64,000 nt of DNA, taken from the NCBI GenBank assembly GCA_965205605.1, contig CBDBHE010000007.1:640001-704000 (forward strand), read 5' to 3'. The notes below the pieces were generated by a model. That model made no database searches. It was not told the origin of the DNA and saw nothing but the letters and a program-made list of their open reading frames with translations. The translations under genes were made by a program, and so were the position numbers. The DNA is from Spirochaetota bacterium (lineage in GTDB: Bacteria > Spirochaetota > UBA12135 > COTS27 > CBDBHE01). Of this stretch, positions 1-64,000 are shown one piece after another (positions within the stretch are counted from its first letter, which is position 1; each line of letters starts with the position of its first letter).

Positions 1-281
1 GCGATGGCTATTTTTATCATTGGTAAATCACCAAATGTTTTGATCAAATAATTTGCTAGCCCCTGAGTTGTCATTGCAATGGTGTAGACGTTCATTCGAT
101 TGGAGCCTACTCCCATAATGCCTCTTAGCCCTCCTGTACCAAATTCCAGATCTTTATGAAAGGCTTCGGTGAGGGGTTTTCCATTTTCTTCTATGAGTCT
201 TTTTACTTCTTTTTTTGTGGCTTGATCATAGAGATCATTAAGCCAAGTGTTTGCTTTTTTAATGATTTGTTCGTTTGTCAT
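1..281 (-). CDS. pgm: Phosphoglucomutase/phosphomannomutase, N-terminal part (runs off the window start; not in ORF track)
   Basis: Manual translation from ATG at 281: MTNEQIIKKANTWL...FHKDLEFGTGGLRGIMGVGSNRMNVYTI; the LEFGTGGLRG...GSNRMN motif is typical of alpha-D-phosphohexomutases. Confidence 0.9.
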   Translation of the reverse strand, partial: MTNEQIIKKANTWLNDLYDQATKKEVKRLIEENGKPLTEAFHKDLEFGTGGLRGIMGVGSNRMNVYTIAMTTQGLANYLIKTFGDLPMIKIAI

Positions 282-286
282 TTTTT

Positions 287-1102
287 TTATTTTCCTTTGA
301 GATACTGGATGGCATTGTAAAAAAGAAGCATTCCCAGCCCATCATTTTTTTTCAGTTCCTTTTGAATTTTATAGTCTATTGCTTGTTTTTTCCAATTGGG
401 ATGGTGTTGTTGTATCATATAAACTTCAGGATGAGGCATGAGACCTAAAATATTTCCTTTTGGATTGGTGATCCCAGCCATAGCTGCAGTAGACCCATTG
501 GGATTATGGGGATATTGCATTGTTTTTTTGTTTTTTTGGTTTGCATAAAAAAAGGCAATGAGATTATTTTGTTTGATTTTTTTTAAAGTTTTTCTGTGGT
601 CAAACAAACATCGTCCTTCAGCATGTCTTACAGGTAATGGAAGGTGGGGAGGAAAATTTTTAATCCAAAAAGAGGTGTTTTTTTGATTTACTTTAAGATT
701 AACCCATCTATTTTCAAACTGATTTTTTTTATTTTTCCATAAAGCTATTTTTTCAATGGGTTTATTTTCATCAAAAGGGAGGAATCCCAAACAAGCTAAT
801 GTTTGAAATCCATTACAGATTCCTAAGATAGGCTTGTTAGAGTTTGCAAATTGGAGCAACTGATCTAAAAGCTTCAATTTTAATTTATTGGCAAACACTC
901 TACCAGAACCTAAATGATCTCCATAAGAAAATCCTCCCGCTAAAGCTAAAATATCATATTTTTTTAAACATTCTTTATTGGCGATGATTTCATTGATGTG
1001 TTTGATGTCTGTTAAACTGCCTGTTTTTTTAAAACATTGGGCCAGTTCTGCTTCGCTGTTAATCCCATAACCTGTAAAAATAAGCGTTTTAATTGGTTTC
1101 AT
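287..1102 (-). CDS. purQ: FGAM synthase glutaminase subunit PurQ
   Basis: GGFSYGD, GICNGFQ (catalytic Cys), NPNGS and MPHPE motifs; adjacent to purL. Confidence 0.95.
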   Translation of the reverse strand: MKPIKTLIFTGYGINSEAELAQCFKKTGSLTDIKHINEIIANKECLKKYDILALAGGFSYGDHLGSGRVFANKLKLKLLDQLLQFANSNKPILGICNGFQTLACLGFLPFDENKPIEKIALWKNKKNQFENRWVNLKVNQKNTSFWIKNFPPHLPLPVRHAEGRCLFDHRKTLKKIKQNNLIAFFYANQKNKKTMQYPHNPNGSTAAMAGITNPKGNILGLMPHPEVYMIQQHHPNWKKQAIDYKIQKELKKNDGLGMLLFYNAIQYLKGK

Positions 1103-1129
1103 TAATGATGAGTAAGTGGTTTTGTTAAC

Positions 1130-4105
1130 CTAAAAAGATAAAGCTTTTTGCCAATTTTTTTTTAATGTAGAAAGCTTTGCATGGATTAAGGTTTTTTTTT
1201 TTGAAATCACTTTTAGTTTTTTTGAATGATTGGTTTTCCCAAGTAAAGTTAAAGAAGTTTTTTGCAATTGTTTTAAAAATTTTTTTTTATTTTTTTGAGA
1301 AACTTCAACAATAAATCGTCCTTGAGTTTCTGAATACATCTTCTCTAAATCTGTTAAATTGACTTCTAAAGCATCTAAATTAATACAAAGTCCACGCATT
1401 CCCCCAAAAGCACATTCTGCTAAAGCAATGATGAGTCCCCCGTCACTTAAGTCATGACAGGCAAGGATTAAACCTTCTTTAATCGCTTTATGAAGTTTTG
1501 TATAAAGCAAATAATTTTTTTTACGGTTAACTTTAGGGGTCTGCCCTCCTTGTAATTGTAAAGCTTGATAACATTCGCTTCCTCCCATTTCATTTTGAGT
1601 GCTTCCTAAAAGATACACATAGGAGTCAGTTTGCTTGAAATCAGAAGTGACGACTTGGTTGATATTTTCAATTATCCCTAAGGTACTAATCAGTAAAGTC
1701 GGTGGGATAGAGATTTTTTTTCCCCCTTCAATATAGTCATTTTTCATTGAATCTTTTCCTGAAATAAGAGGAAGCTCATAATCAAGACAAATCTCACTGA
1801 GTCCTTTAGCACATCGCACTAGTTTGGCTAGTTTTTCTTTTCCATCGGGTGTTTTTTCAGAAAAGACTGGATCAGGCCAACAAAAATTATCGAGTCCTGA
1901 AATTGTCTTTGGATCTCCCCCCACAGAGACAATATTTCTAACGGCTTCATCAAGGGCACACTGAGCCATATCATAAGGATCTCCTTGGCTATATTTTGGG
2001 GCAATGCCATTGGCAACAACAACACCTTGGTCGGAGTCATACACTGGTTTTAAAACTGCTGCGTCCATAGGGGCACTATTTTCAATCCCCCCAAAAGGTT
2101 TTAAAATATTTTTTCCTTGTACTTCGTGGTCGTACTGACGGACCCAAGTTTCTTTAGAAGCAATGTTAGGCCTACTTAAAATTGTTTTTAAAAAAAAAAA
2201 ATGGTTTTTTATTTTGATTTTTTTTTTAAAGTCATTCGTTGTTTCAATCGGTTTCCAAATGGCTTTTAGAAAAAGAGGTTTGAGTCCTTCGTGCAAAAAA
2301 TCCATTGAAAGAAAACAAACAATTTGATGCTTGTAATAAACTGAAAAGTAATTTGAAGCCGTAAAATGACCAATAACACTAATTTCTACGTCGTGTTTTT
2401 TTGCTAAAGTTTTTAAAGCTTCTTTTTTTTTAGGAGAAACAACTAACGTCATTCTTTCTTGAGCTTCAGAAATCAGGATTTCCCAAGGCATCAATCCTTG
2501 GTATTTTAAAGGGGCTTTTTCTAAATGGACTTCACATCCTTTTGATAAAATAGCAAGCTCTCCAACGGAGCTCGATAATCCCCCCGCTCCATTATCTGTT
2601 AAAGTCCGGTAAAGTCCAAGATCACGAGCTTCTAAAAGGTAATCCATCATTTTTTTTTGAGTCATTGGATCTCCAATTTGTACCGCTGATGAAGGGGAAG
2701 TTTCACTTAAAGATTCGGATGAAAAAGTGGCTCCATGAATACCATCTTTGCCAATCCTCCCTCCTATCATTACAATTAAGTCTCCTTCTTTAATACTTTT
2801 TTTTTCACTTCTTTGCCCTTTGATCTTAAGAGGAATCAATCCCCCCGATCCGCAAAAAACAAGAGGTCTTCCTAAATATCTTTCATCAAAAATCATCGCT
2901 CCATTCACAGTTGGGATCCCTAATTGATTGCCTCCATCTTGAATACCTCGATGGACTTCTTTTAACATTCTTTTTGGAGCAATGATTTTTTTTTCTTCTT
3001 TCCTTTTTTTATTAGGATCTGCAAAGCATAAAATATTAGTATTAAAAATAGGTTTTGCTCCAATGCCCGTGCCTATGATATCTCGATTAACCCCTAAAAT
3101 CCCTGTAATCGCTCCCCCGTAAGGCTCTAGTGCTGAAGGAGCGTTGTGTGTTTCTGCTTTCACACAAATCCCATAAGTTTCATCAAATTTAAAAATTCCT
3201 CCATTATCTGAAAAAGCTGACAAAATGTCTTTACGTTTTTTCATGATTTTTAAAGATGGATTTTTAATAAAAGTTTGATAAATAGACTCAATGCGTTCTT
3301 TTTTTCCTACTTCATTATAATCAATCGTTGCTGAAAAAATTTTATGTTTACAATGTTCGCTCCAAGTTTGAGCTAAGGCTTCTATTTCTACATCTGTTGG
3401 GTTTTTACAGATTCCTTTTTTTTTTCTTTGTTGCTCCACTTCTTTTTGTTTGTAATAATTTTGAATGCATTTCATTTCTTTTAGACTAAGGGACAAGCAT
3501 CTTTTAGATGATAAATCTTTGAGCTTGTTGTCACTTTGATGAATGTCGATTTCTTGGTAAAGTTTTTTTATTTTAAAAAAAATTGGTTTTGATTTTTTTT
3601 TAAAAAATTGATTTTCTTTCCACTCTTTTTTAGAAAAATAATTTAAGTTTTCAATTAGAGGATTGTAATAGTTGGTGATTAAAAAATTTTTAAGCTCAAT
3701 TACTGAATGTTTTGATTTAATAAAATAAATTTTAGAAGTTTTAATGTTGGCTTCTCTATCAAAATCATCTTCTAAAAGATCTTTAATGCCTTCAAAAACA
3801 GTTTTACTTAAATTGTTGGTAACACCTTCTTTAAAACTAATTTCAAAAGACGCATCAAAAAAAAGATTTTTAGGAGATTCGTTAATGTAATAATCTTCTA
3901 AAATCGGATTGCTTAAAAGAGAACAAGCAATTTGTTTGATTTGTTTTTTATTATAGAGAGCGTTGATCTCATAAGTTTTAAAAATTTCGATTGATTTAAC
4001 GGTGATTTTTTTTAATTCTTTTTGAACCTGATTTGTATTTTTTTTTTTTTCTTCTTTTCGTATGATTTTTTTTGGGACAATAATGATTTTATAAGTTGGC
4101 ATCAA
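1130..4105 (-). CDS. purL: FGAM synthase PurL with N-terminal PurS-like domains
   Basis: QTWSEHCKHK, KAETHNAPSALEPYGGA, DNGAGG, SEAQERM, SGKDS and HDLSDGG motifs; ~170-aa N-terminal extension. Confidence 0.95.
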   Translation of the reverse strand: MMPTYKIIIVPKKIIRKEEKKKNTNQVQKELKKITVKSIEIFKTYEINALYNKKQIKQIACSLLSNPILEDYYINESPKNLFFDASFEISFKEGVTNNLSKTVFEGIKDLLEDDFDREANIKTSKIYFIKSKHSVIELKNFLITNYYNPLIENLNYFSKKEWKENQFFKKKSKPIFFKIKKLYQEIDIHQSDNKLKDLSSKRCLSLSLKEMKCIQNYYKQKEVEQQRKKKGICKNPTDVEIEALAQTWSEHCKHKIFSATIDYNEVGKKERIESIYQTFIKNPSLKIMKKRKDILSAFSDNGGIFKFDETYGICVKAETHNAPSALEPYGGAITGILGVNRDIIGTGIGAKPIFNTNILCFADPNKKRKEEKKIIAPKRMLKEVHRGIQDGGNQLGIPTVNGAMIFDERYLGRPLVFCGSGGLIPLKIKGQRSEKKSIKEGDLIVMIGGRIGKDGIHGATFSSESLSETSPSSAVQIGDPMTQKKMMDYLLEARDLGLYRTLTDNGAGGLSSSVGELAILSKGCEVHLEKAPLKYQGLMPWEILISEAQERMTLVVSPKKKEALKTLAKKHDVEISVIGHFTASNYFSVYYKHQIVCFLSMDFLHEGLKPLFLKAIWKPIETTNDFKKKIKIKNHFFFLKTILSRPNIASKETWVRQYDHEVQGKNILKPFGGIENSAPMDAAVLKPVYDSDQGVVVANGIAPKYSQGDPYDMAQCALDEAVRNIVSVGGDPKTISGLDNFCWPDPVFSEKTPDGKEKLAKLVRCAKGLSEICLDYELPLISGKDSMKNDYIEGGKKISIPPTLLISTLGIIENINQVVTSDFKQTDSYVYLLGSTQNEMGGSECYQALQLQGGQTPKVNRKKNYLLYTKLHKAIKEGLILACHDLSDGGLIIALAECAFGGMRGLCINLDALEVNLTDLEKMYSETQGRFIVEVSQKNKKKFLKQLQKTSLTLLGKTNHSKKLKVISKKKTLIHAKLSTLKKNWQKALSF

Positions 4106-4449
4106 ATTTTTCTTTGATTAAAAAATTTTATTGTATCTTTAAAATAGTAAAAATAGGATTTTTCTCTCGTGTTTTTTTATATTTTCTGTTAAACAAAAAT
4201 AGAATGATGATTTATTTTTTCTATCATAAGAGTTGTTAAAAAAGAAAAATTGATTTGATGATTTGTTTTTTGAGATTAATTTTTTTTCTTAATAGCGACA
4301 AGATCTTATTACAGCTGAAAATCGTTTTGCAGAAAGTAAAATATTTGTCTTTGTAAAGGGTTTTTTGTCATGAAATGAACTAATCAATTTTTAATTTCTA
4401 AGAGATGGATTCTTCTTTTTTTAAAAGTATCTAATAACCAAAAGTTGTC

Positions 4450-4478
4450 TTGAATAAATTATCGGCTCATTATAAGAT
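4450..4478 (+). promoter_or_regulatory. Putative sigma70 promoter for fabV
   Basis: TTGAAT-17 bp-TAAGAT about 56 bp upstream of the ATG. Confidence 0.4.
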
Positions 4479-4534
4479 AGATTTTAGAAATACTTTTTTT
4501 TTTAAAAAAACATTATTTCTAAGATTTAACAAAA

Positions 4535-5743
4535 ATGATCGTTAAACCTAAAGTCAGGGGATTTATTTGTACCACCGCTCATCCAAAAGGGTGTGAAGTC
4601 AGTGTGAAAAAACAAATCGATTATATCAAACAAAAATCAGTAGACTCTACAGGTCATCATTTTAAAAACATTCTTGTCATTGGGTGCTCCATGGGTTATG
4701 GGTTAGCTTCTCGTATTGCTCTTGGTTTTGGGCATAAAGCGGCAACTTTAGGCGTTTGTTTTGAAAGAGAACCTAAAGAAAATAAAATCGCTACAGCGGG
4801 TTGGTATCATACAATTGCTTTTCATCAGTTTGCTAAAGATGACAATCTATATGCCAAAACTTTAAATGGAGATGCTTTTTCTAAAGAAATGAAATCAAAG
4901 GTCATTTCTGTGATTAAAGAGGATTTGGGTAAAATCGACTTAATGATTTATAGCTTGGCTTCTCCAAAGAGAAAAGATCCTATCAGTGAACAAGTGTATT
5001 CATCTGTTTTAAAACCGATTAAGCAAGAATTTTCAAATAAAACGGTCAATACCACCACGGGTGAAGTCGTTCAAATGTCTGTTTCTCCTGCTAGTGAAAA
5101 AGAAATCCATGATACAATTAAAGTGATGGGGGGCGAAGATTGGAAGCTTTGGGTTGAAATGATGAAAGCGGGTGGTGTTTTACAAGAAGGGTTTAAAACG
5201 ATTGCTTATTCGTATATAGGGCCTAAGGTTACCCAGCCTATTTATCGAAATGGGACAATTGGAAAAGCTAAAGAAAATCTCGAAGAAAGTGTTGCTGATC
5301 TTAATGAAACGTTAAGTGAGGTTAAAGGCTCTGCGTATGTGTCAGTCAATAAAGCTTTGGTGACACAGGCTTCTTCGGCGATACCTGTTTTGCCTCTTTA
5401 CATTGCTATTTTGTTTAAAGTGATGAAAGCAAATAATACCCATGAAGGGTGTATCGAACAAATGTACCGTTTGTTTTTTGAAAAAATGCATCAGGACACT
5501 TTTAAAGTAGATAGTGATTTTTCGTTAATACGTTTAGATGATTTTGAAATGCAAGAGAGCGTTCAAGCAAAAGTTGATCGTCTTTGGCAAGAAGTTAACA
5601 GTGAAAATGTTATGAATTTAACGGATTTAGAAGGGTATCGAAAGGAATTTTTAAAACTTTTTGGTTTTGAGTTTTCAGTTGTTAATTATGAAGCAGAGGT
5701 TTCTGTTGCCCTCTTTGATCATGAAAATTTTTTTTCGGTGTGA
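4535..5743 (+). CDS. fabV: Enoyl-ACP reductase FabV / trans-2-enoyl-CoA reductase
   Basis: MIVKPKVRGFICTTAHPKGC N-terminus, GCSMGYGLASRI, YSLASP, VMGGEDW, YxNGTIGKAK. Confidence 0.95.
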   Translation: MIVKPKVRGFICTTAHPKGCEVSVKKQIDYIKQKSVDSTGHHFKNILVIGCSMGYGLASRIALGFGHKAATLGVCFEREPKENKIATAGWYHTIAFHQFAKDDNLYAKTLNGDAFSKEMKSKVISVIKEDLGKIDLMIYSLASPKRKDPISEQVYSSVLKPIKQEFSNKTVNTTTGEVVQMSVSPASEKEIHDTIKVMGGEDWKLWVEMMKAGGVLQEGFKTIAYSYIGPKVTQPIYRNGTIGKAKENLEESVADLNETLSEVKGSAYVSVNKALVTQASSAIPVLPLYIAILFKVMKANNTHEGCIEQMYRLFFEKMHQDTFKVDSDFSLIRLDDFEMQESVQAKVDRLWQEVNSENVMNLTDLEGYRKEFLKLFGFEFSVVNYEAEVSVALFDHENFFSV

Positions 5744-5816
5744 TTTTTTTAATTGAAAAAAATGAAAATTCTTTTATAATTAAGCAAAGAAAAGAAAAAA
5801 GTCAGAAAAAGGCATC

Positions 5817-6290
5817 ATGTTTAATTTTTTTTTAAGAAAGTTTTATTTATTATATTTATTAATAGGGGTTTTAATGGTTTCTTGTGGGCTGGATCCTTTG
5901 GGGGATTCTAGCGATTATAGAATAGTTATTAGCAATGCGCATGGGACTATAGATAGAGGAGGAGGAACATTTGAGTATGGTTTTACGATTGAAAATCAAG
6001 GAATTGTTGCTGCCACTCAATTAGAGATTATTGTTAGGTTTAGCTTTAATGATGGTTTTCAAACAGGTTCTCAAGATAATTTAGCTACATATACGATGAT
6101 TTTGGATGTAGGTGAATCAGATACATTAGATTTTATCTTTACAGATGGTGAACTTAGCGGTTCTTTTTCTATTGATGATTTAGTGGGAGCTAGAGTCATA
6201 GCCGTGCGATTTTTTAATATTGAAGAAAGCTCGAGTGTTCTATTTGAAAATACGTATCAAGGAATTGAAGGTCAAATTCCAATTAATTAA
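5817..6290 (+). CDS. Acidic lipoprotein, possible CARDB/Ig-like fold
   Basis: Signal peptide ending VLMVSC; FTIENQG...LDVGESDTLDF pattern; upstream TTGAAA-16-TATAAT at 5753-5780. Confidence 0.6.
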   Translation: MFNFFLRKFYLLYLLIGVLMVSCGLDPLGDSSDYRIVISNAHGTIDRGGGTFEYGFTIENQGIVAATQLEIIVRFSFNDGFQTGSQDNLATYTMILDVGESDTLDFIFTDGELSGSFSIDDLVGARVIAVRFFNIEESSSVLFENTYQGIEGQIPIN

Positions 6291-6370
6291 TCGTTTTTTT
6301 ATAATTTTTTTTAATAAGAATCTTTCAAACCAATCAATCAATCTTTTTTTACAAAAAACCTCAAATAAAG

Positions 6371-7300
6371 TTGAATCAACTTTCTTTAAAATCCTTTTTT
6401 CAAACCTACCCATATAAGCAGTTTCAACAATTTTTTTCAAAAATTAATCAATCTATTGTCGCAGAAAATCAACTCAATTCTTTTTTAAAAGACCCCATTT
6501 GCTTTATTTTAGAAGACAACAATACAGGTCTTTATCAAGGGATTGCTTCGATGGCTTTTTTTCCTATGACCAGTATTGCTTTTTCGATGCAATGTTTTCT
6601 TTTAAAAAATTTCTTTGTTAAAAAACCAACCCAAGCTCTTTATGATCAACTTTTAGAAGGGCTTTTAAAAAAAACTAAAAATCAAGTAGATTTTATTATT
6701 TCTAGGCAACCTGTCGATAATGTTTTAGGTATCAAAGCTCTTTGTTTAAAAAATTTTTACTACGTTTGTATGGAATCAGTGTTTACTCTTCCTTTAGAGC
6801 AAGTTACTTTTGAAAATCTCGAAAGTTTTAACCATATAACCATGGCAGAAGAAAAAGACTTAGATGTTGTTTTTGATTTAGCAAAAAAAAATCATGCTGA
6901 AAACCGTTATCTTTATGATGGTTTTTTTGATCCAACTAAAGTCCAAGATCTTTATCAACAAGTAATACGGCAAAGTTATCAAAAAAGTAATCAAGCTTTA
7001 TTTGTTTATCGACTAAAAAAAAAAATTATCGGTTTTATTACCACCATTAAAAATCAATCTTTAAGTCAGCAAATGGGTTTTGGGTACGGGAGTTTAGATT
7101 ATATTGTTGTTGATAAAGAGTTTCAAAAGCAAAATATCGGGTATTTTTTAAATGCGTATGCTTTAAAAGACTTGTATAAAAAAGGGGTTTTGTTTGCTTC
7201 TGTTAAAACAATGGCCAGTAATTATAAAGCGATTAAGCTTTTACACAAAAATGGGTTTACATTAACGTCTCAAAATGTTCTTCTTCATTGGAAAAACTGA
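6371..7300 (+). CDS. GNAT N-acetyltransferase (WecD/RffC-like)
   Basis: C-terminal VDKEFQKQNIG acetyl-CoA motif and NYKAIKLLHKNGF; HAENRYLYDGFF...LYQQVI resembles the WecD-like segment. Confidence 0.75.
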   Translation: MNQLSLKSFFQTYPYKQFQQFFSKINQSIVAENQLNSFLKDPICFILEDNNTGLYQGIASMAFFPMTSIAFSMQCFLLKNFFVKKPTQALYDQLLEGLLKKTKNQVDFIISRQPVDNVLGIKALCLKNFYYVCMESVFTLPLEQVTFENLESFNHITMAEEKDLDVVFDLAKKNHAENRYLYDGFFDPTKVQDLYQQVIRQSYQKSNQALFVYRLKKKIIGFITTIKNQSLSQQMGFGYGSLDYIVVDKEFQKQNIGYFLNAYALKDLYKKGVLFASVKTMASNYKAIKLLHKNGFTLTSQNVLLHWKN

Positions 7301-8765
7301 ACGTTCTTTATTTTTAAGAAAAATTAGAAAATTTTTATTTTTTAAAAATAATAAATTTCTTTGGTATCTTAGTTTTTATTTAATTTTTAATATTTTTTTT
7401 CTTGTTTTTTTGTTTTCAAATTTTTTTGAAAACTTTTTCAAAAATAGACATTATTTAAACAATCACAAAATTATTTCTGAGCAAAATACCCAGCTTCCTC
7501 AAGCAACGACTTTTTCTCATGAGCCAACATCCACTCACTTTTCTTTTGAAACCTATCCTTCTAAGTCACAAAATGGTTTAAATTTAAAAGAAAACGCTAT
7601 TCATGATGAAAATTTTTTTTTATTAACGTCTCTTTCAAATCATTCGGGTTTAGAATTTTTAAAATATGAACATCAAAAAATTTATGACTTAAAGTTTGCA
7701 AATGATTTAGAAAAAGTTTCTTTTTTAAAAATTTATGTTTTGGTAGAATTTAAAAAAGAATTCACTGCTAAGCACTTTAACATTATGAATCAATATGGCT
7801 TTCAGCTTGTTAAAAAAAAAATGGCTAAAAATCTTAATAAAAAAATAGCGATTTTTTATGTTAAATATCAATTTTTAAAAAGAGGTAAACATCTTTCTTT
7901 TGTTAAAGATATTTATATTTTAAAGTCTTTTGTTGCAGAAGGGTATTATCAATTAAAAGTCATTCCACAAAAAAATCTTGATAAAATTGAATTTCTTTTT
8001 CATTTGCCTTATTCAAAACCGGGTAGAAAACTTTTGATGAAAGAAATTTCTATTTTTAGAAGTGATGGGAATATAGAAAATATTGAAGAAGACTCCATTT
8101 TAAAGATTTATTCTTCTTTAAAAAAAGAAGAGCCTTTAGTTTTTTTTTGTAAGTTTAAGTATTTTATTGATCTTGAGGAAATCATGAGGCATGATATTAA
8201 TGTTGTCGGTCATGATATTTCTTTAGAAGGTTATAAAAAATTAGTTAGTAAAGATCCCATTTATTCGACGTTTACTTCTTTTTCTGATAAAATCATGAAA
8301 ACAAAATATGTGGATGAAATCACAGCAAAGCTTCCTAAAAAAGCAACTTTAGCTGATATTTGGAAAGCCATCACAAAGGAATTAGATCAAGATATTCGCT
8401 ATGATTGGAAAAAAAGAAAATTATTTTTTTCTGGAAATTTACCTTATGTTAATATTCAAGACATGTATTTAACCACAGAAGAAATAGGAAAAAGAAAAAT
8501 GGGAGCTTGCCCAGAGAGGTCTTCTTTAGAAGCGGCTATTTTAAGAAATTTAGGAATTCCTGCTAGGACTGTTACTCGGTTGTATCATATTTATGTAGAA
8601 GTTTATTTTCCAAAAATAGGATGGGTGTCGACTTCTTGTAATATCGAAGAGATCCCGCTTTGTGAATCGTTAGATGAAAAACAATCTTATTTTGTTTTTT
8701 GGAAACCAGAACATCCTATTCGGCTAAAGTGGGAAGGTATTTTTTATCCTTCTATTTCTCTTTAG
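7275..8765 (+). CDS. Membrane-anchored transglutaminase-like domain protein
   Basis: N-terminal TM helix; GACPERS...LRNLGIPARTV...HIYVEVYFPKIGW core motif. Confidence 0.75.
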   Translation: MFFFIGKTERSLFLRKIRKFLFFKNNKFLWYLSFYLIFNIFFLVFLFSNFFENFFKNRHYLNNHKIISEQNTQLPQATTFSHEPTSTHFSFETYPSKSQNGLNLKENAIHDENFFLLTSLSNHSGLEFLKYEHQKIYDLKFANDLEKVSFLKIYVLVEFKKEFTAKHFNIMNQYGFQLVKKKMAKNLNKKIAIFYVKYQFLKRGKHLSFVKDIYILKSFVAEGYYQLKVIPQKNLDKIEFLFHLPYSKPGRKLLMKEISIFRSDGNIENIEEDSILKIYSSLKKEEPLVFFCKFKYFIDLEEIMRHDINVVGHDISLEGYKKLVSKDPIYSTFTSFSDKIMKTKYVDEITAKLPKKATLADIWKAITKELDQDIRYDWKKRKLFFSGNLPYVNIQDMYLTTEEIGKRKMGACPERSSLEAAILRNLGIPARTVTRLYHIYVEVYFPKIGWVSTSCNIEEIPLCESLDEKQSYFVFWKPEHPIRLKWEGIFYPSISL

Positions 8766-8799
8766 AGTTTTAATTTTTTATTAATTAGAGGTTTATTTT

Positions 8800-9735
8800 T
8801 TGAACATTAAAAACTATTTAAAACAAACCAAACAATCTTTCCCTCAAAAAGGCAAAATATTGCAAACTGTTTTTTTAATTACCCATAAAAATTGTTTAGA
8901 TGGGTCGGCTTGTGCTGTTGTTTTAAGCACGATTTTTAAAAACTTAAAAATTTTTTTTACTCATCAAAATAGTGTTAGTTTTATTTTTAATAAAATTAAT
9001 GAAAAGGTAGAGAAAGAAGATCTTGTAATTTTAGCGGATGTTTGTTGTGATCAAAACTTCTTTTTAAAAATGAGTCGTCTTTTAAAAGAGAAACAAGTTT
9101 TTATAAAAGTGTATGAACACCATGAAAGCACAAAATGGTTAGAAAAGATGAATATGAAAAAAAACCCTGGTGATGTTGAAATTCTTTATGATAAAGCAAG
9201 ATCGGCTTCTAAGATTTTATTTGATCATTTTCTTTCATCTTACCGAAACTTAGAAAAATATAAAGATTTTATCGAGCTTGTCAATGATCGAGATTTGTGG
9301 CTAGGGAAAAACCCACTAGCAGTTTCTTTAGCGCATTTACATCAGATTTATGGAGACAAAGCTTTTGTAAATCGATTTTTAAAAAACCCTTTTCTTGATT
9401 TTACGGATAAAGAAACCATTCTTTTAGAGTATCAAAAAAAAAAAGAAGCTAAAAAAAATAACATTCTCTTATCAAGGATGATTTTTAAAACCAATGAAGA
9501 AGGATTTAAATATGGCTTAGTTTATGGAGAAGGCAGTGGGTCTGATTTATTAAATGAAGCGATTAAACGTTTTGGTTTAGAGTATGCTATACTAGTCAAT
9601 CTTAATATGCAAAGGGTTAGTTTGCGTAGTAAAGGCAATTTTGATTGCGCCCAGTTTTCTTCTCGTTATGGAGGAGGAGGGCATAAGAGAGCGAGTGGGT
9701 TTTTATTAAATGATTTTAAACCCCCTGTTTTTTAA
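8800..9735 (+). CDS. DHH/DHHA1 phosphoesterase (nanoRNase-like)
   Basis: THKNCLDG, LADV, EHH (for DHH), DRDLW, SLRS and GGGGHKRASG. Confidence 0.85.
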   Translation: MNIKNYLKQTKQSFPQKGKILQTVFLITHKNCLDGSACAVVLSTIFKNLKIFFTHQNSVSFIFNKINEKVEKEDLVILADVCCDQNFFLKMSRLLKEKQVFIKVYEHHESTKWLEKMNMKKNPGDVEILYDKARSASKILFDHFLSSYRNLEKYKDFIELVNDRDLWLGKNPLAVSLAHLHQIYGDKAFVNRFLKNPFLDFTDKETILLEYQKKKEAKKNNILLSRMIFKTNEEGFKYGLVYGEGSGSDLLNEAIKRFGLEYAILVNLNMQRVSLRSKGNFDCAQFSSRYGGGGHKRASGFLLNDFKPPVF

Positions 9736-9760
9736 TTGTTATTAATTAGATTGACTAAAA

Positions 9761-10153
9761 ATGTTTACTAAAAAAGTAAGGGAATTTACAAAAGCGTGTG
9801 AAGAAAACCTTCCTTCCAAGCCGATGATGATCCCAAAAGAGAAAATTAATTTTGTCGGACAAATGGTCTTTGATGAGATCGAAGAGCTTAAAGGATCAAC
9901 AACGATTTCTGAACAAGCGGATGCTTTAGTTGATGCGATGTATTACCTTCTTGATACAGCGGTGAAGCATGGGATGAATTTAGATCCTATTTTTGATATT
10001 GTTCATGAGACTAATTTGAAAAAAATTGTTAATGGTAAAGTCTTAAGAAGAGAAGATGGAAAAGTCATCAAACCTAAAGATTGGCAAGATCCGAATGTTC
10101 TTATTAAAAAAGAAATTCAAAGACAACAAAATGAAGGTTCGTTTATTTCTTAA
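9761..10153 (+). CDS. All-alpha NTP pyrophosphohydrolase (MazG-like/DR2231-type)
   Basis: EIEE...ADALVDAMY, VHETNLKK and RREDGKVIKP..W..P motifs. Confidence 0.8.
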   Translation: MFTKKVREFTKACEENLPSKPMMIPKEKINFVGQMVFDEIEELKGSTTISEQADALVDAMYYLLDTAVKHGMNLDPIFDIVHETNLKKIVNGKVLRREDGKVIKPKDWQDPNVLIKKEIQRQQNEGSFIS

Positions 10154-10206
10154 ATCAAAAAGATCTTGATTTTTTTTTAAAATAACTAATACTTTAGTGT
10201 GGCTTA

Positions 10207-11514
10207 TTGATGAATCCAATCGCAGAAAATCTTAATCAAAGCATTATTTCTCAAAATAAAGCTGTTTTTTCTCTTTTTTCATCTTTAGGGAAAAGTCTTT
10301 TCTTCCCTAAAGGAATTATGAGTCAGTCTCAAGAAGCGAAAGAAAAAGCGTTTTTGTATAACGCGACGATAGGCATAGCGACTAATAGAGAAGGGCCCCT
10401 TGCTTTTAAGAGTATTTTAAAATATTTTTCTAACTTAGATAAAAAAGACCTTTTTCCTTATGCGCCTTCTTATGGGTTAAAGCCTCTTAGGCAAGCTTGG
10501 AAAAAACGATTAAATCAAGTTTGTCCTTTTTTAAAAGACCAATCTTTTAGCTTACCTATTGTGACTTCAGGACTGACCCATGGGCTTTCAATTGTGGCGG
10601 ATCTTTTTATGGATGCAGGAGACAATCTTATTTTGCCTAATCAAATATGGGGAAATTACAACTTAATTTTTGGGATAAGGCGTCAAGTCAAACTTGCTTT
10701 TTTTGATTTTTTTAAAAAAAATAATTTTAATCTTGCCGCTTTTGAAGCAGCGATTGACAAACAAGCAATGATCAAAAAAGAAATTAAAATTTTACTTAAT
10801 TTTCCTAATAATCCGACTGGGTATATGATTTCTAAAGAAGCCGCTTTGGGAATTAAAGAAATCTTACTCCGAAAAGCGAGCGTTGGGTTGTCTATTTTAG
10901 TTTTGTTAGATGATGCTTATTTTAGTATTTGTTATGAAAAAGAGTCGTATGAAGATTCTCTTTTTAGTGAGCTTTGCAATTTACATGAAAATCTTTTGGT
11001 GGCTAAGATAGATGGGGTTAGTAAAGAGTTTTTTGCTTGGGGATTTAGAATTGGTTTTTTAACGTATGGGACTAAATCAGCAAAGGAAAATTTGTATCAA
11101 GCTATAGAGTCTAAAACAGGAGGAGCGATTCGAGGCAACTTGTCTAATGTGAGTCTTCCTAGTCAAAGTTTGATTTTAGATTTATTAAATAATAATACGT
11201 ATCAAAATGATTTTAAAAAAAATTATGAAGAACTCAAACAGCGTTACTTAGAAGTCAAACGTGTTTTAAAAACAAATGATTATCAAGATGCTTTCTGGCC
11301 ATATCCTTTTAACGCAGGTTATTTTATGTTGGTGCAACTAAGTGCCGCTTTAAATGCAGAAACTCTTAGAAAAAAACTTTTAGAAAAAGGGATTGGGGTG
11401 ATTGCCATTGGAGACAGAGAGATTCGTATTGCCTTTTCTTGCCTTGAAAAGAAGGTTATAGAATCATTTTTTAATTCAATTTATGAAGTTTGTAAAAGTC
11501 TTTTAAAGAAATAA
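10207..11514 (+). CDS. Class I/II PLP-dependent aminotransferase
   Basis: NFPNNPTGY, DDAY, SKEFFAWGFRIG (PLP lysine). Confidence 0.9.
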   Translation: MMNPIAENLNQSIISQNKAVFSLFSSLGKSLFFPKGIMSQSQEAKEKAFLYNATIGIATNREGPLAFKSILKYFSNLDKKDLFPYAPSYGLKPLRQAWKKRLNQVCPFLKDQSFSLPIVTSGLTHGLSIVADLFMDAGDNLILPNQIWGNYNLIFGIRRQVKLAFFDFFKKNNFNLAAFEAAIDKQAMIKKEIKILLNFPNNPTGYMISKEAALGIKEILLRKASVGLSILVLLDDAYFSICYEKESYEDSLFSELCNLHENLLVAKIDGVSKEFFAWGFRIGFLTYGTKSAKENLYQAIESKTGGAIRGNLSNVSLPSQSLILDLLNNNTYQNDFKKNYEELKQRYLEVKRVLKTNDYQDAFWPYPFNAGYFMLVQLSAALNAETLRKKLLEKGIGVIAIGDREIRIAFSCLEKKVIESFFNSIYEVCKSLLKK

Positions 11515-11517
11515 TTT

Positions 11518-12537
11518 TTACTTTAATAAAGAGCTGACTGATTTTTTTTGATTAATGTTGTAAATGACTTTGGCAAAAAGAGGAGTGCAGTCGAGCTCTT
11601 TATACCAAGGGTGATCTTTAATAAAGTCGTTTCCCCAAAAAACAGCATTGGTACCGATGACTTGATTAAAAATACCTTTTTCAAATGCTTTGTCAAATTT
11701 TTGATAGCTTTTATTGCTAAAAAAAGGAAGAGAAGTCGTAATAAAAACTTGATGGGCTCCTTTTTCTTTTAAAAGTTCACATGCATTGAGTAAGGTGTTT
11801 CCGGTTGCTATCATATCATCGGCTAATAAGACGTTTTTGTCTTTGACATTTCCAACTAATCTCATATTGTCAATGGTTGATTCTTTTGAATAATTTCTAA
11901 CTTTCTCAATAATGGCTAAATCTACCTTTAAATTTTTGGCAAAAAACAATCCTTTTTTTGCAGATCCCACATCAGGAGAAACGACGGTTAAGTTTTTTTT
12001 ATAGTTTGAAAAATTGACATTAAAGTACGTGATTAGAGTGCGGCTAATATGTAAATTTTCTATTTGAAGTTTATCAAAAAAACCTAGAATTGCTTCTGAA
12101 TGTACGTCAAGAGTAATTAATTTTTGGGCCCCTGAAATTTCTAAAAGGTTTCCAAAAAGTTTTGCTGTAATGCCTTCTCTTGCTCTTCTTTTATCTTGTC
12201 TTGAATAAGGATACTGAGGGATAACAGCGGTAATTTGGTAAGGGTCTCCGTAGAGGGCAGCATTAATGGCTGTTGATAACGCAATAATATTGTCATTGAT
12301 GCTCTTTGAAGAAAGAGGGTCATCCATTAGCTGGATAATATACACATCTTTCCCTCGAATGCTTTCATCGATAACCAATTTGACTTCATCATTAGCAAAA
12401 GTAATTTCTGTTGAAGGGGTTAAGTTTAATCGATAAGATTTTTTTTCGTATTTAAGGATTTTATTAACTTCTTCACAAACCAAGTTTGAAAACTTTTTGG
12501 CAGAGTTTAAGGCAATAATCGCTAATTGATTTTCCAT
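11518..12537 (-). CDS. prs: Ribose-phosphate pyrophosphokinase
   Basis: FANDE, PYSRQDK, DVHS, VSPDVG, DDMIATG. Confidence 0.93.
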   Translation of the reverse strand: MENQLAIIALNSAKKFSNLVCEEVNKILKYEKKSYRLNLTPSTEITFANDEVKLVIDESIRGKDVYIIQLMDDPLSSKSINDNIIALSTAINAALYGDPYQITAVIPQYPYSRQDKRRAREGITAKLFGNLLEISGAQKLITLDVHSEAILGFFDKLQIENLHISRTLITYFNVNFSNYKKNLTVVSPDVGSAKKGLFFAKNLKVDLAIIEKVRNYSKESTIDNMRLVGNVKDKNVLLADDMIATGNTLLNACELLKEKGAHQVFITTSLPFFSNKSYQKFDKAFEKGIFNQVIGTNAVFWGNDFIKDHPWYKELDCTPLFAKVIYNINQKKSVSSLLK

Positions 12538-12657
12538 TATTTTATTTTTTATAATATTTAAAAATTAAACAATCAAAGGTTTTTTTTAAAAAATTATTTA
12601 TTAAGTTTTTACTTCTTAGATAGTTTTATTTTGTGATATAGTATAATATTTTTATCT

Positions 12658-15054
12658 ATGCAATATAATAGTTTTAAACGATTTTTTTTTATTACGTATC
12701 TTAGTTTTATTTTTATTTTTGGGGTTTTTAGTGCCTTTATTTTACATTCTTTAGTTAATTTAGGGGGGATTCGAAAACTTGAAAAATACACACCACCGAT
12801 ACCAACAGAAGTTTTGGATATTAAAGGTAGAAGGATTGCTCAGTTTTACTATGAAAAAAGAGAAATTATTGAATATAATGATTTACCAGTTCATTTAGTT
12901 GAAGCTACTTTTGCCACAGAAGATGAACGCTTTGCTTCACACTATGGCTTTAATCCTTGGCGAATGATGAAAGCTCTTTGGAATGACATTATTGCTTTAA
13001 AAGCAGAACAAGGAGGTTCAACGATAACGATTCAGTTAAGTAAGCTACTGTTTTTAAGTCATCAAAAAAAAATTTCTCGTAAGATAAAAGAGCTTTGGTA
13101 TTCGATTCAATTAGAAAAACAATATTCTAAAAAAGAAATTTTACTTTTTTATTTTAATCAAATTAATTATGGACATGGGTGTTATGGGATTAAAGTAGCA
13201 GCTAATTTTTTTTTTAATAAAAAAATAGGTACGCTTGATCTTTTGGAATCGGCTCTTTTAGTGGGGATTCCAAAATCGCCTACTTATTATTCACCTTTTC
13301 GTTTTCCTAAATACTCTATGAAGCGTCATCGAGTGGTGCTTTATAGTATGCTTAATAAAAATATTATTACCAAGCAAGCTTTAGGGGATCCTTATCTTTC
13401 GTTTTGGAGAAGGTATACCACTCACTTTCTTTCTCCTCAGTCAAGTGTGTCAGATACGGCTGAAAATCATGCACCCTATTTCATTGAATATATTAGAAAA
13501 AAACTCGAAAAAGATTTAGGAAAAAGAGTGCTTTATCAAAAAGGACTTAAAATCCATACTACTTTAAATTTAGATCATCAAAAAGTTGCTCAAAAAACGC
13601 TTTGGAATCAATTAGAAAAACAAAATAAGTTTGATCTTAATAAGATTCGGGCTTTAAATGGAGTCTTTGAAAGAGATTTGTACAATTCTCTCACACATTG
13701 GTCTCAGCTGCTTAATTTACCTAATATTAATGTAGGCCCGACGTTGCATAAAAGAAATATGCAAAAAAAGTTGACAGCTTACATCAAATCTTTAAACTCT
13801 TTAAGTCTTTTAACAGGAGTTAATAAACTCAACCATTTTTTAGAACAAGTAGAGCTTGACCCTCAAGTCAATTTAGAAGAAAAAGTTGAAGGGTCTTTAA
13901 TTTCTCTTGAGCCTTCCACAGGGTATGTGACGACGATGGTGGGAGGCAGTGGTTTTAATTATAATAATCAATTAAATCGTTCTGTACAAATAAAAAGACA
14001 AATTGGTTCTATTATCAAGCCATTTGTTTATGGAGCAGCTATTGATAAAAATTTAATTCACGCCAGTACCATGATTGTGGACGAACCGATGGCTTTTGGA
14101 GAAATAAAAGAAAAAGATGGACAATATTATATTCCTAAAAATTATACAGGTAGTTACTTAGGTAAGATCTCTGTTAGAGAAGCCTTAAAAAAATCAGTGA
14201 ATGTTTGTGCTGTTAAAACGCTTTATAAAATAGGTCTAGATGATGCGCGTCATTATGCAGCTCGAATCTTTAGATCTTTTACCGATCAGGATATGAATGA
14301 AAAATTCCCAAAAGATCTTACAATGGTTTTAGGGTCTGGTATTTTTTCTCCTCTTTCTGTTGCAACAGCTTACGCAGTGATTGCCAATGGAGGTAAAAGT
14401 GTGGTGCCTAAGACGATTCGTTATATTACAGATCGTAATGGAGAAATTATTAGAAATTATGAAGCTTTAGGCAATCAAGCTGAATTTGAACAAATTATGG
14501 ATTCTGCCACGGCTTATATTCTTTATTCGATTTTATCCGATGTGTTTAAGCCAGGAGGGACAGCTTATAGACCAGCCCTTTTAGATGGATATCGACATTA
14601 TAATTATTCTTTTGGTAAAACAGGGACATCGAGTAATTGGAAAGACGCTTGGTTTGTTGGAGCCAATCGCCATTTAAGCACTTGTGTTTGGATTGGGTAT
14701 GATAGTGGTAAGTCTTTAGGCCAAGGAAGAGCAGGGGGAAAAATGAGTGCTCCTGTTTGGATTGAATATCAAAAAGAAATTCTAAAAGAAAAAAAACCAT
14801 TAATTGTCAAAAAACCAAAAAGTGTTGTTACAAGACAAATTTGTCGTTATTCGGGTCTTTTAGCAGGGCCGTATAGTCAAGAAAGAGATCTTTTTTATGA
14901 ATATTATAAAAAAGGAACTGAGCCTTTAAAATATTCAGAGTATCGCTACAATCAATTTAGAGAAGAGCTTCGATTTCAAAGAATTATTAGTCGGAAAAAA
15001 AAACCGACTTCGGATGTGAATCGATTTTTTTCAGTCATTAAAAATCGAAATTGA
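12658..15054 (+). CDS. mrcA: Class A penicillin-binding protein 1A
   Basis: N-terminal TM; transglycosylase EDERF and GGSTITIQL; transpeptidase SIIK, SVN and KTG. Confidence 0.92.
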   Translation: MQYNSFKRFFFITYLSFIFIFGVFSAFILHSLVNLGGIRKLEKYTPPIPTEVLDIKGRRIAQFYYEKREIIEYNDLPVHLVEATFATEDERFASHYGFNPWRMMKALWNDIIALKAEQGGSTITIQLSKLLFLSHQKKISRKIKELWYSIQLEKQYSKKEILLFYFNQINYGHGCYGIKVAANFFFNKKIGTLDLLESALLVGIPKSPTYYSPFRFPKYSMKRHRVVLYSMLNKNIITKQALGDPYLSFWRRYTTHFLSPQSSVSDTAENHAPYFIEYIRKKLEKDLGKRVLYQKGLKIHTTLNLDHQKVAQKTLWNQLEKQNKFDLNKIRALNGVFERDLYNSLTHWSQLLNLPNINVGPTLHKRNMQKKLTAYIKSLNSLSLLTGVNKLNHFLEQVELDPQVNLEEKVEGSLISLEPSTGYVTTMVGGSGFNYNNQLNRSVQIKRQIGSIIKPFVYGAAIDKNLIHASTMIVDEPMAFGEIKEKDGQYYIPKNYTGSYLGKISVREALKKSVNVCAVKTLYKIGLDDARHYAARIFRSFTDQDMNEKFPKDLTMVLGSGIFSPLSVATAYAVIANGGKSVVPKTIRYITDRNGEIIRNYEALGNQAEFEQIMDSATAYILYSILSDVFKPGGTAYRPALLDGYRHYNYSFGKTGTSSNWKDAWFVGANRHLSTCVWIGYDSGKSLGQGRAGGKMSAPVWIEYQKEILKEKKPLIVKKPKSVVTRQICRYSGLLAGPYSQERDLFYEYYKKGTEPLKYSEYRYNQFREELRFQRIISRKKKPTSDVNRFFSVIKNRN

Positions 15055-15079
15055 CTTTTTTAATGCCTATGACTACAAT
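15051..15079 (+). promoter_or_regulatory. Sigma70 promoter for aceE-aceF-lpdA
   Basis: TTGACT-17 bp-TACAAT. Confidence 0.6.
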
Positions 15080-15218
15080 AAAAAACAAGTTTTTACTTTT
15101 AAAAAGAATCAATGAGTGTTTTTTGTTAAAAAAAGTACTTTTTTTGATTTTTCAAATTAATTTTTTGTTTGAAACTGAGTTATTTTTAAGCAAGTAGGCT
15201 AAACTGTTTTAAAAAAAA

Positions 15219-17912
15219 ATGAAAGATACGATCAAACAAGATAATTTTGATGCAGAGCAAATTCAAGAATGGGTCGAATCTTTTAGATCCGTTATTAAAT
15301 TCGATGGAATTAATCGAGCTAGCTCTATTTTAAGTCAATTAAAGAATATTTTAGGCAGTGCCTTTAAAAAGTCTAATGAAAGTAATCATATACGCACTCC
15401 TTATAAAAATACGATTCATCGTAATGAAGAACCTGATTTTCCAGGAGATTTGGAATTAGAAAAAAAGATCACCCATATTATGAGGTGGAATTCGATGGCG
15501 ATGGTACTGCAAGCCAATAAAAGCTCAGATGGGATTGGGGGACACATTGCTTCTTACGCTTCTTCGGCAGTTCTTTATGAGGTTGGCTTCAATCATTTTT
15601 TTAAAGGCAATGATGGAGAGGGGACAGGGGATCAAATTTTTTATCAAGGGCACATTACACCTGGTATTTACGCTAGAGCTTTTTTAGAAGGCCGTCTCAG
15701 TGAGAGTCAAATTAAAAATTTCAGAAGAGAGCTTGCTCCAGGAGGAGGATTGCCTTCTTATCCTCACCCAAGACTTCTTCCTAATTTTTGGCAGTACCCA
15801 ACGGTTTCGATGGGCTTGTCTGCAATGATGAGTATTTATTTAGCACGTTTTTATAAATACCTTCAAAATAGAGATTTATTTGAAACCAAAAAGATTAAAA
15901 TTTGGAGTTTTTTAGGAGATGGAGAAATGGATGAACCAGAGTCTTTAGGTTCGCTTTCTTTTGCTTCGTATCAAGGGCTTGATAATTTAATTTTTGTTGT
16001 TAACTGCAATCTTCAAAAGCTGGATGGCCCTGTGAGAGGAAATGGTAGTGTGATACGAGAATTGGAAGGGGTTTTTAAAGGGGCTAATTGGAATGTGATT
16101 AAAGTCCTTTGGGATAGTCATTGGGATGAACTTTTTGAAAAAGATACGAATGATGATTTGAGTAAAATTATGGAACAAACCGTTGATGGGGAGTATCAAA
16201 AATTTTCTATTTCATCTCCTGAAGAAATTAGACAAAATTTCTTTGGAAAATCAGAAGCTACTAAAAAATTGGCTGAAGATTTTAGTGATGAAAAACTTTC
16301 AAAATTAAAACGAGGGGGACATGATCAAAAAAAAGTTTATGCCGCTTATGCCAAGGCAGTTTCTTTAAATAATGGCAAGCCAACAGTGATTTTAGTTAAA
16401 ACCGTAAAAGGCTATGGAATGGGAGAAAGCGGAGAAGGTCGTAATATTGCTCATCAACAAAAAAAAATGAGTATGAATTCTCTAAAAGGATTTCGAGATC
16501 GATTTTCGATTCCTATTTCAGATGCAGATTTAGAAAAAATTCCTTTTTTTGTTCCAGATAAAAATTCTCCAGAAATTAAATATCTTCATCAAAGACGAAA
16601 AGTTTTGAATGGATACCTTCCTATTAGAACAGAGAGTTTTCAAGGGTTTAAGTTGCCAAGTGAATCAATTTATGATCGTTTTTATAAAGGTACTGGTGGA
16701 CGAGAAATTTCAACTACTATGGCATTAGTTCAAGTGCTTTCCTCTTTATTAAGAGATAAAGACTTTGGTCGTCGTGTTGTTCCTATTATTCCTGATGAAT
16801 CGAGAACTTTTGGAATGGAAGGATTGTTTAGAGAATATCGCATTTATTCCCCAAAAGGTCAGTTGTATGAGCCCGTTGATCAAAAATCACTTCTTCCGTA
16901 TAAAGAATCTAAATCAGGGCAAATTTTGGAAGAAGGCATTACAGAAGCAGGATCTGTTTCTTCTTTTATTGCCTCGGGGACTTCGTATTCACATTTAGGA
17001 TTTGTAACGGTCCCTTTTTATTTTTTTTACTCGATGTTTGGCTTTCAGCGAGTGGGGGATTTTATTTGGGCTGCTTGTGATATGAAATGTAAAGGATTTT
17101 TGATTGGAGGGACGGCAGGGAGGACTACCTTAAATGGAGAAGGCCTCCAACATGAAGATGGTCATTCTCCTATTTTAGCCTCTACATTTCCAACGATTCA
17201 AACTTATGACCCTGCTTATCATTATGAAATTGCTCTTATTGTTAAAGATGGACTTAAACGGATGTATGTTGATCAAGAAGATATCTTTTATTATTTAACG
17301 GTTTATAATGAAAATTATGCTCAAATCCCTATGCCAGATGGATGTGAAGAAGGTGTTTTAAAGGGAATGTATAAACTGAAAAAATCAACGCTTAAAAAAG
17401 ATGATTTGAAAGTCCAACTTTTAGCAAGTGGTGTTATTTTACAACAAGCTTTAAAATCGATTGAAATCCTTGAAAAAGAATGCCAGGTTTCATGTGATTT
17501 ATGGTCAGTGACTTCTTATAAGCTTCTTCGGGAGGAATCTTTGGTTGCTGAGCGTTATAATCGATTTCATCCAAATGAAACCCCCAAAAAATCGTATCTC
17601 CAAAATCTTGTAGAAAATGAAAAAGGGATTTTTTTAGCAGTAAGTGACTACATGTGTGCCCTTCCTAATATGGTTGCTCCTTGGATTCCAGGGGGGCTTG
17701 AAGTTTTAGGGACAGATGGGTTTGGAAAATCTTCTAGTCGAAAAGAGCTTAGAGATTACTTTGAAGTTGATGTCGGTTCGATTGTTTTAGCAGCTCTTTA
17801 TGGGCTTTACAAAAAAGGAAATATTGATCTTTCTTTTTTACAAGAAAAAATGAAGGATTTTAATTATGATGCAAACAAATCATATCCTTTAGACTTTATT
17901 CAGGTAAATTAA
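15219..17912 (+). CDS. aceE: Pyruvate dehydrogenase E1, homodimeric type
   Basis: GGHIASYAS, SYPHP, GDGEMDEPE (ThDP motif), GEGLQHEDG. Confidence 0.97.
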   Translation: MKDTIKQDNFDAEQIQEWVESFRSVIKFDGINRASSILSQLKNILGSAFKKSNESNHIRTPYKNTIHRNEEPDFPGDLELEKKITHIMRWNSMAMVLQANKSSDGIGGHIASYASSAVLYEVGFNHFFKGNDGEGTGDQIFYQGHITPGIYARAFLEGRLSESQIKNFRRELAPGGGLPSYPHPRLLPNFWQYPTVSMGLSAMMSIYLARFYKYLQNRDLFETKKIKIWSFLGDGEMDEPESLGSLSFASYQGLDNLIFVVNCNLQKLDGPVRGNGSVIRELEGVFKGANWNVIKVLWDSHWDELFEKDTNDDLSKIMEQTVDGEYQKFSISSPEEIRQNFFGKSEATKKLAEDFSDEKLSKLKRGGHDQKKVYAAYAKAVSLNNGKPTVILVKTVKGYGMGESGEGRNIAHQQKKMSMNSLKGFRDRFSIPISDADLEKIPFFVPDKNSPEIKYLHQRRKVLNGYLPIRTESFQGFKLPSESIYDRFYKGTGGREISTTMALVQVLSSLLRDKDFGRRVVPIIPDESRTFGMEGLFREYRIYSPKGQLYEPVDQKSLLPYKESKSGQILEEGITEAGSVSSFIASGTSYSHLGFVTVPFYFFYSMFGFQRVGDFIWAACDMKCKGFLIGGTAGRTTLNGEGLQHEDGHSPILASTFPTIQTYDPAYHYEIALIVKDGLKRMYVDQEDIFYYLTVYNENYAQIPMPDGCEEGVLKGMYKLKKSTLKKDDLKVQLLASGVILQQALKSIEILEKECQVSCDLWSVTSYKLLREESLVAERYNRFHPNETPKKSYLQNLVENEKGIFLAVSDYMCALPNMVAPWIPGGLEVLGTDGFGKSSSRKELRDYFEVDVGSIVLAALYGLYKKGNIDLSFLQEKMKDFNYDANKSYPLDFIQVN

Positions 17913-17913
17913 A

Positions 17914-19476
17914 ATGTTAGAAGAAATTAAATTAGAAAATTTAGGCGATGGTCTCGAAGGAGGCATCGTGAGTGAACTTTTCATTAAAATAGGAGATAAG
18001 ATTAAAAAAGATTCTCAGATTTTAGAGTTGGAAACGGATAAAGCCGTTTTACCCATCCCTGCTAGTCAAAGTGGGGCTATAAAAACAATTCATGTTAAAG
18101 AAGGGGATCAACTTAAAATAGGTAGCTTGCTATATACTTTAGAGGTTTCTGCTATGCTTAAAGAAAAAACCTCTTCTGAAAAAACAGTAATAAGTGTTAA
18201 AAATGAAACCTTAATACTCCCTGATTTGGGTGAAGGCATTGAAGGAGGGATTGTTTCTTCAATAGAAGTCAGTCTTGGAGATCAAGTCAGTGAAGAACAA
18301 TCATTGTTTGAGCTTGAAACAGATAAAGCTTCTGTTGTAGTTCCTTCTAAAAAGGCGGGAGTGATTACAGAAATTTTAATTAAAGAAAATCAAGAAATTA
18401 AAGTGGGTGAGCCAATATTTGTTTTACAATTCACCCCTTCTACCTCTTTAGGGACACTTCTTAGTGAGGAAAGCGAAGAAGCACTAAAATCCCCCCCTCC
18501 TTCTATTGAAAGTGCTCCATTACCTCAAAATAAAGGGATTTCTCAAGTTATGGTTAACACGACAAATGTAACCATTGCTGCAGGCCCTGCAACAAGAAAG
18601 CTAGCCAGAGAGCTTGGTGTTGATCTTAAAAATGTAAAGGGAACCGCTAGAGGAGGGAGGATTGTTTTAGAGGACGTTAAACAGTATGTTAAGTCTACTT
18701 TAAGTGGCAAAACACCAAAACAAACTTTCGCCACAAAAGAAATGATTGATTTTTCTAGTTTTGGAAAAGTTGAAAAAATTCCCTTGTCTAATCTTAGAAA
18801 AAAAATTGCTAAAAATTTGTCTTTTTGCTGGCAAAATATTCCCCATGTTCACCAGTTTCAAGATATTGATGTGACTAAAATAGTTGACTTTCAAAAAGAA
18901 AAAAAACTTGAATTTAAAGAAAAAGGAAGCATGATTAGTGTGACGTCATTTGTCATTGAAGCGATGGCGATGGTTTTAAAAGAAGAGGCGTTTGCAAGAT
19001 TTAATGCTTCTTATGATGAAGGGGAGGAAGAGATTATTTTTAAAAAATACGTGAATATTGGAGTTGCTGTAGACACTCCTGAGGGACTGATTGTGCCTGT
19101 GCTTAAGAAAGTTGATGAGATGAATGTTTTTAATATTGGAAAAAATTTAAAAGAACTAGCAAAAAAAACTCGAGAAAGAAAAGTTCATCCTGCAGATCTT
19201 AAAGGAAGTTCGATGACTTTATCCAATTTAGGCGGTATTGGGGGGACTTTTTTTACTCCCATTATTAATTGGCCCGAAGTGGCTATTTTAGGAATCGGCA
19301 GAAATACAATTAAGCCTTATTTTATTAATGGTAAATGGGAATCTAAAAGTATTTTACCCACTGTTTTAGCGTATGATCATCGTGTTATTGATGGAGCGGA
19401 TGGGGCTCGATTTATTGTGAAGCTGACGGAAATCCTTGAAAATCCTGATTTTAATCGATTGGGACTGCCTAGTTAA
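17914..19476 (+). CDS. aceF: Dihydrolipoamide acetyltransferase E2 with two lipoyl domains
   Basis: Two ELETDKA lipoyl motifs, E3-binding AGPATRKLARE, catalytic DHRVIDG. Confidence 0.95.
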   Translation: MLEEIKLENLGDGLEGGIVSELFIKIGDKIKKDSQILELETDKAVLPIPASQSGAIKTIHVKEGDQLKIGSLLYTLEVSAMLKEKTSSEKTVISVKNETLILPDLGEGIEGGIVSSIEVSLGDQVSEEQSLFELETDKASVVVPSKKAGVITEILIKENQEIKVGEPIFVLQFTPSTSLGTLLSEESEEALKSPPPSIESAPLPQNKGISQVMVNTTNVTIAAGPATRKLARELGVDLKNVKGTARGGRIVLEDVKQYVKSTLSGKTPKQTFATKEMIDFSSFGKVEKIPLSNLRKKIAKNLSFCWQNIPHVHQFQDIDVTKIVDFQKEKKLEFKEKGSMISVTSFVIEAMAMVLKEEAFARFNASYDEGEEEIIFKKYVNIGVAVDTPEGLIVPVLKKVDEMNVFNIGKNLKELAKKTRERKVHPADLKGSSMTLSNLGGIGGTFFTPIINWPEVAILGIGRNTIKPYFINGKWESKSILPTVLAYDHRVIDGADGARFIVKLTEILENPDFNRLGLPS

Positions 19477-19494
19477 AATTTGGTTTTGATCGAT

Positions 19495-20910
19495 ATGAAT
19501 ACTAATAAAGTTGATTTAGTGATTATTGGAGGTGGCCCAGGGGGATATGGGGCTGCTTTTTATGCAGCTGATAAAGGTCTTAATGTCACTCTTATCGAAC
19601 GCCATAAAAATTTAGGGGGTGTTTGCCTGAATGTGGGTTGTATCCCTTCTAAAGCTCTTTTGCATTTAGCTTCTTTTAAAGAAAAAGCAAATAAAGTTAA
19701 AGAGCATGGCATTATTTTTGACCAAATTCGCATTGATTTAGATAAGATTAGAAATTTTAAAAACTCGGTGATTGATAAAATGAGAATAGGTTTAAACCAA
19801 TTGTCAAAAAATAGAAATATTCGTCTTATTAGAGGAGAGGCTAGTTTTAAAGATAGTCATACACTCCAAGTTGAACAACAAGGAGGAGAAAAGCAAATCA
19901 TTTTTTTCGTTCATGCCATTATCGCGACTGGTTCTTTACCGGTCGTCCCAAAGGCTTTTCAATTAGACTCAAAAAGATTAATTGATTCTACCGATGCTCT
20001 TGAAATCAGTGATATTCCAAAAGAATTACTCATTGTTGGTGGGGGAGTCATTGGTCTTGAAATGGGACAAGTTTATAGTTCTTTTGGGTCTAAAGTCACC
20101 ATTATTGAAGCTTTAGGCGATATTGGAGGAGGTGTTGATAGGGATTTATTACGGATTCTTAAAAAAAAACTTTTGACTTGTTTTCATGAGATTCATGTCA
20201 AATCATTGGTTGAAAAAATTGTCGATAAGGGAGATTTTCTTGAGGTTCATTATAAAAAAGAAGGAAATGTTTTCCAAAAAAACTTTGATAAAGTTTTGCT
20301 TTCCATTGGAAGAAAACCTAATGCCAATCACTTAAAACTTGAAAATACTAAAGCCCAAAAAAATTCAAAGGGATTTATTAAAGTAGATGCACAAATGAAA
20401 ACAGATGACTCTCATATCTTTGCAATCGGTGATGTGATCGGAAACCCGATGTTGGCTCATAAAGCCAGTCGAGAAGGGCATATTGCCGTTGAGGTCATTT
20501 TAGGTGAAAAAACCATTTGGGATCATCGAGGTATCCCTTCTGTTATTTACACTGATCCAGAGCTTGCTTGGGTAGGCCTTACAGAAAATGAAGCAAAAGA
20601 AAACAATCTTGATTATAAAACAGGTAGTTTTCCTTGGTCTGCTTCAGGAAGAGCTTCTGCGGTTTCTTCTAACGATGGTTTGACTAAGATTCTTTTTGAT
20701 CCAAAAACAGAGAAAGTCTTAGGGGTGGGCATTGTTGGTTATAATGCAGGTGAGCTTATTGCTGAAGGTTGTCTTGCTTTAGAAATGGGTGCTGTTATGG
20801 CAGATATCACAAATACCATTCACGCTCACCCTACTTTAGCGGAAACTTTTATGGAATCAGCCGAATCTCTTCACGGCATGGCAACTCATATTTTTGCAAA
20901 GAAAAAATAA
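19495..20910 (+). CDS. lpdA: Dihydrolipoamide dehydrogenase (ATG at 19495 preferred over TTG at 19480)
   Basis: GGGPGG, CLNVGCIPSK, HAHPTLAE. Confidence 0.96.
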   Translation: MNTNKVDLVIIGGGPGGYGAAFYAADKGLNVTLIERHKNLGGVCLNVGCIPSKALLHLASFKEKANKVKEHGIIFDQIRIDLDKIRNFKNSVIDKMRIGLNQLSKNRNIRLIRGEASFKDSHTLQVEQQGGEKQIIFFVHAIIATGSLPVVPKAFQLDSKRLIDSTDALEISDIPKELLIVGGGVIGLEMGQVYSSFGSKVTIIEALGDIGGGVDRDLLRILKKKLLTCFHEIHVKSLVEKIVDKGDFLEVHYKKEGNVFQKNFDKVLLSIGRKPNANHLKLENTKAQKNSKGFIKVDAQMKTDDSHIFAIGDVIGNPMLAHKASREGHIAVEVILGEKTIWDHRGIPSVIYTDPELAWVGLTENEAKENNLDYKTGSFPWSASGRASAVSSNDGLTKILFDPKTEKVLGVGIVGYNAGELIAEGCLALEMGAVMADITNTIHAHPTLAETFMESAESLHGMATHIFAKKK

Positions 20911-20982
20911 TTTTTTTTTTCTTTCTTTTCTAATTTTTTAAAGGTTCTTTTTTCTTTTGGTCTTCTTAAATGAAATCAATGA

Positions 20983-23214
20983 TTATTGGTTTTCTAAATC
21001 ACGAAAGGTTTTAATCAAAAGTTTGGAAGTTAAAACTTCTGGTAAAATAATTTTTTTTTCTTTATTCCCATTTACTTTATTAGGGTAAAAGACATAAAGG
21101 GGGACCCCGAGGCGATGATAGGACTTGATGGCTTGAGTGATTTTTGGATCATACTTTGTCCAATCGGCTTCTAGCAAAGTAATGTTTTTTTCTGTAATAA
21201 TTTTAATGACTTTTTTTGAGTTTAAGGGCACTTTATTAAGCTGACATGTCAGGCACCAAGCTGCTGTAAAGTTAATAAAAACAGATTCTCCTTTATTTAA
21301 AGAAGCTTGTAGTTTTTCTTTTGAATAAGGAATCCATTTTAATGGACTATTTTGATTGCCTACAGTCGGTATGTTTTGAGAATCTGAAAATATTTTTTGG
21401 TACTTAGTTGTTATTTGAAAACTCATGTAGACACAAGAAGCAATTAACAAAAAGGTGACACTATTGACTAGATATCTTTTAATTTTAGAAAGATGCACCT
21501 TTCCCCAAGTGTCAAAAATCCATACAGATAAAGATAAAATAATTAAAATTCCAAGATGACTGATTAAAACTTGAGAAGGGGTTTGTTTAATGAGGACCCA
21601 AAAAAGCCAAACAACCGTCCCATAAATAAAAAAAGCCATTAATTGCTTGAGGGTTATCATCCAAGGACCTGCTTTAGGTAACCATTTAAGTGTTTTTGGG
21701 AACGCTAAGAACGTTATGTAAGGCAAAGCAACCCCTATGCCTAAGAAACTAAAAATTAAAAATGTTTTAAAAATATTTTGAGATAAAGTATACCCCATCG
21801 CAACTCCCATGAAAGGAGTTGTGCAAGGAGTACTAATTAAAACAGTGAGGCTTCCTTTTACAAAAGAAGAAAAATAATTGTAAGTATTTTTTTGTAAATT
21901 ACCGAGACGGGTTAATGATTGACCTATTTCAAAAACGCCTGATAAATTAAGCCCCATAAGAAAAAACAACATAATCATCAAACAAACAAAAATAGGAGAT
22001 TGTAATTGAAACCCCCAACCTACACTAAGACCTTGATGCCTTAAAATGATCACAAGTCCAGCAAAAATATATAAAGAACCTAAAACACCCAATAAGTAAG
22101 CCCCTCCATGATAGAGTCGTTTTGAAAAGCTATAATGAGTTTTTTCTATAAAACTTAATATTTTAATGGAAAGAATGGGGAACACACAAGGCATTAAATT
22201 AAGGAGTAAACCCCCTAAAAGAGCATATAAAGCAATTAATACAATAGAACGGGGGATGGTAGAAGAGGATGCGTTATGAGAAGAATGAGCGAGAGGGAGA
22301 TTAATTAATAAGGTTTGGGGCTCTCCATTATTTTTTTTAAAAGCAATGAGAGCTTTTATTTCTTTAAGAGAGGGTTGATATTTTTTGTCTAAAAAAGTTC
22401 TGATGATGTAATTTGTTGGAGATTTTTTGATGATTTTTTCTTTTTTTTGAAGATCAAAAACCCCTTCTTGATAAGGGAAGAAATGAGTTTGCTTCATGGT
22501 GTAATTTTTAAAAAAAGAAGGGTCCTTACTGATAAGATGGATGTCTAAATATTTTGGTTTTAAAATAACATTAATAGTTAAAGGGTCTTTTTTAGGATGA
22601 TAAAGCTTTGGTAATTGACTGATTTCTTTTTCGATGAGGGATTGGTAGGAAGAAATGGTTTCTTTTTTTGTGATGTTAAGGGTTAAATTTAAAACGGCTT
22701 TTCCTGGTAAACAGAGTTTTTCACAAACGAGCCAATTTAATTTGGCTTTAATTAAAATAGGTTGTTTTGGTTTTTTTTTGGGAGGGGTAATTTTAGTGAT
22801 TAAAAGTAGGGTATTTTCATAACCAAAAGTAATCGATGAAGATTCTTCTGTTTTCCATTCAATTCTTTGGGGTGCTTTCCAAATGAAGTTTGAATACGTA
22901 AATCCTTTGGGGAGGTCCCATTTGATTTGAGGAGCTAAACCTGTTTCACCTGGGTTTTTCCAGTAAAGATGCCACTTAGGCTTAATTTTAAAATGAAGCG
23001 CAACTAAAAAAGAATCTTGATCAGAATAAGTTTCAATTTCTGAAACTAGTGAAACGCTAAGTTGATTGTCTTTAAAAGAAGGGGATTGGCTGAAGAGGAC
23101 AGGAAAAAAACTTACAAGAGTCAGAAAAAATACAAACAGACTTAATGAAATTTTTTTTTTAAACAAATAGAGCCTTCTTTGATCTTTTTTACCTTTAATA
23201 AAAGTAAAAATCAT
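20983..23214 (-). CDS. dsbD: Thiol:disulfide interchange protein, DsbD family
   Basis: WHLYWKNPG and LVCEKLC N-domain, LMPCVFP and STPC TM cysteines, C-terminal thioredoxin AAWCLTC. Confidence 0.88.
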   Translation of the reverse strand: MIFTFIKGKKDQRRLYLFKKKISLSLFVFFLTLVSFFPVLFSQSPSFKDNQLSVSLVSEIETYSDQDSFLVALHFKIKPKWHLYWKNPGETGLAPQIKWDLPKGFTYSNFIWKAPQRIEWKTEESSSITFGYENTLLLITKITPPKKKPKQPILIKAKLNWLVCEKLCLPGKAVLNLTLNITKKETISSYQSLIEKEISQLPKLYHPKKDPLTINVILKPKYLDIHLISKDPSFFKNYTMKQTHFFPYQEGVFDLQKKEKIIKKSPTNYIIRTFLDKKYQPSLKEIKALIAFKKNNGEPQTLLINLPLAHSSHNASSSTIPRSIVLIALYALLGGLLLNLMPCVFPILSIKILSFIEKTHYSFSKRLYHGGAYLLGVLGSLYIFAGLVIILRHQGLSVGWGFQLQSPIFVCLMIMLFFLMGLNLSGVFEIGQSLTRLGNLQKNTYNYFSSFVKGSLTVLISTPCTTPFMGVAMGYTLSQNIFKTFLIFSFLGIGVALPYITFLAFPKTLKWLPKAGPWMITLKQLMAFFIYGTVVWLFWVLIKQTPSQVLISHLGILIILSLSVWIFDTWGKVHLSKIKRYLVNSVTFLLIASCVYMSFQITTKYQKIFSDSQNIPTVGNQNSPLKWIPYSKEKLQASLNKGESVFINFTAAWCLTCQLNKVPLNSKKVIKIITEKNITLLEADWTKYDPKITQAIKSYHRLGVPLYVFYPNKVNGNKEKKIILPEVLTSKLLIKTFRDLENQ

Positions 23215-23381
23215 TAATTTTAGACTAATTATACTAAGTAAAGATAGAAAAAACCATCTTATTGTTTTACTTCTTTATAAGAGGTAAAAAAAAACTATTT
23301 TTTTAAAAATATCTAATTAAGTTAAAAACCTACTTGAGTAGTATATAAAATCGACTTTATATAGTCAAGAGAGTATTTTTA

Positions 23382-24908
23382 ATGTATATAAAACTTTTAT
23401 CCTATTCTTTAGCAGGACTTGAATCAATTCAAGTTGAAATTGAAATTAAAGTAAATCCGGGGATCCCTAAGTTTGAAGTGATTGGTTTGCCTGATATCTC
23501 CATTAAAGAATCGAAGGAGAGAATTTTTCATTCTATTAGACAATTTAATTATAAAGTGCCCCCAGGCAATATTACGGTTAATTTAGCTCCAGCAGAATTA
23601 AAAAAAAAAGGAACGAATTATGATTTACCCATTGCATTAGGCATTCTTTTATCTTCAAAGCAAATTGATTCTAAAAGAGATTTGAAAGAGCTTCTTATTG
23701 CAGGAGAACTTTCACTTGATGGCAGTGTTAGAAGAGTTAATGGTATTTTTAATACGGCGATTTCTCTAAAGGAAAAAAAATATACTTATTTAATTCCTAG
23801 TGAAAATATTTTGGAGCTTAAATCGCTTTCAAAAAATCAAAAAGCTCAAGGTATTTTGAATATAAAAGAAGCCATTGATTTTTTAGAAGGCAACTTAATT
23901 AAATCTGAAAAGAAGCCAATGACTTTAGAACCCAATTCACTTTTAGATAAGCGAGAAATAAAAAAAAAGAAAAAAAATCCTTTAGATTTTGGTAATATTT
24001 TAGGTCAGGATTTGGCTAAATTGGCGATACAGTTGTCGATTATAGGGAAACTTAATTTACTTTTTATAGGCCCTCCAGGGTGTGGAAAATCAATGCTGAT
24101 GCAAAGTATCAAGACGGTTTTAGGGGATATCAATGATCAAGAAGCCATTGAAGTCACTAAAATTCATCTTGCTCGTGGGGAAGTGTTTGAAGAGATTATT
24201 AAAACACAACCTTTTCGAGAAGTGCACAGCACGATATCAATGCATTCTCTTATTGGGGGGGGGAGTATTCCAAAACCAGGAGAGGTTAGTTTGGCTCATA
24301 AAGGATACTTGTTTTTAGATGAATTATCTGAGTTTCAGTCTCAAACCATTCAAAGTTTAAGGAAGCCGATGGAAGAAAAAAAAATCAAACTTGATCGAGT
24401 CAATCAATCAGTTGTGTATCCGTGTGATTTTACTCTTTTAGCGGCGACTAATCCTTGTCGGTGTGGTTATTTTTTTGAAGGAGGAGAAGGAGAACAGTTT
24501 TGCACATGTTCTAGAAGAATGATTCAACAATTTTATAGTCGAATTTCAAGTCCTTTTTTAGATCGCTTTGATATTATTTTGTATATCGATCGAATTAAAA
24601 AAAAAGATTTTGAAAATACAACGACATTAACATCAAAAGAAATGAAAATTAAAATTGATTTAGTAAAACAAAGTTATCAAAAAAGAAACTTTCCTTATTT
24701 ATTTATGCCCCTTAAAGAGGTTGTAAAGCGCTACCCTTTTTGTAAAGAAATTTTTATTAGAGCACTTGAAAAAAAAGTGATTTCTCTTAGGAAAATTAGT
24801 TCTGTTTTAAAAGTAGCTTCTGTGTTACAAGCCATGGAAAAAGAAGAGTTTAATTTAACTCTTCTTTTAAAAGCCATGGAGTTTGCTCGATATGAATGGC
24901 CAGATTGA
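23382..24908 (+). CDS. comM: YifB/ComM Mg-chelatase-like AAA+ ATPase
   Basis: GLPDISIKESKER, NLAPA, YDLPIA, GPPGCGKS, PGEVSLAHKG, NPCRCG. Confidence 0.9.
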   Translation: MYIKLLSYSLAGLESIQVEIEIKVNPGIPKFEVIGLPDISIKESKERIFHSIRQFNYKVPPGNITVNLAPAELKKKGTNYDLPIALGILLSSKQIDSKRDLKELLIAGELSLDGSVRRVNGIFNTAISLKEKKYTYLIPSENILELKSLSKNQKAQGILNIKEAIDFLEGNLIKSEKKPMTLEPNSLLDKREIKKKKKNPLDFGNILGQDLAKLAIQLSIIGKLNLLFIGPPGCGKSMLMQSIKTVLGDINDQEAIEVTKIHLARGEVFEEIIKTQPFREVHSTISMHSLIGGGSIPKPGEVSLAHKGYLFLDELSEFQSQTIQSLRKPMEEKKIKLDRVNQSVVYPCDFTLLAATNPCRCGYFFEGGEGEQFCTCSRRMIQQFYSRISSPFLDRFDIILYIDRIKKKDFENTTTLTSKEMKIKIDLVKQSYQKRNFPYLFMPLKEVVKRYPFCKEIFIRALEKKVISLRKISSVLKVASVLQAMEKEEFNLTLLLKAMEFARYEWPD

Positions 24909-24919
24909 GCTTGTTATAT

Positions 24920-25459
24920 TTATTTAACTTGCTTTTGAATAATCTTGTCAACGCTTTTATTAATTCTATTTTTTAAGTTTTTTGACTGAAAAATAAATGT
25001 AATTCGGGCATCATGATTTTTTGTATATCGTTCTTTTGTTGATATGGGAGAAGGAATCTTTCCACTGACCCCTGATTGGATAACGTCTTCAATTAATTTT
25101 CCATTTTTAGTGCCTGTTTTGGCTTCTAAAAAAGATCCGACGACTTTTTCTAAAAAATCTCTTTTGGCTTGTTCTTTAGCGGCTCGTTTAGAGATTTGTT
25201 CTAAAATGATACCTGGTTTCGCTTCTTTCCCTTCTGTGTTGGCGTTTTTAGATTCTTCGATGTAGTATTTTTTTCTATCCCACTGTCCACTGACAACAAG
25301 GACGTACATATCATTATTTTTCCATCCTTCAGTGCCTGTGGTGCTTCGTCCACCACGAAAGCTAGGATTATTTCCATATCTACTAGCACAAGAAATAAAA
25401 AATATCATTGTTAGCATGGAAAAACCAATGCTTTTAATTATTTTTTTTGTTATTTTCAT
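24920..25459 (-). CDS. Lipoprotein, LipL21/LPP20-like
   Basis: Lipobox FFISC; TEGW...YY...RAAKEQA...EKVVGSFLEAKTGTKNG recalls leptospiral LipL21 from memory. Confidence 0.55.
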   Translation of the reverse strand: MKITKKIIKSIGFSMLTMIFFISCASRYGNNPSFRGGRSTTGTEGWKNNDMYVLVVSGQWDRKKYYIEESKNANTEGKEAKPGIILEQISKRAAKEQAKRDFLEKVVGSFLEAKTGTKNGKLIEDVIQSGVSGKIPSPISTKERYTKNHDARITFIFQSKNLKNRINKSVDKIIQKQVK

Positions 25460-25501
25460 TTTTTTTCTCCTTTTTATTTTGAAAATTGTAGTCCCTTTTT
25501 A

Positions 25502-26701
25502 TTATTTCTTTACAAGGGATATTGATTTTGTGTTGTATTTTGTAAGTTTTAAAGTAGTCAAAACTTTGTTTTCGTTAATAAGCATTTTGACTAACTCACT
25601 GCTATTTCCAGAGTAACGCACTAAAAGAGTCAAAGTTTTTTTATTAAATCCTCTTTCAAAAATATTTTTAATCCCTTCAATATTTTTTAAAATATTATCT
25701 TTAATAGAGGTTGCTTCTCCATAAGAGATTTTTGAAATGATTAATTGGTATTCAAAGCCTTGATTAATCATATCATCCCAGCGTTTAATGATTGTTTTAA
25801 ATAAAGATTCAACGGCTTTTTTAGAAGTTTTTTTCAAAGCTCCTTTAGTAGCAGTTATGGGGTCAATGCTTGAGTATGCCCCTTGATGCGAAGCCGAAGC
25901 AATGAGGGAGGCATCACCGGCATAAATTGCATTGGCTTCGAGAGTAGATCGAATGGAAGTCCAATTATCAGGTAAAAAAGAAACATTTTGTTTGGCATAT
26001 TGGATTTGGATTTGGATTAAAATTTGAACGCCGTTTTTAGAAATAATCTGTGCTAAAGCTTCTAAATTAGATTTTTTTTTTTGAATGTTTAATATACTTT
26101 TATAAGTGGTTTCATCAATAAACTGAAATTGTTTTTCAGTTAAATAATTTTGAAAAATTTCTTTCACATGAGCTTCATAAGGACTATTTTTCAGTTGACT
26201 AGAAGCATCCTTAACAAGGACCATTAAATAGGGGCGAGTGACTCTTTGTTGTAAAATCCCCAAACTTAAAACATCGTCTTTGATGTCTTTAATCGTAACC
26301 CAAGCTTGAATGGTGACTATTTTTGTTTTTCCAGATTTTTTTGTATTTAATACTTTGTATTTTTGAATAAAACCAGTACTTTTAGAATAAATATGATCTT
26401 CTATTAAAGTAGCATTTTTAACGAGAGTTTGAGATTCGATCATAGTGCCTAGTGTTTCTTCGACAGCATTTCGCATGGCATGTTCGAGGGCTCTTTCATA
26501 GGCACTTTGCTCCCCTGACTTGGTGATTTGAGCCAGACCTGTTGATTCAACAATTTTAATTTCGTCTTTTTGTCTTTGATCGTTTTTGTTTAAAATAATT
26601 TCAGGCTTTTTAGCTTGTAGAAAAAAAGGAGTCAGAATAAGAAATGTCAATAAAAAAATTTGATTCAATCTATAAAAAAAATAAGTGAAAAAGACTGGCA
26701 T
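25502..26701 (-). CDS. Secreted protein with FlgT-N-like domain
   Basis: Signal peptide; AYERALEHAMRNAVEETLGTMIESQTLV...IYSKSTGFIQKYKV FlgT_N/LPP20-type pattern. Confidence 0.65.
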   Translation of the reverse strand: MPVFFTYFFYRLNQIFLLTFLILTPFFLQAKKPEIILNKNDQRQKDEIKIVESTGLAQITKSGEQSAYERALEHAMRNAVEETLGTMIESQTLVKNATLIEDHIYSKSTGFIQKYKVLNTKKSGKTKIVTIQAWVTIKDIKDDVLSLGILQQRVTRPYLMVLVKDASSQLKNSPYEAHVKEIFQNYLTEKQFQFIDETTYKSILNIQKKKSNLEALAQIISKNGVQILIQIQIQYAKQNVSFLPDNWTSIRSTLEANAIYAGDASLIASASHQGAYSSIDPITATKGALKKTSKKAVESLFKTIIKRWDDMINQGFEYQLIISKISYGEATSIKDNILKNIEGIKNIFERGFNKKTLTLLVRYSGNSSELVKMLINENKVLTTLKLTKYNTKSISLVKK

Positions 26702-26728
26702 TAGTAGTTTTTTAAAAAATATTATACA

Positions 26729-26757
26729 ATTATATTCTTTAAAAATTTTAAAGTCAA
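26729..26757 (-). promoter_or_regulatory. Sigma70 promoter for the FlgT-like/LipL21-like pair
   Basis: Minus strand TTGACT-17 bp-TATAAT, 27 bp before the ATG. Confidence 0.65.
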
Positions 26758-26839
26758 TTTTGTATCATGATTTAATTTATCAATTTGAACCTAAAATTCA
26801 AACTTAAATAAAAGATCTATTTAAAAGTTAGAGTCGTCA

Positions 26840-27517
26840 ATGTATCTTCAAGAATGTATTAAAGCTCTAAAGATTCTTTTTAAAACAATTGTTTTATTTT
26901 TTTTACTTTTTTTTGTAAATCTTATTTTACAATTAATTTATCGCTACTTATTGCTTGATTCGTTTGATAGTCAGCTTTTCCTAAAGTCTTTTTATGTGGC
27001 TTTTTCATTAAAAAATGGCATTACTTTCTTTCATTTTTTTTACCCTTTATTACTTTTTTTCATTTTATATAACTTATATACAAATATGCCTTTTTATTCA
27101 AAGGATTTTTATTTATTGTTATTGGTCCGTTTATTTTTTCTTTTAAGTATGGTGGTAGGATTACTTTATTTGTTTTGGTTTTCCAATCATTTGAAACTGA
27201 TCAAAAGAAATTGGCATAAGCCTCAAGAGCATTTAGAATGGTCTTTATTAAATACTTCTTTTTTAAAGGATAGTAAAGTAAAAAAAAATTATTTTTTAAC
27301 TTTGAAGCTAAAAAAACCAAAAAAATTACCTTATATTAATGAAATCTTAAAGCTAAGATATAAAAATTGGAAATTTATTTTAATGGTTTTAGGTTATTTG
27401 TATGGAGTGGGTATTATTTTAAATTTTTTAAGAAGGATGGTACCTTTTTTTTTTTCTAATTTAAATGAACTTTTATTAGTTATTTTTTTTATTTTATGTA
27501 TTTTTGTTTATTATTAA
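26840..27517 (+). CDS. Hypothetical integral membrane protein
   Basis: About 5 hydrophobic segments; no recognisable motif. Confidence 0.6.
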   Translation: MYLQECIKALKILFKTIVLFFLLFFVNLILQLIYRYLLLDSFDSQLFLKSFYVAFSLKNGITFFHFFYPLLLFFILYNLYTNMPFYSKDFYLLLLVRLFFLLSMVVGLLYLFWFSNHLKLIKRNWHKPQEHLEWSLLNTSFLKDSKVKKNYFLTLKLKKPKKLPYINEILKLRYKNWKFILMVLGYLYGVGIILNFLRRMVPFFFSNLNELLLVIFFILCIFVYY

Positions 27518-27548
27518 ATTAATTTTACCGAAAATTTAGAGAGACAAG

Positions 27549-29075
27549 ATGAGTGTTATTGAGTTTTTTAAAGATCTTTTTGCTACTTCTCCGGAGCAGA
27601 AGAAAAATCGAGCTTTAAAAAAAATTGTTAGAAAATTAGCATATCTTCATCCTCCTGTTATTAATGAAAAAACAGAGGATATCCATCCGAAATTTGTTTA
27701 TTTTCTTTTAAATACGATTAGACCTTTAATTGGGATCATTCCTACTTTTAAAGAAGAGCTTGAAGTTAAAAAAGGACAAGGCTTTATTAAATATATTCTT
27801 GAAAAGAAGATTGATAAAAAAGTGGTTTTGGAAATGAGTGTTTTTAATAGTGAAGAAAGTATTTTGAATTTATCTAAAGAAAGTGAAATGACAGAAGAAA
27901 AAATGATTATTAAATTAAATGAGGTGGTTAAAAACTATAATACTTATTTATCTCCTCAAGTGAAGCAAAATTTAAATATTTGTTATAGTGATGTTTGTAG
28001 ATTAATGGATTTAAGGGATTTTGATTTTTTAAATTTTTTTAGAGAATTTGACTCTTCTTATGAAGTTAATAAATCACCCAGTTTAATTCGATTTCGATCT
28101 AAAGAAGTTGAAATTTTTACTCAAGACTTTATGTTATTAGATAAAGTGTTTGGTTCCATTGGAATAGGTCGTTCTTTTTTAGAGAATGTGTTTGATTATT
28201 CTGAGTTTGTTGGTAGGGAAATTGAAAAAGGGAAATTAAATCAAGTGTTTAAAAACATTACTTTTTTAAATACGCATAAAATCTTTTTTAACCTTATTAA
28301 TTTTGGTAAAAAGAGCTTTGATTATCGTTCTGCTTTTAAGACGAATCTTGTTATTGACTTTAATCATTTGATACAATCTTTTTTACAAAAAGCCAGAGCT
28401 CAGATTTCGAATATTTATAAAAGGAAAAAGCAGCTTCATTCTAAAGAGCTTTCTGGTAAACTGTTTTCAGGGGTTAATCCACCTAGCCTTGCTTTTTATA
28501 ATCTAGAACAAAATAATTTTTTACAAGGGCAATCAATTGGGAAGGCTTTTTTAAAATATGTTTATGAAATCAACTTAGTCTATGGTTTTTTAGTTGCCAG
28601 GTATGCAGAAGAAATCAAACCTTTGATTGATATGATAGTGGTTAAAGGGGATTTTAACCAAGAAGAGATGCGAAAATCTTCTAATGATGCTTTTTTTCAG
28701 CTGAATGATTTAGTTACTTTGCTTGGGGCATTTGATCAAAAAATGTCTGATGAGGGAGAATTTGGTATTCGTCTTAAAAGATTAGCGACTACTTATAAAC
28801 CAGAAGATAGTCAATATCATAATATTTTAAAAGATTTTGTTGCAGAAATTGATGAAGAGGCTAAAGAAATCGTTAAAATCAGCCTTACTGCTTTTAAAGT
28901 GATTTTCTTTCTTTTAAAAAATATCACTGAAACCCATCAACAACAATCTAGGCAATGTCTTAGAAATATTTCTGATTTTGCAGGGGCTAAAACAAGCCTG
29001 ATTGTTAATAATAAAATGAAAACTGCCCTAAATTACTTAAAGCTTTTCTTTCATATTATTAAAAATAAACCGTAA
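27549..29075 (+). CDS. DUF5312-like spirochaete conserved protein
   Basis: N-terminus FFKDLFATSPEQKKNRALKKI and FDFLNFFREFD resemble this helical family (from memory). Confidence 0.6.
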   Translation: MSVIEFFKDLFATSPEQKKNRALKKIVRKLAYLHPPVINEKTEDIHPKFVYFLLNTIRPLIGIIPTFKEELEVKKGQGFIKYILEKKIDKKVVLEMSVFNSEESILNLSKESEMTEEKMIIKLNEVVKNYNTYLSPQVKQNLNICYSDVCRLMDLRDFDFLNFFREFDSSYEVNKSPSLIRFRSKEVEIFTQDFMLLDKVFGSIGIGRSFLENVFDYSEFVGREIEKGKLNQVFKNITFLNTHKIFFNLINFGKKSFDYRSAFKTNLVIDFNHLIQSFLQKARAQISNIYKRKKQLHSKELSGKLFSGVNPPSLAFYNLEQNNFLQGQSIGKAFLKYVYEINLVYGFLVARYAEEIKPLIDMIVVKGDFNQEEMRKSSNDAFFQLNDLVTLLGAFDQKMSDEGEFGIRLKRLATTYKPEDSQYHNILKDFVAEIDEEAKEIVKISLTAFKVIFFLLKNITETHQQQSRQCLRNISDFAGAKTSLIVNNKMKTALNYLKLFFHIIKNKP

Positions 29076-29084
29076 AGTAAAGCT

Positions 29085-30185
29085 TTAATTTAAAGCTTGA
29101 TAAGCTCTTATTTGCTTGATTAGCTCTTGTTTGAAAAAGGGATAAGTATATTGTTTTTTATGTTGGTAAGCTTTACCGATAGACTCAATAAAGACTATTT
29201 GGATTGTTTGAGCCGTATTTTTTTTATCTTTTAGCATTAAGTCATAAAGATCAATTATTTTTATGAAAGCAGGGTACTTAAGCGAAAATTCAAATTGTTT
29301 CAATATTAAACGTACTTTATTAAATGCGTGATTGGATAAGATACCAGCTTGTTTGGCTAAGAAAGCTTCTAGAAGCATCCCAATAGCAATACTATTTCCA
29401 TGAGAGAGCTTGTAATTAGATCCTTTTTCGATGCCATGACCTATGGTGTGACCGAAGTTTAAAATCTGTCGGTATCTCTCTTCTTTTTCATCAAATTTAA
29501 CCACTTTCTTTTTACAAAGAATACTTTTTATAATCATTTTGATGACTGTTTTCTGATCTCTTTTAAAAATCAAATCTTTTTTTTGAACTAATAGCTTGTA
29601 TAATGAGATGTCTAAAATTAAGGCATATTTAATCACTTCAGCAAGCCCTTGTTGGTATTCTTTTTGAGGAAGAGTTTTTAGTAAATCGATATCAAGTAGA
29701 ATTTTTTTTGGATGGTAAAAAGCTCCAATAAGATTTTTTCCTTGTAAAGTATTAATCCCGGTTTTCCCTCCAATACTAGAGTCAACGATTGAGATGATAC
29801 TAGTGGGAATTTGAATATAGTCAATGCCTCTATAAAGAGTTGCTGCCACAAACCCTACGATATCACCGACGACACCTCCACCAAAAGCAATGAGTAAGCT
29901 TTTTCTATTAAAATGATTTGTAATTAAAAAATCTTCTATTTGTTCTTTAATGGTACGATTTTTGGAGGGCTCACCTGCTTTAAAAGAAAAGAGAAAAACT
30001 TGATGATTTAAAAATGATTTTAAAACTGAAACATACTTTTTTTTTAAATTAGAATCTGTAATAATAGCTACTTTACCTTTAGAGCAGTAGGCTGGGATAA
30101 TACTAGCAAGTTTTTTTTTGAAAAAGTTTGATCCAATAAAAATGGGGTATTGTTTTGAAGTTGTTTTAATAATCAGTTTTTTCAA
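29085..30185 (-). CDS. aroB: 3-dehydroquinate synthase
   Basis: GGGVVGD, DSSIGGKTG, KNLIGAFY, LNFGHTIGH. Confidence 0.96.
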   Translation of the reverse strand: MKKLIIKTTSKQYPIFIGSNFFKKKLASIIPAYCSKGKVAIITDSNLKKKYVSVLKSFLNHQVFLFSFKAGEPSKNRTIKEQIEDFLITNHFNRKSLLIAFGGGVVGDIVGFVAATLYRGIDYIQIPTSIISIVDSSIGGKTGINTLQGKNLIGAFYHPKKILLDIDLLKTLPQKEYQQGLAEVIKYALILDISLYKLLVQKKDLIFKRDQKTVIKMIIKSILCKKKVVKFDEKEERYRQILNFGHTIGHGIEKGSNYKLSHGNSIAIGMLLEAFLAKQAGILSNHAFNKVRLILKQFEFSLKYPAFIKIIDLYDLMLKDKKNTAQTIQIVFIESIGKAYQHKKQYTYPFFKQELIKQIRAYQALN

Positions 30186-30199
30186 AGAAAATCATCTTT

Positions 30200-30682
30200 T
30201 TAATTATTTTTTTCTAAAATGATATTCAAATCAATAATCCCCACATCTGTTTCAAATGGGATGACAATTATTTCTTGATGAGATTCTTCAAAAATTTCAA
30301 TGGCTTCTCCATGAAAAATAGTAGGAGAAGAAGTTTTAATTTCGATATCTTTTTGAATAAATTTACTAACAGCATTTCCACAAATAATATTGCCAAATTC
30401 TTTTAAAGCATAAATATATAAATCATTTGTTTCTGCTTGAGTATTTTTAGTGAATCTTTCTGTAAATCGTTGACTAGTTTCAAAAGACATACAAACAATC
30501 ACACGACCGATTAGCTCTTCAGTAAAAGCGATCAAAATAGCGATACCATTAATAGGATTAATTTTTTTTCGAATGACTAATTGCCCTTTTCGACTATAGA
30601 TACGCAGATGTTCTTTTAAAACTTCGTAGAATGATTTTGAAAAAATATTAATATCATCAAGGTTGGTTTTACTTGGATTCAT
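30200..30682 (-). CDS. cheX: Chemotaxis phosphatase CheX family
   Basis: EFGNIICGNA (ExxN), SSPTIFHG, IPFETDVG. Confidence 0.8.
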   Translation of the reverse strand: MNPSKTNLDDINIFSKSFYEVLKEHLRIYSRKGQLVIRKKINPINGIAILIAFTEELIGRVIVCMSFETSQRFTERFTKNTQAETNDLYIYALKEFGNIICGNAVSKFIQKDIEIKTSSPTIFHGEAIEIFEESHQEIIVIPFETDVGIIDLNIILEKNN

Positions 30683-30696
30683 TTTTAAGTAATTTT

Positions 30697-31158
30697 TTAA
30701 AGACTGATCTTTTTTATTTGATAATTTTTTTCTCCCGCAGGGACTTGAATGGATATTTTAGTTTGTACTTTTTTGCCAAGGAGTGCTTTTGCAACAAGGC
30801 TTTTAATAGAGATTTTAGATTCTTTTGCATTGGCTTCTGAGGGGCTAACGATTTGGTAGCAAATTTTTTGATTATTTTTCAAATCAATGAGAGAGACTTT
30901 TTTTCCAAAAGTAACAATATTTTTTGGAAGAGTAGTGATGTCGATGACTTGACAATTGTGCAAATCACCACTAATTTTTTGGATTTCTGCATTGAGCATT
31001 CCTTGTCGTTCTTTAGCGGCGTGATAATCAGCATTTTCTTTGAGGTCACCTTTTTTTCTTGCTTCAGAAATAATACTGGGAAGGGTTTTAAATTCTTTTT
31101 TAAGTTCTTCTAATTTTAATTCGAGTTGTTTTTTACCTTTATCTGTAATTGGTATCAT
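30697..31158 (-). CDS. greA: Transcription elongation factor GreA
   Basis: GDLKENADYHAAKE, ISIKSLVAKALLG. Confidence 0.95.
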   Translation of the reverse strand: MIPITDKGKKQLELKLEELKKEFKTLPSIISEARKKGDLKENADYHAAKERQGMLNAEIQKISGDLHNCQVIDITTLPKNIVTFGKKVSLIDLKNNQKICYQIVSPSEANAKESKISIKSLVAKALLGKKVQTKISIQVPAGEKNYQIKKISL

Positions 31159-31167
31159 TTGAGTTTC

Positions 31168-32892
31168 CTAAAATTTAATTTCAACGGTAATTTGGAAATA
31201 ATCTTGTAAATTATTATCGGGAAAAATACCTGTTAAACCAAGAATTAATTTATCAACAACACTTAAATGAGCGGTTAAACGATCAATATTAAAAGGTTTA
31301 AAAGAAAATCCCATCGTAATATTGCCCATTTTTAAGACTTCTCGACTTAAAGAAGAATAAATTGCTTCTGGGTAAAATCCTAAATAATAGTCTCCTTTAA
31401 AAGGAAGGAGGGTTTTTTTATTAAGTTTTGCCCTCAATCTTTTAATTGTTTTTTTATTTAGATTTATTGTACTTTCTTTTTTAAAAAAAATTTCTTCTTC
31501 TTGAGACAATTCTTGTTTTGCTTTAATTTTTTTTTCTATAAGGGTTAATGTATTTTTTTTTGATTGTTTCGACTCTTTTTTTGTTTTAATGAGGAGGCGG
31601 TAGTTACTTTTAAGTTGTTTGATGAGGAGGAGATTGTTTTGGTATTGTGTTTGATGAGCTGGTGTCATTTTGTGATATTTTAGTTTTTTTTCTCTTTGAC
31701 CAAGAGATTTGATATCGGCTAAAAGTTGTTTTTTTTCAGAGGTTTGATTGGTTTGTTTAACGAATAAATATTGTTTTTCTTTTCTTTTTTCTAAGAGTTT
31801 TAATTTATTTATTTTTTCTTTTTTTTCAAGATAAATTTGTTTTAGTTCTTGTTTTTGTACAGGGGAAAGAGTTTTATATTTTAAGTTGTAGTTTTCTTTT
31901 GAAGTTTGATGGACTCTTTTTAAGAGTTTTTTTTTTTCTTTTTCATATGAAGGTACTTCTTGAAGGTCGTTTATGGTTTTTGTTAAAGTTTTAATTTCTT
32001 CATAGATGATTTTTTTTTCTTTTTTACTTAAAGAAAAAGGTCTATTTTTGTAATGAATTCCAAAGCTATAAAAAATATCTTGATGTAAATCAAAAAAAGA
32101 GTTTCCTCTGTCAATAATTTCTTGTTGGTTATTATTTTGATAAGAAATAAAATCCCAACCTTGGTGCTTGATTTCTGAATATAGTGAAAGAGTAGGGTTT
32201 AATTTCCAAAGAGATCCTATTCGTGTTATTGAAGGAGTCCACTCGGTTATTTTGCTACCTGAAAAAAGACCCCAATTAAGGTAGTGAGGGGATAAAAAAC
32301 TAAAGCCAACAAAAAAAACAGGAGAAACTTTTATTTTGTAAGAAATTTGAAAAGAAGGAGCGATTGTAAATTCATTGCTTTCAAAAGCAAGCAAGCTACC
32401 AACATTAAACCCAATAGCTGATGATTTAGAAAACGAATAAGAAGAAGATAGTCCAAATTGTTTCATTTCTAAAGAATCGGTATTGTTTGGGTTGTCTTCG
32501 ATGGATTGAAATAATGTTTGATAAACAACAGCTAAGTAAGGGATAGCAGATTGATTAAAAGAAAAAACAGCCGCTAATGAAGAAAGTGAATCAAAATTAA
32601 ATCGATAATCTGAACGAAACCCTTGATATCGAAGGTCTGTTGCAAACTCGTAAAAAAAAAAGTTTTTTTCTAAAGAACCTAGTAATGCAGGACTTTGAAA
32701 AATAAAATCCCGACTTTCAAATGTTGCGGCTATATTGCCACCTAAGGCAGTCGTTTTTGCCCCATTTATGACGTAAGTATAATTGTTTTCTCGATAAGCA
32801 AAACTAAATTGAATACTAAGTAAGAAAAAAATTAATAGATAATAAAACTTATTTTTTTTTGTATAAAACATATGGAATTGCAATAATAGCAA
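31168..32892 (-). CDS. Putative outer-membrane beta-barrel (FadL/PorV-like N-terminus) with Lys-rich coiled-coil insertion
   Basis: Signal peptide, GAKTTALGG...FQSPALLG, amphipathic strands, terminal Phe (VEIKF). Confidence 0.55.
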   Translation of the reverse strand: MLLLQFHMFYTKKNKFYYLLIFFLLSIQFSFAYRENNYTYVINGAKTTALGGNIAATFESRDFIFQSPALLGSLEKNFFFYEFATDLRYQGFRSDYRFNFDSLSSLAAVFSFNQSAIPYLAVVYQTLFQSIEDNPNNTDSLEMKQFGLSSSYSFSKSSAIGFNVGSLLAFESNEFTIAPSFQISYKIKVSPVFFVGFSFLSPHYLNWGLFSGSKITEWTPSITRIGSLWKLNPTLSLYSEIKHQGWDFISYQNNNQQEIIDRGNSFFDLHQDIFYSFGIHYKNRPFSLSKKEKKIIYEEIKTLTKTINDLQEVPSYEKEKKKLLKRVHQTSKENYNLKYKTLSPVQKQELKQIYLEKKEKINKLKLLEKRKEKQYLFVKQTNQTSEKKQLLADIKSLGQREKKLKYHKMTPAHQTQYQNNLLLIKQLKSNYRLLIKTKKESKQSKKNTLTLIEKKIKAKQELSQEEEIFFKKESTINLNKKTIKRLRAKLNKKTLLPFKGDYYLGFYPEAIYSSLSREVLKMGNITMGFSFKPFNIDRLTAHLSVVDKLILGLTGIFPDNNLQDYFQITVEIKF

Positions 32893-33064
32893 TTAAAAAT
32901 AAAACAGGAGTAATAAAAGCTCTTAAAAGATAGCCATTTTCATTAATCGCTGAACCAATGGTTGAAAGTAAAATAAAAGCAAATATATAAATTCCTAGAG
33001 CGATGTAAAAGTATTTTTTTTTTTTTTGACTAATTTCTGAAATGTATCCTTTTTCTTCTTTCAT
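32849..33064 (-). CDS. Small two-TM membrane protein (DUF3098-like)
   Basis: Two hydrophobic helices; GGAG RBS upstream. Confidence 0.6.
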   Translation of the reverse strand: MKEEKGYISEISQKKKKYFYIALGIYIFAFILLSTIGSAINENGYLLRAFITPVLFLIAIIAIPYVLYKKK

Positions 33065-33089
33065 TTTTTTATGATCTCCTTTGTTTTTT

Positions 33090-34673
33090 TTAATGAGTAA
33101 AATGACGTGTTTTAGTAAAAATCATAGCTATTTTAGCTTGATTGCAAGCATCGATGACCTCTTGGTCTCTAATACTTCCTCCCGGTTGAACAATTTTTTT
33201 TATACCTTGCCTTTGAGCACTTAAAATATTATCTGCAAAAGGAAAAAAAGCATCGCTTGCTAAAACACAGTTTGCAAGGATTTTTTGGGTTTTTTCTTTT
33301 GGGTAAAGCCTTTTGATGGTTTCAATTGCTTTTGGCAGAGCGAGACTTTTAACAGAATCAAGTCGATTTGGCTGACCTGTTCCGGCTCCTATAAGCATAT
33401 ATTGATCTTTTTTATATTCCAAACCAATGGCAATCGCATTGCTTTTAAGGTATTTGGCGATTTGATAAGTAAACTGAAATAATTTTTTTTCATTGAAGTT
33501 TATGGTTTCTTTAGTGACACATTTAAATGTTTTAAAAACTTCTTTATTTTTTTCTTGCTTTAATAAAGCTCCTTCTAAAAGTCGATAGTGGGTTGAGTTT
33601 ATAGTTTGATTTTTAGGAATTTTAAAAATTCTAAGATTTTTTTTCTTTTTTAAAAGACTTAAAGCTTCTTGTGAAAAATCAGGAGCGATAATAATTTCAA
33701 TAAACTGATTGGCTAAAAATAAAGCAGTTGCCTTATCAATTGGGCTCACACTTGCGATAATAGATCCAAAGCTTGAAACAGGATCTCCTTCCCAGGCTTT
33801 TTCAAGGGCTTCTAGAGAGCTGTGACCTGTTGCTAAACCACAAGGATTTGAGTGCTTAATAATGGTCATTAAATGAGAATATTCGTTTTTTAAATCTAAA
33901 ATAATTTTTAAAGCAGATTCGACATCGATGTAATTATTATAGGACATTTTTTTACCATGAAGTTGTTTTAAATTACCGATAAGAGATTGTTCTGTATCAA
34001 AATAAAGGAATGCTTTTTGATGAGGATTTTCTCCGTAACGCAATGGTTTTCCTTTAGAAAAATTAAGACAAAGAGAATCTTCGTTTAAAAGATTTTTTTT
34101 AAGATAATGCTCGATTGCCCTATCATAGCAAGCGGTATGACTAAAAGCTTTTACGGCTAACTTTTTTTTAAGCTCTAAAGAAGGCTCTCCTTTTTTTTCA
34201 ATTTGTTTAATTATTTCTTCATAATCATTGATGTCACAAACGACGGCTACATCTAGATAATTTTTAGCAGCCGATCTTATTAAAGTAGGCCCTCCAATAT
34301 CAATGTTTTCAATTGCTTCTTCTAAAGAGGTTTCTTTTTTTTTGGAAATTTCCTTAAAGGGGTATAAGTTGACCACAACAAGGTCAATGAGAGGAATTTG
34401 ATGTTTTTGAATTGTTTTAAGATGCTTTTGTTTGCTTCTTTTGGCTAAGATTCCCCCGTGAATGAAAGGATGAAGGGTTTTGACACGGCCTTCTAAGATT
34501 TCGGGAAACTGAGTTAAATTGGAAATTTCATGAACGGGGATATTTTTTTGAGATAAAAATGCTTTACTACCGCCTGTTGAATAAAGTGTTATGCCATAGG
34601 AAACAAGTTTTTTTGCAAAAGTATCTAGATGACTTTTATCATAAACAGATAAAATAGCGTTTTTAATTTTCAA
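33090..34673 (-). CDS. purH: Bifunctional AICAR transformylase/IMP cyclohydrolase
   Basis: GRVKTLHP, IDIGGP, LRYGENPHQ, KHSNPCG, SDAFFPF, QPGGS. Confidence 0.97.
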   Translation of the reverse strand: MKIKNAILSVYDKSHLDTFAKKLVSYGITLYSTGGSKAFLSQKNIPVHEISNLTQFPEILEGRVKTLHPFIHGGILAKRSKQKHLKTIQKHQIPLIDLVVVNLYPFKEISKKKETSLEEAIENIDIGGPTLIRSAAKNYLDVAVVCDINDYEEIIKQIEKKGEPSLELKKKLAVKAFSHTACYDRAIEHYLKKNLLNEDSLCLNFSKGKPLRYGENPHQKAFLYFDTEQSLIGNLKQLHGKKMSYNNYIDVESALKIILDLKNEYSHLMTIIKHSNPCGLATGHSSLEALEKAWEGDPVSSFGSIIASVSPIDKATALFLANQFIEIIIAPDFSQEALSLLKKKKNLRIFKIPKNQTINSTHYRLLEGALLKQEKNKEVFKTFKCVTKETINFNEKKLFQFTYQIAKYLKSNAIAIGLEYKKDQYMLIGAGTGQPNRLDSVKSLALPKAIETIKRLYPKEKTQKILANCVLASDAFFPFADNILSAQRQGIKKIVQPGGSIRDQEVIDACNQAKIAMIFTKTRHFTH

Positions 34674-34712
34674 TGGTGATAGGATACTTTAGAAAATTTT
34701 CATTTTATTTAC

Positions 34713-34786
34713 TGGGCCCACTAGGACTCGAACCTAGGGCCGGACGATTATGAGTCGTCTGCTCTAACCAACTGAGCTATGGGCCC
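34713..34786 (-). tRNA. tRNA-Ile2 (CAT, lysidine type); no encoded CCA
   Basis: GGGCCCATAGCTCAGTTGGTTAGAGCAGACGACTCATAATCGTC...GGTTCGAGTCC; anticodon arm closely matches known Ile2 tRNAs rather than Met. Confidence 0.88.
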
Positions 34787-34806
34787 TTTAGGAAACATAA
34801 ACCGTC

Positions 34807-34835
34807 ATTATAATATACTAAAAAAACTAGGTCAA
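34807..34835 (-). promoter_or_regulatory. Sigma70 promoter for tRNA-Ile2
   Basis: Minus strand TTGACC-17 bp-TATAAT. Confidence 0.7.
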
Positions 34836-34909
34836 TTAAGGGAAAAAATCAAATTAGTCCTAATTTAAATGAGTAAAAAAAGATAAAGCGTTGTTACTCT
34901 TTTAATTAA

Positions 34910-36446
34910 TTATCGCTTAACGGGATAAATAGGGTAGCCTGCTTCAAAGTTTGTCGAGAGGCCATTGACGTTTTGCCAAATGTCCAAAGCCGTTTTTAAC
35001 TCGGTTAACTTCTCAGGCATGCTACTTGATAAATTAGTACGTTCTCCTATGTCCTTCATTAAATTATAAAGCTCAGTGCTTGTTTTGTTATCGCGTATAA
35101 GCGAAGTAACAATCAATTTATAGTCGCCTCGAATAATGGATTTTTGACCTAGAACTTTTTTCTTGCCACGATGTGGGAAATACCAATGTAAGTCGCGATC
35201 GGGAAGTTTGGCATTGGCATCCTTCATAAGGGGCACTAAGCTAATTCCATCCGTAAAATGGCCTTTTGGGATGTCGGCTTTACCTGAAGCAAGCTCTACT
35301 AATGTCGGATAAATATCTGGCGAGCTCATTAGTTCGGAGGTAATGCCTCCGGCTTTAACCATAGATGGATAGCGAATAATGAAAGGTGCTTTTACGCCTC
35401 CCTCATACAATAGGCCCTTGTGGCCTCTATAAGGTGCTTTATAATCGGGAGGCAGAGGTTTGAGACTTTTATTTTTAAGCCTTTGATCTTTGTACTCTTT
35501 GTAAGCAACCATGGTTCCGCCGTTATCAGAATAAAAAAAGAGGACAGTATTTTTATCGATGCGCATGCGCCTTAGGGCTTTCATAATGCGACCAACGTTG
35601 TAATCCATTCGCATCACCATAGAGGCGTATTTTGGATTGATAATGTTTTTCTTTGCTTTTAGCTTTTTGTAAACTTTTTGATCTGCTACCACAATAGGAG
35701 AATGCACGGTGTAATACGATAAGTACATAAAAAATGGTTTATTACCCTTTTTTTTGTAGGTTTTCATTAAATTAATGGCTTCGTCAGTTAGCCTATCATT
35801 AAGGAATTCACCCCTGGGCCCGTCGGCTAGGTATTTGTTTTTATAAGGACTAAAATAGCTTTTAGGATGACCTTTAAAGTAGCCAGCAATGTTGGTATCA
35901 AAACCGTGTTCTTCGGGGTAATATTCTTCGGTTTTTCCTAAATGCCACTTGCCGATGAAAGATGTAGCGTAACCAAAGCCTTTCATCGCTTCGGCCACAG
36001 TAATATCCTTTAATGGTAGATTCCACTTAGAGACGTGAAAGCGGTGGCCACTCTTCGCTTTTTTTTTAGAGAGTCTATAGGTGAGGTTTTGTGCTACCCC
36101 GACCACAGCTGGATACTTACCAGTAAGTATGCTAGCTCTCGAGGGTGAACACACAGGGGCCGCTGTGTAAGCACGTGTAAAGTACATGCCTTCTCGAGCT
36201 AGTTTATCTACATGGGGAGTCTTTCTCGCCATAAAGACTTAAATCCATTATACCCATATCGTCAATTAGAATAAATAAAATGTTGGGTTGCTTTTTTATT
36301 TTGTTACGCTCAGCGACAACTTGAGAGTAGTTAACCAATAATAACCCTACGGCACTTAACATAAATATCAACAAAAATGCCCTTACGCCTTTTGATTTAT
36401 ATAGAATTTTTTTTAACTTTAAATTTTTTTTGAAAATCTTATTCAT
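34910..36446 (-). pseudogene. Frameshifted secreted S1 (formylglycine) sulfatase
   Basis: ORF 36204-36446 has the signal peptide and PNILFILIDDMG; ORF 34910-36232 continues KTPHVDKLA...CSPSRASILTG...GKWHLG...SDNGG; frames switch near 36225. Confidence 0.88.
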
Positions 36447-36550
36447 TTTCTAAATATACCTACCTATGCAATTTGTTAATTATTAAAAAATTAACCATAT
36501 TTTTTTCTCTATAAATATTACTATAGAGATTAACTTAAATGCTTTAATTA

Positions 36551-36800
36551 ATGAGAAAAATTAAAAAAAGGCACTTATCATACAAATACAAGTTAGAACT
36601 AATAGAAAAGATAAAAATTAAAATTTAATGATAAATATTTTGATGCCAACCAATTAATAGGAAATAATATTCTACATCGAGCTGACTGTAAAAAAGCTTT
36701 ATAACATTTAATCAGCAATAAAATAAAAGTTGGTCTAATTTACCTTGGTTCCTCTTTTAATAAGAGTCGTATTTGTAATTATTACTTTAGAAGTAAAGGA
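36551..36800 (+). pseudogene. Relic N-terminus of a beta-class N6/N4 DNA methyltransferase (not in ORF track)
   Basis: Frame from 36657: IGNNILHRADCKKAL*HLISNKIKVGLIYLGSSFNKSRICN, matching N.L..GDC...L......VDLIYLDPPFN...YN. Confidence 0.6.
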
Positions 36801-37745
36801 TTATTGGCTGTGGATAAGGAACTCTTCGACATCTAAAGCAGCCATGCAACCTGTTGCAGCAGCTGTAATCGCTTGTTTATATGTTTTATCTTGAACGTCT
36901 CCTGCAGCAAACACCCCTTTTTTATTAGTTTTTGTGCTTCCTGCTTGTGTAGTAATATACTGCTGATCATCTAAAGCAATCTGTTGGCTTAAAAAATGGG
37001 TATTTGGGGTATGTCCAATAGCATAAAATAAACCACTTGCTTTTAAAGTCCATGATTTTTTATTTTGAGTACTTTCAATTTCAAGTTCTTCAAGTTTTTT
37101 TTTTCCATTAAGATTAATGATTTGAGAGTTCCATAAAATTTCTATTTTAGGGTTTTTTAAAGTCCTTTCTTGCATGATTTTCGAAGCACGTAATTGGTCT
37201 CTTCTGTGGATAAGATAGACTTTTTTTCCATATTTTGTTAAATAACCAGCCTCTTCACATGCACTGTCTCCACCACCAATAACAGCTAAGATTTGATTTC
37301 TAAAGATAGGAAGAGCCCCATCACAAATCGCACATGTTGAAATTCCTTTTTGCCAAAATAAGTCTTCGTTTGGAAGATTTAATCGTTTGGCTGTTGCACC
37401 AGTTGCAATAATAAGTGAGTGGGTTAAAAAAATAGTGTTTTTAACAAAAATTTTAAAAGGATAGGTGTTGAGATCAACTCGATCAACGGTCTTTGTAAGA
37501 ATGTCAGCACCTGAATTAAGAGATTGTTGGCGCATTTGCTCCATAAGATCATCACCTGAAATTCCTTTTGGGAAACCGGGATAATTTTCTATTTCTGTGG
37601 TAGTAGTGAGTTGTCCGCCGGCTGCGATGCCGCCAGCTAAGAGTCCTTCAAACATAAGAGGGTTTAATCTTGCTCTTGCTGTGTAAATAGCAGCCGTATG
37701 AGCCGCTGGCCCTGAGCCTATAATAATAACTTTTTGAATAGACAC
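36801..37745 (-). CDS. trxB: Thioredoxin reductase
   Basis: GSGPA, CAICDG, GGGDSA, HRRD, AAGDV. Confidence 0.96.
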   Translation of the reverse strand: MSIQKVIIIGSGPAAHTAAIYTARARLNPLMFEGLLAGGIAAGGQLTTTTEIENYPGFPKGISGDDLMEQMRQQSLNSGADILTKTVDRVDLNTYPFKIFVKNTIFLTHSLIIATGATAKRLNLPNEDLFWQKGISTCAICDGALPIFRNQILAVIGGGDSACEEAGYLTKYGKKVYLIHRRDQLRASKIMQERTLKNPKIEILWNSQIINLNGKKKLEELEIESTQNKKSWTLKASGLFYAIGHTPNTHFLSQQIALDDQQYITTQAGSTKTNKKGVFAAGDVQDKTYKQAITAAATGCMAALDVEEFLIHSQ

Positions 37746-37796
37746 TTATCGTTTATAAGTGATACTTTATTTTTAATAAATGGATTTTAATTTAAT

Positions 37797-38081
37797 TTAA
37801 GATTTTTGTAACAATTCTTGGTTAAATTTTTTAAAGTCGATAGCTTTAGCTGCTAAATGAAGCGATTGCCAAAATTCTTTTGAAAAAAAATTCATTTTTC
37901 CAATTAACATTAATTCTTCGGTGGCAAGAGCGTATTGTTCATTTTTTATAAAAGCATTGACGTTATGAATAGACCCTTTTTTGTCGTTTTGGTTATAATT
38001 AGGAGTCATTTTTTCAATGGACTTTAAGATATGTTTTTTAGAAACTACCCAATTTTCAGGGGTTGGTTTATCTTTAATCAT
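37797..38081 (-). CDS. Small helical hypothetical protein
   Basis: Overlaps the tatA stop; FIKNEQYALATEEL...FWQSLHLAA. Confidence 0.6.
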   Translation of the reverse strand: MIKDKPTPENWVVSKKHILKSIEKMTPNYNQNDKKGSIHNVNAFIKNEQYALATEELMLIGKMNFFSKEFWQSLHLAAKAIDFKKFNQELLQKS

Positions 38082-38265
38082 GATTTTTTTCCTTTTTTTT
38101 AGATGATTTTAATTTTTTTTCTTCACTAGAGTAGTTACTTTTGATACCTTTTTCAAATTCTGTTTTAGCTTGTCCAATTGACTTGGCTAATTTTGGAATG
38201 GCTGAGGCACCAAATAATAAAACCCCGATGGCTAAAATAGTAATAAGTTCTGTTGTACCAATCAT
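38074..38265 (-). CDS. tatA: Twin-arginine translocase TatA
   Basis: GTTEL...LLFG..AIPKLAKSIG...EFEKG. Confidence 0.92.
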   Translation of the reverse strand: MIGTTELITILAIGVLLFGASAIPKLAKSIGQAKTEFEKGIKSNYSSEEKKLKSSKKKEKNHD

Positions 38266-38342
38266 TTTAAACCTTAGTTTGTATTATAGTACCATTATAA
38301 AGAAAAAGTTGAGAAAATAAAACAAAATTTTTAATAAAAAAA

Positions 38343-38633
38343 TTATTTTTGTTCATTCTTTTTTGAATTTTTTTGAATTTTTTTTGGAGATTTTTTCTTT
38401 TTTTTTTTATAAGGAACATTTTTGACCAATTTTTTAGTTTGATCTGTGTTTAAAGATTCTTCAAAATCATCTTGAATTTTATTAATTTGATTTTTAAATT
38501 GTTCGTAAATCCGGGTTAATTTTCCATAAATTTTTCCCAGTTTATAGATGACTTTTGGCAAATCTTCAGGTTTAATAAAAATAAGTGCCATTCCTAAAAT
38601 AATAAGAATTTCAAAAAATCCAAACCCAAACAT
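38343..38633 (-). CDS. tatB: Twin-arginine translocase TatB
   Basis: MFGFGFFEIL...KPEDLPKV; lies between tatC and tatA. Confidence 0.85.
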   Translation of the reverse strand: MFGFGFFEILIILGMALIFIKPEDLPKVIYKLGKIYGKLTRIYEQFKNQINKIQDDFEESLNTDQTKKLVKNVPYKKKKKKSPKKIQKNSKKNEQK

Positions 38634-39403
38634 TATTTTGACCCAAAGTTAAATATTTTTGCAATTAAAATTGTCAGGTAAAATAAAAATATCAAAGGTA
38701 AAGCAAAGCCTAATTGTGAAACAGGATCAGGAGGGGTAATTAGTGCTGAAAGTATGAAAATGCCAATAATAATGTAACGACTAGATTTTAATAAAGCTTG
38801 TCTACTAACTATTTTCATTACCAACATTAGTTCTAAAATAATAGGCATTTGAAAAAGGATAAGAGAAAAGAATAAAAATTGAAAAACATAAAAAATGTTT
38901 TTTTTGTAATTTAAAAAAAGACCTACATTCTTTGGAATAAATCCCCCTTCAGTTAAAAAACCAATGCTATAAGGAATTATTTTAAAAAAACTAATATAAA
39001 AACCAAAAAAAATTAAAAAACTACTGGCAATTAACGAATACAAAATAATTTTCTTTTCATAAGAATGTAAGCCTGGAAAAATAAAACGAATCAATTGAAG
39101 TAAATGAAAAGGCGAAGTGATTAAAAGGCTACTTAATAAAGAAATTTTGATTTTTGTTGTGAATCCTTCAAAAATAGAATAAATATAAAGTTGGTTATTT
39201 TGGTTTGAAATCTTACTGATGCTTTCAAAAGGCTTTGAAAGAAAATCAATAATCCAAGTATAAAAAATAAAACAAAAACAGCTTCCTATGATTAAAGCGA
39301 TTAAAGACATCATAAAACGATAACGCAATTCTTTCACATGATCTAAAAACTCCATTGTTTTTAAAGGCTCTGCTTTATGGGTAGATAGCTTTTTTTTTAG
39401 CAT
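38633..39403 (-). CDS. tatC: Twin-arginine translocase TatC
   Basis: DHVKELRYR, FIFPGL...EKK, FQMP, ITPPDPVSQ. Confidence 0.95.
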   Translation of the reverse strand: MLKKKLSTHKAEPLKTMEFLDHVKELRYRFMMSLIALIIGSCFCFIFYTWIIDFLSKPFESISKISNQNNQLYIYSIFEGFTTKIKISLLSSLLITSPFHLLQLIRFIFPGLHSYEKKIILYSLIASSFLIFFGFYISFFKIIPYSIGFLTEGGFIPKNVGLFLNYKKNIFYVFQFLFFSLILFQMPIILELMLVMKIVSRQALLKSSRYIIIGIFILSALITPPDPVSQLGFALPLIFLFYLTILIAKIFNFGSK

Positions 39404-39410
39404 TTAAAAA

Positions 39411-40631
39411 TTAGGATTGATAAATACCAAGCAAGTATAAAATAGAAGCAATCGAATTATGATTAACGGTTTGTTTGGCTTTTTTTTGAACAATTTCTCT
39501 AGCATTAAAAGCAATCCCAAGACCTGCTTTAGAAAGCATCAATAGATCATTAGCTCCGTCTCCTATGGCAACGGTTTGTTTAAGAGAGATCCCCTCTTTT
39601 TTGGCTAATTGTTCTAAAATTTCACCTTTTTGTTTTGAATCAATAATGTTTCCTAAAACATTTCCGGTGAGTTGGTTGTTTTTGATTTCTAATTCGTTAC
39701 CAAAAGCGTAATCAATTTTTAGTTTTTTTTTTAAAAATTGAGTGAAAAAAGAAAAACCTCCTGAAATAATAGCCGTTTTATACCCCAGATCTTTACAAGC
39801 ATTCAACAGCTTTTCAATGGAAGGCGTTAAAGGTAGTTTTTTACTAATGGCTGTCATTTTAGTAGTTTTGAACCCTCTTAGTAAAGCTACTCTTTGAATC
39901 AATGATTTTTTAAAATTCATTTTTCCCTCCATTGCTTTTTTAGTAATAGCAATAATTTCTTTTTCGACTCCCATTACTTTTGCCATTTCATCGATGACTT
40001 CAGTTGTGATAAGAGTTGAATCCATATCAAAAACGATGAGTCTTTTGTTAATTCGGTAAAGATTTTCTTCAATAAGAGCGATATCTACTTTATGTTGATG
40101 ACTGACTTCAAAAAGGTTGTTTTTAATTTTGATGATTTTTTTTGTAGAAGGAATGTCTGCTGTAATTTCTAAAGAATTAAAAATACCTTTAGAGTTATTA
40201 TTAATTTTATAAATATTAACAAAATATTGCTTGAGTACTTTTGAAAGGTTACTTAAAAAAATAGCCGAAAGGTTTTTTTTTGAAATGCAATGAATCACAA
40301 CTTTAGTTTTATGAATTTTTTCTTTGATGCTTTTTAAATTAACAATTTTAAAATTAAGTAATAACTGGTTGTTTTTGGCTTCAAATAAAAGGTTTTTTAA
40401 AACGAGTTCGTTTTTATTTTTGTTTAGATGAGTTTGAAGAATGATACTAAGAGATAAAAGCCCTTGAGAGGTTGATTGACTGAGGTCTAAGACTTCAAAA
40501 TTGGCATCGGCAATAATTTTCATCAGTCCATGAGTAATCCCAGGATGATCAATCCCACTGACAGTAATTAAGATACATTCTTTTTCTTTCATTTTTTTTT
40601 TCAAATTTAAAAAAAACTTAAGTAAAAACAA
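39411..40631 (-). CDS. serB: Phosphoserine phosphatase with ACT domains
   Basis: ITVSGIDHPGI ACT domain; FDMDSTL, SGGF, GDGANDL. Confidence 0.93.
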   Translation of the reverse strand: MFLLKFFLNLKKKMKEKECILITVSGIDHPGITHGLMKIIADANFEVLDLSQSTSQGLLSLSIILQTHLNKNKNELVLKNLLFEAKNNQLLLNFKIVNLKSIKEKIHKTKVVIHCISKKNLSAIFLSNLSKVLKQYFVNIYKINNNSKGIFNSLEITADIPSTKKIIKIKNNLFEVSHQHKVDIALIEENLYRINKRLIVFDMDSTLITTEVIDEMAKVMGVEKEIIAITKKAMEGKMNFKKSLIQRVALLRGFKTTKMTAISKKLPLTPSIEKLLNACKDLGYKTAIISGGFSFFTQFLKKKLKIDYAFGNELEIKNNQLTGNVLGNIIDSKQKGEILEQLAKKEGISLKQTVAIGDGANDLLMLSKAGLGIAFNAREIVQKKAKQTVNHNSIASILYLLGIYQS

Positions 40632-41419
40632 AGAAGGGATAATAAAAATGTATAAAAACTAAACAGATAAATTTTCCCCCGTTCTACTATTTTTAAAAGA
40701 AGGATCAAAGCAATCAATCCAAAACAAAAAGCACTAATACCACCTACAAGATAATGCCCCAAGGTTACCAAACCCCACTCACTTATATCTAAAGAAAAGC
40801 ATTTAAGTAAGAAGGCTCCAAAAATAATAGGAACAGAGATCATCAATGAAAACTCAGCAGCTAATTTTTTATGAGATCCTAGGATTAAAGCCGTCGCAAT
40901 GGTCATCCCTGACCTTGAAACTCCCGGTAAAACAGCAATTGCTTGTGATAATCCAACGATGATAGGAAATAAATATGGAAGTTGACTCAGATTTTTTTTT
41001 CCATTGGAATAAAAATAAGCCATTGCTAGAAAAAAAGTCGTTATAAGATAAGAGGTACCAACTAAAGTCAGTGATTGAAAGTATGGTTCTAATTTTTTTT
41101 CAAATAAAACACCAGTTAGTCCTACTGGGATCATTGACACCATCATGAAAATTAAATATTTAAAAAGTTGTTTTTTTTCTTTGGGTTCAATGGTTTTTAT
41201 TTTAAAGAGTTTGAAGAAACGAAAAAAATGTTTATAAAAAAGACAAAGAGTTGCAAGCATCGTTGCTGTGTGTAAAAAGATGTCATAAGTTAAATTAAGC
41301 TTTTGAGTATTTAAATGTAATAAGTGTTTGGCTATTTGTAAATGACCAGAACTCGAAATAGGTAAAAACTCACTGATCCCTTGAATAAGACCTAATAAAA
41401 AATCGTAAATAAAAAGCAA
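40607..41419 (-). CDS. uppP: Undecaprenyl-diphosphatase BacA/UppP
   Basis: QGISEFLPISSSGH, PGVSRSG. Confidence 0.95.
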   Translation of the reverse strand: MLFIYDFLLGLIQGISEFLPISSSGHLQIAKHLLHLNTQKLNLTYDIFLHTATMLATLCLFYKHFFRFFKLFKIKTIEPKEKKQLFKYLIFMMVSMIPVGLTGVLFEKKLEPYFQSLTLVGTSYLITTFFLAMAYFYSNGKKNLSQLPYLFPIIVGLSQAIAVLPGVSRSGMTIATALILGSHKKLAAEFSLMISVPIIFGAFLLKCFSLDISEWGLVTLGHYLVGGISAFCFGLIALILLLKIVERGKIYLFSFYTFLLSLLCFYLSFF

Positions 41420-41466
41420 TGGTTAATTTAATTTAATTTAATTTAATTTCTATAAACATTATTATA

Positions 41467-42036
41467 CTATTTTCTTACTCTTTGGATGAAATTTGTAAAC
41501 TGATAATTGAGAATTATTTGATTTTTTTTTTTAAAAGTAATATTAAAGGTATGGTAAGTTTTAGGAACGACTGGGAAAATAAGATAAAAATTAGTTGAGG
41601 TTTTAGAAGGGAGGATAATTTCTTTTTGGTGATTGAAGAAGGCTTCTTTTTTGAAGCTAAAGAAAAGCGTTTTTGGGAATTTTTTTTTGTAAGTTTGATG
41701 GTTATAGGCTTTGATTTTATTGTTTGAATAGTTTAAAAAAATAGTATTGGGATTAAATTTAAAAGGAGTGGTTTGTAAGTTTTTGAGTTTTAATTTAAAT
41801 AATAAAGCATAGGGAAAAGAGCTTAAAAAATTGGTTTGGGTGACCTTTTTTTTTGGAGGATTAATCATTTTATGAAAGTAATCTTTCATAGGAATGTACT
41901 TAATGGAAGATTCGAGGTGAGAGTTATTTTTTTTGTAAGTTAATTGAGATTGAGTGGGTTTTATTTTTTTTTCTAAGTAAAAAGTAGTGCTACAGTGAAA
42001 CAAACCAAACAAAATAATTAATAATAAAAGCTTCAT
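41467..42036 (-). CDS. Hypothetical basic lipoprotein
   Basis: MKLLLLIILFGLFHC signal and lipobox. Confidence 0.6.
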   Translation of the reverse strand: MKLLLLIILFGLFHCSTTFYLEKKIKPTQSQLTYKKNNSHLESSIKYIPMKDYFHKMINPPKKKVTQTNFLSSFPYALLFKLKLKNLQTTPFKFNPNTIFLNYSNNKIKAYNHQTYKKKFPKTLFFSFKKEAFFNHQKEIILPSKTSTNFYLIFPVVPKTYHTFNITFKKKNQIILNYQFTNFIQRVRK

Positions 42037-42128
42037 GAGTAAGATTGAGGGATTTAATAATTAATAGTAAGATAAAACATCTATTTTTTTAATAACAAGG
42101 CTTTTTTTTAAAAAAATAAATCGTTATT

Positions 42129-43124
42129 ATGTCAGATGTCGTTTTAACAGGAATCAAGCCCACCGGTCAGGTTCATATAGGAAATTATATTGGGGCGATA
42201 CGACCTGCTTTAAAATTAAAAGAAACATATCAAGCTTTTTATTTTATTGCCGATTATCATGCCCTTAATTCGATTAAAGAAGCGAGTGTTTTAGAAGAGC
42301 AAACCTATCAAATAGCGGCGACGTGGCTTGCTTGTGGTCTTAAAGCAGAAGAAGTTGTTTTTTATCGGCAGTCTGATATTCCTGAGATTGCCCAACTAGC
42401 TTTTATTTTAACAAATTTTACTGCCAAAGGTCTTATGAATCGAGCGCACGCTTATAAAGCCATCGTTGATGACAATATTAAAAAAGGCAATGACTCTGAT
42501 AAAAAAGTTAATATGGGTCTTTTTATGTATCCTATTTTAATGGCAGCGGATATTCTTCTTTTTGATACCGATATGGTTCCTATTGGAAGGGATCAAGAAC
42601 AACATATTGAAATTACTCGTGATATTGCTTTATTTTATAATCAAAATTATAACCATGCTCTTTTTAAACTTCCAAAAAGTTTTGTTGAACGTTCCCAAGG
42701 AGAAATCCCAGGAACTGATGGAAGAAAAATGAGTAAAAGTTATCAAAATACCATTCCTTTATTTGCTTCAGAAAAAGAATTAAAAAAAATAATTATGAAA
42801 ATTCCCACTAATTCGCAATCTATCGAGGCTCCTAAAGATCCTAAGAATTGTCTCTTGTATACTTTTTTTTGTTTGTTTGCTTCTTTAGAAGAACAAAAAA
42901 CACTTTCAAAACAATATTTAGCTGGAGGCATTGGATGGGGGGACATTAAAATACGATTATTTGATGTGATCAATCAAGCCTTAAAGCCTATTAGACAAGA
43001 TTATGAAGAATGGATTTTTGATAAAGAAAAAATTAAGATTATTCTTGAATTGGGTCGAGAAAAAGCAAGAAAACTAGCAAAAGCTAAAATGAAAGAAATC
43101 CGAAAAGTAATCGGATTTAATTAA
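42129..43124 (+). CDS. trpS: Tryptophan--tRNA ligase
   Basis: HIGN, YPILMAADIL, KMSKS. Confidence 0.97.
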   Translation: MSDVVLTGIKPTGQVHIGNYIGAIRPALKLKETYQAFYFIADYHALNSIKEASVLEEQTYQIAATWLACGLKAEEVVFYRQSDIPEIAQLAFILTNFTAKGLMNRAHAYKAIVDDNIKKGNDSDKKVNMGLFMYPILMAADILLFDTDMVPIGRDQEQHIEITRDIALFYNQNYNHALFKLPKSFVERSQGEIPGTDGRKMSKSYQNTIPLFASEKELKKIIMKIPTNSQSIEAPKDPKNCLLYTFFCLFASLEEQKTLSKQYLAGGIGWGDIKIRLFDVINQALKPIRQDYEEWIFDKEKIKIILELGREKARKLAKAKMKEIRKVIGFN

Positions 43125-43129
43125 AAAAA

Positions 43130-44389
43130 ATGTTAAACCCAAAGTTTATTAGGGACCATTTAAACATCGTATCAGCTTCTTTTAAAAAAAGAGGTTTGAA
43201 TGAAAACTTAAATACCTTTTACCTTTTAGAAGAGCAAAGACGAAAATTCATTAAACAAATAGAAGATAAAAAAGCCATTAGAAATAAAGTTTCTAAAGAA
43301 ATTGGACTACAAAAAGATCAACGAGGGCTTAAAAAAACTCTTTTAGACCAGATGAAACGATTGGCTTTAGAAATTAAAAAAGACGAACAAATTCTCACTC
43401 AAGTGGAACAAAAAGTTTTTGATTGTTGTTTGCATTTTCCAAATCTTCTTGCAGATGAAGTCCCAGAAGGACAAGGAGCAAAAGATAATCAAGAGATCAG
43501 GCAATGGGGGAAACCTAAAGAATTTTCTTTTCAAGTCAAAGATCATGTTTTTTTAGCAGAAGAGCTTGATCTTATTGATTTTAAAAGAGGGGCTAAGACA
43601 AGTGGTCGTAATTTTGTTTTTATGAAAGTACTCGGTGCCAAGCTGGAAAGAGCTTTGATTGCTTTTTTTTTGGATGAAAATATCAAAAAAGGCTATCAAG
43701 AATATGCTTGTCCTTTTATTGTCAATGAAGAAAGTTTAATCGCAACAGGGCAGCTACCTAAATTTAAAAAAGATTTATTTCAACTTAAAACAAAATCCCC
43801 TTTTTATCTAATTCCCACTACAGAGGTTCCTTTAACTAATTTATTTAGAAATGAAATTATACAAGCAACATCGCTTCCGATTAAACTAACAGGAGTTTCT
43901 GCTTGCTTTAGAGAAGAAGCTGGAGCTAGTGGAATCGAAACTAAGGGAATCATTAGGCAACATCAATTTAATAAAGTAGAGCTTGTGAAAATAACCAAAC
44001 CAGAACATTCTAAGCAAGAACACGAATCCCTTTTAGACGATGTTGAAGATTTACTTAAAAAACTTAAACTTCCGTATCGAGTCATGCTTTTATGCTCAAA
44101 AGAGACAGGGTTTGGAGCTTATAAGTGTTATGATGTAGAAGTTTGGTTGCCTTCTAAAAAAGGTTATGTTGAGATTTCTTCTTGTTCTAATTTTTTAGAT
44201 TTTCAAGCCAATCGAGCTTTGATTCGTTATAAAGCAGAGAAGGAGAATATTCCTGTGCATACTTTAAATGCTTCTGCTTTGGCAGTGGGGAGGACGATTG
44301 TGGCGATTTTGGAAAATTATCAAAATGAACAAGGTCGTATCGAAGTCCCAGAAGTTTTAAGTCCTTATTTAGGAAAAAAAATTATTTAA
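43130..44389 (+). CDS. serS: Serine--tRNA ligase
   Basis: N-terminal coiled arm, LIPTTEVP, FREEAG, RQHQFNKVE, EISSCSN. Confidence 0.97.
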   Translation: MLNPKFIRDHLNIVSASFKKRGLNENLNTFYLLEEQRRKFIKQIEDKKAIRNKVSKEIGLQKDQRGLKKTLLDQMKRLALEIKKDEQILTQVEQKVFDCCLHFPNLLADEVPEGQGAKDNQEIRQWGKPKEFSFQVKDHVFLAEELDLIDFKRGAKTSGRNFVFMKVLGAKLERALIAFFLDENIKKGYQEYACPFIVNEESLIATGQLPKFKKDLFQLKTKSPFYLIPTTEVPLTNLFRNEIIQATSLPIKLTGVSACFREEAGASGIETKGIIRQHQFNKVELVKITKPEHSKQEHESLLDDVEDLLKKLKLPYRVMLLCSKETGFGAYKCYDVEVWLPSKKGYVEISSCSNFLDFQANRALIRYKAEKENIPVHTLNASALAVGRTIVAILENYQNEQGRIEVPEVLSPYLGKKII

Positions 44390-44745
44390 AAAGGGAATAA
44401 ACGAGGTTTATCAATTTTTTTTTTTAGTAACACTTCTTCAATTTGCCTCATTCGGTTGTCTTCGTATGATTCATCTAAAAGGCTTTCGTATTTTTTAAAA
44501 ATTTCTTCTGGGATTATTTTTGCTAATTCTTTAATAAGGTCCAGGGTTTTAGTATAAAGTATAAGAGAGCCTCTTTTTGAATGAGAGTTTTTAATTAAAA
44601 TGTTTAAACTACTAAAAAGACAAACAAAGGCATTGATTTTTTTTTTTCTTTCTTGGGCAGAAACTAGGTTTTGGTAATACTCTTCAATATAAGCATTCAA
44701 AGGGTGAGAATAAACATGTTTTTTAATAGATTCAATGGTATTCAT
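44386..44745 (-). CDS. Hypothetical protein
   Basis: 119-aa ORF with AAGGA RBS, fills the serS-hflX gap. Confidence 0.6.
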   Translation of the reverse strand: MNTIESIKKHVYSHPLNAYIEEYYQNLVSAQERKKKINAFVCLFSSLNILIKNSHSKRGSLILYTKTLDLIKELAKIIPEEIFKKYESLLDESYEDNRMRQIEEVLLKKKIDKPRLFPF

Positions 44746-44797
44746 ATGAATTTATCCTTTATCAGTATCGGATTTGAAAACAGTAAAATAAAAGATA

Positions 44798-45904
44798 ATG
44801 CTTAAGAGCGTTAAACAAGCCGTTCTTTATGATATTATTCTTCCTTTTATGAGTCGAGAGCAAACGCTGAGTCGTTTAAAAGAAACAGAAAATCTTTTGG
44901 AGACTTACGGGGGGGTTGTTTTAGTAAAAATCATCCAAAGAAGACATCATGCAGGAAGTACTAGTTTTATTGGTCGCAGTAAGTTTCAGGAAATTATTGA
45001 GATTTCTAAAGAGATTAAAGCGAATTTACTGATTATTAACGCATCCCTTAAACCATCTCAAATCTATTATTTAAGTGCTCACTTAGAAAATATTCGTTTA
45101 AAATTAGAAGTTTGGGATCGAATTGATCTGATTTTAAATATTTTTAGAAAACATGCTAAAACAGCTGAAGCTAAATTACAAATCGAAATGGCAAATATCA
45201 AACACTATGGCCCCAGAATCTATGGCATGGGTGAAGAACTCAGTAATCAAGCCGGTGGGATTGGTACAAAAGGAATTGGAGAAACCAACACAGAAATCAT
45301 GAAGCGCTATTTATCAAATCGAAAAAAAATAATTTCTCAAAAAATGAATCAACTTAAAAAAAGTAGACAACTTAATCGAAAACGAAGAGCTAAAAATGGC
45401 TTTAAAACCATTTCTCTTATTGGTTACACCAATGCAGGAAAGTCTTCTTTGTTTAATGCTTTAACCAAAAGAAAAGTAGGGGTCAAAAATGTTCTTTTTT
45501 CTACTTTGGATACCACGACTTCAAAACTCTTTTTACCTAAGACTAAAAAAATGGCTCTTGTTTCAGATACCATCGGTTTTATTCAAAACCTACCTCCAAA
45601 ATTAATTGATGCTTTTAAGTCTACTTTAGAAGAAACACTGTATGCCGATTTAATTTTAAATGTCGTTGATATTAATGATCCTTGTTTTGAAGAAAAAATT
45701 GAACATTCAAAAATGTTTTTAGTTGATTTGCAGTGTCAGGGTAAAAAAATGATTTATGTTTTTAATAAATGTGATTTAATCCAAAAAAAGCCTGAGTTTA
45801 ATCGACATGATTTTAAGTATTTGCCTTATGTGATGGTTTCAGCTAAAAAATTGCTTTATTTAAAAAATCTCATTTTATTCATTGAAAAAATTTTGTATAA
45901 ATAA
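44798..45904 (+). CDS. hflX: Ribosome-splitting GTPase HflX
   Basis: DRIDLILNIF..HA...EAKLQ, GYTNAGKSS, FSTLDT, DTIGF, NKCD. Confidence 0.93.
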   Translation: MLKSVKQAVLYDIILPFMSREQTLSRLKETENLLETYGGVVLVKIIQRRHHAGSTSFIGRSKFQEIIEISKEIKANLLIINASLKPSQIYYLSAHLENIRLKLEVWDRIDLILNIFRKHAKTAEAKLQIEMANIKHYGPRIYGMGEELSNQAGGIGTKGIGETNTEIMKRYLSNRKKIISQKMNQLKKSRQLNRKRRAKNGFKTISLIGYTNAGKSSLFNALTKRKVGVKNVLFSTLDTTTSKLFLPKTKKMALVSDTIGFIQNLPPKLIDAFKSTLEETLYADLILNVVDINDPCFEEKIEHSKMFLVDLQCQGKKMIYVFNKCDLIQKKPEFNRHDFKYLPYVMVSAKKLLYLKNLILFIEKILYK

Positions 45905-45927
45905 ATTGTAGATAATAGAATGAAAAA

Positions 45928-47002
45928 ATGTTAAATCGTATTTTGTATTTAAGTAGTCTTGTTAGTTTTTTAGCGGGTTTAGTTTTTTTGCAGGTCCATT
46001 AGGACTTGGAGTTAGGGAAGAGTTTATTTTTTTTCGTTTGTTTAGTGTTGTTCAGCGATATGTTTTTAATTTAGGGGTGATGCTATTTTGTTTTTCTGTT
46101 TTTTTTCCCATTTTCCAGATGGGTTTAGATTTCTTTTTTAAATTTAAAGAAAATGCTTTGGTCAATTCTATTAAAAACCCTGATATTAGCACAAATGTTT
46201 TAGGAAGTTTGGTGGGTCTTAGTTGGGTTTATTTTTATTTTTTTAAAGATTTTTCTTTTTTAAAAAAAGGAAAAGTTTTATTTGAAAAAAAGCTTTCTTT
46301 TTTTATGGGGGCTGTATTGTTGTTAGGTATTGGTTTTGCTGTAGGAACAGGATCACATCTAATAACGAACGGCTTCTTTTTCACCCCTATTTTTAGGGTT
46401 GAATCTTTTACTTATTTATTTTATTTTATGTGCATACTGAGGGTTTTAAAAAAGGAAGGGTCGTTGTTAGTTTTGTTTTTTTTAATTTTAATAGCAAGTT
46501 TAATCTTGGTAGGAGAGATCATTTTACTAAAGACAAGAGGCTTGCTTATTCAAAGTATAGCCCTTATCTTAAAGGGGTCAAGATAGAAAAACAATTTGCA
46601 AATACAGTGGATTAACTTTGGTTGACTTTAAAAGAAATTGGGTATGATTTTAAAAAAGATCGAGTGAATGTGTATCATTCTATACCTGTGATGGCTTCAA
46701 TTTTGGGTCTTCAGATTTATGGGTGGCCTTTTCAAGGGTTTGTTCAGTACCCGATTTTTCAAAAAAGAAGTCTTTTTTGGATCAAGTGTCATGATTATTT
46801 TTCGCCAGATGAAAAGATTAGGAACCTTTATTTGATTAAGGTAAAAGAAGGGGATTTTTTTGAAGGATTTGAAGCAGCTTTTTTATCTAAAGCAAAACCA
46901 AGTTTGAATTTTAAAGTATATCCTCTAGGGCGAGTCCATAGGAAAATTTTTAGAGGCGAGGTTTTTTTGCAACTCATGGGACCACATACTTACTTAAAGT
47001 AG
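45928..47002 (+). pseudogene. Fragmented hydrophobic membrane-protein gene (possibly O-antigen ligase/polymerase-like)
   Basis: Successive short hydrophobic frames (ATG 45928, 46038-46586, 46622-47002) broken at T runs; LLKTRGLLI resembles the SRG motif. Confidence 0.35.
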
Positions 47003-47083
47003 TCTTTTTAATATCTTTTTTAAGATTGATTGGTTTTTTTTAAGAAAAAATTATAAGATTTAATGATTTCAAAGAAAAATTAA

Positions 47084-47157
47084 GCGGGAATAGCTCAGTT
47101 GGCTAGAGCGGCTGCTTGCCAAGTAGCAGGTCGCGGGTTCAAATCCCGTTTCCCGCT
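47084..47157 (+). tRNA. tRNA-Gly (GCC); no encoded CCA
   Basis: GCGGGAA/TTCCCGC acceptor stem, loop TTGCCAA, GGTTCAAATCC T-arm. Confidence 0.96.
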
Positions 47158-47185
47158 CTTTTTTTTAAAAAAAAGATGAAAATTT

Positions 47186-47584
47186 TTGATGAATTTAAGC
47201 CAAGATTCTAATAATTTCCATGAAAAAAAACAAAAAAAACCTTTTTTTACTTCTAAAGAAAGAATTGCCTTAATTCATAAAGGCAATTATCTTTTTAATC
47301 AAAAAAAATATCTTATAGCTGAAAAAATTTTCAGATCGGTTTTATATCAAGATGGGCTTATTCGACTCGCTCAACATTATTTTCATTTAAAAAATTATTT
47401 TAGAGCCGTTGATCTTTTTCGTTTGGCCAAGTATGTAAAAGGAGAATATGCTTGTTATCAAAAACTAGGTTTTTTAGATAAAACCCTTACTTTTGAAAGA
47501 AAAGAAGATTATGAAAAAGCAGATAAACAAATTAGTAAAAAATTAGCGTTTGTGATTTCAAAAGTGATGAAAGAAGATTTATAA
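47186..47584 (+). CDS. Conserved TPR-like hypothetical protein (spirochaete-type)
   Basis: SKERIALIHKGNYLFN...AEKIF...YQDGLIRLA. Confidence 0.6.
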   Translation: MMNLSQDSNNFHEKKQKKPFFTSKERIALIHKGNYLFNQKKYLIAEKIFRSVLYQDGLIRLAQHYFHLKNYFRAVDLFRLAKYVKGEYACYQKLGFLDKTLTFERKEDYEKADKQISKKLAFVISKVMKEDL

Positions 47585-48544
47585 AATTCCTTCTGTTTCT
47601 TTAAATCCGAGCATTAAGTTTATATTTTGTATGGCTGATAAAGCAGCTCCTTTGCCTAAGTTGTCTAAAAAAACATACACCATGAAATAATCTTTTTGAT
47701 CACAGGCGAGAGCAATATTGATAAAATTGCTTTTGTTGTTAATAGAAGGGTTTAGGAAGATTTCTTTTTCTAAAGGAAGGTCATTAATTTGATTGATTTT
47801 AATAAAAGGTTTTTGTTTGTAAAAGGCATGATAAGTTTTTAGAAGAGAGTTGAGAGAGGTGTTTTTTTTAAACATGGTTTTTTGGTTTAAAGGAATGGAA
47901 AGTAATAGTCCTCGATAAAAATTACCGACCATTGGTTGAAAAAAAGGTTTTTGTAAAAGACCAGTATGAAGTTTCATTTCTGCTAAATGTTTGTGGGAGA
48001 AATTTAGAGTATAAGGGAGGGGAGAGAAATGGTTTATTTTTTTGAGCCATTTTTTTTGACGAAAATAAGAAATTAATTTTTTACCTCCACCAGAGTAACC
48101 TGAGATTCCTGTAAAAGAAACGACAGTATTTTGTAAAAGAATATTTTTTTTTACAAGAGGGGCGATGGCAGCGATAAAAGCGATGGCATAGCAGCCTGGG
48201 TTAGTAATGTAGGTTGATGTTTGGATTTTTTTTTTAATATTATTATTCAGCTCAGGAAATCCATAAGTCCATTGTTTGTGAGTTCTATAGGCGGTACTGG
48301 TGTCTAAGATTTTGGTTTTGATATTTTCTTTTTGAAGAAAGTTAATGACTTGTTTAGAAGCGTCATCGGGCAAACAAAGAATGATGGCATCGGCATGTTG
48401 ATAAAAGTTTTTTTTAATTTTTAAGTTTTTTTGATCTTTTTGTTTTGCTTTGATGATTTCAATAAAAGGGTGTTTTTTAAGTTTTAAAGCCAGCTCGAGA
48501 CCGGTTGTGCCGTAATGACCGTCAATAAAAATTTTTTTTTTCAT
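47579..48544 (-). CDS. argC: N-acetyl-gamma-glutamyl-phosphate reductase, type 2 (uncommon form)
   Basis: IFIDGHYGTTGL, LCLPD, NPGCYA, SGYSGGG, DNLGKGA. Confidence 0.93.
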   Translation of the reverse strand: MKKKIFIDGHYGTTGLELALKLKKHPFIEIIKAKQKDQKNLKIKKNFYQHADAIILCLPDDASKQVINFLQKENIKTKILDTSTAYRTHKQWTYGFPELNNNIKKKIQTSTYITNPGCYAIAFIAAIAPLVKKNILLQNTVVSFTGISGYSGGGKKLISYFRQKKWLKKINHFSPLPYTLNFSHKHLAEMKLHTGLLQKPFFQPMVGNFYRGLLLSIPLNQKTMFKKNTSLNSLLKTYHAFYKQKPFIKINQINDLPLEKEIFLNPSINNKSNFINIALACDQKDYFMVYVFLDNLGKGAALSAIQNINLMLGFKETEGIL

Positions 48545-48575
48545 TAACTTTTTTAGAGAAAAAATATCTTAATGG

Positions 48576-49454
48576 TTATTTAGAAAGGACTTCTTTGACT
48601 ACCTTCCCAATGGTTGCAGGAGAAAAGCTAATGTGAATGCCGCAATGTTGCATAATTTTTATTTTAGCATCCGCTGATTCATCTGCTCCGGATACGATGG
48701 CCCCAGCATGCCCCATTCTTCTGCCTGGAGGGGCTGTTTTTCCAGCAATAAAGCCAATCACTGGTTTGCTAATTTTTTCTTTTACATGATAAGAAGCTTC
48801 AATTTCCATTGAGCCTCCAATTTCTCCAATCAGTACGATGGCTTTTGTTTGAGAGTCTTCTTCAAACATTTGTAGCAAATCTTTCATGTTAGTCCCAATG
48901 AGTGGATCACCCCCAATACCAATACAAGTTGATTGTCCAAGACCGACTTCACAAAGTTGGTGGACGGCTTCATAAGTGAGAGTTCCTGATTTTGAAATGA
49001 CTCCGATATCACCTGGTTTGGCGATAAAGCCAGGCATGATGCCTGCTTTGGCTTGATTTGGAGTAAGAATACCAGGGCAATTAGGTCCAATTAAGACGGA
49101 GTTGGTTGCTCTTAAAAATGAAATGACTTCTAACATATCTTTCACAGGGATCCCTTCTGTGATACAAACGATTAAAGGGATTTTTGCCATAGCCGCTTCA
49201 ATAATGGCATCAGCTGCAAAAAAAGGTGGCACAAAAATAAGGGAAACATTGGCTTTTGTTTTTTTTACGGCTTGCTTACAAGTATCAAAAACAGGGATTT
49301 GATTGTCTAAAACCTTTTGTCCCCCTTTGCCAGGAGTGACACCTGCTACAACATTGTTTCCATAATCTTGACATTGTTTGGCATGAAAGCTTCCTTCAGT
49401 GCCAGTGATCCCTTGAACTAAAATCTTTGAGTTTTTATCGAGTAAAATCGCCAT
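48576..49454 (-). CDS. sucD: Succinyl-CoA synthetase alpha subunit
   Basis: QGITG, GPNCPG, SGTLTYE, RMGHAGA. Confidence 0.97.
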
Positions 49455-49486
49455 GATGCTTTATAATACCTCTTTATGAAATCTTT

Positions 49487-50659
49487 TTATGAAACTAAAG
49501 AAACCACTTTACTAGCTGCTTCATCTAAACTGGTTGTGGCTGTGATAGGGACGCTTGATTTGGCAAATAATTCTTTTGCTAAATCAGCATTGGTCCCTTC
49601 TAAACGCACAACAATAGGAACGGTTAATTTTAAATTTTTAGCCGCACTAATAATACCACTGGCAACTCGATCACAACGGACAATCCCTCCAAAAATATTA
49701 ATTAAAACAGCTTTAACAGAGCTATCAGATAAAATAATTTTAAAAGCATTCTCAACAGTTTCAGCACTTGCTCCTCCTCCAATGTCTAAGAAGTTCGCCG
49801 GCTGGCCGCCTTTGAGCTTGATAATATCCATCGTTGCCATCGCTAGTCCGGCTCCATTAACCATACAACTAACATTTCCATCTAGTTTAATAAAATTGAG
49901 ATGGTATTTATTAGCTTCTATCTCTGTAGGATCTTCTTCATCAAGGTCTCTTAAGCTGGCAATTTCTTTTTGGCGACTGAGAGCATTTTCATCAAAATTA
50001 AACTTAGCGTCTAAAGCAATCAGACCCCCTTGTTTGGTTAACACAAAAGGATTGATTTCTAAAAGACTGGTGTCATTGACTTTATAACACTGATAGATTT
50101 TGGAAAGAATCTTTATAAAAGATTTTAACAATTTTTCTTCAAACCCCAGTTCAATGCCAAGGCGTCTTGATTGAAAACTTCGAAGCCCTATTTTTGGATC
50201 AACCCATTCTTTGATAATTTTTTTAGGTGTGTTTTTTGCCACTTCTTCTATTTCCACTCCGCCTTCAGTAGAAACCATAATGACATTTTTTTCTTGCTCT
50301 CTGTCAAGAGTAATGGCTAAATAATATTCTTTATCAATATCAATCGCTTCTCCAATCATGATTTTTTTAACTAATTTTCCTTCTTTTCCTGTTTGAGGAG
50401 TCATGAGGTGCATCCCTAAAATTTCGTTTGCCTTTTCAAGAGCTATTTTTTCATTTTTACAAAACTTAACTCCCCCTCCTTTTCCTCTGCCACCGGCATG
50501 GATTTGAGCTTTGATCACAAGGGAAGAAGTTTTAAATGCTTTACAAGCTTTTTTAATTAAACTTGCAATGTCTTCTTTTTTTTCAGTTGTGTATCCATCT
50601 TGAATGGGGACTTGATATTTTTTTAAAATATTTTTAGCTTGGTACTCGTGTATTTTCAA
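49487..50659 (-). CDS. sucC: Succinyl-CoA synthetase beta subunit (likely TTG start at 50659 with GAGG RBS)
   Basis: KIHEYQAK, KAQIHAGGRGKGGG, NGAGLAMATMD, NFLDIGG. Confidence 0.96.
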   Translation of the reverse strand: MKIHEYQAKNILKKYQVPIQDGYTTEKKEDIASLIKKACKAFKTSSLVIKAQIHAGGRGKGGGVKFCKNEKIALEKANEILGMHLMTPQTGKEGKLVKKIMIGEAIDIDKEYYLAITLDREQEKNVIMVSTEGGVEIEEVAKNTPKKIIKEWVDPKIGLRSFQSRRLGIELGFEEKLLKSFIKILSKIYQCYKVNDTSLLEINPFVLTKQGGLIALDAKFNFDENALSRQKEIASLRDLDEEDPTEIEANKYHLNFIKLDGNVSCMVNGAGLAMATMDIIKLKGGQPANFLDIGGGASAETVENAFKIILSDSSVKAVLINIFGGIVRCDRVASGIISAAKNLKLTVPIVVRLEGTNADLAKELFAKSSVPITATTSLDEAASKVVSLVS

Positions 50660-50941
50660 ATTAATACCTCTTTTTTTAAGAATAAATTGATTCATTCCAT
50701 TTTAAAATCATTTTACTTAAAAAGAAATTATTTTTTGACAATAATTTACAAGTTTATATTTAAAAAAAAAATTAATGATTTTAATGAACTTATAGAAAGT
50801 GAAAAGTGTTATAGCTATTTAAAACATGTTGAAGAACAAGCGTCATTTCTTCTTCATTTTTACATGTTTCTTTTTATTTTTATATACAATCCGTAGGGAC
50901 CTCAGTTCCTATGATTTCCTCTTGCTCATAACCCCATAAGC

Positions 50942-52051
50942 TCATAAAGTAATAATATTAACAACATTGCCTTCATCATCGAGCTTTATAAGAACACTTG
51001 TTGGATACGTAGTTCCTTTTATGGTTTCACCTGAAATCAAAGTTCCGTGACTGACTTCGCCGTTTTCGTGAAATTTAACTTTAGTCAATTTAGCTGTAGT
51101 GCTTCCTTTAAAAGTTACCATTTCCGCATTTGCACCGCTCCCTACTTGTAGGGTTTGATCTCCTGAGGCTAAATATCCTTGACGGACTTCGTCGTTTTCG
51201 TGAAAGTTAATAGTAGTGCCTCCTTTAAAAGTTATCATTTTTGCATTTGCACCGCTCCCTACTTGTAGGGTTTGATCTCCTGAAGCTAACGCTCCGTAAT
51301 TGAAGGCACCGTTTTCGTAAAAATTAACGGTAGTGCCTCCTTTAAAAGTTATCATTTTTGCATTTGCACCGCTCCCTACTTGTAGGGTTTGATCTCCTGA
51401 AGCTAACGTTCCGTAATTGAAGGCACCGTTTTCGTAAAAATTAACGGTAGTGCCTCCTTTAAAAGTTATCATTTTTGCATTTGCACCGCTCCCTACTTGT
51501 AGGGTTTGATCTCCTGAAGCTAACGTTCCGTAATTGAAGGCACCGTTTTCGTAAAAATTAACGGTAGTACCTCCTTTAAAAGTTACCATTTTTGCATCGC
51601 TCCCTATTTGTAGGGTTTGATCTGAGACTAACGTTCCGTAACTGACTTCGCCGTTTTTGTGAAATTTAACTCTAGTGCTTTCTTTAAAAGTTACCATTTT
51701 TGCACCGCTCCCTATTTGTAGGGTTTGATCTCCTGAGGCTAACGTTCCGTAATTGAAGGCACCGCTTTCGTGAAAGCTAACGGTAGTGCCTCCTTTAAAA
51801 AGGAGAGCATGCTTTAGCCCTATTATTTCTTGATCTCCGTCTAATGCTGCTCTCTTTATGCTTCCATCCGGGTGCCTAGTTGCACTAGAACTAGAAGAAT
51901 AGGTAAGGTCTTCAGATGGGGTTACTTCTTCTTTTATTACTTTCAGCAATTCTGTTATTCTCGGCTCCTCTGGCAATTGCAATTCCAATTCTCCACAAGA
52001 GATCAAAGTAATTAAAAAGGCGATACTAAAAAAAAAAGTTATTTTTTTCAT
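50942..52051 (-). CDS. Repeat lipoprotein A: six 36-39-aa repeats plus a capping repeat (MORN-variant-like FxENG...GTL)
   Basis: Lipobox LITLISC; repeat FKGGTTVNFYENGAFNYGTLASGDQTLQVGSGANAKMIT. Confidence 0.88.
   Translation of the reverse strand: MKKITFFFSIAFLITLISCGELELQLPEEPRITELLKVIKEEVTPSEDLTYSSSSSATRHPDGSIKRAALDGDQEIIGLKHALLFKGGTTVSFHESGAFNYGTLASGDQTLQIGSGAKMVTFKESTRVKFHKNGEVSYGTLVSDQTLQIGSDAKMVTFKGGTTVNFYENGAFNYGTLASGDQTLQVGSGANAKMITFKGGTTVNFYENGAFNYGTLASGDQTLQVGSGANAKMITFKGGTTVNFYENGAFNYGALASGDQTLQVGSGANAKMITFKGGTTINFHENDEVRQGYLASGDQTLQVGSGANAEMVTFKGSTTAKLTKVKFHENGEVSHGTLISGETIKGTTYPTSVLIKLDDEGNVVNIITL
51110..51800 (-). repeat. ~117-bp coding tandem repeats, three nearly identical units centrally
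   Basis: Recurrent gggtttgatctcctga.gctaacgttccgt core at ~117-bp spacing. Confidence 0.92.
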
Positions 52052-52241
52052 GGTTTTTCTCTTTCACTATTTTATGAAATAATAAAAGCGTTTTAATAAT
52101 TAATTATAGTATAAAAATATTATAAATACTAAGAAATATTATAAATGCTAAGTGTAAGGCTTGGTATTTAAATTTAATCTCTGTTGGAGCGTGATTATTT
52201 TTTAAATTTAAAAAAAAGGAAAATTTTTATCGATGACCACG

Positions 52242-52260
52242 CTGAGCATAATGTGCTCAG
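52242..52260. other. Palindrome at the duplication junction
   Basis: CTGAGCA-TAATG-TGCTCAG within the 22-nt spacer between copies A and B. Confidence 0.75.
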
Positions 52261-52401
52261 ATTGATTGATTCCATTTTAAAAGCATTTTACTTAAAAAGA
52301 AATTATTTTTTGACAACAATTTACAAGTTTCTTTTTATTTATTTATATACAATCCGTAGGATCCCCAGTTCCTATGATTTTCTCTTGCTCATAACATAAG
52401 C

Positions 52402-53242
52402 TCATAAAGTAATAACATTAACAACATTACCTTCATCATCAAGATTTATAAGAACACTTGTTGGATACGTAACTCCTTTTATGGTTTCATCTGGAACTAA
52501 CGTTCCGTGACTGATTTCGCCGTTTTCGTGAAAAAAAACTCTAGTGTTTCCTTTAAAAGTTATCATTTCCGCATTTGCATCGCTCCCTACTTGTAGGGTT
52601 TGATCTCCTGAGGCTAACGTTCCGTGACTGACTTCGCCGTTTTCGTGAAAATTAACTGCAGTGCTTTCTTCAAAAGTTACCATTTTTGCATTTGCACCGC
52701 TCCCTACTTGTAGGGTTTGATCTCCTGAGGCTAACGTTCCGTAACTGACTTCGCCGTTTTCGTGAAAAAAAACTATAGAGCTTCCTTTAAAGGTTATCAT
52801 TTTTGCATTTGCACCGCTCCCTACTTGTAGCTAAGGTTTGATCTCCTGAGGCTAACGTTCCGTGACCGACTTCGCCGTTTTCGTGAAAGTTAACTATAGA
52901 GCTTCCTTTAAAGGTTATCATTTTCGCATTTGCATCGCTCCCTATTTGTAGGGTTTGATCTCCTGAAGCTAACGTTCCGTGACTGACTTCGCCGTTTTCG
53001 TGAAAGTCAACTGTAGTGCCTCCTTTAAAAAGCAAAGCATGTTTTAGTCCTATTATTTCTTGATCTCCATCTAATTTTGTTCTCTTTATACTTCCATCCG
53101 GGTACCTAGTTGTACTAAAATAGCTAAGGTCTTCTGATGATGGGGTTACTTCTTTCATTAATTCCGGCTCCTCTGGCAATTTTCTACAAGAGATCAACGT
53201 AATTAAAAAGGTGATACTAAAAAAAAAAGTTATTTTTTTCAT
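52402..53242 (-). pseudogene. Repeat lipoprotein B (four repeats plus cap), frameshifted by a 4-nt insertion
   Basis: Extra CTAA at 52831-52834 relative to sister repeats; removing it gives one 278-aa ORF joining 52787-53242 and 52402-52800. Confidence 0.88.
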
Positions 53243-53504
53243 GGTTTTTTTGTTTTACTATTTTATGAAACAATGAAAACGCTTTAATAATTAATTATAT
53301 TATGAAAATACTATAAATACTAAGTATAAAGCTTGGTATTTATATATTTAATCTCTGTTGGAGTGTGGTTATTTTTTAAATTAAAAAAAAGGAAAATTTT
53401 TATCAATGACCCGATTCATAGCCTCTTAGTGCTTTCTGGCAAGTGACTAAATAGCGTTATTAAAGAAGATGGCTTTAATTAGCATCAAGATAAATGTCAA
53501 AGTA

Positions 53505-53533
53505 TTGACTTCTTAAATTTTAATTTTTATCTT
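53505..53533 (+). promoter_or_regulatory. Putative sigma70 promoter facing tRNA-Ala
   Basis: TTGACT-17 bp-TATCTT; a second TATAAT at 53606-53611. Confidence 0.45.
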
Positions 53534-53620
53534 TTTTATGGCTTTAAACTTGTTAGTCATTGCCTATTTTTAGTAATCCTTTTATTTTACCTATTTTTTT
53601 GATAGTATAATTTTTTCATT

Positions 53621-53693
53621 GGGGATGTAGCTCAGTTGGGAGAGCGTCACAATGGCATTGTGAAGGTCGTCGGTTCGATCCCGATCATCTCCA
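53621..53693 (+). tRNA. tRNA-Ala (GGC); no encoded CCA
   Basis: GGGGATG/CATCTCC stem with G3:U70, loop ATGGCAT. Confidence 0.96.
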
Positions 53694-53707
53694 TTGTTTT
53701 GTTTTTC

Positions 53708-55009
53708 CTAGAGTGCTTTAAGCATTCTTTCAAAAACAAGCTTAAACTTTCGTTTTATTGTTTTCAACCTAATCATAATCATCGGAAAAGAAATAAAAAA
53801 ACTTTCATATTGAGAAGGGGGTAAATAAATCCCTGTTTGTAAACATGCTTTAAAAAATTTTTCATAAAGCTTGAGGTTTGATTTTAGGACTTCTTCGTAA
53901 AAAGTAGGTTTTTTAGAGGTAAAAAAAATGGTCATCATAGAGCCTATTCTTTGAATACTAGCGGGTATTTGGTATTGAGTGATGAGGCTTGTTAGGGTTT
54001 CTTCAAATTTAAAAGACCAAGTATTGAGTCGAGCATAAAAGTCTTTTCTCCTTTCAATTTCTTCTAAACTAGCCAGTCCTGCTGCCATTGCAATAGGGTT
54101 TCCAGATAAAGTCCCTGCTTGGTAAATCCCTCCCTCAGGAGCAAGATCTTTGAAAAAACTAGCTTTGCCTCCATACGCTCCTACAGGAAAACCTCCCCCA
54201 ATAATTTTTCCAAAAACACTAAGATCGGCATTCACCTTATATAGTCCTCCCGCTCCTTTAGTACCCATTCTAAATCCAGTCATGACTTCGTCAAAAATTA
54301 GTAATGATTTATTTTGCTTACTGATTTTTCTCAGTCCTTCAAGAAATCCTTCCTTAGGTAAAACTACTCCCATGTTTCCAGCAATAGGTTCGACAATGAT
54401 GGCTGCGATCGTTTGCTTATTTTTTTCAAAAAGAGCCTCAACACTTTTTAAATCATTAAAACGAGCGATTAGTGTATCTTTTGCATTGCCTTCTGTTACA
54501 CCCAAGCTACTTGGTTTCCCAAGAGATAATGCCCCAGATCCTGCTTTAATCAGAAAAAAATCGGCATGCCCATGATAACAGCCTTCAAATTTAATGATTT
54601 TTTCTCTTTTTGTTACACCTCTTGCCAAACGAATGGCTGACATGGTGGCTTCAGTGCCTGAATTAACCATTCTTATTTTTTCAATAGAAGGCACCCACTG
54701 TTTGATTTTTTGAGCTAAAGCAATTTCTAGAGGACAGGTAGCTCCAAAAGTAGTGCCTTTTTTTAAAGCATTTTGGACTTCCTTGATGACTTTTTTATTT
54801 TGGTGCCCTAAAATAAGAGGGCCATACGATCCTACAAAATCAAGGTATCGATTACCATCGACGTCATAAATATAGGCTCCCTTTCCTTTTTTAATGATTA
54901 ATGGACTGGCATTAACACTTTTAAAAGCTCTTACAGGAGAATTCACTCCCCCAGGAAGGACTTTTTTGGCTTCTTTAAAGAATTCTAAACTTTTTTTATG
55001 TTTCTTCAT
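53708..55009 (-). CDS. hemL: Glutamate-1-semialdehyde 2,1-aminomutase
   Basis: PGGVNSPVRA, NSGTEATM, FDEVMTGFR, GKIIGGG, QAGTLSGNP. Confidence 0.97.
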   Translation of the reverse strand: MKKHKKSLEFFKEAKKVLPGGVNSPVRAFKSVNASPLIIKKGKGAYIYDVDGNRYLDFVGSYGPLILGHQNKKVIKEVQNALKKGTTFGATCPLEIALAQKIKQWVPSIEKIRMVNSGTEATMSAIRLARGVTKREKIIKFEGCYHGHADFFLIKAGSGALSLGKPSSLGVTEGNAKDTLIARFNDLKSVEALFEKNKQTIAAIIVEPIAGNMGVVLPKEGFLEGLRKISKQNKSLLIFDEVMTGFRMGTKGAGGLYKVNADLSVFGKIIGGGFPVGAYGGKASFFKDLAPEGGIYQAGTLSGNPIAMAAGLASLEEIERRKDFYARLNTWSFKFEETLTSLITQYQIPASIQRIGSMMTIFFTSKKPTFYEEVLKSNLKLYEKFFKACLQTGIYLPPSQYESFFISFPMIMIRLKTIKRKFKLVFERMLKAL

Positions 55010-55042
55010 TTGTTTTTATCCTTTTTCAAGAAATGTTTTTTT

Positions 55043-55945
55043 TTATTTTAATTTTTTTTTAATCACCTCTACCATCAAAGGAACCTTTTCTCTAGCTTCT
55101 TCTATCTTAAAATCTGTATATAAAGGAATAATATTTTTTCTTTGTTCATCGCTTACCAAAGTTTTAAAATAAAGACGGTTTTTTTTGATATAAGCATACG
55201 CACTTAAAGGAGACTGGCAAGAGGCATTTAAAGCATTCATAAACATTCTTTCTGCTTTGGCACAAATTTCAGTTTTTTTGTCATTAATTTGTTTGAGATG
55301 TTGAAGCAATGTTTTGTTTTCTATAGGACATTCGATGGCAATGATCCCTTGCCCGGGGGCGGGAATAAAGTCGCTGGTTGAAAAAAAATGAATGTTGGCA
55401 TAATGAAGTCCTAGTCTTTTAATCGCTGCATTTGCCATAACGATAGCGTGATAAGGTCCTCTTGGGTCTTTTAATTTTTTGATTCGAGTTTCGATGTTTC
55501 CTCGTATCGCCTTGAAAATAAACTTTTTTTTTAAATACTCTAAATTCATCATTCTTCTAGGGCTACTAGTGCCAATAATAGAGTGCTTAGAAAGCTCCTT
55601 AAAGGTTGTTTTTTCTTCTTTAATTAAAAGAATATCCCTTGGGTCTTCTCGTTTTAAATAAGCGGCAATGATGAGTCCTTTGGGTTGATCTTTTGGCATA
55701 TCTTTTAAACTATGCACCGCCAAATCACTTTCTTTTTTGATTAAAGAGGCTTCTAATTCTTTTACAAAAACACCTTCCCCTCTAAAATGCCAAAGAGGCT
55801 CTTTTGCTTCATCTCCTTTAGTTTTGATAGGAAGGATTTTTGTTTTGAGTTTAGAATCAAGAGTTTGTAAGAGTTTTTGTACTTGTTTAGCTTGCACTAA
55901 GGCTAAAGTGCTCTTTCTAGTGACGATGGTTATACAAGATTTCAT
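55043..55945 (-). CDS. hemC: Hydroxymethylbilane synthase
   Basis: TRKSTLALVQ, AVHSLKD, GTSSPRR, RGNIETR, PAPGQG. Confidence 0.95.
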   Translation of the reverse strand: MKSCITIVTRKSTLALVQAKQVQKLLQTLDSKLKTKILPIKTKGDEAKEPLWHFRGEGVFVKELEASLIKKESDLAVHSLKDMPKDQPKGLIIAAYLKREDPRDILLIKEEKTTFKELSKHSIIGTSSPRRMMNLEYLKKKFIFKAIRGNIETRIKKLKDPRGPYHAIVMANAAIKRLGLHYANIHFFSTSDFIPAPGQGIIAIECPIENKTLLQHLKQINDKKTEICAKAERMFMNALNASCQSPLSAYAYIKKNRLYFKTLVSDEQRKNIIPLYTDFKIEEAREKVPLMVEVIKKKLK

Positions 55946-55978
55946 GAGTTAATTTTTTAGAAGAAACAAAAAAAAGAA

Positions 55979-57184
55979 TTAGGGTTTGTTTTTTTTAGGT
56001 AATGATTTTTGATTTAAGTTTTTAATAAATTGGTTTAAGATATCTTCAATAAGTTTTTGATTTTCTTGTGCAAGAAAATGCATTTTTTTTGAGAAAAAAG
56101 AAAGAGTTTTTTGTTTGATCAGCTGTAAATCTTGTGGATTGTTTTCTAAGTTTCGAAGACTTTTTTGTTTCCAATACCACTTAGAGTAGTCATTAAGATG
56201 TTCTAAAATAATTTCACTTGCTTGAGCAAAATGATGGTGTCGATTTTTTTTATGACTATCAATAATAATTTTCAAATCATCGATAGAATATAAAATAAAA
56301 TGATCAAAATCATTGATGGTTGGATCAACATTTCTAGGGACCGATAAATCAATAATTAAGGTTGTTTTCACCCCGTAAGTTTTAATAAGAGGGTTTAAAA
56401 CATCTTTTTTAATAATAGGTGATTTGGAAGAAGTAGAAACAATGGTGACATCTGATTTGATAAGATATTGATGTTTTTCCTCGTAAGGGATCCAACTTCC
56501 GCTCACTTTTTTTGCTAAATCTTTTGCTTTTTTTTTAGAACGATTGGTAATCATGAGGTGTGCTTTTGTTCTTTTTTTTAAATGAGAAATCACATTTTTA
56601 CCCACTTTACCAGCTCCAATAATTAAAATATTGTTTTTAGTATTAAGAGAATGAATTTTTTTTACAAGTTCTACGCAAATAGAGCCAATAGAAACATTTC
56701 CTTTATTAATACCAGTTTGAGCCCTGACTTGTTTTCCTACTTGGATGGCTGTTTGAAAAACTTTATTGAGAATGCTTTCTGTTGTTTTTTTTTCAAGGGC
56801 TTTAAAATAAGCTTTTTTAACTTGTCCTAAAATTTCGTTTTCTCCTAAAATCATCGAATCCATCCCACAAGCAACTTTATAAAGATGTTCGATGGCATTA
56901 AGACTACTTTTTTGATAAATTTTTTCTTTTAAAGGGTGGATTTTTAATTTATGATGTTGTGTTAATACTTCGAGCATCTCTTTTAGTCCTTCTTTAGGTT
57001 GTTTTGAAACCCCATAATATTCCACTCGATTACACGTGCATAAAATAACGATGCCTTTAAGTGATTTGGCATGAGTTTTAATTTGAGGTAAAACTTGGTT
57101 TAATTTCCCTTCTGAAAGAAAAAATTTTTCTCTTAATTCTAAAGGAGTGGTTTTATGATTAAGCCCAATAAGGAGAAGATCCAT
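55979..57184 (-). CDS. hemA: Glutamyl-tRNA reductase
   Basis: HKT...RE, TCNRVE, DSMILGENEILGQ, GAGKVG, DLSVPRNV. Confidence 0.95.
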   Translation of the reverse strand: MDLLLIGLNHKTTPLELREKFFLSEGKLNQVLPQIKTHAKSLKGIVILCTCNRVEYYGVSKQPKEGLKEMLEVLTQHHKLKIHPLKEKIYQKSSLNAIEHLYKVACGMDSMILGENEILGQVKKAYFKALEKKTTESILNKVFQTAIQVGKQVRAQTGINKGNVSIGSICVELVKKIHSLNTKNNILIIGAGKVGKNVISHLKKRTKAHLMITNRSKKKAKDLAKKVSGSWIPYEEKHQYLIKSDVTIVSTSSKSPIIKKDVLNPLIKTYGVKTTLIIDLSVPRNVDPTINDFDHFILYSIDDLKIIIDSHKKNRHHHFAQASEIILEHLNDYSKWYWKQKSLRNLENNPQDLQLIKQKTLSFFSKKMHFLAQENQKLIEDILNQFIKNLNQKSLPKKNKP

Positions 57185-57185
57185 T

Positions 57186-57983
57186 TTAATTTTTAATTAA
57201 AGATAATGTAATAAGAATGCTTAAAAATCCAAATGCGTATAGTTTTAGATAGGTTGTTTTTGAAGCCTTGTTGATTTTCTTTAAAAAAAGAAATGTGAAA
57301 AAAATCAAAATGGTAATACTAGAAGTAATTAATTTGATAATAATAGGTTTTGAAAAGTTTTGCGTCATCGAAGAAAATTGATACCCTAGTAAAAATCCAA
57401 CAGTTAATAATAGACAACTAATAAAAATAAAAGTATTAATTTGTTTTTCTAGTAATTCTAAAGAAGGTAAGCGCTGAAATAAAAAAGAATCTTTTTTTTC
57501 TTTGATGTTTTTAAATCGTTGGTTAAAAATAATCGTTAAAAGAAAACTATAGCAGATAAGGCCGTAAGCTAAAAGAGAAACTGAGATATGACCAATAATA
57601 ATGAGTTGATGAGTATGATAGGGGGTGTGAAGATTGGCAAAAGGAGGGTAGAGCTGTGCTTGAAGAAAAATAAAAGTAATGACGGGAAAAACAAAAATTC
57701 CCATAAAAAAATGTTGACTAAAATAATTCATTAAAACAAAAATGGCATTTAAAGCCCACGATAAAAAAACAAGGGATTCATATAAATTTAAAAATGGGAG
57801 TCGTTGTCGATTGAGACTAAAGACAACAAGATAAAAAGTAGATAATAGCATTGTGACAATGGCAAAAAAAGAAACAGTAAGACGAAGCTTTGTATTAGAA
57901 TGAATGAAGTAAATAATATTTAAAATACACACAAACATTAGCAAAGAAGCATAAATTGTTTTAAGGATACTTTCTAAAATCAT
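57186..57983 (-). CDS. ccsA: Cytochrome c assembly / HemX-like membrane protein
   Basis: About 8 TMs, LYESL, HIS...LLAYG, RLPSLELLE; directly upstream of hemA. Confidence 0.75.
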   Translation of the reverse strand: MILESILKTIYASLLMFVCILNIIYFIHSNTKLRLTVSFFAIVTMLLSTFYLVVFSLNRQRLPFLNLYESLVFLSWALNAIFVLMNYFSQHFFMGIFVFPVITFIFLQAQLYPPFANLHTPYHTHQLIIIGHISVSLLAYGLICYSFLLTIIFNQRFKNIKEKKDSFLFQRLPSLELLEKQINTFIFISCLLLTVGFLLGYQFSSMTQNFSKPIIIKLITSSITILIFFTFLFLKKINKASKTTYLKLYAFGFLSILITLSLIKN

Positions 57984-57999
57984 TATTTTATAGAATCAA

Positions 58000-60309
58000 T
58001 TACTTGATAGCAAAAAAATTAAGTTGACTTTTTGTATCTGTAATTTCTTCAATTAAATCTTGGTAAGAAGTGGAAGAGAGGGTGGATTCTAAAATTGGTT
58101 TAATTTGTTTTTCTAGATAATATTTATAATCAATAGAATTAGATTGGTTTGCAATAGGTTCGGGGCCTTCTTTAGTCATAAAATACTGAATATAAAAAGG
58201 CTTTTCTCCTTTTATTTTTTGAGCGGCTTGAAGGTGAAGAGGGAGAGATTTTTCATAAGTTTTTGTTGATTTTTTAAATCTTTTTTTGAAAATCAGCAAA
58301 GAATCTTCTTGTCCAGCAAGCAGCGATTTTTTAAGCTCTCTGATGATTTCACTTGGGTCTTGATTTTCAAAAAGGGCATTAATAATTTTTTTTTGTAGTT
58401 TTATAGCAATAGAAACAAAATCTTTTTTTATGGATTCGATTCCTTTTTCAACCCATTCTTTAGCAACTTCCTTTACAGCGATGTATTGAGGTTTTAGTTT
58501 ATCAAAACTAATTGATTTTTGTTCAAATAAAAATATTTTTTCATAAATATTTTTTATTTCAACTTTCAAATAAGAGTGAGCTTTGTACTTTTTTTTTAAA
58601 GTTTTTTCCCAGTAATGATTGAGTCGTTTACAAAGTTGTTGTATTTTTGATAAGAACTCTGTTTTATTAGAAGCAGAGATGATCATGCCTTCTGTATCGG
58701 CATAAAGAATTTCCCACCCCCAGGATTCTATTTTTTTCACGCTTTCTAAAGTAAAATAGGTGGCATTTTTGTTAATGGAGTCAAAAAGACCACTAAGGGC
58801 AAAACGGCTGCGAGGATTATTTAAAGTTGAAATCAGAGAAAAGAGGATTGAAGTGCTTGCTTTTTTCATTAAATCATTTTGTTCTTTATTACTTGATTTT
58901 GCTTTATTTAGATAGTCTTCGATAAGGGAAGGGAGAATATGTTTGGTGGTATGAAATTTAATTCCTCGAGGACTTGAAATGCTTTGAGTAGGATCTTGAA
59001 TGGCTTGCATTTTTCCAAGAGGATCAATTTTAAAGGTTTGTACAATAGAAGGAAAAAAATCCTTAAAATGAATCACACACACTTTGCCAAATGCACCATG
59101 CTTAGATTCGATAATATCTTCTGAAAAATCAGTATTGACAGGAGACGTCTTTTTTTCATTAGGTGCCACAAAGCGCTTTTGATGCAGTTTAGGCAAATAG
59201 AGATTATCAAAAACATAATTTGTGTTTAAAGCTCTTTCAATATACACTCCGCTTAGCAAGTAATGAGTTAATTTATACAAAAGAATTTTTTCTTTTTCAA
59301 AAATTTGACAGACTAGTTTTGAATCTTTTAAATTGTACTCAGCTAAGACTTCTTTTTGATTTAAGAAAAGAGATTCAATTTGTTTGATTTTTTTTTTGCC
59401 GGTTGCTTCAATTAATTTTTTCTCACCTAACAACACACTAGCTGCTGAGTCGAGTCGATAATCAGGCAATTTAATGTTTAGCCATTTTAACATTTGTATC
59501 CCATCTAAAATGAATCTTCCAGGGATTCTAATAATTAAACCTTTTTTATTTTTAGGTCGAAATGATTCGATGTTTCTTCTTTCAACTCCAATACAAAAAT
59601 CAAGATGATATTGTTGGTATTTTTTAATTAAAAAATCAAAATCAAAATTAACAACATTCCAACCGATAAAAACTTGAGGATTAATGATGTGGATTTCTTC
59701 AATAAAGGCTTTTAAAAGTTCTTTTTCATTAGGGTAATATTGAATGTAACCTTTTTTTTTAGAGGCTTTACCCCATATGATTAAAACTTTTTCTACGTTT
59801 TTACTATACAAACTAATGCAATAAAGATCTTTGTTGTTATTTCCTGTTTCGATATCAATTGAAAGAAGATTTAGTTCAATAGAGTTTTTGCAGTGATTGA
59901 TTTTAGGATTTTTAAAAATAAAATCATTTTCTTTTTTTTCGGTGGGTAAGCTTTCAAAATTAATACTTCCTTTAATATTTTTTTCCATTAAATAACGCAT
60001 TGAAGGTTCGATATCGGCTTCATATTGCTTATCTTTATCGATAACCTCACAAGCGTTTTTTAAATCTTTTTCTGTATTGAAATAGAGCAAATCAAGTGGT
60101 TTATTGTCTAAGGTTTTAAATTTTTTATTAATGATTTTTTTTGTTGTGTTTCTAATGGCTTGTTTTTTTTCTGCTGTAAAAAGAAGAAGATAAGGTTTTT
60201 CTTGTTCCCAGATGAAATTTTTTCCGTTTTCTAAAACCCCAAAATAAAGTAATTTAGAATCCGTATTTCCGATGTTTTCACAAGTGCCATTGATAATAAG
60301 TCCTTGCAT
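58000..60309 (-). CDS. polB: Family B DNA polymerase II homologue; exonuclease intact, polymerase site degenerate
   Basis: YEADI, Exo I SIDIET, Exo II GWNVVNFD, Exo III YNLKD, TFKIDPLG, KGIE, DYKYYLEKQIKPI, C-terminal QLNFF. Confidence 0.88.
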   Translation of the reverse strand: MQGLIINGTCENIGNTDSKLLYFGVLENGKNFIWEQEKPYLLLFTAEKKQAIRNTTKKIINKKFKTLDNKPLDLLYFNTEKDLKNACEVIDKDKQYEADIEPSMRYLMEKNIKGSINFESLPTEKKENDFIFKNPKINHCKNSIELNLLSIDIETGNNNKDLYCISLYSKNVEKVLIIWGKASKKKGYIQYYPNEKELLKAFIEEIHIINPQVFIGWNVVNFDFDFLIKKYQQYHLDFCIGVERRNIESFRPKNKKGLIIRIPGRFILDGIQMLKWLNIKLPDYRLDSAASVLLGEKKLIEATGKKKIKQIESLFLNQKEVLAEYNLKDSKLVCQIFEKEKILLYKLTHYLLSGVYIERALNTNYVFDNLYLPKLHQKRFVAPNEKKTSPVNTDFSEDIIESKHGAFGKVCVIHFKDFFPSIVQTFKIDPLGKMQAIQDPTQSISSPRGIKFHTTKHILPSLIEDYLNKAKSSNKEQNDLMKKASTSILFSLISTLNNPRSRFALSGLFDSINKNATYFTLESVKKIESWGWEILYADTEGMIISASNKTEFLSKIQQLCKRLNHYWEKTLKKKYKAHSYLKVEIKNIYEKIFLFEQKSISFDKLKPQYIAVKEVAKEWVEKGIESIKKDFVSIAIKLQKKIINALFENQDPSEIIRELKKSLLAGQEDSLLIFKKRFKKSTKTYEKSLPLHLQAAQKIKGEKPFYIQYFMTKEGPEPIANQSNSIDYKYYLEKQIKPILESTLSSTSYQDLIEEITDTKSQLNFFAIK

Positions 60310-60313
60310 TTTT

Positions 60314-61828
60314 TTAGAAAGCGTTTTGATGTTTTAAAGAGATGATAAAAAAATAAGTAAAAGCTAAAAAATAAAGAAAAGATAAAGAGACTAAACCCCA
60401 TTCATTTTTAGAAAAAAATAACAAGAAAGCTAAAATCGTATAAACACTTAAAGACAATTCAACTAAGATAATCAAGCTATTTTTTGAAGATTTATATAAC
60501 AGTTTTTTCTTAGTCTTCTTAGTGGTTTTTACAGAGGAGCCTGTTTTTGGAGTCCTAACAAAATGATTTTTTTTAGGGTTTGCTAAAAGAGCGCTAATAA
60601 CAGCGATTGAATTATTAGCAGCACTGCCTAGTCCCAACAAGACTAAAGCAGGAATCAAACGAATCTCTCTTAGGCAATTTTTTCTAAATAAAGCTATTTG
60701 AGAGCATGTATACATGAGCATAGGAGAAAGAAAACTACATACGAAAATGAAAATTATTAAAGGAATAAACTCTTCTTTAATAAGATAATTTTTGCTTTTA
60801 TAAAAAATAATTCCAAGAGGGACAAAAATTAAAACGGAAGTAAGGATAATAAGACTAATCCCATAATGAAGTAGATGAAACGAAGATTCTATTTTTTGTT
60901 TGATTTTAATAGGGCTTTTCCAAATAGGTAGCAGTAATTTTTTAGCCGTTTGAATGGAGCCTTTTGCCCACCTGTATTGCTGTGTTTTATAAGAGCTGAT
61001 ATTTTCAGGGATTTCTGAAGGACAAACAATGTAAGGTAAATAAACCATTTTCCATCCTTTTAGCTGGGACCTGTACGAAAGGTCTAAATCTTCAGTGAGG
61101 GTATCTGCTTGCCATCCCCCGGCTTCTAAAATGGCTTGTTTTTTCCAAATGCCAGCGGTGCCATTGAATCCAAAAAAAAGTTTGTTCCAATACCTGGCGG
61201 ATTGTTCTATAATAAAATGGCCATCAATTCCAATCGATTGAGTGGAAGTAATTTGATTGGTTTTTCGATTGGTATAGCCCCATCTTGTTTGCACCGCTCC
61301 TACTTTTTTGTTTTTAACAAAATGAGGGATAGTGTGTTTTAAAAAATTTTTAGGAGGGAGGAAATCGGCATCAAAAATAGCAATAAAATCTGCTTTTGAT
61401 AATAATAACCCATTTTGAAGGGCTCCTGCTTTAAAGTCAATTCTTTTTTCTCGGTGAATGTGAGTGATCAAAAATCCTATTTTTTGATATTTAGCAACAA
61501 TTTTTTCGATGATTTCTTTGGTTTCGTCAGTCGAGTCATCTAAAATTTGAATTTCATGTTTTTCTTTAGGGTAGTTTATTTGAGTGATTTTATCAATGAT
61601 TCTTTTGACAACAAATTTTTCGTTAAAAACAGGGATTTGGGTTAGGACTTTAGGGAGGTCATCGAGGGAATGAGATCGATAAAATTGTCTAATAAATTGT
61701 TTGTCATTTCCAATTTTTTTTTTGTGCTTTAAAAATAAATAAGTAATGTAAATATAGTGAATCCCAAAGATAGAAAAAATTAAGGCACAAAGAAGATAAA
61801 TGATTTCAAAAAAGAAAAGAAGATTCAT
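60314..61828 (-). CDS. Membrane GT2 glycosyltransferase, cellulose-synthase-like
   Basis: ILDDS, FKAGAL, FDADF, TEDLD and QYRW (D,D,D,QxxRW); flanking TMs. Confidence 0.92.
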   Translation of the reverse strand: MNLLFFFEIIYLLCALIFSIFGIHYIYITYLFLKHKKKIGNDKQFIRQFYRSHSLDDLPKVLTQIPVFNEKFVVKRIIDKITQINYPKEKHEIQILDDSTDETKEIIEKIVAKYQKIGFLITHIHREKRIDFKAGALQNGLLLSKADFIAIFDADFLPPKNFLKHTIPHFVKNKKVGAVQTRWGYTNRKTNQITSTQSIGIDGHFIIEQSARYWNKLFFGFNGTAGIWKKQAILEAGGWQADTLTEDLDLSYRSQLKGWKMVYLPYIVCPSEIPENISSYKTQQYRWAKGSIQTAKKLLLPIWKSPIKIKQKIESSFHLLHYGISLIILTSVLIFVPLGIIFYKSKNYLIKEEFIPLIIFIFVCSFLSPMLMYTCSQIALFRKNCLREIRLIPALVLLGLGSAANNSIAVISALLANPKKNHFVRTPKTGSSVKTTKKTKKKLLYKSSKNSLIILVELSLSVYTILAFLLFFSKNEWGLVSLSFLYFLAFTYFFIISLKHQNAF

Positions 61829-61858
61829 TAAACAATTTTTTTTTAAAAAAAAAATAAT

Positions 61859-62479
61859 TTAAATTATAGCATAAAGTTGCTCTAAATCTTCTTTATTATC
61901 AATATCAAAAAGCTTTGGCAAAAGAGAGAAATTAATTTTATTTTTTTTACTTTGTGTTATTGTTTGTGATAAAACTTGTTCATTACTCCATGAAATGCCT
62001 TTAAATAAAGAAAAGAGTTGTTTGTTACTTTTTCTAAGCCCTATTAAATAATAACCCCCATCTTGAGTCGGCCCTAAAACAAGGTCTTTTGTTTCAAGTA
62101 ACCTAAAGGCTTTGTTTAAAATGGCATGAGAAATAAAAGGAATATCACTGCCAATAATCACTACCTTATCAGAAGGTTTAATGAGGTGATTTTTAAAAGC
62201 CAAGGCCATTTTTTCTCCTAAATTATTTCCTGTTTGTTTAAAGCATTTTTTTTTAAAATCAGTCATTTGTTTAGAAATTTTTTTTAAAAAATGCCCTTTT
62301 ATTTGATCAATATAAAAATAAATTTGATATGTTTTTGGTAATCGATAAAGAGATTCTAAACGAAAGGATAATAGTTGTTGGTAAATTAAGCAAGCTTTTT
62401 TAAATCCAATTTCTTTTCCGAGTCTTGTTTTAACTTTCCCAACTTTGGGGTATTTAAAAAATAAGATAATGGTTTTCAA
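61859..62479 (-). CDS. TIGR04282/DUF2064 family transferase (arsenosugar/rSAM-associated)
   Basis: KYPKVGKVKTRL, Q.G.NLGEKM, IGSDIP, LGPTQDGGYYLIG, ISWS, DID..EDL. Confidence 0.88.
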   Translation of the reverse strand: MKTIILFFKYPKVGKVKTRLGKEIGFKKACLIYQQLLSFRLESLYRLPKTYQIYFYIDQIKGHFLKKISKQMTDFKKKCFKQTGNNLGEKMALAFKNHLIKPSDKVVIIGSDIPFISHAILNKAFRLLETKDLVLGPTQDGGYYLIGLRKSNKQLFSLFKGISWSNEQVLSQTITQSKKNKINFSLLPKLFDIDNKEDLEQLYAII

Positions 62480-62493
62480 AAAAATAAATCCGG

Positions 62494-64000
62494 TTATTTG
62501 TAATAAAGTTTGTATAAAATTTCTCCCCCTTTCTTAGGTGAAAAAAAACGAAAAATAAAATAAGACAAAAATAAACTAATCACTTTAACCACATTAAACC
62601 ATTTTGGGCCTTGTTTCCACTTTCTCATTGAAATAACGCCTCCATTTTTAAGTGAAGTAATCCTTCCACTGGCTTTTATTTGAAGACAAACTTCCACATC
62701 TTCAAATAATTTTATTTTTGGAAAACCGCCAGTAGCTTCCAAAGCTTCTTTTTTAAAGCACTGGATTTGATCCCCAAAACTAATTTGAGTCAAAAACACT
62801 CTTAGATTGTTAAGTTTGCTAATCCGCTTCATTTGTTTTTCTTCACGATATTGCATTGAAAACGAAAGCATTAAAATATTTGGGTTTTGTAAAAAAGTTT
62901 TTTTCATTCGCCCAAGGGTATCTTTATAAATCATAACATCACTGTGTAGTACGCAAATAAGGTTTCCTTTTGCTTGTAAATATCCTGCCTCAATTTGATA
63001 GCCTCTTCCTTTTTGACTTGTAATGACCCTGGCACCATGTTGTTTGCCTAAGGCGATGGTTTTATCTTCTGAACCCCCATCAGAGATGATGATTTCAAAG
63101 GGGATTTTAGAGTTGTTTTGTTTGATCGCTTTAATACAGTTTGAAATGGTTTTTTCTTCATTGAGGGTGGGAATAATAATGGTGATTAAAGGATCTTTGA
63201 TTTTTTTTCTAGAAAAGCCAAAGAGTTTATTTTGATACCACTCTACAAATAAACAACCTAAAAAAGGAAGGTAAATGAAATATTTTGCCAAAGGATATTC
63301 TTGCCAAAGTCCACTTGTGTAAAATCGATGGTAAAGAGGGAATGAGAAAATAAAACAAAAAGTCCATAAAAAAATACTACGAGTTTTAAAAAAAGCATTT
63401 AAAATTAACAGCATCCCTAAATACCAAGGGTGAATTATTGGAGAAAACAGTAAAAACAATAAATAAAAGAGAAAACAAGTCCGAATTAAATTGGCAGAAA
63501 ATAATAAAAAATACCCATAAATGATTATAAAGACACTTCTCATCATAAGAGGGGTGTTAAATAGCTTGATGCCCAAGGTATGAAAAAATGAATTATAAGA
63601 CATCTCCGTTCCAAAAGTAATCAGTGAATTAAGAAGAGTGGGTTCACCTCTCTGGTAATAAGGAGCGTATAACAATAAAGATAAGAGCGTTAAGAACATT
63701 AATTTTAGAGGGTGTTTTTTTAGAAAGAGTGGGAAAAAAAGAATTGAGGTGATTTTAATCTGTAAAGAAGCTAAGTAAAAAATAAGCATCATCATGGGTG
63801 ATTTTTTGTCTTTATATAAAAAAGCAAGCAATAGAAAAAATATTTGTACAACATCAATATGACCTTCTCCAATCACAAAAAAAAGCCAAAGAGGATTGAG
63901 AGCAATTAAAAAAGTAACATTAGGGTCTTTTTTGTTTTTTTTAAGCAGTAAAAATAAAATTCTTAAAATCCCAAGAGACAAAAGGCAAATAAAAACTTTA
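62494..64000 (-). CDS. Fusion of GT-C (GT87/DUF2029-like) membrane domain and TIGR04283-like GT2; frame open to the window end, so 5' part missing
   Basis: LNPL...GEGHID, SPIIHPWY; C-terminal IIIPTLNEE, DGGSED, GRGYQ...G, LHSD, FGDQ, GGF...LFEDVE. Confidence 0.82.
   Translation of the reverse strand, partial: KVFICLLSLGILRILFLLLKKNKKDPNVTFLIALNPLWLFFVIGEGHIDVVQIFFLLLAFLYKDKKSPMMMLIFYLASLQIKITSILFFPLFLKKHPLKLMFLTLLSLLLYAPYYQRGEPTLLNSLITFGTEMSYNSFFHTLGIKLFNTPLMMRSVFIIIYGYFLLFSANLIRTCFLFYLLFLLFSPIIHPWYLGMLLILNAFFKTRSIFLWTFCFIFSFPLYHRFYTSGLWQEYPLAKYFIYLPFLGCLFVEWYQNKLFGFSRKKIKDPLITIIIPTLNEEKTISNCIKAIKQNNSKIPFEIIISDGGSEDKTIALGKQHGARVITSQKGRGYQIEAGYLQAKGNLICVLHSDVMIYKDTLGRMKKTFLQNPNILMLSFSMQYREEKQMKRISKLNNLRVFLTQISFGDQIQCFKKEALEATGGFPKIKLFEDVEVCLQIKASGRITSLKNGGVISMRKWKQGPKWFNVVKVISLFLSYFIFRFFSPKKGGEILYKLYYK

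Follow-up and report, generated by a model that had tools for sequence, protein, structure and literature searches.

The gene at positions 58000..60309 (minus strand, as are all of its features given below) of the window, a 64,000-nucleotide stretch of a Spirochaetota genome, encodes a DNA polymerase II homologue of the E. coli type (P0001); alignment of its sequence confirms that the polymerase motifs have been lost and the exonuclease motifs retained. An orthologue with the same dead-polymerase/intact-exonuclease pattern was identified in all nine genomes of the order (five families, seven genera) and in none of the 32 genomes sampled outside it. In the same nine genomes, the PHP proofreading site of the replicative polymerase DnaE has decayed; this observation is new here, was absent from the original prediction and is the strongest point of the analysis. 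With modest confidence, we favor the reading in which P0001, tethered to the clamp, works as a 3'-5' exonuclease and provides proofreading for Pol III in trans.

The frame comprises 769 codons, with an ATG start and a stop codon at 58000-58002, and both the ORF listing and the translation agree with the uninterrupted 769-aa ORF that had been described. Based on the base composition of the gene itself, the probability of encountering no stop in 769 codons is 1.6e-29; the remaining five frames of the stretch contain 43-92 stops. We used phmmer to identify the closest solved structure, which is E. coli Pol II (1q8i_A; E 1.3e-80, query residues 70-744). Pfam analysis assigned PF03104 (E 1.5e-16; 61 bits, the cut-off being 23) to residues 94-288, along with a weak match to PF13482. 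No Pfam match to the polymerase domain PF00136 was found in P0001 at E≤1, nor any to PF00929, and Exo III carries Tyr, not His. Among the best 120 homologues, PF00136 is missing only from P0001, P0002 and P0005. The NCBIfam equivalog model for Pol II (NF004421) aligned over residues 16-749 of P0001 with 492.6 bits, which is below its cut-off of 570.

We set approximate boundaries for an N-terminal domain (residues 1-140; 59890..60309) and for the 3'-5' exonuclease domain recognized by PF03104 (residues 141-354; 59248..59889). As had been claimed, the three exonuclease motifs are intact: SIDIET, NVVNFD and YNLKD are retained in the alignment to E. coli Pol II. Exo I reads SIDIET (D152, E154; 59845..59862), Exo II reads GWNVVNFDFDFL (D223; 59629..59664) and Exo III reads YNLKDSKLV (Y325, D329; 59311..59337). 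Within alignment A1, residues G216, W217, N218, F222 and D223 of Exo II are invariant, as are Y325, N326 and D329 of Exo III. The full DEDDy set (D152, E154, D223, Y325, D329) is invariant in 10/10 rows of the dead clade and in 70/70 rows of alignment A2.

The polymerase motif strings fall where the original prediction had placed them, and each is degenerate. In motif A (VCVIHFKDFFPSIVQ; 59038..59082), vlvlDYKSLYPSIV of E. coli Pol II aligns with vcviHFKDFFPSIV, and the catalytic Asp is replaced by His414 (codon 59068-59070). In motif B (ASTSILFSLISTL; 58822..58860), ALKIIMNAFYG of E. coli Pol II aligns with ASTSILFSLIS, such that the K, N, Y and G of KxxxNSxYG are all gone. Motif C (ILYADTEGM; 58684..58710) has changed from YGDTDS to YADTEG, the second Asp being replaced by Glu540 (codon 58690-58692), and the primer-binding KKRY of E. 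coli Pol II aligns with KPQY in the KxY remnant (KLKPQYI; 58480..58500). The C-terminus had been described as ending in QLNFF; this candidate beta-clamp-binding motif is present at residues 762-766 (58012..58026), but the true end, QLNFFAIK, lies three residues further.

The fold of P0001 predicted by AF2 (pLDDT 89.7, pTM 0.86) is that of a complete Pol II, with 3k5l_A as the best Foldseek match (E 4.9e-61, TM 0.85); structure prediction had been proposed as a check. Residues 761-769 have pLDDT <50, and the tail that carries the candidate motif is modelled as disordered. Across the clade, a Qxx[LFM][FL] motif occurs within the last 12 residues in eight of ten members, and ELSLF occurs in the other two; the genome's own DnaE carries QVTLF at residue 920. 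Complex prediction with the genome's own DnaN and residues 700-769 of P0001 lends weak support to clamp binding, with scores of 0.50, 0.48 and 0.50 in three runs, against 0.00 for the best of three controls, with at least 74% of contacts in agreement between runs and a partner pLDDT of at least 55. Of 80 solved complexes, 58 attain the score mark applied here, as do two of 110 mismatched pairs; it is attained at ≤0.60 by just seven of the 80 solved complexes, but by both of the passing mismatches, and these benchmark counts are approximate because we used our own alignment. The pass may also reflect predictor memory, since similar clamp-peptide complexes have already been solved.

The ten members of the dead clade are all open frames of 766-838 aa, and they form one side of a single branch in the tree (SH-aLRT 100), with a topology that tracks the families of their genomes. 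The end branches of this clade are 1.0-1.6, compared to a median of 0.16. All ten members lack the Asp of motif A, the whole of motif B and the DTD of motif C; at the position of the motif A Asp, the residues of the ten are H, Y, S, E, N, A, N, M, H and K, and motif C in the other members reads YSHKNK, YYDNSC, YSDHRT, DADGES, YYNQST, YYDTHI, FYSHES or YYDPTI. The corresponding catalytic positions are DDD in 121/121 active alignment rows, which comprise 118 of the best 150 metagenomic representatives and three added active reference proteins. The remaining 32 of these 150 representatives lack a catalytic Asp and derive from at least two origins, and the five DEDDy residues are present in all 27 of the full-length dead representatives. 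A second dead group contains P0149, P0151 and P0164, and P0219, P0252 and P0262 belong to a third; we found no host genome for the members of the second group, and among 401 class genomes and 401 order genomes around an Ignavibacteriales genome, which are overlapping samples, the best identities to P0149 are 39% and 43%, respectively.

We gauged constraint by per-domain protein identity; synonymous sites of the same-genus pairs G005/G007 and G006/G008 would be saturated, as there is about one change per column. Mean pairwise identity in the N-terminal domain is 0.31 in the dead clade versus 0.34 in active Pol II (a ratio of 0.92), and identity in the exonuclease domain, where conservation within the dead clade is highest, is 0.42 versus 0.45. 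This dead/active ratio is 0.92 for the N-terminal and exonuclease domains, whereas it is 0.36-0.51 for the palm, fingers and thumb. Among 21 dead-clade representatives, 67 positions are at least 85% conserved, and 56 of these precede residue 377. Conservation of K486, N490 and G494 is at least 98% among the 121 active representatives, but they occur in only 0-19% of the 21 dead ones, and K607 is conserved in 100% and 10%, respectively; the dNTP-binding residues R470, K486, N490 and K607 are kept in just 0-19% of dead representatives. On these protein comparisons, constraint in the dead clade is concentrated on the exonuclease half. Between P0001 and P0002, which are 87% identical, per-domain identity is even (0.84-0.95), indicating that the polymerase half is not drifting freely at present. 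Judged from its sequences, the dead Pol II of this order is not a product of decay.

Bacterial replication fidelity is held to depend on two proofreaders: either the PHP domain carried by Pol III alpha or DnaQ, the epsilon subunit. The genome that encodes P0001 has one Pol III alpha, and it contains no PHP domain other than that of this DnaE; the ligands of this domain read HHKFEPGER, compared to HHDHEH[C/H]DH for an intact nine-ligand site. The site is degenerate in all nine genomes of the order, whereas the nine-ligand motif is exact in 31 of the 32 outside genomes, the remaining one reading HHDHEHSDH. Because the co-occurrence of PHP decay and the dead Pol II is limited to a single clade, it represents one evolutionary event, not nine. 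Of 14 further spirochaete genomes whose Pol II is active, 11 have an intact PHP site, indicating that Pol II alone does not accompany PHP loss.

The original prediction had proposed checking for a lack of dnaQ or mutSL in the genome. MutS and MutL are both present, as is a Pol I with a PF01612 exonuclease domain. No dnaQ was found: PF00929 has no match in this genome (the control was positive in 10 of 14 known genomes), and the best hit of a spirochaete DnaQ HMM, which recovered 5/5 positive controls, was the Pol I frame at E 0.12; the assembly is 91% complete in eight contigs, and a dnaQ gene could sit in a gap. No DnaQ/RNase_T gene was found in four of the nine genomes of the order, two of which are single-contig assemblies (G006 and G007) without an RNase_T match even at E≤1. 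The other five carry an RNase_T-family protein of some kind, namely an RNase_T-CBS-DUF294 fusion in G001 and G005, a 751-aa frame in G003 that is similar by eye to this fusion, an ORF interrupted by a contig end in G002, and a small ORF (65 bits) in G004; these proteins could proofread in their respective genomes. We rejected a simple complementarity in which the presence of the dead Pol II means the absence of RNase_T, as RNase_T occurs in five of the nine order genomes, and nine of the 32 outside genomes lack RNase_T yet have an intact PHP site. The informative variable is the PHP site, rather than RNase_T presence. Among other spirochaetes, G209, G331 and G379 have a degenerate PHP site, and each encodes a small RNase_T ORF (121-131 bits).

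The proofreader slot in the genome that carries P0001 thus looks vacant from its gene content, although the cell may tolerate a replicase without proofreading or may use other nucleases, MutS, MutL and Pol I being present. The loss of the DnaE PHP ligands, together with no evident DnaQ epsilon, leads us to propose that P0001 is a replicative proofreader acting in trans. Under this proposal, P0001 would no longer polymerise but would still act as a DEDDy 3'-5' exonuclease. The retained Pol II body (N-terminal domain, palm, fingers and thumb) could grip the primer-template junction, while the C-terminal QLxFF tail could dock onto the beta sliding clamp, and P0001 would then sit next to DnaE, in the clamp dimer's second pocket. 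From this position, it would capture mismatched 3' ends let go by DnaE, trim them and return them. The earlier suggestion that the protein was repurposed into a clamp-tethered exonuclease, and did not simply decay, is supported at the comparative level by the shared pattern in 9/9 genomes of the order, the constraint on the exonuclease half, the complete predicted Pol II fold and the dnaQ searches; all of the proposed computational checks that were run agree with it. More tentatively, a family-B polymerase reduced to its exonuclease, on the clamp next to a PHP-decayed family-C replicase, may represent a third type of replicative proofreader in bacteria, in addition to PHP and DnaQ; it would have become fixed throughout the order and would have emerged at least twice among metagenomic lineages.

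Four other readings of P0001 were weighed. Slow neutral decay of a pseudogene would fit the lost polymerase motifs and the long end branches of the clade; however, full-length frames remain open in ten of ten members from five families, chance openness of the P0001 frame is vanishingly improbable, none of the exonuclease motifs varies, and P0001 and P0002 are about equally similar in every domain, so we reject this reading as practically excluded. Residual polymerisation through a non-canonical site has a precedent in archaeal PolB2 (Dpo2), which was predicted to be inactive and acts as a translesion extender (PMC8764526, available text), and one motif C Asp, D538, remains in P0001. Yet motifs A, B, C and KxY are gone, with residues that differ from member to member; the clade has no common acidic residue at the motif A position or the second motif C position; D429 (in an IDP turn), the only invariant carboxylate within residues 386-610, is also found in active forms; and few dead representatives keep R470, K486, N490 or K607. 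The original prediction had considered that the shifted Asp of HFKD might serve as a replacement ligand, but P0002, despite its close identity, reads YFKH, and the other members share no acidic residue there, so this rescue is unsupported and we rejected it. We consider polymerisation by P0001 to be highly improbable.

A non-catalytic scaffold or regulator that binds the clamp or DNA, comparable to the C-terminal half of Pol epsilon that is inactivated in eukaryotes, would be consistent with retention of the full Pol II fold, and there are known cases of inactivated PolB modules that serve a structural role (PMC7544198, available text); it is nevertheless improbable, given that the DEDDy residues are invariant in all ten members, that all 27 full-length dead representatives have them, and that conservation in the dead clade is strongest in the exonuclease domain. 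The sequence features that point to a live exonuclease and to a clamp tail also apply to a clamp-tethered 3'-5' exonuclease dedicated to repair, which would trim 3' ends where forks stall, at gaps, in mismatch-repair tracts or at termini that are blocked; in this case, the decay of the PHP site in DnaE would be unrelated or offset by something else. MutS and MutL would need an excision nuclease, the other RNase_T proteins in five of nine order genomes are possible proofreaders, and end processing was already listed in the original prediction. What this repair role leaves unexplained is the order-wide loss of PHP ligands (9/9, versus an exact motif in 31/32 genomes outside), as well as how proofreading is performed in the four order genomes without an RNase_T match; moreover, PHP-decayed spirochaetes elsewhere do carry a small DnaQ-like ORF. 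We therefore regard a repair-only role as unlikely, while taking it seriously, and retain proofreading for Pol III in trans as the preferred reading.

E. coli Pol II, which is PolB of group G1 of the bacterial B-family polymerases (PDB 1Q8I, 3K57), resembles P0001 in end-to-end homology, fold (TM 0.85), Exo I-III and a C-terminal tail of the QLxLF type. P0001 differs from it in having lost motifs A, B, C and KxY, in giving no PF00136 match, and in its NF004421 score, which is below the cut-off. There is evidence from genetics for the removal, by Pol II, of errors that Pol III leaves behind (PMC11253446, available text). The G1 PolBs are described as having both exonuclease and polymerase sites conserved (PMC12926913, available text); the dead clade thus departs from the family description.

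In the role proposed for it, P0001 is similar to DnaQ (Pol III epsilon), being a separate 3'-5' exonuclease of the DEDD superfamily with a clamp motif alongside a PHP-inactive DnaE; however, it is a PF03104 DEDDy protein, not a PF00929 DEDDh protein or a member of the DnaQ family, and it is ~4x larger, with a fossil polymerase body. An epsilon-like PHP-binding segment is not known in P0001. The PHP-domain proofreader of DnaE1 is found in Mycobacterium tuberculosis and Thermus; in the order described here, its function has apparently been replaced, and the candidate replacement has an unrelated fold and would act in trans. Based on the available text of PMC11253446 and PMC12926913, DnaQ epsilon, which acts as a stand-alone proofreader in E. 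coli-type replisomes, serves a DnaE with an inactive PHP site. The non-canonical mycobacterial DnaQ provides a precedent for a second proofreader outside the classical alpha-epsilon core (PMC11348249, available text), although that protein belongs to the RNase_T family and works beside an active PHP domain, whereas here the PHP site is inactive and the candidate is derived from PolB. Like P0001, the inactivated PolBs (the C-terminal half of Pol epsilon, archaeal B2 and bacterial G2) have kept the body and lost catalytic residues (PMC7544198, available text), but their exonuclease motifs are degraded too in the accounts available from PMC7544198 and PMC12926913, whereas those of P0001 are intact. 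PolB2 turned out to be an active polymerase (PMC8764526, available text); in P0001 the loss runs the other way, the polymerase being dead and the exonuclease intact.

In its available text, a survey of 3070 genomes reports that some lineages have neither a PHP nor a DnaQ proofreader, that PHP-inactive bacteria without a canonical DnaQ "may possibly use noncanonical proofreaders," and that Chlorobi, all of which carry a G3 PolB, are among such lineages (PMC12926913). If our proposal is true, it would answer the question of noncanonical proofreaders raised there, and active PolBs in PHP-inactive, DnaQ-less lineages may perhaps be kept for their exonuclease too. In the literature we found no account of a bacterial Pol II that combines a live exonuclease with a dead polymerase, although the supplementary tables of PMC12926913 and PMC7544198 might list some. 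Were P0001 a proofreader, it would follow that a fossil polymerase from a different family can be enlisted by replisomes for editing, as a subunit, and that the clade constitutes a natural experiment that splits the exonuclease role of Pol II from its polymerase role; pipeline labels such as "DNA polymerase II" or "3'-5' exonuclease" could also be corrected.

Among the seven sequencing runs listed, none is RNA, and the stretch is present in two runs, which come from one sample and study. Downstream of the P0001 gene is a row of heme-synthesis genes that starts with an ORF for a 265-aa membrane protein (57186..57983, minus strand; Cytochrom_C_asm-like based on Pfam) and continues with hemA (55979-57184), hemC (55046-55945) and a class-III aminotransferase (53711-55009). 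These neighbors provide context only: they give no functional hint and bear in no way on replication. The gene order of Pol II homologue, ~265-aa ORF and GlutR is common to six of the seven loci examined.

The single, uninterrupted open reading frame at 58000..60309 on the minus strand encodes P0001, a 769-aa homologue of DNA polymerase II (Pol II). Among solved structures, the closest relative is E. coli DNA polymerase II (1q8i_A; E 1.3e-80, query residues 70-744 against chain residues 76-765), and alignment to this chain bears out the original prediction of lost polymerase motifs and retained exonuclease motifs. At motif A, vcviHFKDFFPSIV lies opposite vlvlDYKSLYPSIV; ASTSILFSLIS lies opposite ALKIIMNAFYG at motif B, YADTEG opposite YGDTDS at motif C, and KPQY stands at the place of KKRY. 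Exo I (SIDIET), Exo II (NVVNFD) and Exo III (YNLKD) are all retained, and the codons of His414 and Glu540 had been located correctly. The predicted C-terminal motif QLNFF is present; however, the protein ends in QLNFFAIK rather than in QLNFF. In Pfam, P0001 matches only PF03104, the exonuclease domain (E 1.5e-16), with no hit to a polymerase domain, and the NCBIfam Pol II equivalog scored 492.6 bits, under its cut-off of 570. The AlphaFold2 model (pLDDT 89.7, pTM 0.86), in which the tail at residues 761-769 alone falls under 50, aligns with E. coli Pol II over its entire length (3k5l_A; E 4.9e-61, TM 0.85). By sequence, P0001 retains the body of Pol II, with a dead polymerase site, a DEDDy site that looks live, and a clamp tail; it descends from Pol II but fails its defining catalytic features.

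Among the best 120 of 607 homologues, a precomputed PF00136 match is absent only from P0001, P0002 (87% identical to P0001) and P0005 (32% identical), the last of which is named "3'-5' exonuclease [Spirochaetota bacterium]" by one source. In whole-genome searches, the window's genome and 8/8 other genomes of its order contained a homologue, which accounts for all 9 species genomes of the order (5 families, 7 genera). None turned up in 32 genomes outside it (31 of the same phylum and 1 of the same class, which has no further genome beyond the order). In an alignment of ten clade members, the motif A Asp is gone from every one (replaced by H, Y, S, E, N, A, N, M, H and K), motif B and the motif C DTD are likewise lost in all ten, and the exonuclease residues D152, E154, D223, Y325 and D329 (DEDYD) are invariant. 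The shifted Asp of HFKD, a possible replacement ligand, is not conserved, as P0002 has YFKH where P0001 has HFKD. An IQ-TREE phylogeny of 50 rows puts all ten dead forms, which lack the motif A/C catalytic Asp, on one side of a single branch (SH-aLRT 100); branching inside this clade tracks the genome families, and its end branches are long (1.0-1.6 versus a median of 0.16). The largest genome of the order (G004, 5.4 Mb) carries a dead form (L005/L162, contig C148) and a second Pol II (L010/L163, contig C111) with motifs A, B and C intact, which may be a paralogue or may have been acquired recently.

We compared mean pairwise identity per region between 9 dead forms and 60 active Pol II proteins (polymerase motifs intact), using approximate domain limits that we set ourselves. 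Identity was 0.31 in dead versus 0.34 in active forms for the N-terminal region and 0.42 versus 0.45 for the Exo region (ratio 0.92 in each); it was 0.26 versus 0.52 for the motif A part of the palm (ratio 0.50), 0.27 versus 0.53 for the fingers (0.51), 0.18 versus 0.49 for the motif C part of the palm (0.36), and 0.26 versus 0.53 for the thumb (0.49). Because dead/active identity is lower in the polymerase-derived half, and because identity between P0001 and P0002 is even over the regions (0.84-0.95), constraint on this half of the dead forms is relaxed yet not absent.

One Pol III alpha (DnaE) is encoded in the window's genome (1.69 Mb, 8 contigs, 91% complete), along with DnaN, MutS and MutL; the genome's sole PHP domain, the proofreading domain of DnaE, is that of this DnaE. 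PMC12926913 gives the nine PHP metal ligands as HHDHEH[C/H]DH; in an alignment with Pol III alpha of Thermus and Mycobacterium, the genome's own DnaE has HHKFEPGER at these positions. Across 41 genomes, the site is degenerate in 9/9 genomes of the order; outside it, 31 of 32 genomes match the motif exactly and one reads HHDHEHSDH. RNase_T (PF00929, the DnaQ family) has no match in four genomes of the order (G000, the window's own, and G006, G007 and G008), and the single-contig G006 and G007 have none even at E≤1. Eight small spirochaete DnaQ-like ORFs were used to build a DnaQ HMM; at full sensitivity over every six-frame ORF of the window's genome, its best hit was at E 0.12, in the Pol I frame, and it recovered 5/5 positive-control proteins. 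That Pol I (L149:1468-4026, minus strand, contig C6) has a PF01612 exonuclease domain; by eye, its 3'-5' exonuclease region reads FDLET, NLKYE and YTFED, and its DEDDy site would be intact or nearly so, with Glu in place of the Exo II Asp.

The other five genomes of the order have RNase_T proteins of several kinds. G001 and G005 (L144, L145) encode an RNase_T-CBS-DUF294 fusion, which a 751-aa frame in G003 (L146) resembles by look alone, the Pfam scan having covered the G001 and G005 ORFs; G002 has an RNase_T ORF truncated by a contig end, and G004 a small one with a weak score. The proteins at L144, L145 and L146 (706-751 aa) have an N-terminal RNase_T exonuclease followed by CBS and DUF294/DUF294_C nucleotidyltransferase-like domains, and PHP-intact spirochaetes also have RNase_T ORFs of similar length. 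In nine genomes outside the order that lack RNase_T, the PHP site is intact in 9/9. The host replicases of the dead forms lack PHP ligands, with no DnaQ found in several of these genomes, and the dead Pol II is, on these profile searches, the only universal candidate proofreader in the order.

A phylum-wide sample of 401 genomes gave profile matches in 15 that lie outside the order; motifs A, B and C are intact in 11/11 of these Pol II proteins that were aligned. Of 14 such outside genomes with Pol II, 11 keep an intact DnaE PHP site; in the other 3, all single-contig (G209, and G331 and G379 of one genus; loci L176, L198, L201 and L211-L213), it is degenerate. The degenerate sites read HHHLERPDH and HHRDDRGDY. 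In all three genomes, a Pol II that looks active is accompanied by a small RNase_T ORF (121-131 bits). Elsewhere in the phylum, PHP decay is thus met by a DnaQ-like gene, suggesting a change from PHP to DnaQ of the E. coli kind.

Within the last 12 residues, Qxx[LFM][FL] occurs in 8/10 clade members and ELSLF in the other two; the motif is found in 90/121 active representatives, and the genome's own DnaE has QVTLF at residue 920. Complex prediction of the genome's own DnaN with P0001 residues 700-769, from our own alignment, scored 0.50 (runs 0.50, 0.48 and 0.50), and the best of three controls scored 0.00. The score mark is reached by 58/80 solved complexes and 2/110 mismatched pairs, although at ≤0.60 it is reached by only 7 of the 80 and by both of those mismatches. 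At least 74% of contacts agree between runs, and partner pLDDT is at least 55. The prediction weakly supports DnaN binding by the tail, and it may reflect likeness only, similar complexes being solved.

We propose that P0001 would dock on the clamp pocket left free by DnaE, accept mismatched 3' ends, trim them and give them back. There is precedent in E. coli, where, according to PMC11253446, alpha and epsilon fill the two clamp pockets and proofreading defects of Pol III and Pol II are synergistic when combined; P0001 would work like epsilon but lies outside its family. As the leading alternative, the protein would be a repair exonuclease without connection to DnaE; this reading shares the exonuclease site and leaves PHP decay unrelated or compensated in another way. 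Weighing against a connection, co-occurrence of PHP decay and dead Pol II within one clade counts as one event, the window's genome is incomplete, and RNase_T proteins occur in 5/9 genomes of the order. A scaffold, in a protein with an invariant exonuclease site, and a cryptic polymerase, in one that has lost all three polymerase motifs, are less likely. So is a pseudogene, for all the relaxation of the polymerase half: the probability of 769 stop-free codons, computed from the gene's base composition, is 1.6e-29, and each of the other five frames contains 43-92 stops. Its distribution and residues indicate that the dead Pol II is maintained under selection across the order as, we propose, a clamp-tethered proofreader.

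Searching 1.84 billion representatives with the clade profile returned 10773 matches at E≤0.001. Of the best 150 representatives, 32 are missing one or more of the three catalytic Asp; 27 of these are full length, with DEDYD in 27/27, and the C-terminal motif is present in 28 of the 32. A FastTree phylogeny of 79 rows, which requires at least 2 changes of state, places 24 dead rows in one clade (support 100), nests P0149, P0151 and P0164 among Ignavibacteria-like active Pol II (support 98), and sets P0219, P0252 and P0262 apart (support 91), this last placement being unsure because of long branches. Since these two small dead groups fall outside the main dead clade, the tree suggests repeated polymerase loss with the exonuclease retained. 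Both groups lack catalytic Asp and retain DEDYD and a QLxLF tail. The host genomes of P0149, P0151 and P0164 were not found in overlapping class and order samples around G402 (401 genomes each); in the order of G402 (Ignavibacteriales per the locus title), 160/401 sampled genomes match P0149 at E≤1e-100 with 34-43% identity. Four long representatives (P0191, P0196, P0220 and P0223; 1073-1202 aa) opened very large alignment gaps within motifs B and C of all other rows; we would guess that their inserts are inteins.

According to PMC12926913, exonuclease and polymerase sites are both conserved in the Pol II group, and its main text nowhere contains "spirochaet." Inactivated PolBs described in PMC7544198 have a degraded exonuclease too, whereas the P0001 clade has the reverse pattern, with the exonuclease intact. 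Literature searches gave no description of a bacterial polymerase-dead, exonuclease-intact pattern, though supplements of these two papers might list such proteins.

The Pol II gene lies immediately upstream of a heme-synthesis row (53711-57983, minus strand) encoding a ~265-aa Cytochrom_C_asm-like membrane protein, hemA (GlutR), hemC (porphobilinogen deaminase) and a class-III aminotransferase. Beyond this row, three ORFs (369, 132 and 151 aa) at 50945-53242 on the minus strand matched no Pfam family at E≤1e-5. The order dead Pol II, ~265-aa ORF, GlutR occurs in 6/7 loci examined (including L095, L217, L218, L219 and L220) and is absent at L139; upstream neighbours vary among loci (GT2, peptidase S49, LeuRS, lipoyl synthase). 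In the window, the co-directional upstream row (60317-63981, minus strand) encodes a family-2 glycosyltransferase (504 aa), a DUF2064/CofC-like protein (206 aa) and a GT2-domain membrane protein (495 aa), with small gaps throughout and 4 bases between the 504-aa glycosyltransferase gene and that of P0001.
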